A DNA stretch of 64,000 nt from Podarcis cretensis (lineage: Eukaryota), in NCBI GenBank assembly GCA_951804945.1, contig OX638154.1, positions 52,018,001 through 52,082,000 on the forward strand. Reading direction: 5' to 3'. Position 1 is the first letter of the stretch, and the number at the start of each line of letters is the position of its first letter. Position numbers and translations under genes: made by a program. A model generated the notes under the pieces. The model ran no database searches and was not told the origin of the DNA. It saw nothing but the letters and a program-made list of their open reading frames with translations. Shown one piece after another: positions 1 to 64,000 of this stretch.

Positions 1-1962
1 TGAAGATCAAGATGTAACAATGGATCTGAGGGTGTGCTACTGTTTATGGTGGAAGGATGGAAGAGGAGCAAATCATTTTCATATGGGGGACTGTTGGTAT
101 TGCAGGTTTGGAGACTAACCAGGTTGAGCAAATGTGCAATTCAGAATGACTCCAGGGCCAGTTTCAGTCTTACCTCCCCATACAACACGAGTAGGTTCCT
201 AACCTGAGACTTGTTGTAATGTTTCCTAACCCTCGGTAGTGAAGCTCAGTTTACATAAGAGCAGGTTGGGATGGCTTGAACCTTAGTCAATCCTTTCTAT
301 TTAACAAGAGCTTACCAAAGTAACCATTGAACCATCTAAATAACAATAGCAGATACCAGTGTGGTAAAGTACTGGAGCAGAAGTTCTCAAACACTTGCAG
401 GCTCCATTGAGGTGGTTTGTGGAGTGGTCACAAGTATCTGTACTTGGTCCTGCACTTTATATTTTCTGATGATAGAGATGGACTTCACAGAACGTTGCTC
501 ACAAAAAAACAGGCATATCCATCACATTAGAAATAAAAGACTGCAGTTATTTAGAGTATGAGTTATAAAACAAAAAAGTAGCTGGCTGAGACCTGCACCA
601 TCCACAGCATTTTCCAAGTGGTCCATGAAAAAATGGTTTGGGAACTGCTGTACTAGAGGTTTATGTAGACATCAGCTGGAGCTTCTGCATTTCCAAGGCA
701 AAACATGTTCTTGGGGAAGAATATGCTTATGGGACAACAGAAGCTGAAACAAAACCAGGCATCTTAAGTAAATGCAAAAAGTAGCATACTGACAATGCAC
801 TGTTCTAGGTCAAGTCTTGAAAAGTGAATAGGGTATACCGTATTTTTTTCCAAGTAAGGGTTGTTCCAGTTCAGGCAGATGAAGTACTTTGAATCTGGAA
901 ACAAGATAAGCATTTTGTGTAATCCTGGCTTGTTAAGTAACTGCTTTCACTGGTTAAAAAAGACAAATTATATCAGAAATCTTCACATCAAATGTGGACT
1001 TAATGTTTAGCTAATCAGTGCAACCAAGTAGTTTATGTGTTTTGATCAGAAATTGGAGTTGTGATCTTATAGATTACTTATCTTGAATAGATGTGAAACC
1101 TTCACAATGCATATGGAAAGAACAAAGTACAGTTGGCTATATTAAGGAAAAAGCAGTACTCTGGTATTTCTATAGCAGTGGCCATGATTAAACCCCGGTA
1201 AAGAGAAGTATCTACATTAATGCACAAAACAAGCAGTACTTGGCAGAGAATGTGCCTTCTAGGTTTGGGCATGTGGTACATTGCTGCACCTTCTCTCTTT
1301 CTACTGATTTCAGTGTTTCTGTCTGGTGTTCTTTGCACTGAAACATTCCTTTAAAAAGTAGCATTTTGAGGCTGTGTGCTATACCTTTCAGTTATTTATT
1401 TGAAGCTCTTACTTCCATGCTGCTTATCTAAGCACTCCACACTTTGCCTTATTAGGAAAGGTATTGATCACTGGTGTGGTCATGGGCTGCTACAGTGCTT
1501 AGCATATGATGTTGCTGCTTTCCGGAACCTGATACCTATGCAACTGCTGCCCAGGACCTTGACTGATGAGCTTGCATTGCACACAGCACTTGACCCACGT
1601 CTTCATAGGTGGTATAAGTAGAGTAGAAGGTACAAGCAAGAGACTGTAAGAGGCCATGGAACTGAATCTTACTTTGCAGCATGGAGCAAAAAGCAACATA
1701 ATCATTACTAGCTTGTGCAAAAGACTGCCTGTTATACCTTTCTTGTGCTTTTTTTTTTTTTGGTCTGGTATGGCATGGCAGTTGGAGAATGGAATGTGTA
1801 GGTGATGTTCTGAAAATAGTGTTAAGAGGAAACAAACTTACGGAGATTAGGAGCAGTGCTCATGTCTAAACATGGCTTCTCCACAGTTATGCTGCATTTT
1901 GTAGTATGGTTTATGGAGTTGCATACTTCCTTGGTTATTCAGTATTCTTGTTTGCCCCACTC

Positions 1963-1998
1963 CTGTCTATCTTGGCCTTTCTGTCTATCTTGGCCTTT
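1963..1998. repeat. Perfect 18-bp tandem duplication
   Basis: CTGTCTATCTTGGCCTTT x2. Confidence 0.9.
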
Positions 1999-2105
1999 CT
2001 AACTCTTAAGCTATTGCTATGTGGTGGTCTCTTTCTTCACTTTTTGGACCATGTGTGAAGGGTAGAGGTGTGTGACTTCTCTACATAGCGGGTGGCTGTG
2101 TAAAA

Positions 2106-2227
2106 CAGGTATATGTGGTGCCCTCCTAATTATGATGGGCTACCATTACACCTAATGGCTATGCTGGCTGAGGCTTGTGGGAATTGTAGTTCAACAACAT
2201 CTGAAGGGCCAGTGGTTAGCCACCCTG
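2106..2227. mobile_element. Degenerate copy of the same hAT MITE family
   Basis: Right arm tgggaattgtagttcaacaacatctgaagggcc...caccctg. Similar degenerate copies at ~7170-7274, ~36740-36850, ~43190-43295 and ~50373-50497. Confidence 0.6.
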
Positions 2228-3796
2228 GTGTAAAATAACTCACCTGGCTGCTTCTAGGGCCTTGGCCTGCTACAGTATGCCCCTCTCACTTCAGCAAACT
2301 ATTATAACAGCAGCAGAAGGTGAGCAGGAGCACCAGGAAAGCAGCTATGACATGGTATAAGCAGTGTTATAAACAGAAATATGAAAGCTAGGAGCTAAAT
2401 GGCAGCTTAAACTTGGGGTATGGGTGCAACAATGGAATGTCTAGGCACACTTTTTTGTAACAAGAATGCAAAGCTGAAAATGAATGAACTGCAGCTAAAA
2501 TATTATGTTCATTTTTCACATGGTCTATCCTTCCACTGCTCACCCACTAACATTCTTGAGGGTCTCTTCTCCAGTCTTCAGAGAGTAGCTGGAAGTGGAG
2601 AGGCAGAAAAAGGTCCTTTCCTTCCACTCTGCAGTTTTAATCTGAAATCTTAGGCGCAGTACTGCACCCAGAGGTCAGAAGCCACTTGCGCTAACAGAAT
2701 TCCCTGTTGCAAAATGTGCCTAGAACAATGGGAGTTTTGAACACTGGGTATAAGCTAGTCTTACTTCTCTGTACTACCCTGTGCTAATTTATGCTGTGCC
2801 CATTTCTGGAGGTTCCCATTCTACCAGTTACTATCTCTCCCTCTCCCACTCCCATGACTTTTCTTTTTTGCTGGTATGTATCACAAGCCCCCACCCCAGG
2901 GATCATACATACGCAGCCAGATACTAAGAGCATTGGCCAGATGGGCTGTAATGTGCATAGCATACAGTGGCCCTCCTATTATCTGATAAACAATTATGAA
3001 GTTGATTTGGGTGTATTAATGCTTCAGAAAAGTTGCCCAAATAAGGAGAAAGGAAGGATGCCAATGGATTTAAAATAGAACTTTATTTGGCATAGCAAGG
3101 TCTACAAGTAGTGTTTAAAAATGGTTTTTTTAATTGGCAAATTATTCTAAGTCTTAAAAATGTTACTAGCTTTAACTGAAGTAGGTTCTTGACTTAAGGG
3201 ATGTATATATCCCTTACCTGTTACATCTTGTACCTTGTGCTCAATGCTGTTTTGATTCCTGATTGGATGGCAGATGTTTACACAACACAGTGCCAGCTGT
3301 GTTATATTTTTCTTCTCTATTAGGATATGGAATGATGTTTCTCCTTTCTGTTTGATAGGCAGTGCCATATAGTCATGTTCAACAGAAATAACTTTGAGCA
3401 TTATATTGGATGGTACACATCTAAGGATGTCAGTGACTTATGCTTGTGGGTCGGAAATGATGAGTGGATAAACATACCCTATCCTGCTACTGGGAGGAAA
3501 GATGCTAGTACAAATCTCTTTCGCTAACACAGATCAACAGCCACCCCTTTCTTCATTCTGGGCTTTTAAACTCCAAAGAGCTGCAAAATATGTAACCTCC
3601 AGCTGAGCAGACAATGCATATTTTGTAGGAGTATAACTGTATGGAGAACTATTGGATTTCATTTCTACTTGTTTCTATAGGATGCCATTGCCTCTTGTGT
3701 TCTTGTGTGCTTCCCATAGGTGTAGGTATGTGGTTGCCCACTGTGGGAAACAGGATCCTAGACAAGATGGGCCTTTGGTTTAATGCAGCAATGCTG

Positions 3797-4008
3797 TTAT
3801 TATTTATTTACTACATTTGTATCCTGCCTTTCCTCCAAAGAGATATCAAGGAGATATATATACTTCTCCCCATTTTACCTTCAACCCACCTTTCAGGGTT
3901 GTAGTGAGTTGAGTGGCCCAAGATCACCCAGTGAGCTTCATGGCTGTGTGGGCATATGAACCCTAGTCTCCAAAGTCCTGTTCAGCACTCTACCCACTAT
4001 ACTGGCTC
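3797..4008 (-). mobile_element. tRNA-derived MIR/CORE-like SINE with L2-type tail
   Basis: ttatttattt tail, tggcccaagatcacccagtgagcttcatggctg..tgaaccc core and B-box. Partial second copy at ~28471-28551. Confidence 0.6.
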
Positions 4009-4789
4009 TTTATCATAGGATTCTTATACCCCAGCTATTCAAAGCCTGGTTCTTGCTTCTGAGTCCTAAAATTCAGTTCCTCATGCTATCAGCAAATCTA
4101 ACTCCTCGAGGATACAAAATCCTAGCCTCAATAGGAAAACTTTTCCCAACTTCTAGTTACACCTTTAACACTGGATGGTGTGGGTTAGCTCAAGGTTCAA
4201 CCAGAGTATAGAAACCTGCCCTCCTTCCTCAATCGCACTCTTATCTGCTTTTCCCATGTATGAGAATATGGCAGAGGTTGAGCCTGGGCATGTAGGGGCA
4301 CAATTGGCTTCCAAGAGTGCTCTAAGTTATAGCTAACTATAACTTCCACTTGCCAGTGGAAGCTGGATAAATGGGGATCTGTGGTATAATTTCACATGTG
4401 AATTAAGCTGCAGTGCTACACACCCCTGTTCCCCCAACAGAACCCCAAGTCTACTGTGCTGCCACTCTTAGCCCAGGGCTGCTTTATGTGCACAGATAAA
4501 CACCAGCACAATTGAGAGCACAGTGAGAAGAATAGGTTTACTTAGCTTCTTAACATAAAAAACACCATTTGGCAGAACTACTGTATTGTAGATGTCAGCC
4601 AGTTAAAATGTTGATCTATCCATCCACCAAGAGGAATGTCCAGGCCTGGGAAAGTGATATTCCTTGCCTTATACATGTGTCTAGTTATGGGTAGGAGGAA
4701 GAAGGTTGTGATAAAAACCATGTTTGGTTATCTCATCTAGATGCAGAAAGGGAAGGCAACTTTTTCTCATCATGGCCCAGTTGGTACTG

Positions 4790-7700
4790 TCATCCAGAAG
4801 GCTCATCTTCATATGCAATGGCAATTCCCCGTCGTCCAGCCACGGCTTTTGTGACTGCTGACTGCCCCAGCTGCTGCTCCAGCCCCCGCCAGCTTCGTGA
4901 CTCCAAAAATGAGGCTAAGACACACAAAAAGTCAATCAAACAAAAACAAAACAGAAGAACAATGATCATAGCATAAATGATTTCCCCAAGCTGAATTCCA
5001 GACACCACTCTGGAAGAGAACAGAGCTTACAGTATATTCAAGATTATGGATGAAAGAGCCCATGGGGCCCACTGCCCCACTCATTACTGCAACTGTAAAT
5101 GGAGGAAGGCGACTAGGCTGCTAATTGCTATTCTGACACTAGCATAAACCTTTGAAACATTCACCATATAACAGACTTCAAAACAGCCATTTTCATCTCC
5201 CAAGAACAACCATTAGTCACAAGAAAGGTCCTAACAGATGAGATTTGCCACCATTTGTGTGGACCGTTAACATAATCTGTTCCCGACCCCTCAGACACAT
5301 ACCTGCTGGGCTACTCTCAGCCATATGCATATGGCTGCGGCAGGTCACAGAGGTGCCAGAGCTTGGCTCTGGGTCCGGTGCTGTATAAAGACAAGTTGAG
5401 CGTAGCTCGCCAGTGATGAGTGAAATGCTGGGTTCACTGTCAGCCTCTGAAACCTTGTCTGGGAAATGGGTGTGTTCACATGCTCCTGCAGGCAACAGCA
5501 AGGGAAAGAGTAATAGCTAAGCTTGGCCCATCCAGAATCATGCCCTGCTTTTACCCACCTAAGGATGATCAAGAGGTGCAGAATTAGCACATGGAAAACA
5601 GCAGTAGGTGGGGTTGGCATTGCTCGCCTGGCTTCCCAACATGCTGCTTGTTACTGAGAGGTTGGGGAACTTGATAAGGGCATAGCTACTCTGATGCTTC
5701 CTTTCCTGCACCTATACCACACTGAGCTCCCCACTGCCTTGCCCTTTCCCCTCTTGGTCACTGGCAGCAATGCATGGCATGGGGAAGCCAGGTGAGCAAC
5801 ATCAGCCCCACTGGCCACTGCAAGGTGCAACTCTTCTTTGACCACCATTTCATATGGCAAATGTGGAGAGGACTATGGGAGGTACGCATAGCCCAATTAT
5901 ATCTGCTTGCACAATGGAACTTCCCCACTTCCTCCTTTCCCAAATCAGCTCTGAAGGGTTAGGGGAACCCCTAGAATAGATTCAGGGCAAGAGGAGGGGG
6001 GAGTTTCATTGTGCAAGTGAAAGTCTTTGCACTGACAGGACATGTTACTATTTTGGATACAACCCTATGTATTTGAATTATCCCCAATGTAGAAATTGTT
6101 CCCTGCCGCTGGTCTGTCTTTGTGTGGGTGTAGGGAACTTTATGGTCATTGCTGCTGCAGCAGACTATGCCTTCAGGGCAGGCCCAAGAGCATTGGTAGA
6201 GCTGTGCAGCTTTTATGAGTCTGAAATTGCAATTCATCGTGAGACTCAAGTTATCATTATAATAAAGCAACTTTCAAACCCTTATGCCTGCAGAGAGAAT
6301 TTTGGAAGTGTGTGACCAAACATAATTTCCAGAGTCTGGTGTGAAAGGAGCTCACTGGTTGTTGCCTCTACTCATTTCTCCAGTTACGAATCCTAGTATT
6401 ACCTGGTAGGAGGTGACGGAAATCTGTGACATAGCTGCCAGTCCAGGTCCGTGCTGGATTGCATGCCATCTCCAGCTCGTAGGGCGTGACCACAGGCCGG
6501 TAGAAGTCAGCTGAATCAAGCAAAGAGTTCTGTGGGCAGGCTACCAACACAAAAATGTCCACCTCTAGAAAGTTTGCCAGCTTTGCAGGGTTGGGTTTAC
6601 CCACAGCCAAGGTATAGGCCCGTTTGCCTGCCCGCTGAATGATGCCACGCAGATGCTCCAGAACAGACAAGTAGTCTGCCACACCAAGAGTGCCCACCAC
6701 AATGCCCACTACTTGGGCATCCCGTGCCCGCTCCACTAGATAGAGGCGTCGCCTCAGGGCCCGGTTCACATCCAATGTTTCCCGTCGGCCTTGTCCTGTC
6801 TGAGGATTAAAGGAGCTGAAGGGACACCGGTTCCAGCTCAGCATGAAGTTTGTGAGTTCTGGGCCTTCACAACCCACGTAGAACATGGCGTAGTTGTCAA
6901 GACCATGCTGACTGTCCACTACAAAGTGCCTCCCAAATTTCTTCACCAGCCCAGGAACTGGCTGAAGTTCCTTGTTATCCAGTTGAGAGAAAACTACATT
7001 GGGATAAATGGGGTTCAGCAGAGCGGCCAGGTTATCTGAGGGAAAGAGAAATGAGAAGTCGTTCAGTTTAGAGACAATAACTGTCACATACGCCTCACTG
7101 TTCCAAATACTCAGCAGGCCTTTTCCATGGACAGGGAAGGGCCCTTGTGCTAGACACTAGGTTTAAAGCTGTGATGGGGAACTCCTATCAGCCTCATGCA
7201 GCATAGCCAGTGGTCAGGGATGATGTGAGTTCTAGTCCAACAACATCTGGAGAGCAATAGGTTCCCCATCCCTGATTTAAAGGATGTAAACAGAGGGGAG
7301 TTAACTGAAAGCGAATATTACAAGGAAAGATTACTTCTGTGGTCCTTTAAAAGAGAACAACCCCTCCAGCCGCCAAATCAGAAATATAAATTGGAACATT
7401 CACAGGAGTATTGTCTTGAATTTTCTCACTCATAGAATCATAGAACTTATAAAAGCCTCTTTGGCAGGTATCTGTGCATTAACTGACCACATTCCTAGTT
7501 CATTCAAACTACAAAGGAGTAAACACTGATTAATTTATGTGGTTTTGCCTTTGAACATTAGCATGCAGGTCTATTAGCTTTGCTCTGAAGAATGTTATTG
7601 TTTGAGGAAACTGCAAACTAGTATCCTAGTGGCAAATGAGGTGGGGAGCACAGAGAGAAATAGGCATTTCCTGGTTAATCCAGCCCTGAGGATAGTAGAG

Positions 7701-9981
7701 AGGGTTAAAAGCTGGGACTGAGTAACATTGGAAGGCAGATAAGACATAAAGGGCAGGACTGGCAAGGAGAGCACTGTTTGAGGTTAGAGGATGCCCACTG
7801 TAGCTTTTTCTCATCCTGGCCTGATGTATCTCTTGAATACCACCCACCACCCACATTGTGATCCCCATGGTCTCACCAAGAGAATGAAAATAGGCCACTT
7901 CACTCAGCACAACCACATGAGCTAGAGGGTCTGGATGCAACTCCCGGAAGACTTCTGTGCAGCGCGCCACGTCTAGTTGTTTGTGGCCAAACACATGGAG
8001 CACGGGCAGCTTGCGGCAGGGACTCAAGCAGGCAGGGCCATAGTGCACCACAGCCTCAGCGCCCACGTGCTCTGCTGCCACTTCATCCACGCAACAGCTA
8101 AAGAAAAGCAACAGCATTAGCTATGGAGGGCAGCTTTCCTCAAAACACCTACCACCTCTATCACACAGAAAAATGCTTCCTTTGTAGTAAATGGGTTACC
8201 ATTGTAGAGACTGGATTTCCCCTGTCACCAGCTCACTCAGCATGCAAGGAGCCCCAGGCCTGACAGCAGATGGGAAAAATACTCTGTTACCAACACCCAA
8301 GATGCAGGAACTGGGGAGCAACTAATGATCCCAAAGTCCTACTCTCTTGTCATAAATAGTACCCCCACCCCAGCAGAGGCAGTCAAGAGACTGCTGAACA
8401 TCCAGAGGCTGACATATTACTACAGAACCCCTTGAAAATGCAAGCCTGCAGTATAGTCCTATGCATGTTCTCAGCACTAAGTTCCATGTTTTCAATGAGG
8501 CTTACTCCCAAGTGTCTATAGGATTACGGCCTCAGCTTCTATCATTTGTTTATGTGGAAGGAGGTTCCTGTTGTGACCTCACCTGCCGTATGATGTGTCC
8601 CCCAGAATGTACATTTTGGCACCAGTTGCTGCTTCCATCTTGCTAGCAAGGCTTGCTGAATCTGGCAAGAGTTCATCGGGAAACTGAAGAGCAACCTACA
8701 AAACAAACCCAATATAATTATTCAGCACATGTCCACTGTACACAGCTAGCAGTACTGTGGGTTTCCTGGGGAATTAGGCTTTGAAGAAAAAGGTCCCATC
8801 CACATGGACAGGATTTTTTCTTGTAAGTCTAATTGCCATGGGGAGAGGGGTTTGAAGGGTGAGGGTGGCAGCACTGGGGAGAGGGTTAATTTACCCCCCC
8901 CCCCAATCTGCATTGTGACTCCCTCAAAAACCTGCATACTGAGTGAAATGAATTTCCTCTAAGCTTAACTGCAGCAGGGAAGGGCAAAGAGCAAAAGCAA
9001 AAAAATGAGGAAGAATGGGTGGGGAGAGAGAATAGAATGGATGGACATACATGTGTAAGCAGTGATGTGGGTTTGCCAGTCAATTCTGAACTGGAACAAA
9101 ATCCTTCGAAAATTAGGTCCGTGTGAACAGGGCAATATGTGATGCCCTAGAACACTGGCTTTCAACAGGTGGACTTGGGCCCACTGGTGGGTCACGGCCT
9201 GATCCAAGATGGGTCACAACAGGAGCATAACCACCGTGCAAATATATGATAAAAGATTAAGAAATAGTTTTCCATATGTATGTTGGGGTTAAAAGTAGGT
9301 CCTGGGTCTGAAAAGGTTGAAGAATACCTGCCTTAGAGAAGGGTCTAATTTGGTATTTTTATTTTACTTGTATTTAGCAAACAAGAGCTAAAAACTTGAA
9401 ACTGCCAAGTTTGCCTAATGCTGTATTTGCAACTGGCATCCATTCATTGTTGATCATGACCTTATGAAACATATTTTTTCCTTGTGGAAAAATAAAGCAC
9501 CAGAAAGTCCACCACACATCACTGGTGAAAAGGAAAAGGTGGGGGGAGAAGAGATGTGCCTTGGGCGGCCTCAGCTCTCCCATCGCTGGCATGTTCCCCC
9601 TGGGAGATATGGCCCTTGGGGGAGGATTCCACATCTCTGCCTTAAATACTGTAGTGTGTGAGCTGCTTCTACATATTTATTTGTTTGGTAAACAAAACTT
9701 TTTAAAAGTCCCCCATATTTAGTGCCCCAATACTTGATTATTTGGGGCGGGGATGTCCACTAACTCTAGGGGAAGAACTGACATTCATGCCTGTAGCTTT
9801 CTGGCAAAAGGGCAAACTACTGTCTCACCTTAGTGAAGCCATTATCAGATACAAATGCAGCTGCTCTCTCCAGTTCATAGAACTCTTCCAGCCTGGTGGT
9901 TGGGGGACGTCCACTTGCTTCTGCAGGAATCACGGCACGCTGCATAACCTCAGCACCATCACTGCTGAATGCTGTTGCCAT
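4790..9981 (-). CDS. DPH2: Diphthamide biosynthesis protein 2; 6 coding exons, 475 aa
   Basis: Exons (minus): 9981-9829, 8695-8583, 8097-7877, 7035-6403, 5485-5303, 4914-4790. All introns GT-AG, phases consistent, total 1428 nt. Kozak gccaccATGg. Translation [12 protein letters not shown]...[10 protein letters not shown]...[19 protein letters not shown]...[23 protein letters not shown]...RSWRGLE...[15 protein letters not shown] carries hallmark Dph2 motifs. Confidence 0.96.
9153..9330. mobile_element. Degenerate hAT-type MITE in a DPH2 intron
   Basis: Ends cactggctttcaac / gttgaagaatacctg with near-identical 8-bp flanks CCCTAGAA / CCTTAGAG. Confidence 0.5.
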
Positions 9982-10323
9982 GGTGGCCTATATCCAAACT
10001 ACAAAAATACAAGGTGATGCTCGTCCGCATAGCAATATCCCACTACTAGCAAGATGCTGGATGAGAATGGTCCTGAGCGTCAGTTCTCCAAGGTCACATT
10101 TACAGGATCATATTCTATATTAATCAGTAGGGAACCGACATAGCTAAAACCCTTTGTATCCATGCTTCTAATCACTAACACTGATTAGAATGCCTCCTTC
10201 ATTCAGAAACATGCACTGAAATGGGTTTGGAGAGAGACAAGAAAATGGCACTGAAGCGGCTTGGGAAACAGAAGAACTCAGGAAGGCTCCTTACACAAAG
10301 ACAGACCACGGGTCTCTCTAGTT

Positions 10324-10459
10324 CAGGGATAGGCAAACTCGGCCCTCCAGAAGTTTTGTGACTACAATTCCCATCATCCCAGACCACTGGTCTTGTTAGC
10401 TAGGGATGATAGTAGTTGTAGTCCCAAAACATTTGGAGGGCCGAGTTTGCCTATGCCTG
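10324..10459. mobile_element. Palindromic hAT MITE, 136 bp
   Basis: TIRs CAGGGATAGGCAAACTCGGCCCTCCA / TGGAGGGCCGAGTTTGCCTATGCCTG. 8-bp TSD CTCTAGTT (10316-10323, 10460-10467). Confidence 0.9.
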
Positions 10460-10648
10460 CTCTAGTTCCATGTTGTCAAGGGGACTGACTGGCATTTCGG
10501 GCAGAAGCATTTCTCAACCTTACCTGGAACTGCCAGGAATTGAATCTGGAACCCCTTTGCACACAAAACAATTGTATCCCCCCGCCCGCCTGCCCGCCCG
10601 CCATAAGAAACATTAACTACTGTGCTCCATTACTGTCACTCTACTCAC

Positions 10649-10800
10649 CTAGAGGACCCCCCAACATCCACCACATGGCCACCAATACACTTCCTGGGTG
10701 GGGTTAAAGACACCCACGCTCCTTTCCCTATCGGAACGCGTCTTTTTTCTATCGTTTCGCTTCTCTTTCTCTCTCCCGCGTCATTAGCGGGAAGCTTTGC
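10649..10800 (-). other. DPH2: Probable non-coding first exon of DPH2 (5' boundary approximate)
   Basis: Strong donor CTAG|GTGAGT (minus, exon ends 10649) at the edge of the CpG island. Acceptor tttttgtag| lies 17 nt upstream of the DPH2 ATG (exon starts 9998). Confidence 0.6.
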
Positions 10801-11036
10801 AGCTTCCAACACAGCAAGGCCCTCGGAAAGTAGAATAAACGGGAAGCCTATCAGCGCGGTGCATTGTGGGGGGTGGAGTTTCGCCTTCCTCCCATCCGAC
10901 CAATCATCCCAGCCGGCGAGAGGCGTCAGATAAACTTCGTCTGATCACGTGGAGCGTGGTTCCCGTCATTCTGTGGGTCAGGTGATTCCCGGTCGCGTTC
11001 AGTCCGTGCTGAGGACTCGTCGCCGCCGCCGCCGCC

Positions 11037-27500
<16,464 letters not shown>

Positions 27501-27806
27501 GCCCTTTGCCACCAGCCTGTCTGCCAGCTGCAGACTCTGTACATATTTATTTAATGTCTTCTGTTGGCTTGGGATGGAGCTTGGTGTATAAATTTATTCC
27601 CATGATCTTTCCCTGCGAGGCCGTGGAAGAACCTGACCTATTGATGTGTGTGTGAGAAAGAATCTGTCCTCCTTTCCTTCCATCCTTTCCTGCTCCACTT
27701 CCCCTGAAAGAAGGGGCTGGATGGACCTAGGAGAAGGAGCCTAGAGTCTTCCAGCCCTTGCACTCTTTGTGGCAACCACTGCCAACAGCAATGCCATGTT
27801 CTGTGA

Positions 27807-27812
27807 AATAAA
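27807..27812 (+). terminator. ATP6V0B: Polyadenylation signal of ATP6V0B
   Basis: AATAAA ~300 nt after the stop codon, followed by GT/T-rich sequence. Confidence 0.7.
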
Positions 27813-30800
27813 CTCATCCGTGTCCCAAGTAGTTTCCCTTCCTTGTGCGCCCCATGCTGCTGTGCCCCTCCTGCTACCCCGGCTCCTGCTGCCTCTCACA
27901 GTCCACATTTTCTGGAACAGCCAGTGGTACTGGCTGAAGATTTGGCTCTGCAGGCTATGGGAGGTGCCCTCCTAGGTACATCTGTTCCATAGTGAAGGGG
28001 TGCATAGGAGCTAAAAGTTGTGATTTTTTGAGTTCCCTGAAACTTCACAAATGATTGGTTAATTAAAATTAATTATGGGAAATGTCTTGTACTGTGATTA
28101 ATAGTTGCTGTTTCTCTGTGGTGTGCCTGCTGTTCATCAAACTGCTCAATGCAGGGGTGGGCAAACTTCAGGCTTATCTGATTGTCTTTGTTTCTTTAAC
28201 TGGAATCCAAAATCTACTAACCAGGGGCAAAATAAAGATTATTATTTTTTTTTAGAAGGGGTTCCTCTGAGCCCATTTTGAATCCTAGGAATTGGTTTTC
28301 AGTACTAGAACGGAGCTCATAGTCCTTCTGCCCAAGTCTTCTCCTGCGTAACTTTCATCATTTCAGCGGCCAAATTTAGATGGGAAAGGTCATTTTGTTA
28401 CTTCCTTTAGACAACTGATAGTTGAAAAGCCCTGCTGGTTGATTGCAAATCACTCAGAGGTCTGATAGAGCCTGTGAGGTAGGTGCAAAGGCTGTAACTG
28501 GCCCAAGGTCACCCAGTGAGCTTCATGACTTGAGTGGGGATTTGAACCCTGAAGTTTTAAAGTGTTGTAAACTTTAAGGGTTTTTCCCCCCTTTATAATG
28601 TGGTATAGAAATGAAATTAATCATCATCAAACATCATCCCTGAGAAAGAAAATGAGACCTGGACATTCCATTGTGGCAGCCACAACCTAGGTTTAAATTA
28701 CCATTTAGCGATTAGCTTATATATCTTGAGTTTCTACACTGGACCCCCATGGATTGGAGGTTCCCTCTCCCAGGGTAAAGAGTATTCCTGCTACCTCTTC
28801 CCAGGGGTGGCTAGTTTTGCAGTCCTAGGACCATGAAGCATATTAATTTACAAAACTGTATTTGTATCCTATCTTGGGAGTTGCCAAAGGCAGCTTTCAG
28901 TTAAAGCAAAACTTAGCTGAAAATTAGAAGCCAGAGAGTCACATTGCAGAAGGGGAAACACTTCTTATGGTAGGATGAATCTAAAGATCTTATAGCTTAA
29001 GCCCTGAGCAGGATTTGCCATCTGTAATCCAATCCCATGCCAGCCTTACCTGGTAACTGTAAGGGTGGGAGGAAAGAGCTGGATTCCAGGCAGCAAAATT
29101 TGTTATTTTCCCTGCAAAGTTTAGATAGTCAAATGGGGGGGGTATTGTGATATATTCTTATTTTAAGGAATATATAAAAAAAAGAAAACTGATTCTGTTT
29201 GCTTGTTATTTCATTATTTACAGCAAGTCTTCACTGTTCTGATTGGCTCAGTGCTTTTGGAGAGCAACAGAGCTGTGCTTATTTTTCTACAGGAACTTAA
29301 AAAATTATGTGGCAGGGTGTTTAGTGTCACCTTTTGGGTTCCTTGCTGGGACAGAGCCCCACCCTGGGAGATTTCCTGAAACACTTTTGACAACTGTATA
29401 TTTAGCCTCTTTTCCACGTTTCCCACTACTCTGAGTAAAAACACTTGAATTTACATGTGTGAGCCATTCTGCTGTTTGTTCTGAAGGCAAAGATGCTCCT
29501 TTGGGACACTCTCGGCACTTCTCAATGACATAACTGGTGTTCATCTAAATAAAGCTTTTAAGAACATTGCTAGTGGGGCAAGATATGACCCATATAAGCT
29601 AGAGCAGGGCTACCAGATGGGGTTGCATGTTCCCTTGCTCTCCATAATTTGATTGTCAAACTGTAGCTTTATCAGCATGTGGTTATAAAAGTCATCAAAG
29701 GATAGAGAACATCATCTTTATGTTGATGATACCCCGATGCTCTCTCATAGGCTGACTGAAATGGATTCATTTAGTGTTTAAAAAATGATGTAGGTCAGGT
29801 GGTGGAAGAAGCCCTCCAGTAAATGGCTCTGTCAAGGACGTTTCCTTCAGTTCAGATCTGTACATGTTTTGATAGCTAGATGTGATGGCTTGTGTAAATT
29901 TAGAGGACATAGAGCCTCAAATTTCAGTTCAGCTTGATAACTGACAAGCCTAACATCTTGCTGTGGGGCAAAACGGATTTCAAAAGACAAACATTGTTTT
30001 GTCTAGTGCCACATACATTCTTTCCTGGTGATGTATTTACAAAATCTTTCCTATTTAAAACATATAGGACTATAACAATATGTCCAGAATAGCCTTAACA
30101 CAAACTGGAGTTGCTATAGGTGGGGATGAGGGATTTATTCTCCTAACCTTTAAGCTGCGCTACAAGACTTACCTGCTTTTGAATGCAGCCCGGTGGTCCC
30201 TACACAACATTTCTTAAGCACTGAGATATGCATAACAAGTCTCTTCAAGGTCTGCATCTCAGTTACTTGTGATGGCTTCGTTTGCCTGCAGTTCATACTC
30301 TTAATGTTCTTCTTATTGTGATTGCAGCTCGGGGGGGGGGCTTTTCTTTACATAGATAATAACTCAAAATTTGACCTGTACACGTAACCTCAGGTCCTTG
30401 ATTTTGCATACCCCACTTCTGTATACTTAAATACAGTCATTGGGTGAGCAGTCAGTATCACAAGATGAATCTTGATCCAAACAAAACACCTACATTCTGA
30501 TTGTCATATGTGAAATCATAGTAACTGTCACTGTTCCAAGAAATGGGCTAGTTTGGCTTTATTCTCATTGGAAATATGCTAGAGAAGTTGTGAGGGTTCC
30601 TTCAGATCAGGACAGGTTGCTGTTCTGTGGCATGAGTAGGGCCTGCTACACTGTAGCTCCACATTTCCCCCCTCAAAACATGTTGTGGTTACTCCCTTGA
30701 GGTGGCTTATCTTGCAGAGGCATAACCCTGGCGAGCCCATTGCTTTTTAGGAACCTTACACTGGCCTTGCGTGTTTCTGTGCTGCAGATAATTCTCTCTA

Positions 30801-33800
30801 TTTAACAAATGTGTGTCCTGCCCTGTCTGCTATGTGCCAGGCTGATGGTAATAAAAGCAGCTTAAAAGAAGAACAGATTCCGACTAGTGAGCAATGGAAG
30901 TGGCAGCACAATCAAATGCTTGAAAATAAAAACAGCAGCAAACTACAAAACACTTCAACTGATATTTAAAAGGCTAGGAAAATAAAAGTCTAGGAAATTA
31001 AAAGGCTATGTGCGTCACATCAAAAAGGCATTGTAGTTTGGCACTAGGTGTGCTTTCTTGGGAAAGCATTCCAGTGATGTGCTAAAATGGTGAAGGCCCT
31101 TTCTGTAGTCCCCACCTGCCACCTGCTGTGTTTTTTCCTACACTGAAATGGTGTTGCCTCCTAGCACTATGTTAGGAGCTGTTGTCCTCAGGAATCTTGC
31201 CACACCATTTTTCTGAGGGTGTTTCTTTCCTTAGTGCCATGAGGTCCTGTGTCTCATGTGGATGACCTCTGAGGCGGTGCAGACTGGGCCTGAGCCTACA
31301 GAAGGAGTGAAAGTGAAGTCCTCCATTTTTCCTCTCTAGGAGGCTTAAGTACAATCACAGTGCTTTTGCTGGCTTAGTGTTGGCTCCCTGGGTGATTCTG
31401 CCACATCCCTGCAAATCTGCTGTAAGATGGAGAAAATCCACTCACTTTGGATGTTTGTAGAGTGCCCGGCATAAGGAGCCAAGCTGGCTCATCAGACTAA
31501 TGAGCTGGCAGGGATCCTTGTAGCATCGTGGGTGGGTGTTGTGGGGAGAGTCTTCCAGGATATTTGTATCCTGGCTCCCACTTAATGAGCATGCAAGTTG
31601 CTGGGTGTGGTAGGAAGGTAAAGATTACCAGATCGAGGCACTAGGCTGGCATGCAAAGCTGTAAAGAAGAGCTGGGGAGCTTGACAGCTCTCACACAGAG
31701 AGAGAATAATAAACACATGAGCCCCGCAATATTGCACTGGGACTGAAGGAGCTCAGATGTGCTTGGGCAAGGATGTTGGCATGGCTTGCAGAGTGCCTGG
31801 AAGCACTGAACTCATTAGGTTACGTTACATGATAGTTGGAGGGGAAGGCTGGGTGGGGCTGGGTGGCTGAGAGGGAAGAAAAACAAAAGAAGCTCTTCGT
31901 TCAGAACTTACAGGGTTCTCCAAATTCTAGTGAGGAACAGACAATACTTCCTGATGATTCTTGAGGGTATTAGGGTGTGGAGATTTTGGAGGCTAGTGTT
32001 AATGGCACTGTCTTGGCAACAGCAGCATAGTCCTATTGGCAGAGGTTATAGTTCCCTGGAGGAAAAACGTGTTTTGCATGCAGAATGCCCCAGGTTCAAT
32101 AATTAGCATTTCCAACTGAAAAGATACCAAGTGGAGAAAAAGAAGAACCTTGGACTGCCTCTGCTAAGATAGACAGTGCTGTCTATTGTGAGTTCTTCCC
32201 AAGGCCTACCTGTGTAGTTGCAAGAACAGCCATTCTGAAGTGTAACATACAAACAAGTGGCATTTATTTGCTTGTCTCAGCTCAAAAATGTTCAGAGAGG
32301 GTGATGTTCTATCAGCCCTGCCATAGTTTACCCAAGTTAAAGTTCAATCCTATTTATTAAAGAAAAGGATACAGAGATGAAATAAAAAGAAAGATGCATT
32401 TGTATTAAATATATGTAACTATGACAATTTCATCATTCAAATTTCCTGGGCCTCTCACCACTGTTAACATGTAGCATGTCTGCCAAACCATATTCTCATT
32501 TAATGAGCTCCTTCTCTCCTAGAATGTCCTTTATGAAGAAGGCTCGGTTCATTTCACAGTTACCTGGAAATATATCCCAAAAGCATTCTATAGTACAGCT
32601 GGAAAGAGAAACTTTGGGAGGAAGGAGTCACAAATTGAACTGAACTGGTGGGGTGGGGGGCGGCAGCAGACAGACAGACCAAGACAGAGAACATTTGAAT
32701 GGTCCATGCCAGGTAGGAAGGTGACAGTGCACTAGCAGACACAGGTTGGATAACAGTCTCCTAAACATATGGACATTTTGGGAAACCCTAAGCAAGTTAA
32801 TACCTTGCTATAGCCGATGAGTTACATGTATGCTTTATTTTTATTTATTTTGCATATTTTGATTACTGATGTAGTGCTGGAAATGAAGAGCCCAAGTCTC
32901 TGGAGTTAGGCACATCTATACCCTACCAAATTCCATGGGTCTGATTATGCACCCCCTTATCCAAGTGATAGCTCAAAGTTCTTATTAATACAGAGCTTGC
33001 TTCAGGGAGAGGCAACTGCCACTTGCTGGGTTCTGTTCTACTCCAGCATGCCTAGAAGTGTGACTTCTGTGTGCCGCTTCTGTGGGCAGCATTGGCATCA
33101 CCCTATCATACCTTCGGCAGCATGAATTTCCCTTGCATCTCCACTTCATTTCCAAGTTGCCTAACCAAGCACCAACATGGTGACAGCCACATTTTACATT
33201 TCTGGCTATATAACCCTGCTGAGAGGCAGGTCCTGTGAAGCCATATTTAGTGGAAACATTCAGTTAGCGCTGTCCTGGGGCCTCAGTAGATGTGCTTATA
33301 AACTTGCCACCTGACCATTTATATGCCAAATTCAGAGAAGAGTGGAGAGGCATCAGGAAATGGAAGGACCTTCCCCATTGCTTTTGCAGTACCCTAGACT
33401 TGAAAGGAATCTTAAAAGCGAGATTTTTTATTATTATTATTCTAGAGAGCTGCAGATTGGAAGGAGGCCCAAACTTCCTTGTTTGTTGCATTTCACCAGT
33501 TGGGCTCAGGCTCCCTGATGGTTTTGGTTACCCTAAGTAACACCATATTCTAGCTTAAAACATGGCGGGCAGGACTAGTAAGTGGCCTATGATGAACCAC
33601 AGTGCCACAGAAAATGGGTCAGGGTGACGAGCTCTGTGGAAGGGACAGATGGGCCACCACCCTATCTTGCATGTCAAAAACTCACAACCACAGAAAACAT
33701 TAATTTTGGAATACCAACTAAATGCTCCTTCTTTTTTTGATGTGGCAACCCAACTCCTCCTGTTCGGTGTACCTTTGTAAGAGTGGGGCCTAGATTTCTG

Positions 33801-34259
33801 CGTGCCTGGACCCTGCGTACCTGGGAGCCCTGCTGCTAAGTTCAAAAGTGAGAAAAAGGAGTGGACTATTTAGAAGGGAGGGAGATGCATTCTGTATGCA
33901 GTCAAACCCGTTCCCTTGTTGCATCTTCACATGCTCCAGAGCCCACGACTGAAAACGTGTGTCCCCCATGGAGCTGAGCCCACAACGTTTAATATATGCG
34001 ATTCTATTTATTTTATTTGCAATATGGTGTGTACAGTTGACATTATGGGAAAATATCATGGCGACGAACAGCATAAAATCAACAATAACATGAGATTCAC
34101 AAAACAAGTACGAAATACATCACAGATCGGCAGAGAAGGTCAATACATCGCCGCTTCACCCCTCAGGTGAGCATCATCACCACTGGGTGATGAGATTCAT
34201 GCCTTGGCTGGAGTGCGTGTGTGATGAATGGGTACTCCCCACCCCACCCCCTAGGATCT

Positions 34260-35260
34260 TCTCCTCTGATCGGGACGGAGAGCCGGCGAGGAACCTGTGA
34301 TCTCCACCAATCCCGCTCTCTCCGCGTTCCCTAATCTCCCACGTGACTTCTTGGAGAGCAGCCCCCCGTCCTGTTGCACTAAACGGGGCTGACGAGGGCG
34401 GCGGCGGCGGCGGCGGAGACGGCGGCCCGGGGAGCGGGCTGGCTGGCTGGGAATGGCTGGCCGGAGCTGGCAGGGGCGGTGCTGAGCGCGCAGGAGGCGG
34501 AGCTGCCGGCGCGCCCAAGCAGGCCTGATCCGCTCCCCGGTGTGGGCGCCGCTCATCGTCCTGCCTGGGCTCCGCTGTGCTGCCCGGGATGGGGCGCAGG
34601 AGCCGCTGTTGCAGCTGGCCGGGCAGCCGCCCGCTCTGAGGCCGGGCCGGGCTGGGCTGGGGCCGGGGGAGCCGCCGCGCCGTCCCCTGAGCCGCCCGGC
34701 CCGGGCGCCGAGAGACAGCGGCACCACGAGCGCACGGCGCGGCCGGGAACAAGCAGGCGGTGAGCTGGAGCGAGCGGGGCCGAGCCGGGGAGGGAGTCCG
34801 CTGCTCGGGCGCGGGGAGCCCAGAGGGGCTGCACCCATCGCGGGCGGGCGGGTGGGCGAAGAGAGAGACCCTGCCTTTGCGGCCGCCAGCCTCCTTTTGT
34901 TGTGGAGAAGGGGCTGGGTGTGTTCCCAGCAGGTCTGGCTCACACGGCTCCTCTCGGCGCCTCCATCACCTGCACCCACCTCCGGGGTTCAGGGGCGCAT
35001 CCCTAGGCGGGGCGCTTCCTCCGGCACCTCAGCCATGTTTCGTCTGATCAGCCACTCCTGGGCAAACGGGGCATTGTGTGGGCCGAGGGGCTTGGGCATA
35101 GGTGTGTCGAGAGGCGCTGATGGATGCTCTCGCGTGTACCAGTTCTCGGTGGTGTGCAGCGTAGATGCGTGTCTCTAGATAACAGTTGTGCACGGATGTC
35201 TGTTTACAAGCAGGTACGTGGGCGAGAGTAAAGGTGTGCCTCTGTCTGTCTGCGCGTATC
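34260..35260. promoter_or_regulatory. B4GALT2: CpG-island promoter and non-coding exon 1 of B4GALT2
   Basis: Very GC/CpG-rich, with CCAAT, a CACGTGAC E-box and (GGC)6. Donor GCG|GTGAGC at 34759/34760. Acceptor for the first coding exon at 42272/42273. Confidence 0.75.
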
Positions 35261-38200
35261 TCTAGGATGCTGGCACTTGAGCCCCTCCCCCAGCCAGCCT
35301 TGCTCCCCCTCCCCCAAGATGGCTCCTGCACAATCCCCAAGGCGCTTCTTCGAGCAGAGAAAGGCTGGGGCTGGGGCTGGGCCGCCTGGGAATTGGGGAG
35401 GGGGGCGCTCTGGCACCTGCTGCACAAGCTTGTTCTCAGCCCCTCCGCCTCTGGGCCGGATCACTTTTGAGGTTCTTCTACCCGTTTGAGGTTCCTGACA
35501 AGACGGGGGATTTCCTGTTCCAGGCAGGGGGATCCGTGGAGAAACAATGTAGCCTTTCTCTTAGGAAAAGGGAAGGGGCAGCTGCTTTTAGGAACGAGGG
35601 GCCTCACAGCCAAGGCAGCCCAGGCGGAAAATAATGGAGCTTGTATATGTTTACCAGGCTGTGTGCTCTGTGTGGAACAGAATGGCCTTGTTGCTGTCTT
35701 TTGGATCAGTTTTGCAAAAAAAGAAGAAGAGAGGAATAAACACACACACAACAGCAACCCTTGGCTGGCATCCACTTACCTTTCCCAGAGCTTCCCCATG
35801 GGCTTCTCTTCAGCCAACTGGTTTTGTTGCCCCTTGGGAGCCCATGTGGGACTAGGGGCTAGCACTATATATAGCCTAGAAATGTGTGTGCCTGGGAAGC
35901 AGGGGGCTCCGTGCTGCCTGTGCCTTCCTGCAGGCACCATTTACGAATGTTTCACTTTCCTGTTTTCACAGATAGGTAGATAGGTAACTTTCCAAAACAG
36001 GTAACTGTTAGGGATGCTTATGCCAAGTCAGGTCAGCAAGGAACATTATTGACCCGAGACTATGTTTTCTGACTCCAGTTAAAACCTGGATATTTTTTAA
36101 TGCCCACAAATTGTATAAACATTGGTGTCTGCTCTCTGGTGATCATCAGGCAGAAGACAAGACTGAATTTCCAGATAAATTATTCACAGCCAAGGAGCAG
36201 CCCAGCTGCAGTCTGGCTCCATTAGTGGATTGTTAACATTGCAAAAGCCCATCTCTCCAGCTTTGCTAACTTGTATTTTGCACAGCTTGCCTGCACTCTG
36301 TTTGTACAATGGGATATCCAGCTACATACTTAATCGAGGGGAAAGGAATGGAGAGACTCCTGTGAGGGAAAACACAGGCAGACCTGGGATGCCATCTCAT
36401 TTAAGAGGCTGCTGTAGATAATATCCTAGGAATAAGATGGTGGCTAATGGGCTCCTGCAATGTGTACTAGCTTCACAAATAGTCTTTCTTGCCCCAGAGA
36501 TGAGCTGTCTCTGACACACGGGCCAAGTTGCCACTTAAGCAGTTTCTGACTTCTGCCTCTGTTTCTCATCCTCTTGTGTGAGAGGAGGCCAGGGCTTTTC
36601 TTGAATGCAGTGGATGTAGGTTGGCAAAGGAAGTATCTGAGGATGAACTCGGGGACCAGCAAAGCTCCTGGGAGGAGATAATTATATTCCTTTGGCACCC
36701 ACTCCACTAGCCAGAGTGCAGCAAAGCCATAATTTTGAAGGAATTACATGATGGACTACAACTTTACCAGGCCCAGCTAGCATGTGCCATCTAGGGCTGT
36801 TTGGGAGTTATAGTTCAAAACTTTGGAGGGTGCTATGTTGACAAGGGTTGCTTTAGGACAAGAGACATCTGCTTGACAGGTAAAACATAGTGGTTCTAAG
36901 ATGCCAATGTGTATCCACATATTCTGTTTTGAGATATTTTGTTCCTTAAGAGGAGCCATCTTATTGTGAACAAGGATGTGTCTGGACTGGTTTTCTTAAT
37001 CTTCAGGTTCCCAGTGGCAGACTTTGGATCCCCAAATTTCAGTGGCACCCTGTGTGATGCTATACTTTGGTTCCCCCCTCTCATGCCCCATTCTACATCA
37101 CTGTTGTGGTGCCCCCCTGTGGTGCCAGTGCCTAGTGCGGCCAAACTGGCTGCACTACCTTAAAACTACCTCTGAGGTTCCCCACACCCTTCCATTTAAG
37201 CAAGGCCTTGTTATCTTCACCACGAATAGAGCAAACTCTGGTGAGGTTATTCATCCAGCAGACTCAGCAAGGCACTGGGATGCTGTCCTGGCACACGTTC
37301 TGAGAAATGGCTACTTTTGAGATTCCAGCTCTGCAATGTGCTTGGAGTAGAGCAAGTGCACCTGGCCCATTGCGAACCATTAGGAAGCTACATGGCCCTG
37401 AGACCAGTGTGATGTGCTCTGCAGCCCGCTTCTGCTTGGAGCATGACCCATATACAGCAGTGGTGCTGGTGTCAGTTGGTTTGGCAAGGAAGCTGCAAAA
37501 TTGTACGGGGCTTCATTCATTCCCTGAACCATCAGAATGCCCCTGGCTATGTTGTCTTCTGCTCTTGATCTCTCCTTAGTGTATGCTTTGTTGGGTGTGC
37601 CGTAGTGGCAGGTGAGATGTGTGAATCTCTGGAATGGGAATTGTTGCATCAGCTCAGATGTTTATATTGTTCCTCTCATTGCACTTTCCTCGCTGTGTCC
37701 TGGAGCAAGTAAGCGGGGTGTTTGGGACATGCAAGGTTAAAATTAAATGAGAGTGCCTTATAAATCCTTTTTCCACTCTGCTGCATTCACAATAAACATA
37801 CTTAGGGGCATTACTAGGACCTTAAAATACTCAGTGCACATGCCCATGATATATATTTGCATATGTTAATTTCCGTTCATGTGTAGGTGTAAATTTAGGC
37901 TCCCTTTCAAAGGGAAAGCTAGCCTGCAAGCAAAATGGTTTTGAAAAAAAAAAGAGAGGGGGGCAAGAGATCTAGGACCTAGTGCAAAAGATCCAGGACT
38001 CAAGACTTCTGTTCTATCCCCCATATAATGTCCCAGCATGTATTTCAGAAGTTGTGAAAAGCTGTGGTTTGTGTTCCAGGGTGAACACTGTCGTTTTAGT
38101 TCAACTCTTTTCAACCCCTAGCTCACAGCTAATATAAAAACTCCCTGCACATAGAAATGTGCGTGTCTGGGAGAAATCCATGCTTTCCCTGACATTTACA

Positions 38201-38709
38201 TTACTTTGTGGGTGCATTTTTCCCCATGGGAAAGCATTCAACCTCACTCCAAACCTTCAGGTCAGATGATAGAGCTTTAGGAAGAGTGTTACAGTTCAAT
38301 CTGTTGGTTGTGTGATCTAGACCTGGATGAAGTAAAGATTCCTGTCCGTTAGGGTTGCATCCAAAGCAGCATCAACAGAGTCCTGCTGACAACAGTGGCA
38401 CTTCTGTTTCTTCTCCTACCCCTGGTGTTCCCCCAAAATCTTCTCCAGAGGGTTCCCCAATCCTCCAGAGCTGATTTTGAGAGTGTATGTGGAGCTGAAT
38501 GGGAGAGGAGGTTCCATTCCATTAGCACAAGGTCTTTTGTACCAGTGGAACAGGAGCGTTGGACACTGCCCACAGTCGTCGTGAATTTGGAGGCAGAAGG
38601 AAGTAGTGATGATCAACTGATTGTTGTAAAATGAATACAGGAGTGTTTTCTTGTGCATGCATATTTTGGAAAGAGTGACTACTCCCACACCCACCACCAA
38701 AAATTTATT

Positions 38710-38862
38710 CTGACAGCTCAATTAAAAGAGCCTGAGACTCATAATCTCAGGGTCATAATCAAGGGTTCAAGCCCCATGTTGGGTGAAAGATTCCATTGCA
38801 GGTGGTTGGACCAGAATAGATGATCCTCGTGGTCCCTTCCAACTCTACAATTCTATGATTCT
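38710..38862 (+). mobile_element. tRNA-Lys-derived SINE with CR1-type 3' tail
   Basis: Head agctca..agagcctgagactcataatctcagggtc..gggttcaagccccatgttgggtg resembles tRNA-Lys(CTT). Tail ggtcccttccaactct..ttctatgattct is the CR1 3' end. Confidence 0.75.
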
Positions 38863-39273
38863 GTTATTCACTGCCTCCCCATGTAAGGAGAGAGTTATTG
38901 GCTTCTTCCCTTTTTGTGAGGGTCATAGAACTCTATAGTGCAGTAGTAAGGCAGAAAGTCTGCTGTTTCAGTCACAAAGGATGAAAGAGATTTTATGGGA
39001 TTAAGGTATGTGGGTGAATGTACTGAATATGCAGCTGTCTGACGTGCTAAATGCTTTGTGATTAGCCCAGCATTTGCTTGAATGAAACAGCTTATTATAA
39101 CTTTCCTCTGTATTAAGCTGAGAGCTTTGTCCTGGTGCCTGAAGTAGTTACTTGAAAACTCCTATTTCCTTCCATCAATGGCAGTGAGTGCAGTGAAATG
39201 TTTGACTTTGGCATAAGGTAAGACTCCAAATAAATAAACCTATTGTTATAGAGACTTTATTCTTCTTCTAACA

Positions 39274-39408
39274 CAGGGATGCAGAACCCCTGGCCCTCCA
39301 GATGTTTCTGAACTACCCATCAGCCCCAGCGCAGAAATGGACAGTGGACAGGGATGATGGGTGTTGTATTTCAGCAACATCAGGAGGGCCAAAAGTTCTC
39401 CACCCCTG
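39274..39408. mobile_element. Palindromic hAT MITE (same family as 10324-10459)
   Basis: CAGGG...CCCTG ends, ggccctccagatgt / acatcaggagggcc arms, 8-bp TSD TTCTAACA (39266-39273, 39409-39416). Confidence 0.85.
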
Positions 39409-40827
39409 TTCTAACAAAACCTACTTACACACAGTCCCATGTTCAGTACTTCCTAACATTTCAAACAGCTAGAATGAATTAAAGGAGCAGGTTTATTATT
39501 ATTTTTAAGCTGATATTTCATGCACAGTAACTTGAGATGATGATGATGATTATATATTTATACCCTGCACTTTTCCCTCACAGGGATTGTGAAGGTCTAG
39601 GCGGGGAAACAAAAATATTTGGAGGGGATACCCAGTTCCACACCAAAAAGCCTTACCCTGCCCCCTAAAGTGAAAAAATAGGCTTATGAAACATTTTCTT
39701 TTGGAATGGTGGATAGAGTTTTACTCCCCAAAATGATTTCTAAAAACTTCATAATAGAAAGACTTTTATGTAAGACTTCGTACAGTACAAGATCCTTACA
39801 ATATTATTCCTGTACACTTAGAATAAGCAGGTCATGAGTTGCACACTGAAAGCACAATTCTCAAATGCAAAAGCAAGTTGCATTGCTACCTCTGTGAGGC
39901 ACTGCAATTGACATGTGAAAGATTCAGTTACTTTGCTTGTGGGCTTCCTCTTGTTGGCACAGTTGTTAGGTTTGTTTCTGTGCTCTTGCCTGGGCCTCAA
40001 AGGACTGTGGGTGTGAGTGGAGAAAGTAGAGGTTTTAGAAGTCTCTGATAAATATGATGACAGATATTAAGAAGCGGAAACTGATGGCAATAGCTCTGAA
40101 AATGAGACTGATTAAATTCCATGTAGTATCCATTGAGTCTTGGTCACCCTCTTTTCCCCTCTCAGTTCTTTTTATGGAATTGAGTGCTTTATGTCTGCTT
40201 GACACTGGAGGTCTGGAGGAGAAAATAATATTCTTTGTCTTGCTATAATGTTGATGATTTATTCTCTCTGTATAGTGTTTTGCCTGCTCCTCATAAACTG
40301 GTAGAACCAAAGAGATGCTAGGTTCCTTACAGCCTTCTTGACCATTTGGCCCACTATTGGTCTCTTCTGCTGAACATAATGGAGCCTGTCTTTGCATACA
40401 GGGAAAGTCCTTAACTTACTGAGGATTTGAGATCCATTGGCCACCCTTACCTGGTTTAGCCAGCCAGTTGAAGCCATTTCCTGGAGTCTGCCACTGTCAC
40501 ATTCTGACAGCCTATAGGAGCCACAGGTGAGAGCTGAGTGCAGGGTGGGAACCAAATGTGGACAAACTTTCCCAGAAAGAGCTTTACAAGTCCCCTGCCA
40601 GAGGTACTCCTCCTCCCCTAACACCCCTCAATCTGCATAGTGCATTAAAAAAGTATTGCAAATGTTTCAGGGTCCCCAGAAATGTCTGTTTTGAGGTAGT
40701 GGTGGGAAAAACCCTGGGTTTTTAAATCATGGCTTCAATATTTCCAGAAAATTTACTTCTCTAGTTAGACCTTAGACTCCTTGGGAATCCTGAGAGTGCC
40801 ATCCTAACCATTCCTATTCAGAAGTAA

Positions 40828-41174
40828 AGGGACCCTTGACCATTAGGTCCAGTCAGGTACAACTCTGGGGTTGCAGCGCTCATCTCGCTCTATAGGCCAA
40901 GGGAGCCAGTGTTTGTCTGCAGACAGCTTCCAGGTCATGTGGCCAGCATGACTAAGCCGCTTCTGGCAAAACCAGAGCAGCGTAAGGAAAGTCGTTTACC
41001 TTCCTGCCGGAGCAGTACCTATTTATCTACTTGCACTTTGATGTGCTTTCAACAGCCTATAGGAGCTGGAACCGAACAACAGGAGCTCACCCCATTGTGG
41101 GGATTCAAACTGCCGACCTTCCGATTGGCAAGCCCTAGGGTCAGTGGTTTAGACCACAGCGCTCACGCGTCCTT
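40828..41174 (-). mobile_element. Sauria-type SINE, older subfamily, antisense in B4GALT2 intron 1
   Basis: Reverse-complement similarity to 57197-57558 (cctatttatctacttgcac, ggcaagccctagg, ccacagcgc). 14-bp TSD CTATTCAGAAGTAA (40814-40827, 41175-41188). Confidence 0.88.
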
Positions 41175-42339
41175 CTATTCAGAAGTAAGTCGTATTAAAC
41201 ACAGTGGGGCTTACTCAGATAACTGGGGCTAGGAGTGCAGCCCTGCTCTGCGTTCTGTTCTTTCTGCCTGCTTTCTGCTATTATCCTACAAATTCGTTCT
41301 CACAGATGGGGGGGGGGGGGGGAGAGAGATCCTGCTGATAAGGATAAGATCAGATACTCTTCACATGTGTGCAATTGTGCCTTAGATCCAGCTTGCCTTT
41401 TTTTATCCCCTCCACACACACAAAAGGGACTCCAGCATGGGATGGCAGGATTTCAAAGTGAAAGTGGAACAGCCCCTCTTAAATAAAGCTCCTGTTGAGA
41501 ATTGTTCCCTTCCAAATGCTGTGGAACTGATGCCTTTTTCTGATAAGAGGTGTGATGATGGGTGATTGATCTGTGTTATCTGTCATGTCTGTGTGTGCAG
41601 GATGTAGGTCTTTGAGGGAGCAAAGGATAATTGAATACAGAAAAGGGGGTGTAGGGGGTGCTGGTCTGGTGTGGTAAAGGTCTAGTTCCAGAGCTGGTAT
41701 CTGAATTGCTGTTGGAGAGATAAGACAGGCCCTGATCCCTGGAAAGGGATGCAGTGCCTAACTTGGATCATTCCCCTCTTGATTCCTGTGTCTGCCCTCC
41801 CCAAAGCTCAAGGGACATCTGCCCTTCTTTCATTTCTGATGTTAAGGGCAGGAGGATATCAGTGCTGGCAAGTGGGAAGCCCTCTCCTTCCTTCTTAATA
41901 ACCCCTTGTTGAGTGCCAGCCCTTCATCTCTTTTGTTTTTGTTTCTTTGGCTGGGCTGCTTCTTGCCCATTTGCCAACATTTCTTTATAGGGGGAGATAG
42001 AATGTCAGGAGAGTTATTAGATTGAAAAAGCTCATCTACTTAGACTGGAATCAATGCCATAGTGTAAGCATGCATAGTCATTCTGCAGGTTGTGGGTGAT
42101 GGTAGTGATAGGATGGCCACCCTTTCCCCATGAAACATGCCCAAAATTTGTGGGGAAGACCGAAGGGGTAGTACTTGCTTGCCTTTAACACACTGTGCTC
42201 TTATGAGAGTGTTTGGTGGGTGCTGCAGGTAGGGAAGGTGTATTTGCTGACCCCTCCATCTTTCCCAAACAGGCTTGGTGCCTGGGCCAGAGCCCCCTAC
42301 ACTGTGCCCCCCTGATGCTGGCTGGCCTGTGCCCAGAAG

Positions 42340-45300
42340 ATGAGCAGATTGCTGGTGGGAGTGACCCTGGAGAGGATCTGCAAAGCTGTGCTGCTCTTAT
42401 GTTTACTGCACTTCCTCATCATCATGATCCTCTACTTTGATGTCTACGCCCAGCGCCTGGACTTTTTCAGCCGCTTCAATATGCGCAACTCCTCCCGCAC
42501 TCTGCCCTACGTCAACGTCTCTCGGCCTAACGGGACCGCCGGGCCTCTGGGCCCTGAGCTCCTGGCCCCGAGTGTGAAGTCCGTCAGTATGAACAGCACT
42601 GTCACCGAGAAGCCCTTACCACCTTGCCCAGAGATGCCTCCTGGCCTAGGTAGGATTACAGATGAGCTCTGTCTGCCTCATGCCGTGTCCTACAGAAGGC
42701 CCTTTAGTGGGGAAACTGTATTGCAGTTATTGGGTTTATTTGTGCCCTGCTTGCCACCTGCTGTTTCCCTGTCAATGCAAATATGTCAAGTGGCTTTGGC
42801 TCCTGATAATAGGAACTAGAAGATATAGGAATCTGCAGAACAGGCATGATATTGCAAATCATAGGCTCCAATAGCCTCTACCATTGGAGCCAATCCTGCA
42901 GTGGAAAAACAGTTGGGGATATGTGGACAGTATTTGTTGAAAGCTGGCAAACTGAATAGTGTTCTTAGTATATTTACAGTGATCAGATAGCGGATTTTTT
43001 ATTTCCTTTTTTGCCATGGCAACTCCTTGTCTCTTTCCCAGCCCCACTGTACCTAGCTGGTGCCTTTCTGCAAGTGGGCTACAAGTAATTGGGGAAAGGG
43101 CTCAGCTTCTGCACAGACACGGCTTAGTAGGGGCTACAAGGGTTAGCTCCTTCTTATGCTGATCTCTTTGAATGAATGCATGAAGTAGACCAGCTTTCAC
43201 TCACCTGATGCCCTCCAAATGTATTGGACTACAACATGGCTGCGGCTGATGAAACGTAGCACAGAAACCTCTGGAAAGCACCTGGTTAGTGAAGACCAAA
43301 GTAGACCATCTCCTCACCCTAGGGGGCAAAACATTTAAGGCATAGAGAACTTAATACCCTTATTCCTGACAGGTGAATAAAGAGTTGAAGCATAAGCTTT
43401 GGTACAGTGGTACCTCTGGATGTGAACGGGATCCATTCCGGAGCCCTGTTCGCATCCTGAAGTGAACGCAACCCGCGTCTACGCGTGTGCGGGTCGTGAT
43501 TCGCCACTTCCGCGCATGCGCGTGATGTCATTTTGACTGTCTGCGCATGTGCGAGTGGCAAAACCCGGGAATAATGGGCTCCGTTACTTCCGGGTCGCTG
43601 CAGCGCACAACCCGAAAATACTCATCCCGAAGCTACTTTAACTCAAGGTATGACTGTATTGATATTTAACTGGGGCTAAAACTTATTAAACAATGCAATC
43701 TGCAACAAGCAACAACCTTTCCTGTTAACTCTGAATCACTTATCTGGGTATTCAAGTTAACTCTGCTTTGACTGTTTGCTGTCTCTATGCTTGATACATG
43801 TTTCGGTATTTAGGTTTCTTTGCTGATTTTTTTCTGGGCAGTGCCCCACCAACTTGGCTGGTGAAAGGGACATGAGCTGTTTGTGTAAGTCAAGAGGCTG
43901 TGGCTGATGCATAGATAATGGAGTCCTTTCTCCTGCAGTGGGCCGGCTCCTTATCGAGTTCAGCACTCCCATGAGCATGGAGCGGGTGCAACGGGAAAAC
44001 CCAGATGTGCGGGAGGGCGGCAAGTATTCTCCTCCAGACTGTGTGCCTCGCCAGAAGGTGGCCATCCTCATTCCGTTCCGGCACCGGGAGCACCACCTCA
44101 AGTACTGGCTGCACTACCTGCACCCGATTCTACGGCGCCAGAAGGTGTCTTACGGCATCTATATAATTAACCAGGTGTGTAGAGAATGATAATGTGAAGC
44201 AGTGGTGCAGTTGGGTCATTGCGTATTCTGGACTGAATGGTCTCATGGGCATCCCCTTCAGATGGTAATGTGCATTACTTCAAAATATGGTGTTCCAGCC
44301 CTGCTGTGCTCCAAAGCAGAAGGAGTAGGGCCTGGATATCTGACCCAAAGTTCTGTCCTAATGGCACCACTGATGCGGAAGAGAGCAAGATGGTTGGGTT
44401 TAGAACATAGTGCCATCCGGTTCCCTTGAGAGGAGCCTGATTAGGGAAAGCGGTATGTTAGTTTTCATGAATATATGCCTCTCTGTTCTGAGTGGAAGCA
44501 AAGGCTTCCTGCTTTGTGGGGGAAGTTGAGTGTGGGCCTTACAATGCACCATGAACTTTGCACCTATGGTAAGTGTGGAATGTGACATAGATGCTTCTCA
44601 CTTGCTTCTTGTTTTTTAAAAAATCAGGCCTGCTCTCTGACATGACAATAAATCTGCAATACAGTTGGTGGGACTTTGCAAGATCTATAAAGGGAGATAT
44701 AACAGTTCTAGAAAAAAATAGGAAAACAGTAGAATGTTATTCACAATGAAATGTAACAAGAGAGAGGTCAGCCAGATGCATCAGGTAAGAGTAAAAGGGT
44801 TGTGGCAGTTGATGTGATCCTGTCCTTCATTATCTTTCCGTACAGTTTGGTGAAGACACCTTTAACCGAGCTAAGCTGTTGAATGTGGGCTTCCTAGAAG
44901 CCCTTCGAGATGATGAGAGCTATGACTGCTTCATCTTCAGCGATGTTGACCTGGTGCCCATGGATGACCGGAATCTCTATCGCTGTTATGACCAACCCCG
45001 GCACTTTGCTGTTGCCATGGATAAGTTTGGCTTCCGGTGAGTTTGTGCACTTTGATCTTTTTTGAAATGCCAGTGGCCCCTTGAAAATGTTCAGAGTGTC
45101 AGAGGCAAAATTGAAGGAGGAATATATGACTTTATTGCACACATAACTTATGTGCTCTCATTCTGTGTGGCTTGGACATTGTGGGGACCTGCAAGCTGTG
45201 AATTGTGTTTCTTATCTAGATTGCAGTACAGGAACCTCCCCCATTCTTAAGACTACCATGTCACATTTCTTCATAATTTGCAGGGGTTTTGTACTGAAAA

Positions 45301-48300
45301 GTGGGGATATACAACGGCTTTGGATGAATCCCAAGCCAAAGCAGGGTGCTTTGCAGGGATGCTGGGATTGTCTGAGACAAAGTGGAACCTCTTCAAGGAT
45401 CCAGAGACAAAGTGGGGAGTTCCCAAAGTGCCTCATGGCACCGTGACAACTCTGAGAATTGTCTGCTGAAAGCAAAACTAATGTAGCTAACCTTAGTGTA
45501 TAAGGAAAACACAAGGGGTGTGGAACGGCTGAAGTAGAACAAATGCCATGGTAAGGGGGGCGGGATTCTGCTGTGACTGACAGGTCAAGCTTGTAACCAG
45601 AGGGAATGAGTTCACCTGGAGTCTTCAACCCCAGTGCTTTGTGAGGAGGAAAGGAAATCCTTTTTAGTTCTGTCCCCTGCCTCCCAAGATTAACTTTAAA
45701 AGTCCCCAGTTCACAAAAGTTGAACCAATTTGTCTGCCATTGGCAAGTTTCCTCTTTTGTGTCTGGTTTCCGAACAATTGCCCTCAAAAGACATGGGAAG
45801 TTTAAGTGGACACTTTTTACCCATCCCCAAACTGTGAAGGCTGTCCTTGTGGGAAAACCAATGAAGCTATCATTCAGAAATTTGACAGGATTCATCTTTC
45901 TTGGAGACTCTGATGCCTGCAAATTTCATCCAATAGTGGGGGAGGGTGAAAAGTTTCCTTAGAAAAATAACCATAACATTTCAAAGGTACCTGACAGAAA
46001 AAAGCCCCACCCTGGAACTATTTGGCTGGCTGAATCCGCTGTGGAGCGGCAAATGTGCCTGCAAATTTTATCCACTGTAAAAAGGGGGAAAGGTATAGCT
46101 TAAAAAACAACAACAACCCAATAGTGAACGAGGGGAAATGAAATCTTGTTTTTCCCCAACTCAGACTCAGAAGCACTTGGGAATGAGGCATGTTGTTTTC
46201 TGAAGTACTGACTCAAGGTCCAAACTGAATCTTCTGTTTGGTGCACACCCCTAATTTAAACTTTGCTGCCTCTTATATGACTAGATGAAATGCTCCAGAG
46301 TCCTTGTGTTACTACATTATGGAATAGGCGCTTCCAAAACCTATATGGTGATGTAAACAAGCAGACAGGATCCCCACGTGAATTTTCTGTGTTGCCTATA
46401 TTCTTACCTGCCAAAGATGGCAAAAGGAGATGGAGGAGGTACAGTGTGTATAAAATGGAACCCTGCATTCCAGCTAAGGAGAAGGGAAATGGGAAGGATT
46501 TAGGAGAGACCTGATGCAGGGGGAGCAATGGGTGACATCACATGGCTGATTTGGAAACTGGGATTTAGACTGTGTCAGGTGTAGCTTGGACCACCCAGGT
46601 TCTGTGCTCCTGAACCCATTCGTGGCTTGACTGATTCCCATCTCTCCTGCTTGTCCTCTGCAGGCTGCCATACTCTGGCTACTTCGGAGGTGTCTCTGGC
46701 CTGAGCAAGACACAGTTTCTGAAGATCAATGGCTTCCCTAACGAGTACTGGGGCTGGGGTGGGGAAGATGACGACATCTTTAACCGGTGCGTGAGAGGCT
46801 GGGCCAAGCCTAGCCAGAACTTGTTCTCTGCAAGTTGGTTGTAGTAGCCATGTAGTCTGTTTTTCCGTGTGGTGTCTCCTGGGAATGTGCTGAGTGGCAG
46901 GGAACAGCATTCTCTTCTGGGGTGGGGTAGCTGTGCAAATGGCAGGTGGCAATATGCAACACCTGCCTTTCCTATAACAATGCTCCCAAATCTGAGAAAG
47001 GAGGACATAGGCAGGTAGGTATTCCACAGCACATAACAGGCAGGGCCAAATAGAAGGCCTGGGGAGCCAATACTCTGAAAGCTAGAAGGGTTTGGGGGTG
47101 CTGAGGACTGGAGGGTGAGGACTAACTCCAGCTTTATTTAGAGTTTGCCCCCAACCTGTCTGCTGGTCTTTGAGCTGCACTTTTTCTTTACACAGGATCT
47201 CGCTTAATGGCATGAAAGTGTCACGTCCTGATGCCCGCATTGGGCGCTACCGCATGATCAAGCACGAGCGTGACCGACACAACGAGCCCAATCCCCAGCG
47301 GTGAGAGAGACAATGTGCTTGCCAGCTCCCTCCCTAGTCCATTGCAAGCTACATAAGGAGATAGAAAGCTCCCACAAAATTTCTGCACCATTTCCCTGGG
47401 CACATAATGGCTTTCAAGCCTGATTTCCAATGGAATATAATCTTCCAGACACATCTTCCCTTTTATAGCATACTACTGTACACCTCGTGAGGAGAGAGGG
47501 GCCACATTTGTTTGCCTCCCTGTAGAATCTCCATGAAACAAACCAAGATAGCCTACAAGTCCTTAGCCTTCCCCCAGAGAGTGTTTTCTATTACTGTGTG
47601 TGCATTCCTCTCTTTCTGATCTACCCCCAGTTTTAATTCCACTCTCTGCCTCTTCTAAGAGACACAGACATGAATCAGAGTCCCAACCATGCACCAGGTG
47701 TGTTTGGTTAAATCTATGTTTTGCTAGTTCTAGGCAGGGAAAGAGAAAGGGACTCCTGTCCTGTGCCCTAACATTTATTGTCTGGAACCAGAGAAAAGCC
47801 ACAGCTGGCATGGTTTCAGGGCAATACACTAAACCTTATTTCATGAGACCCTGACATTCCACTTGAGAAGGTTGTGTGGTGGTAGTAATCACCTATCATG
47901 AGAACTAAATGCAGTCACCATCCATGGCCCTCCAGGATCCTATGACGCCATCACACTTTGCAACCTTGCTATATCATTTGACAGGGACTGTTGTTTTACA
48001 GCTGAGCTCTGGGTGGAGAAGCTCACTCTGTTACTTGGGACTTTCAACCTGGAAGGGCTGTGCATGGTGATTGTCCGTTCATGTGTTCAGAAAACACAAT
48101 TTCATTTCGGAAGTCCCAGTGCTTTGTATGCTGGAAATCTGACATAAGAAATTGCTTTATTGTGCATGGATAATGCCACGTAAGGCTCTTCCCAAAATCC
48201 TTCCAAGTGGCCTGAGCTGTCATTAGACTCTCTATTCCAGGCTTCCTCAAACTCAACCCTACAGATGTTTTTGGCCTACAACTCCCATGATCCCTAGCTA

Positions 48301-48626
48301 GCAGGACCAGTGGTCAGGGATGATGGGAATTGTAGTCTCGAAACATCTGGAGGGCCAAGGTTGAGGAAGCCTGCTCTATTCCATTCATCAAGGAATGGCT
48401 GGTAGGTTTAACTTGAATTAACCTAACTGCCTACTTTCATGTGTAAGATGACTTTCTCTCTGGTTCTCCTGGCAGGTTCACCAAAATCCAGAATACCAAG
48501 GTGACCATGAAACGCGATGGCATTGGCTCGCTTCAGTACCGCCTGGTGGAGGTGGTTCGTCGTCCCATGTACACCAATGTAACCGTGGAGATTGGCCGCC
48601 CACCACCACGCCCCCCTCGGGGCTGA
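42340..48626 (+). CDS. B4GALT2: Beta-1,4-galactosyltransferase 2; 6 coding exons, 371 aa
   Basis: Exons: 42340-42649, 43939-44174, 44846-45036, 46664-46786, 47196-47300, 48476-48626. All GT-AG, total 1116 nt. MSRLLVGVTLERICKAVLLLCLLHFL (type II TM), KVAILIPFRHREHHL, FNRAKLLNVGF, SDVD (DxD), YFGGVS, WGWGGEDDD, ends EIGRPPPRPPRG*. Confidence 0.97.
43405..43656. mobile_element. Tc1/mariner (pogo/Tigger-type) MITE, 252 bp
   Basis: TA|CAGTGGTACCTC ... AAGGTATGACTG|TA: imperfect TIRs with TA TSD and a CpG-rich interior. Confidence 0.8.
48238..48373. mobile_element. Palindromic hAT MITE (same family)
   Basis: TIRs CAGGCTTCCTCAA / TTGAGGAAGCCTG. 8-bp TSD CTCTATTC (48230-48237, 48374-48381). Confidence 0.9.
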
Positions 48627-50002
48627 CTCTTTGCTGCCTGGCTCTGCCCATGGCCCATGCATGAGGAGCTGTGCGGATCCCAGCCCTGACTGGTTCAGAG
48701 GACTGTGTCCTGGCTTGGAGGAGCTGTCTGCCTCCTTTGTGGGGATGCGGGAAAGGCCAAGACTACACCTTCGCCTTGCCCCAGCCTTTGGCTGAAGCCC
48801 ATCTCCTGATCACTAGTCAGTTCTCCACAGTGCCCTTCACAGGTTGGGGAGGAAGTGTGAGTGTGTCATGGTGCCTGGCGCAGCGCTTAGGGGTCCTGGG
48901 CACAGCCAAGCCCCACTCCTGGCTGGAAAGCACTGAGAGCAGAGAAACCTTGTGCAGGTTCTTGAACCTCCCTATCCTCTCCCAGAACTTTTCACAGAGC
49001 GGCATCCCTTAAGGATCCCGGAAGTACAGTACAGGTAGTTGTTTTCCTTTCCTCTCAGTGTGCAAGAGTGCCGTTTGAGCCTTCCTTCCAGGGGGTGGCC
49101 TGGCCTTACGACAAATGCCAGCTCACAAGGTGTCCAGGTGGTTCACTCGTGCCCAGCTGAGGAGAAGCTCTTCCAAAGGAGAAGCTCTCATGGGCCTGGC
49201 CACTGCCCACCTCCATTCATGGCTTGGTGCTGTCCCCCTGCTGGGCCCTGGGTATCACTTCTGGCTCCAGTAACACAGGGGTGTTTTATACAAAACCCTC
49301 ATTAGAATACTTGAGTGCTTCCTGGGTTAGTGTGACAGGTAGCCTGTATGTCAAGGGACAACAGGTCATTCTTCCTAGCAGTGTTTGCTCTTCTGTCTGT
49401 GAATGGGGAATATTGGTTGGGCAGTGTGTGCTTCACTTCTCAGCAAGGGTGGAATCAAAATGGCATGGTTCGGCCTACTCTCTGGTGTGGGCTAGCTTCT
49501 CTTTTTTACAGGCACCGATGGGCCTATGGCCATGGCTACAGAACAGAGGAAGGTGAAGTTGGCTTCTTGCTGCCTGTCCCCTACCTCTCACCTCCAACCC
49601 ACTTACCCCATACCAACCCTCACTCACCAATCAACCTTCCCGCCATCTGCCAGGCAACCTGCCGTTGACCACTCATCGTGCCCTCTTTGTCAAGCTGCCA
49701 TCTGCCACCACCTGAGGCCAGGCCCCTGGGTCCGACTGTCTGCTCATGACACATGGTGGCCGTGTGCCTAATTCCTGGAGCTAGGAAGCTGCTGGTGTCC
49801 CTCATCTCTGGTTATGGTGCCTGGCAGGTAGAATCTCCTGCGCCGGTCCACTTTGGGATGGCAGCTGGGCCAGGCTTGAAGCCAGGCACCAGCGTGTTGC
49901 GCAGCCCAGGTGTTGGTGACTTTTGTACATTTGAATGTTTTGATCCCTTTTCAAGCCTATGGTGAATGCAGCACTGGTCACTACGATCAGACTTTTGTAT
50001 TC

Positions 50003-50008
50003 AATAAA
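50003..50008 (+). terminator. B4GALT2: Polyadenylation signal of B4GALT2
   Basis: AATAAA preceded by TGTA elements, ~1.4 kb after the stop codon. Confidence 0.7.
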
Positions 50009-50261
50009 GTTTCAAAACTTGGGAGACTCCTTGCCTATGGGATTCAGGTGGGGTCTGTGGATAGAGGCAACACTGCAGGTTTATGCAATCTATCTTGGCA
50101 AGGTACAAAATTAAGAATTAAATTCGTTTCCAAATGAATGGCACCTCATTGTGCTTCCCCAACATGTTTGTTTAAAGCAGGGACTGGGTTTTCTGGCCCA
50201 GGAAACTCTGGGCGTAGTTACTCAGCCCAGAAGACAAGAGAGAACTATTCTACAAGGTTCT

Positions 50262-50267
50262 TTTATT
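50262..50267 (-). terminator. Polyadenylation signal of the VWC2-like gene
   Basis: TTTATT on plus (AATAAA on minus), ~470 nt after the stop at 50736. Confidence 0.6.
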
Positions 50268-50735
50268 GATGCTCACACACAGAGAAAAACTGTTAAATAG
50301 TAGCAAAAGATGCTATGTTTAGTTGAAGCTGGAGTGGGAATGTGGTGGTGGTTGGTGGGTGATTCCCTAAATCATATGGGGAACCTCTAGCTCTCAAGAT
50401 GTGGCTAAATTATTCCTAACCATTAGCCATGCTGGCTACAGCTGATGGGAGCTGGGAGTCCAACTATATCTGAATGGCCACAGGTTGCCCACCCATCCTA
50501 AATAAAACGGGCTTTCTCATATGAGCTACTCCCCTGTGTAATAGCTCCAGACATTGTCAAGGGAAAGGGGGTAGATCTGGAAAGGGGTCTACGACTGGCA
50601 ATTGCTTATGTGTATGGTTGAAGGAGTTGGGCCAGGGCTGGGTGTAAGGGCACACTAGGGCTTGTCTGGGTAAGCAGAAGCCTTGCAGGTGCTGAAGAAT
50701 GGCTGGCCCAGGAATTGTTTCGTGTTTGGAGCAGC

Positions 50736-53700
50736 TCAGGTGTGATGTGCACCTGTAGCCCGGCATCCCCGTAGCCGCTCGCATTTAGCTAAGCGGTTTC
50801 CTTCCCAGTAACCAGCGTCCTGGCCATCATGACAGCGGCAACGGGTGCAGGGCCCCACCCATATGCTCTCCCCAGCAGGAATTATGCGTCGCTGGCTCCC
50901 ATCCACGTAGCAGTTGGGCCCTGTGGAGAGACATGTCCATGTATTAGAGTCTGCCATTGTTTGCAGAAGTCTCATCATGACTTTTAGAAGCAGAAATGGC
51001 AAGCAGTTTAAGAGTACATGTGTGGGTGGGGGCAACCCAGCTAGATGGGCGGGGTATAAATAATAAAATTATAAATTATTATTTCTCCAGCCTTGCACCC
51101 CTATCCTCTACCGGAAGCTCACCTAGTGCCTGTTCGTCCACAGGTTCTGTGCTACAGGCTGCTTTTGTACAGGAGGACATTTTTCATTTTTGGGGGAGCC
51201 CCTCTTCTAACACTAGGGGCAAACACCTGCCAAATCCTTCAAGATGAGGTGGGGGCTACCAGGTGTCCCACCATCATTTCTAAGTAGGAGGCTTCCTGTT
51301 CAGTTAAGCAACCTTGTGTCTGGTCAGCTTGGCCCAATTCCTCTCACTTCCCTGCTCCAGTAGACAGGGGCCCTGAACAGCGAGGGAGACAAAGTTCTCT
51401 CCCCCTTCTGGACAGCTTGAAGTGGAACACTTGTCCCTTGCTGTGAAGGTGTTTCTTTCTCACCGTCCTCACAGGTGGGGCAGCAGTGGCCCTTCTCGTA
51501 GACTGGATTGACACAGGGCGGAGGGGCGCAGTCTGCCACTAGGCAACGAGCGATGCCATCTAAGTCACAGGTACACTGCTCACACTCTGAGGGCTGTGAG
51601 AGACAAATGTTGGTCAATAGAGCAAGGCAGCTTTACGTGGACAGCACACGGTTATGATGATGATGATGCAGCTCCAGAACTATTTTGCATCAGTGGTGCA
51701 GAAGCTTCTTATTTTCTGAGAATTGCATTCCCTTGGGAATCTGTTCAGAATTGCATGCCAGTGGTGTGCTGGTCCAGAGTCAAAGTGGGTAGGGCACCTC
51801 CTCTGCTACTCTGTTTCCCTCCCCCTTTTCCTCCTAATGAAATTAGGCTGAGAGAAATAGGTTACCCATCCACCCCACACCACCAGGTTGCAGAATTGAC
51901 TGGATTTTGCAGTTCCAGAATGAATTAGTCATGTCTTCTGTCTGTAACTTGCAAAAAGAGGTGTGTGTATGCAAGCAGGTGGGAAACTCATGCCTCAGAT
52001 ACTTAATTGGATTAGGCTCCTGGCTGCATCTTTGCTTACCTGTATCTGTGCTTTAAGTTTCAGGGAAGGGGGTGATCACAAAAGAAATATAAGGCCCATC
52101 ATCTTCCTTTTTTTGTAATGTGTGAAGAAGCATTCCAAACTGAATGCATAGCCATGGCAGTACTGGGATTATACCATCAGATGGCACTATCAACCAAGAA
52201 TTGATAGATAATGAGGGAGGAAAAGCTTCTGTCGCAATCTCCCTTGATTTTGTGTATCTTGTCAGCTCTGGCCAACTCAAGATTACTCTCAAATAATCAT
52301 GCGGCTGGCCACTGGGGAAACTGACTGGTCATAAGAAAATGTTGAATAGAGAAAACTGTGAGTGAGTGAGAGATTGTCCCCAGTAGCACAGAACCATCAA
52401 GGATCCCAATATGCTAAAAAGGGCCATGAATGTGTTTTGGAACCCATTAACCAATCAAGCTCCTCCTTAAAATATCCAGTAAAGGATACTGAAGTCATTT
52501 TCAGCACCTCACCTCTCATTCGCCTTCTCACTTGCAAAACATGAGGTAATTCTAGCCAAGCCACATGCTTTTGTTCTCTGCCCTAAGGGGAAAGTTCCAA
52601 GATTCTACCTTCTGTCAAATTCCCTCCCTCCTGAATTAATAGATTGGTTGTCTGATTTCACACCTTCAGGGTGGGTGATGATAAAGACTGGGCTCCACTG
52701 AAGTTCAAGTGGTTGCAAATAAAAACATTGGTCACTTGTTCTAGATCACTCGTCACAATACTTTAAAATAACAAAGCTGGAAGATGGCATCAACATTTAA
52801 CACCAAAAATCATATCTTAATGATGTAATTGTCCATGATCATCTTTATAACACCAGGGAAGGAGATTGCACAACTTCACTGGCAAGTTGATATCTTGTTC
52901 TTACTACAAACCTACAGTACAAAGGAAAGTGTTTACCCTTCCTAATTACAGAACTTTTCTCTCTCTAGATCTACAGCACTTGTCTTGCTTGTAAGCAAAT
53001 GCAAGATAACCTAGTTCCAGGAGGTGCTGGGAAGCAGCCCTAAATTACTGTAGCCACAACCCAGATGTTCTGGACCTAGAGCAAAATGGCCATCCCTAGT
53101 AAAGAACTGAGAAGCTTTGGCTGAGCAAAGTATTTTAGGGCAAGTTAGGCCCCAGCTAAATGGTTCTGGATAATCAAAAGCTTGCTTGCTATTATATGAT
53201 ATTTTGGTTGGCCATAATAAAGTTATTATTTGGGGGGAAATTATGGCTCAATATGGCTTTGCAGAAAGCATTTACTTTCTGTGTACCTTTCAATAGAATT
53301 TTGTGTTTGGGTAAATGGGACAGGCCAAGAGATAAGTCATCAAACAGACACACAATAATTTGGTGTTTAGCTAACAGACAATTCACCTAGGAAGAACCCC
53401 ACTGCCCATTCTTTGACTATATGTAGCAACTGGTCCTTTCTTCATCAATACACTTATTTTTTGCAAACACTCAATTCATGCTATCCAAAGAGGCATGGAG
53501 CCCAGGAATGGAGGGCTTTGATCTTCCACCTGCAGCCTCAGGGCCAGAATTTGACTCCCTTCGGCTAGTGCAGGCGTAGTGCCAAAAATACTCCTTTCCG
53601 AACCCACCCTCAATTGTCCAAGTCAGCCATGCTAGAGATTGTTTGGTCTGACTCAAGTCCTAAAATAAACTACACACATTTTTGGCAGCAACAGACAATA

Positions 53701-54557
53701 GCCAGAAGCAAGGTCTGAACAGGTCAATGTCAGGCCTAAGAAATGGATGAAAATGAAATTCAATTAGTCAAAGGATGCTCAGCTAGGTACTACAGCCAAT
53801 AAAATTGCCTTCTGAATTATTGGTTTTATGGGAACATCTTAAGAGCACCTCCAGCTTCATAGAGCACTTTTGATTTGGTGCTTCTCGCCCACTTTGGAAA
53901 AAATGCAATTTATTAGTTTTGTTTGTATTTTCTTTTGCTTCAGCCAGTAATGAACAAACTATAAAAACACAGCGTTCCTGCTTCCAGTCTCTTACTCTCC
54001 TGCCTAGGCCTCCCTTTCAGAACAAGATTTAAGAAACAGAAGGGACTGCTTGAGATTCTTTTTCAGGAGCGTTCGCTTTTTCTCCTGCTTTTGAATATCC
54101 TCACTTTGCCCATCCATCACCTATTCATCCCTGCCCACCTCGCTCTAGATTCCTTCTCATGCCACCCCTTTGCCTAATTCTCCCTTGAATGCCTTACCTG
54201 GAAATGCTGCCCCAGCTCATACACTTGTCCACGGTGCTCACAGCCAACCCTTTCGCAGCGTGGGCAGCAGTCGCTGGGGTAGTGGCTGACGTGAATGCAG
54301 GCAGGTGGCAGAGCGGTGCAGTCCGTGCGGGCGCAGGCGGGCCCCTCCGCTGTGCACTCGCACTGGGTGCAGTGGTCACTGTCCAGGAAATACCACTCCC
54401 CAACATAGTACAGGCTCCCGTTGGCATCGCACGTGGTCACTGGCCCTGCCAGTCCTGGGATGGGCACCAGAGTCAGCAGCAGCAGCAGCAGCAGCGCTAA
54501 GCTCAGCTGTGCCAACGGAAAGGGCATCGCTGAACTCGAGGGACAGATGCCGGGCAT
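50736..54557 (-). CDS. Secreted brorin/VWC2-family protein (von Willebrand factor C domains), divergent paralog; 3 coding exons, 224 aa (214 aa from the second ATG at 54527)
   Basis: Exons (minus): 54557-54198, 51593-51464, 50920-50736. GT-AG, phases 0 and 1, total 675 nt, no stops. Leu-rich signal peptide, then Cys-rich modules CDANGSLYYVGEWYF..CTQCECTAEGPAC..CCPRC, CEHRGQVYELGQHFQPSECEQCTC..CLVADC..CVNPVYEKGHCCPTC, GPNCY..IIPAG..CTRCRCHDG. Confidence 0.9.
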
Positions 54558-54602
54558 GGGAGTTGGCGAGAGGGAGGAGCAGAGCAGCAGCAGCAGCAGC
54601 AG
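54474..54602 (-). repeat. Two CTG tracts: (CTG)7 in the signal-peptide poly-Leu and (CTG)6 upstream of the ATG
   Basis: (CAG)7 at 54474-54494 and (CAG)6 at 54585-54602 on the plus strand. Confidence 0.9.
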
Positions 54603-55500
54603 TAGGGAAGCGAAGCGGAGGAGAGCTGGCGGGGAAAGAGGGCATCCAGCCCGCTCCAATGCCGCCCGCGAGGTCCCGCCGGGAGGTTGCCTGCTGAAGC
54701 TGCGTCTAAGAACCGCCCTGGCGTGCCTCGGCCTTTGTGCAGCCGCCGCCCGGCCCGGTCCGCCCCTTCTTGCAACCCGAGCCCGCCCAGGGGCACAGCA
54801 CCCCCTCCCCAACGGAGCGGGCGGGACCGGGGCGGTGGGAGGGACCTGGCCCCCTATCTGCACCTCAGGAAAAGCCTGCTAAGAAAAGTCCGCTGTGCTC
54901 CCTCTCCAAACCCCTCGAACACTCATCCGGGCAGCGAATGCTGCGTCTCCCCAGTTCCCAGTCTCCGCGGCCTCCAAAACACGCGCGGCGCTGGATCTCT
55001 CCCCCCCCCCTTTATTCCTAGGAACATTAATGGGCAAAGAAAGAAGTTTCTCAATACTGTACTGTTACCAAAGCGTAAAGCCAGTGGGACCCCTTCCGGA
55101 TAAAAACTGGCCGACGTGTGGCTGCTCTTTACCTCCGACTGCTTGGGTGCAAGCGCGGGCGCACCAAGAGCTTCAACGCACACGCTTCCTTCCCCCGGGA
55201 CCCCCGTCTCCACGCTCAACCGACATCCTGTCTGCCTCGTGGGCACGGCTCCTTTAAGAGGCGAGGCTTAACAGGAACGCGGCGGGGCGTTTCCATGGAG
55301 ACGGCGGGTTTATATTCCAGAGAGTTAGAGGGTGGAGGGGGCTCGGATAGGGCAAGACGCCTGGCCCTCTGCCCCTCCGCCCGGTGTCGCAGGTGAGGGC
55401 TACCGCAGAGTTATGTCCGTGAGTCCGTAGGGAGTGAGGAAGTGTGGGGAGAGTAAAAGGTCTGGGGCGGAAGTGGGCTCGGTGGGCCGAGACGTAGGTG
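54600..55500. promoter_or_regulatory. CpG-island bidirectional promoter (VWC2-like gene / CCDC24) with an RFX X-box
   Basis: CpG-rich. X-box-like GTTTCCATGGAGAC 55289-55302, GC boxes, ETS CGGAAGT ~55468. Donor CAG|GTGAGG at 55392/55393 (CCDC24 non-coding exon) and acceptor at 56746/56747. Confidence 0.75.
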
Positions 55501-55561
55501 AGTTAAGCACTGGGGAGCAACTATGGGGAGGGATAATGGGCAATAGGTTACATTTGGGGCT

Positions 55562-55711
55562 ATAAACAACTACCTGACATTCAGAAGACATCTGAAGGCA
55601 GTCCTGTTCAGGGAAGTTTTTAATGTGTGACATTTTAATGTATTTTTAATCTTTGTTGGAAGCCGCCCAGAATGGCTGGGGAAACCTAGCCAGATGGGCG
55701 GGGTACAAATA

Positions 55712-55759
<48 letters not shown>
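55562..55759 (+). mobile_element. L2-type LINE 3' end with (AAT)16 tail
   Basis: gaagacatctgaaggcag..ggaagccgcccagaatggctggggaaacctagccagatgggcggggtacaaata, then (AAT)16 at 55712-55759. Shorter copy of the same end at ~51025-51083. Confidence 0.7.
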
Positions 55760-56423
55760 TACGATTAACGGGAATTAGTATGACTCTCGAGGTTAATGTG
55801 AGGGGATGAGTTTGGTATATGGAGAGCAAGAAAAATTATATGCTCTTATTCTCTGGTGGCCCACGTGGGAGAAAGGTGAGTGCAAGTAACATGATTTGTA
55901 GACAGTAGTGCAACTCGGGGGGAAAGTACAGAGCACCACAAAAATGGGGTGCCTCAAATGGCCATCTAGAGAGTGTCAGGTGATGGAATCAGGAACAAAC
56001 GACCTGTGGCAGCACCTGGGCTGGCATGGGCATGTTGTGGTCTATTGGCGCTGATGGTAGTCACAGCGGCATCCTTGTTTTCTACAACAGTTTTAGTCAG
56101 AGGGTGGTTAGCCAGGCATGTACATGGCACTCAATTCTATTTTTTACTTTTATTTTCATCCTTGGTGCTCCCCCCCCCCCCAAATAAACGTATTTAACAT
56201 CAGGGCAGCAGAAGCAAATTCCATTGTATTCCTGTAATGCTAGTGCTATGACTTAAGTGAGTTTAGAATGTGAAACTGTACATGCTCAGAGTATTTCACA
56301 ACCATTTATCTATCGTGCTAATGTATCAGGAATGTAGGAGCAGTTATAAAACATGGGAATGGCTTAACTGACAACTGACAAATGTAATATGTGTAGCTGT
56401 CTAATGGGAGAGGGGTGTAAAAC

Positions 56424-56623
56424 CATGGATGTGGCCAGGATTTTAGTTGGGGAGGGACAAAGTTGTTGAGCTTTTCTTGGGAAATCATGGGTGAAAATAC
56501 TTCATAAATAGGATATTGCGGGGGGCCAGGCTTCTGTTGGGGGGGGGGCAGAACCTCAGATAATTGAATACTTTCAATGGTTTTCAATAATATTTGTGAA
56601 TCTTGGGAGGACAGCAGCCCATG
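56424..56623. mobile_element. hAT-type MITE, 200 bp
   Basis: Short TIRs CATGG / CCATG. Perfect 8-bp TSD TGTAAAAC (56416-56423, 56624-56631). Confidence 0.7.
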
Positions 56624-56778
56624 TGTAAAACCATTAAGTTCAGTGTCTAAAATTACCTAGGTGCACCACTGCATGTTGCACCAAGTAGTTGTGATGTGGA
56701 GCTTCTACTCACTGTCTCATTGGCACAATCTTTTTTTCCTTTAAAGCCTCATTTATCGTGGAATCGGATACAGCACCC

Positions 56779-59700
56779 ATGTTGCCCTTGCCTGGTGCAT
56801 CTGGGGAATCCTTGCAGTCCGTACCATCACTCTGGACAATGGTAGAGGAACAATTAGCACCCAGTGAGAGGCTTGAGGCGAAAGCTATCTTGGGTCATGG
56901 CCTTGTGGAACGGAGCTTGGAACTTCATGCTGAGGTTAAGTACCAAAATACTGGATCTCCTATTCAAAATGATTCACAAAAGAGCAGAACAAACAAACCA
57001 CCTCTCTTACTACACAATTTAGAAGTGGCTGGTGACAAAGGGATATCTGAATAAAGCATCAAATCTAGGTCTTATCAGCTAAAGAGGCAGCACTAATTTT
57101 GTAAGGGGATTTGACTGATGAAAGGGCCCGCCTTTCATGTCTATAGATTGAGTGGCGTGGACAGTGCTAAAATTGAGTGGAGCTAAGGGAGGGCTTGGGC
57201 GGGACGCGGGTGGCGCTGTGGGTAAAAGCCTCAGCGCCTAGGGCTTGCCGATCGAAAGGTCGGCGGTTCGAATCCCCGCGGCGGGGTGCGCTCCCACTGC
57301 TCGGTCCCAGGGCCTGCCAACCTAGCAGTTCGAAAGCACCCCCGGGTGCAAGTAGATAAATAGGGACCACTTACTGGTGGGAAGGTAAACGGCGTTTCCG
57401 TGTGCTGCGCTGGCTCGCCAGATGCAGCTTTGTCACGCTGGCCACGTGACCCGGAAGTGTCTCCGGACAGCGCTGGCCCCCGGCCTCTTGAGTGAGATGG
57501 GCGCACAACCCCAGAGTCTGTCAAGACTGGCCCGTACGGGCAGGGGTACCTTTACCTTTAAGGGAGGGCTTATAAATTGTATTAAGCCCCCTTCCACTGG
57601 GCAATGGCCACTAGTTTTGGCATACATGCATTTTCATATAGAGTAGCATTCATGTGTATGATAATCTTGTATGGAGAAAACCTCTGGTTTGCCACTTACA
57701 TCTGCTTTGAGTGCTGTTTAATTTAAGTGAAAGGAAAGCATATCTGAGAAGGCAAGTCAAGGAGGGGATAAAATATTGCAACCACCCCCTCCCTATTTGA
57801 CAAGGTCCCCATTTGCCAGCTCCCAGCTCAGCTGGTTCCTAATGCTTGGCCAGAGCCCCTAATCCATGCTATTCCAGGCCCTTTGTTCTCCTCCAGCCAT
57901 TCATGCCCTTTCTTTATTCAGCATGGTCCTGACTGCAGCTGAGAAGAACAGTAAACATCCCAGAGGCTTTTCACATGGTAATTGCCTTACCTCCTCCTGA
58001 AACCAGAAGAGCAAGCACAGCACACCCTGACAAGATGGCACCTTTTTCACTCTATCACTTCTTCATGTTAGAGCTTTGCTTGAGATCCAGCCCCCCCCAT
58101 TGTGATTAGTGACCCCTCCCCAGCCTTTATGGGGTCTCTCACCTGGCTGTCTATTACTTCTTCATCACAAGCCTGATAAATGTAGCCCAGGTACTGCCTG
58201 TCTCCCTGCTGTGTTCTTGTATGTGTCCCCGCTCCCCTCCCCAATTGGATATCTGAGAGGCCGCCCAGGGAAGCAGCTGTACCATAAAGTTCCTCTTGTG
58301 GATGTGTGGGGCCAGAAAGGGAGTTCTGGCGCTCGCCTGCCTTACAAATATCCTGCAGATATTTTTGCGGCATGACCTTGACTTTCCTCATGGGGGGAGG
58401 GAGAGAATGATTGTGGGTGGGCTGTCTGCAGCTTTGCACCTTTTATGGAGTGTACAGACAGCAACAAAGTAGTGCCCTCTTGCCAGCTACATTGGAATGA
58501 CAGTGTCCTGGCTGGTGTTCTTATCTTCTGCAGGCAACTTTGCCCACTTTCTGCAAAAGAGTTGTTTTTTTAAAACCTAAAAACTTCACTCTTAATCCTA
58601 AAATACACTTCACATAAACTAATAGCCTCATAGTCTGTTCCCAGTCTTTGGGGAGATGCAACATTTTACTGAATTTTAGTGTGCTCTCTCACACACTTAT
58701 CACATTTGAGGCATCTTTTATTCCCTTGATGCATGACATACTTCCAGAAAGTTGTCAGTTCCCTGACTGTGGCCTTTATGAAATGTAATTGTCTACCATC
58801 AGGTGAGTAATTAACCCATGGCTAGGTATTGGTTTTCTTTTCTTGCAGGCAGGCACCTGGCTTGATTTCCAGGTGTGCAGAATAGCAATACTGGAATGGG
58901 AGTGCAACTTGTATTTTTAGGTTGTGTCAGTGCTTCATCATTTGGGGAGGTGGAGGGTGGGGGAAAGATTACTTTGAGAAAGTTACTGCAGTTTGTGTCA
59001 ATGTGCACATGTGTGAATTTCTGCGTGTGGCAATGCACTGTCCCTAATGCAGTCCAACCCCTTCCCTATTTACAGGTGCGGACACTGTTGGAATTACATC
59101 AGGAGTTGCAGTCAGGCCGCCTTGGAGTGGAGCAAAGCCCACTGCAGGCGGATGACAGCTGGGCCTTGCTGGCAGCTCCCCCCCACCTCAAGGAGCTGGT
59201 GAGGGAGGAGATCCGCCTTCTTCTAATTGGCCTACAGCAGAAGGCATCGCAGGAGGGCAGGTACTGGAGATTGGAAGAGAAGGGACTTGAGAGAATTAAG
59301 GGCTGAGTTGAGGGGGAGCAGGTAGTAGGGATAGAAGAAAAGCAAGCAGAATATCTTAGGACCTGAAGCATATTTGATATAAAAATGAGCCCATTAGTTT
59401 CCAACTGATGTGGCTGGTGGTATTTATGTGTGCAGAATGGGTGAGTTTTATATCATCTTTGGGCCAAAGCAGTCTAGATTGAGGAAGCCATAACTATTTG
59501 TTATGAGAGGCTTAGAGTTTCATGGGACAAATCAGTTAGGAGGCTAGACAATAACCTGATTGTCTCTCTTAACAAGAACAGGATGAGGGAAACCTCTGAT
59601 TCCACTCAGATATAAATAAGTCCAGTGCCACCTAGTGACTAAACTATATATTTACACTATTGACACAGTATTCTTTCTCCCTTTGCCTTCTAAGGGTGAC

Positions 59701-62700
59701 TGTTCCAGAAATGCTTACTAGGAAATATCAGCTCCAGTGCAATTTAATTGGCAGTTCCAGTATAGTTTCAACATGATTGCCGCTCGGATGGCCAATGTCC
59801 AGCAAAAATAACCTGTACCAAACATATGTTTGCACCACACACCTCCATCTGTAACTTGCGCTCCCATTCAAGTGCAGCTTGTCAGTTTGTGTATCTCTCT
59901 AGTCTTTTTTATCTGTAGAATTAATTCCAGCCTTACATTCCCATTCTTTGGGTCTCAATAATATAACCTTTGTCATTCCCACTTAGCTCCCTTACATCAT
60001 GCAGGAACTGCATTGCTGAGCGCCTCTATCAAGAATGCCAGTCCTGCTAGTGCGTTTGTTTTTTATGGTGTGTTCAGTCCATAGCCTGAGGCTGGGATTA
60101 TGTCCCACCTCCAAGTTCAAAGTGAGCATTCATCCAAGTAAGCACTGGGATCAGCACCTGCTGGAACCCTTGCCTGAGGATTTGCTCCCTGCCTTAGCCC
60201 TGTGTAACCAATGAATAGCTCAGTGAAGGCACGGATTAGAACAGGCTGGCTAGTAAGGGATGAGCTCTCAAACTCCCCATGCTGGAGTTGTTTGTACCAT
60301 GTTGCCATATCGGAGAATCCCTTCACACCCTTTAAACCTTTCTACTATCTCTCAGTCACAACCTGAAATTCTGCATTTGTTACTTACTTTCAAATAGCTC
60401 CCCTCTTGTTGAATTGACATGAGCACAGGTCATGGCTCCCTGTGTTCTGCCTAGAACTGGGTGGTCTAATAAATGGCCTGAGGGCTGCATGTAGCCCTCA
60501 AGGCCTGTTTTGTTGGCACGGGCAACATTTGACACCCTCCCCAGCCCTCATGCTGCCTTCCCAAAGCCAGATAAGCAAGACACTAGGCTTAGGGAAGGAG
60601 GTGTAAAGGATCTGGCAGGGTCCTAAAGTCCTCCTGTCTCCTACCCAAAGCCCAATTACTGCTTCCCTGGAGTGCTCTAGGACCCTCCCAAAGCCTGTTG
60701 TCTCACTTAGCTGGCTTTGGGAAGGCAGGGCAAGGACTGGGGGGTGGCATCAGATTTTTGCCTCAGTCTCCCCACTGCACAATACAGTATGTGTTCTGTT
60801 GGTTCTGTGTCAAACTACTTTTGTGGTCTACCTTGGTATGGAAAATTGGACCTCACTGGGCTCTTTAGTCCAGCTTGTTTTTCCTTTTAGGCTTCTATTC
60901 ATTCCAGCTACTGGGTGGTTTTGTGACCCAGCACTGCCACCAACTGGTCTTCTCTTGTCCTTGTCAGCCCAAAGACATACAGCTATGTTTTCTGCTTCAC
61001 AGGAACCAAGATTGTGCCATCGCTAAATACAGCCCTCATGTGGTCACCTTTGCACTGAAGGCAAATGCTGGCAATAGTCAGTCTTCATCTGGGAGCAGTG
61101 CCCTAATCAGGTAAGACTGAAGGAAGCTGCAGCCTCCACACAATGAGCTTCTGGGCTGTGACTTGTTCTTACCCGGAACACCATGAACTGTATCACCACA
61201 GGAGGTCTCAGAATCCAGGACTGATTTTGTCTGTAGGAAGCCTAACACCACAGAGTGCCATATGCCATAGACTTAGAAACCTAGCAGCGATAGGTTCTTT
61301 TTGCATCTATGGGCAGTTTGGGGCTGATCACTATTATCCCATTTGATGCTTATACAAGTTCCAGGAGCGGGGTCTTGCAATGAGTTGGCCTCCCTGCTGG
61401 TTTCAGTCCCATTGTGGCATTAATCTAGAAATGTGTTTGTATTATTTATATAGATATGCATATTATGCATATGTAGAATTAGCAATGGTGTGCCCACTTA
61501 AATTATAAGTCTCCATTTTGGATAGAACCTTAATGTTAAGTCAGAGAGGCTGTGAAATGACAGACTCAGCCAGCAAAGATGGGGCAATATCAATGGGGTG
61601 GGGTGGGGAGACTCACTGAGCAAGCAGAAATCTTTGTGCAGGGCTTCCACTGACAGTGATGTAGGTGAATCCCACCCCTAGTATGTTTTCCTTTTATATC
61701 TAGTTGAAGAAACCAAGAGCAGGTTGGTATGCGAAGGTACAGTCTCTCAAACATCTTGGTGAGGTTCCTGGGCATATCAGCTCCAGTTTCTGTGGTGTTA
61801 AGTACCACCTGTAGGTGAGTTTCAGAATGAGTTCCCTTCTTTTGGCTGATATGGACTTAAAGGGAGGTATAGACCACATTCTAGTCCATTGGGTGGGGTT
61901 AATTTCATAGCCTATATCATGCTCCCATTGTTCTTTGATTGCATCAGTGTTGTGGGGATTTACTTTAGTTTGTTTTGGAGAAATGGGTGTGCTGTTGTGG
62001 GGATGTTTTCGATGGTATCCCCATGAATTTTTGTTCCTCTGCAGTTATGGTTGGCATGGTCAGCCCTGTTAGGAATCTTCTGATTTCCTGTTCAGGTGGG
62101 TTGTGGGAGGTGTATAGGTTGGCATAAAATTCTGAGGTTATTTCTTTGGTGGTGGATGTTAACGCAACCGTCTTTTATAGTGACACAGTATATACTTGTT
62201 TTGAGTGATTCCCCCCCCCCCTCGCATCTGTTTGCTAATAGTCTGGAGTTCTTCCCTCCATATTCGTAAAAGCATTGTTTAGGGTATAGGATGTTAATCA
62301 TTGTTTTATTGATTTCTGGAGAGTCAATTTCCCTTCTTTTTTGTTCTATGAATTTAAGGAGTTTTTTTGGCTTCTGTTTGTTTGTAGTGTGATGACAAGG
62401 TTGAAATGTCTTGTTCTAATTTACCAATTTTTGAGGAAGTTTGTTTTTTAAGGGATGTCCTCTCCTTTATGTAAGCTCCTCTGATGACCACTTTCATTGT
62501 GTCCCAGAGAAGGGGGGTTGCAATGTTGTCTACATCGTTGTCCTTAAAGTAGTTTTGGAGAGTTTTCAAGAGACTCTCTAGGTAGTTTGTTTGTGGTTAG
62601 GATGGGGCTGAAGGACCATGATTGGGTAGTTTATGCTTCCTCTCCTGTTAGGAGGGTTGCTTCTACTGGGGCATGGTCTGTGATTTTAATGTTCTGTGTC

Positions 62701-63049
62701 TGAGTCCTAAGAAGCATGCTAGTTCGGTTTGATGAATCCCTGTCCTGTGACAGCCATACAGAGAGGATGGGAGTACAACTCATTGAAAGAGACTAGGGGT
62801 CCTGGAAAGAAAATGACTGACATCCCCAACCAAATTCTGTTACCTGATCCTTGTGCCAGTGTCCCATTCAAGCTTTGTTTAGTGCAGGAATGCCCAGTTG
62901 CAGGCATCAAGCCCGTCTGGCCACAGGAAAATGCAAGTCTCACCCAATTTCTGTTTCCTTAGGCCATTATTCTCCAGAACCGCTAATCTGGAATCCTTCT
63001 GTAATAAACTGAATATTGCCCATATCAGTGAGGTAGCCTCTCAACTTCG
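56779..63049 (+). CDS. CCDC24: Coiled-coil domain-containing protein 24, 5' part (continues beyond the window)
   Basis: Exons: 56779-56934, 59076-59260, 61003-61110, 62963-63049. GT-AG, phases consistent. PSLWTMVEEQLAPSERLEAKAILG..SLELHAEV..LLAAPPHLKELVREEIRLLLIGLQQKASQEGRNQDCAIAKYSPHVVTFAL..KLNIAHISEVASQLR matches recalled CCDC24 blocks and is syntenic with B4GALT2. Confidence 0.88.
57197..57558 (+). mobile_element. Full-length Sauria-type SINE, young
   Basis: tRNA-like head (A box TGGCGCTGTGGG, B box GGTTCGAATCC), body with AAGTAGATAAATAGG, tail (ACCTTT)n. Perfect 13-bp TSD TAAGGGAGGGCTT (57184-57196, 57559-57571). CpGs retained. Confidence 0.92.
61700..62710 (-). mobile_element. Degraded, internally deleted L1 ORF2 fragment in a CCDC24 intron
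   Basis: Minus-strand blocks ITDHAPV (endonuclease end), LWDTMKVVIRG, FYEYGGKNSRLLA and EIRRFLTGLTMPTITAEEQKFMGIP, then directly QWEHDIG..LKLTYRWYLTPQKL..PRCLRDC (C-terminal region). Confidence 0.8.
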
Positions 63050-64000
63050 GTAAGTTTTTGCTCTATTAGGTTTTTTATTTGCACAAATATTGTAAGAGGG
63101 AAGAAGGCACAAGAGGGTTACAGGTATCCGTTGCAGGTGTCTGGAAGGCAGATATAACAGAAGACCTTGTGTCTGAGAACAGTAAACTCACTGCAGAGAC
63201 AGAAGGGAAGCTGGGGATGGCATTGTGTGAAAATGTGTGCAGATGGACCCAAGCAGCTTGTATTCTACCTTCTAACTCTCCCCATCATCTGTCTCCCAGT
63301 CTGGCCTATACCACAATCATGAAGACAAGGAGGGGCAAGAGTCTCTTTCCAAACTTCCTCAGGGTACAGATATAATTTTTATGGCACATTTTGCTCTGTG
63401 TAATTGCAAGGAGTGAAGCAGATGAAACAACAGTTGTGGCAGAACTTGGTGGGAAGGGCATAGCATAAAAAGGTGGGAACCTCAAGAGAAGGTCAAGAAG
63501 CAACACAGGAGTGTGGTGTCTAAGCCATACATAGTCTTGGCTTCCAGTGCAGTCTCCAGTGGGGAACACACAAAGGGCTTTGTAAAGATTCTTCCATCTT
63601 GTGCCACTGGGCATCCTGCAAATTCCAGGCAGTATGTACAGTTATTGAAGGGAGCTTGCTAAAGTCCACCCTCAGAAATGCCAGAAAGTGTTCACCAGCC
63701 AGGAACTTGGGGAACTCTGAATAAGGAGAGCAGCAGAGTACAAAACAAGGTTTAGAAACACTGTCAGCATTAGAGATACTTGTGCCTAGTTACGAACTGC
63801 TTCAAAGTAGCGTGGTTTTCTCTTCTCATCCCTAGCAACATGAGCTGCCATTGCAAGCAGATGGTGGCTATCCTCACATCTAACTTTCATTTGAATTGCC
63901 AGCCCCTACATTGGGAACGTAAACAAAAAGTGAGGAAGATGTGGAGACACCAAGTCTGCAATGCTGGCAATTGCTTTCTGTCCCAAATGTATCACCTCCT

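What the first reader, a model, noticed from the sequence alone, without database searches (positions are those of the whole stretch)
50736..54557. Intact third brorin/VWC2-family gene between B4GALT2 and CCDC24
Seen: a clean 3-exon ORF (360+130+185 nt) with a signal peptide, tandem VWC-type Cys modules, its own CpG island and a poly(A) signal. Known: VWC2 (brorin) and VWC2L are secreted neural BMP antagonists and AMPA-receptor complex constituents, located near IKZF1 and IKZF2. In human, B4GALT2 and CCDC24 are immediate neighbours. Seen against recalled VWC2L: Cys spacing and motifs such as VADC..CVNPVYE..CCP.C..GPNC..IIPAG agree, but the conserved DDYRGKGC pre-domain block is missing and the C-terminus (DAGYWEGNRLAKCERLRGC) is distinct. 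Inference: a separate, probably unnamed and uncharacterised paralog kept in reptiles and lost from this locus in placental mammals; a candidate extra BMP modulator.
Basis: partly seen in the sequence, partly recalled or inferred. Interest (0 to 1): 0.82.

Follow-up and report, generated by a model that had tools for sequence, protein, structure and literature searches.

The report
Unstudied fourth brorin-family gene in lizard
This lizard window holds an intact, spliced and strongly conserved gene for a small secreted cysteine-rich protein: an ancient, unstudied relative of the BMP-blocking brain proteins brorin (VWC2) and brorin-like (VWC2L) that fish, amphibians, turtles and lizards keep and that was not found in mammals or birds.

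Summary
A three-exon gene lies on the minus strand (54557-54198, 51593-51464, 50920-50736) with canonical splice sites. It has a CpG-island promoter and an AATAAA signal at 50267-50262. Contigs from four runs of two related lizards carry exactly both predicted exon joints, and exon depth far exceeds intron depth.

Each exon matches one VWC2L-specific Pfam domain above threshold. The protein is 96-100% identical to RefSeq models in Podarcis, Lacerta and Zootoca, all auto-named "VWC2-like". It is the orthologue of zebrafish zgc:113531 (LOC541359).

Orthologues were found in sharks, rays, ray-finned fish, lungfish, amphibians, turtles, tuatara and squamates. None was found in mammals, birds, crocodilians or cyclostomes.

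In a 56-protein tree this clade lies outside a 100/99-supported group holding VWC2, VWC2L, a further fish/shark lineage (si:dkey-283b1.7) and all cyclostome copies. AU tests reject joining it to VWC2L (p 0.0005) or VWC2 (p 0.003). So it is a separate ancient paralogue, one of four in jawed vertebrates, and not a moved copy.

No paper mentions it. Its function, probably extracellular binding of BMP-type ligands, is inferred and untested. It is a new, uncharacterised member of a known family, of moderate interest.

The parts
54198..54557 (-). Coding exon 1 (120 codons): leader, signal peptide, the first VWC domain and the start of the second
   Evidence: Translation. Pfam VWC2L_1st (PF23333) 1.9e-14 and VWC 2e-4. 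97.5% identical to Podarcis lilfordi P0370 residues 1-117.
54447..54527 (-). Conserved alternative start (ATG 54527-54525) and the signal-peptide core MPFPLAQLSLALLLLLLLTLVPIPGLAG
   Evidence: Hydropathy peak 2.9 and G at -3 of this ATG. Varanus and snake models start at this position.
54255..54431 (-). First VWC (chordin-type CR) domain with 10 Cys; the conserved N-glycosylation sequon NGS is at residue 46
   Evidence: Pfam VWC covers residues 43-101. The PDB profile hit to Crossveinless-2 VWC1 (3bk3, 2mbk) has E 1e-4. 'ANGS' is invariant or nearly so in the clade.
51594..54197 (-). Intron 1 (2604 nt, GT..AG)
   Evidence: The joint 51593->54198 (skips 2604, ends CT..AC on the + strand) is present in 4 of 4 runs. 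Intron depth is about 7-24 against an exon depth of up to about 1500.
51464..51593 (-). Coding exon 2 (130 nt): the rest of the second VWC domain
   Evidence: Translation. Pfam VWC2L_2nd (PF23334) 4.7e-10. 100% identical to the five lacertid orthologues compared.
50921..51463 (-). Intron 2 (543 nt, GT..AG); it contains a short piece of a very abundant repeat at 51027-51075
   Evidence: The joint reported as 50921->51466 with an 'A' between equals the 50920|51464 junction plus a synonymous GAC>GAT change. It is present in 4 of 4 runs.
50736..50920 (-). Coding exon 3 (185 nt including the TGA stop): C-terminal 6-Cys half-VWC domain with the clade-specific GYWEGNRLAKCERLRGC tail
   Evidence: Translation. 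Pfam VWC2L_C (PF23331) 2.3e-17. 98.3% identical to the Podarcis and Lacerta orthologues.
50246..50735 (-). 3' UTR (about 490 nt) with the poly(A) signal AATAAA at 50267-50262
   Evidence: Sequence. RNA-type contigs extend 154-160 nt beyond 50400 and stop there (table 8).
54200..55500 (.). CpG island over exon 1, the 5' UTR and the promoter, facing the divergently oriented CCDC24
   Evidence: GC 0.55-0.71 and CpG o/e 0.6-0.8 against a window mean of 0.26. Transcript contigs cover 54558-54900 and run further on.
42340..44189 (+). Flank: B4GALT2-type coding exons (convergent, tail to tail with the gene)
   Evidence: An ORF starts MSRLLVGVTLERICKAVLLLCLLHF. Window 43938-44189 matches Glyco_transf_7N at 4.3e-31. 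The name B4GALT2, as opposed to another B4GALT, rests on recalled sequence.
56758..59306 (+). Flank: CCDC24 exons (divergent, head to head with the gene)
   Evidence: Window 58875-59306 matches Pfam CCDC24 (PF15669) at 5.2e-11. The probable first coding exon is 56758-57054.

Best explanation
This is the lacertid orthologue of zebrafish zgc:113531 (LOC541359). It is an intact, transcribed and correctly spliced three-exon gene. It encodes a secreted protein of about 190 residues in its mature form, built of two complete 10-Cys VWC (chordin-type CR) domains and a 6-Cys C-terminal half-VWC.

It belongs to the brorin (VWC2/VWC2L) family by domain content and by shared intron positions. It forms its own ancient lineage, sister to all other vertebrate brorins, and it keeps the architecture of the single Ciona gene.

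Shown here: gene structure, transcription and splicing in close relatives, family membership, separate clade status, wide retention, and strong sequence constraint.

Inferred: after signal-peptide cleavage and N-glycosylation, the protein acts in the extracellular space by binding BMP-type ligands through its VWC domains. This would mirror how brorin, brorin-like and Crossveinless-2 VWC1 work, and would modulate (most likely antagonise) Smad1/5 signalling. I put about 0.95 on the identity part and about 0.5 on the BMP mechanism.
For: Gene model.

Splicing and expression: both junctions are present in 4 of 4 runs from 4 studies of 2 related organisms. Exon depth is up to 60 times intron depth. 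Contigs end about 20 nt after AATAAA.

Family: PF23333, PF23334 and PF23331 each score above their gathering thresholds.

Orthologues: 64 and 116 hits from sharks to squamates, 60-98% identical. The lacertid RefSeq models have the same exon joints.

Separate lineage: tree and AU tests.

Ancestral-type characters shared with Ciona P0132 and not with VWC2L: the C-x2-C-x-C spacing in VWC1, the short C-x3-G-C linker, and the YW(A/E)G...C...C tail.

Shared intron positions are inferred from where mispredicted or alternative VWC2/VWC2L models diverge. P0202 and P0219 diverge before VSPCE. P0164, P0166, P0180 and P0191 diverge after CCPxCxxG. Miyake 2017 states that brorin has two introns (PMC5407822).

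Constraint: about 5 differences in about 581 coding nt (0.9%) against 91 in 2661 intron nt (3.4%) and 11 in 336 3'UTR nt, between the window and organism A. Two of the three coding changes I could place are synonymous.

Fold: the AF2 model has pLDDT above 90 for residues 40-190. It matches the tandem VWC of NEL/NELL2, collagen IIA VWC, CCN3 VWC and the CV2 VWC1-BMP2 complex 3bk3_C at TMt 0.67. The PDB profile hit to CV2 VWC1 has E 1e-4.

BMP antagonism by brorin, and CV2 VWC1 binding BMP2 through subdomain 1: PMC5407822 and the PMC2944808 abstract.
Against: No binding or signalling data exist for any member of this clade; the literature searches were blank.

Identity to VWC2 and VWC2L is only 35-41%. 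The branch between the clades is very long, at more than 2 changes per site.

The mature N-terminus has only about 4 residues before the first Cys. It lacks the DYRGKGC pre-domain, so a CV2-like N-terminal 'clip' is unlikely. A conserved glycan sits right after the first Cys. Both could change ligand specificity.

Tandem VWC domains also bind non-BMP partners. The best structural hit is NEL/NELL2, and VWC2L binds CD36 (PMC9578707).

The runs are only guessed to be RNA, and their tissue is unknown.
Confidence: 0.85

Rival explanations
1. The gene is real and secreted, but the protein is not a BMP antagonist. Its tandem VWC domains would bind another partner, for example a cell-surface receptor as for NELL2-ROS1/Robo3, the scavenger receptor CD36 as for VWC2L, or the AMPA-receptor extracellular complex in which brorins were reported.
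For: The best structural match is the NEL/NELL2 tandem VWC (9oz8, E 1e-6; 10ft is NELL2-ROS1). VWC2L binds CD36 in a cell-surface screen (PMC9578707). The clade lacks the brorin pre-domain and has its own invariant tail and glycan site. The very long branch to the brorins leaves room for a change of function.
Against: The nearest solved sequence relative is the BMP-2-binding VWC1 of Crossveinless-2. Both characterised family members antagonise BMPs (PMC5407822). No partner has been identified for this clade.
Confidence: 0.3
2. It is simply the species' VWC2L or VWC2 orthologue, moved next to B4GALT2 and diverged.
For: Automatic annotation names it 'VWC2-like'. It has the same three Pfam domains.
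Against: AU tests reject a clade with VWC2L (p 0.0005) and with VWC2 (p 0.003). The clade contains sharks, fish, amphibians and reptiles, each of which also has true VWC2L or VWC2. Examples are Chrysemys P0298/P0075, Leptobrachium P0278/P0010, Fundulus P0365/P0018 and Anolis P0310/P0386.
Confidence: 0.02
3. It is a decaying or untranscribed relic, or a gene-prediction artefact.
For: No run is on record as RNA. No literature was found.
Against: The frame is open across three exons with canonical splice sites. Spliced contigs have exon depth far above intron depth in 4 runs. All 26 Cys are kept, and identity to fish and sharks is 64-75%.
Confidence: 0.01

Closest known systems
Zebrafish zgc:113531 / LOC541359 (NP_001013504.2, 'uncharacterized protein precursor') and the RefSeq 'VWC2-like' models of Podarcis, Lacerta, Zootoca, Anolis, turtles, amphibians and sharks
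   Same: These are orthologues. They share the same three domains and the same exon joints. Identity is 96-100% to the lacertid models and about 68% to zebrafish.
   Different: Nothing structural differs. The window's copy has a longer Leu run in the signal peptide. None of these genes has a published function.
VWC2L (brorin-like)
   Same: It is a secreted protein of similar size (about 220 aa). The domain order is the same: VWC2L_1st, VWC2L_2nd, VWC2L_C. The gene has three coding exons with introns at homologous positions. Motifs VADCA, CVNPVYE, CCPxC, GPNC and IIPAG are shared.
   Different: Identity is only 40%. This gene has no DDYRGKGC pre-domain. It has one extra residue in the VWC1 C-x2-C-x-C motif, a linker two residues shorter, and a different tail. 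It sits in a different clade (AU p 0.0005) and at a different locus.
VWC2 (brorin)
   Same: The core of two CR domains plus the C-terminal domain is the same. Brorin is a BMP antagonist in vitro and in zebrafish (PMC5407822).
   Different: Brorin has an N-terminal extension of about 130 residues and the DYRGKGC block. A clade of the two is rejected (AU p 0.003). Brorin's nearest relative is the fish/shark si:dkey-283b1.7 lineage, not this gene.
Crossveinless-2/BMPER VWC1 (PDB 3bk3, 2mbk)
   Same: It is the closest solved sequence relative of the first VWC domain (E 1e-4). The fold matches at TMt 0.67.
   Different: CV2 has five VWC domains plus a VWD domain. It binds BMP-2 with an N-terminal clip that has no counterpart here. 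The two are not orthologous.
Ciona intestinalis 'VWC2-like' (XP_026691205.1, P0132)
   Same: It sits on the same side of the 100/99 branch as this clade. It shares the VWC1 spacing, the short linker and the YWxG..C..C tail.
   Different: Identity is 37%. Ciona has a long N-terminal extension and a long branch, and its placement with the unnamed P0133 is flagged as a possible long-branch join.

Membership tests
VWC2/VWC2L (brorin) family as defined by Pfam | VWC2L_1st (PF23333), VWC2L_2nd (PF23334) and VWC2L_C (PF23331), present in that order | tested here: met
   The three exons score 53.7, 40.0 and 63.1 bits, each against a cut-off of 27.
VWC2/VWC2L (brorin) family | Secreted: an N-terminal signal peptide and no transmembrane segment | tested here: inconclusive
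   A hydrophobic leader is followed by LAG|P, and this is conserved across orthologues. No signal-peptide predictor was available, and secretion was not assayed.
VWC2/VWC2L (brorin) family | Three coding exons with introns inside the second CR domain and before GPNC | tested here: met
   The window's junctions are Q|PSECE and a split Gly codon before PNC. Homologous break points are inferred from divergent VWC2/VWC2L models. Brorin has two introns (PMC5407822).
Orthologue of VWC2 or of VWC2L | Falls inside that clade in a tree | tested here: not met
   It forms a separate clade with 94/96 support. AU tests give p 0.0005 for VWC2L and 0.003 for VWC2.
Orthologue of VWC2 or of VWC2L | The conserved (D)DYRGKGC block immediately before the first CR domain | tested here: not met
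   The block is absent from all 16 aligned clade members. It is present in VWC2, VWC2L and the si:dkey-283b1.7 type.
Chordin-type CR/VWC repeat proteins | A 10-Cys repeat with C-x2-C-x-C and CC-x2-C motifs, and the VWC fold | tested here: met
   There are two 10-Cys repeats. Pfam VWC scores 2e-4 and 1e-4, just under the gathering threshold. The AF2 model matches collagen IIA, CCN3 and CV2 VWC structures.
Extracellular BMP antagonists | Direct BMP binding and inhibition of Smad1/5 signalling | not testable with these tools
   This is inference from brorin and CV2 only.
zgc:113531 orthologous group | Clade-specific invariant motifs (ANGS, GEWYFLDSD, HVSHYP, GYWEGNR) and high identity over the full length | tested here: met
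   All these motifs are present in the window's exons and in alignment A1. Best hits are 96-100% identical.
zgc:113531 orthologous group | Conserved position between B4GALT2 and CCDC24 in other species | not tested
Only this window's flanks were checked.

The most novel reading that the evidence does not exclude
The clade may be the surviving ancestral-type chordate gene, the direct counterpart of the single Ciona gene, with brorin, brorin-like and the si:dkey-283b1.7 type as a derived vertebrate offshoot. It may have a ligand or receptor specificity of its own rather than being a redundant BMP antagonist. Its apparently independent disappearance from mammals and from archosaurs would then mark the loss of a distinct extracellular signalling component in those lineages.
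Probability: 0.15. Interest if true: 0.65.

Novelty: new member of a known kind. Interest (0 to 1): 0.42.

Why it matters
The brorin family is described in the literature as two genes (PMC5407822). The data here show four ancient lineages in jawed vertebrates, of which mammals keep only two.

This lineage is very conserved: about 64-75% identity from shark to lizard, with all 26 Cys kept. Contig depth suggests substantial expression in at least one lizard sample. It has a ready zebrafish orthologue (zgc:113531) but no published function.

It is therefore an easily testable candidate extracellular BMP modulator in fish, amphibian and reptile models. It is also a caveat for knock-down and knock-out studies of vwc2 and vwc2l in zebrafish, where two more paralogues could compensate. 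It is not a new kind of system.

Tried and rejected
- Exons were searched one by one by reference. Annotated full-length orthologues (P0370, P0004 and others) served as proxies in alignments, the tree and the fold. The window's own row is therefore not in the tree.
- For the first word search I used the reference window:54198-54863:- with region 140-222, so that full-length relatives fell inside the length filter.
So there is no synteny in other genomes, no orthologous DNA and no formal dN/dS. Only a crude comparison of coding against intron divergence was possible.
- The word-index profile search with the clade alignment did not retrieve vertebrate VWC2 or VWC2L. These were obtained through the exhaustive representative search and a second profile.
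- Literature searches for zgc:113531, LOC541359, dkey-283b1.7 and possible names such as vwc2l2 found nothing relevant.
- The search of earlier findings by words (VWC2, brorin, IKZF1/2) was blank, so I could not locate this genome's canonical copies.
- The human locus was not inspected, by rule. That B4GALT2 and CCDC24 are adjacent in human rests on recall.
- Rejected readings: a translocated VWC2L or VWC2 (AU tests), and a pseudogene or prediction artefact (splicing and conservation).
Full report
**What is in the sequence.** The minus strand of 50736-54557 carries three open exons with canonical splice sites. Exon 1 is 54557-54198 (donor CAG|gtaagg). Exon 2 is 51593-51464 (acceptor ctcacag|, donor ACG|gtgaga). 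Exon 3 is 50920-50736 (acceptor tccacag|, stop TGA at 50738-50736).

Exon 1 encodes a hydrophobic leader (Kyte-Doolittle peak 2.9), then a 10-Cys VWC repeat and the first Cys of a second repeat. Exon 2 completes the second 10-Cys repeat. Exon 3 encodes a 6-Cys half-repeat. The mature part therefore has 26 Cys, plus one N-x-S sequon directly after the first Cys.

A CpG island runs from about 54200 to 55500 (CpG o/e 0.6-0.8 against 0.26 for the window). AATAAA lies at 50267-50262. B4GALT-type exons lie upstream on the + strand and CCDC24 lies downstream on the + strand. The gene is thus tail to tail with the former and head to head with the latter.

There is one refinement. A second in-frame ATG at 54527 has a better context (G at -3). 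It is the start used by Varanus and snake models. The first ATG is shared only with lacertid models.

**Transcription and splicing.** No run is on record as RNA, but twelve small runs hold about 0.27-0.32 of the stretch's words. That share is roughly what the exons and UTRs make up.

I laid four runs from four studies on the stretch. Three are from organism A and one from organism B; both are close relatives whose intron sequence differs from the window by about 3.4% in substitutions. Exon depth is far above intron depth: in X5 about 1500 against 24, and in X13 about 520-820 against 18. All four runs carry a joint 51593->54198, which is exactly the predicted exon 2/exon 1 junction. All four also carry a joint reported as 50921->51466 with one letter 'A' between. 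That is the predicted 50920|51464 junction combined with a synonymous GAC>GAT change at 51465.

The contigs run 154-160 nt beyond 50400 and stop there, about 20 nt past the AATAAA. At the 5' end they continue beyond 54900, so the transcription start is not fixed.

Coding divergence from organism A is about 5 in 581 nt. Intron divergence is 91 in 2661 nt and 3' UTR divergence is 11 in 336 nt. Of the three coding changes I could place, two are synonymous and one is Ile>Val.

**What family it is.** Each exon on its own passes the Pfam gathering threshold for one VWC2L-specific domain: VWC2L_1st 1.9e-14, VWC2L_2nd 4.7e-10 and VWC2L_C 2.3e-17.

Exons were searched by reference, and annotated orthologues served as full-length proxies.

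The word search and a profile search found 64 and 116 relatives, 60-98% identical. Cluster look-ups show the gene in geckos, lacertids, skinks, anguids, iguanians, agamids, Varanus, snakes, an amphisbaenian, tuatara, many turtles, frogs, salamanders, caecilians, lungfish, gar, sturgeon, many teleosts, sharks and rays.

[quoted passage not shown] Zebrafish RefSeq calls it 'uncharacterized protein LOC541359 precursor'.

The window's exons are 97.5%, 100% and 98.3% identical to Podarcis lilfordi, with exon joints at the same residues as in the Podarcis, Lacerta and Zootoca models. The window therefore comes from a lacertid.

No mammal, bird, crocodilian or cyclostome appears among these hits. A profile of VWC2/VWC2L searched in the same database returns many birds and mammals. 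Given how conserved this clade is, its absence from annotated mammalian and avian proteomes is meaningful. It is still non-detection, not proof of loss. The turtle copy is compositionally skewed, so a hidden GC-rich avian copy cannot be excluded.

**Is it a separate paralogue?** The exhaustive representative search and the second profile search supplied VWC2, VWC2L and other relatives.

I built a 56-row IQ-TREE tree (LG+C20, 220 columns). The 16 orthologues of the window's gene form one clade with 94/96 support. Everything else from vertebrates falls in one group with 100/99 support on a branch of 2.06 changes per site. That group contains VWC2L (100/97), VWC2 (100/95), a further lineage sister to VWC2 (100/97), and three lamprey-hagfish pairs. 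The further lineage is called si:dkey-283b1.7 in teleosts and is present in teleosts, gar, lungfish and rays.

AU tests reject a clade of the window's lineage with VWC2L (p 0.0005) or with VWC2 (p 0.003).

Species with this gene also have the canonical copies. Examples are Anolis carolinensis, Varanus, Chrysemys, Leptobrachium, Fundulus, Lepisosteus, Protopterus and Mobula. A translocated orthologue is therefore excluded. For a lizard this is the third family member. For jawed vertebrates as a whole it is one of four.

Ciona's single gene, and an unnamed Logan protein, sit on this clade's side of the long branch. That join involves long branches and carries a warning.

Pairwise alignments add three characters that Ciona shares with this clade and not with VWC2L: the C-x2-C-x-C spacing in the first repeat, the short C-x3-G-C linker, and the YWxG...C...C tail. 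This suggests, but does not prove, that the window's lineage keeps the ancestral form and the brorins are the derived one.

Intron positions appear shared across all lineages. I infer this from where aberrant or alternative VWC2/VWC2L models diverge, and from the statement that brorin has two introns (PMC5407822).

**How it probably works.** The profile's nearest solved sequence relative is the first VWC domain of Crossveinless-2, solved in complex with BMP-2 (3bk3, E 1e-4).

An AlphaFold2 model of the Podarcis orthologue has pLDDT above 90 for residues 40-190. Foldseek matches it to the tandem VWC of NEL/NELL2 (E 1e-6), collagen IIA VWC, CCN3 VWC and CV2 VWC1 (TMt 0.67).

Brorin inhibits BMP2/6-induced Smad phosphorylation, and its overexpression inactivates Bmp signalling in zebrafish (PMC5407822). 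CV2 binds BMP2 through subdomain 1 of VWC1 (PMC2944808 abstract).

The most likely mechanism is therefore a secreted, glycosylated tandem-VWC protein that binds BMP-type ligands outside the cell and modulates their access to receptors. I rate this at about 0.5.

Several points weigh against a simple equivalence:
- identity to the brorins is only 35-41%;
- the DYRGKGC pre-domain is missing;
- only about four residues precede the first Cys;
- a conserved glycan sits at that spot;
- VWC tandems can bind other partners (NELL2-ROS1; VWC2L-CD36 in PMC9578707).

**Novelty and verdict.** Searches of the open literature for zgc:113531, LOC541359 and si:dkey-283b1.7 found nothing. The brorin papers speak of two family members only.

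The gene is, however, already modelled in over fifty genomes under similarity-based names. This is therefore a real, correctly read, uncharacterised member of a known family: a sound finding of moderate interest, not a new kind of system.

Noticed in passing
related proteins P0285, P0294, P0287, P0288, P0297, P0280, P0252, P0167 (not in the window): A further unnamed brorin-family lineage exists. It is called si:dkey-283b1.7 in teleosts and carries a DYRGKWC or DYRGKGC motif. It forms a 100/97 clade sister to VWC2 in teleosts, gar, lungfish and rays, and I saw no tetrapod member in my sample. No paper mentions it.
   Followed up: partly
window 51027-51075 (intron 2 of the gene): A roughly 45-nt piece (…ccccgcccatctagctgggttgcc… next to a TTA/ATT-rich run) draws contig depth of 4500-11000 in all four runs, with many different loose ends. 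It is a fragment of a very abundant, transcribed interspersed repeat.
   Followed up: no
window 54464-54502 and 54575-54600: There are (CTG)n runs, one encoding the poly-Leu core of the signal peptide and another in the 5' UTR. Their length differs between relatives: 3- and 6-nt indels at 54582-54583, and 7 Leu here against 4-5 in Podarcis. Organism B also lacks 14 nt just upstream of the first ATG (54558).
   Followed up: partly
window 54881-54900 and beyond: Contigs that contain exon 1 continue well past 54900 (X5 record of 1425 nt, X13 record of 2572 nt), and one diverges at 54881. This could be a longer 5' UTR, an upstream exon, or a contig merged with the divergent CCDC24 transcript.
   Followed up: no
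turtle orthologue P0062 (Emys) and its cluster: The turtle copies are much more divergent in the first VWC domain (67% against 80-98% in other taxa). They are compositionally skewed towards Ala, Arg, Pro and Gly and have lost the NGS sequon. This could reflect GC-biased evolution or relaxed constraint in the lineage nearest to the archosaurs, where the gene was not found.
   Followed up: no
representative-search hits P0117-P0131 (not in the window): The top scores of the exhaustive search are giant proteins of 900-4200 aa with 8-31 matching stretches of VWC2L-type repeats. Their taxa are unknown and they were not examined.
   Followed up: no
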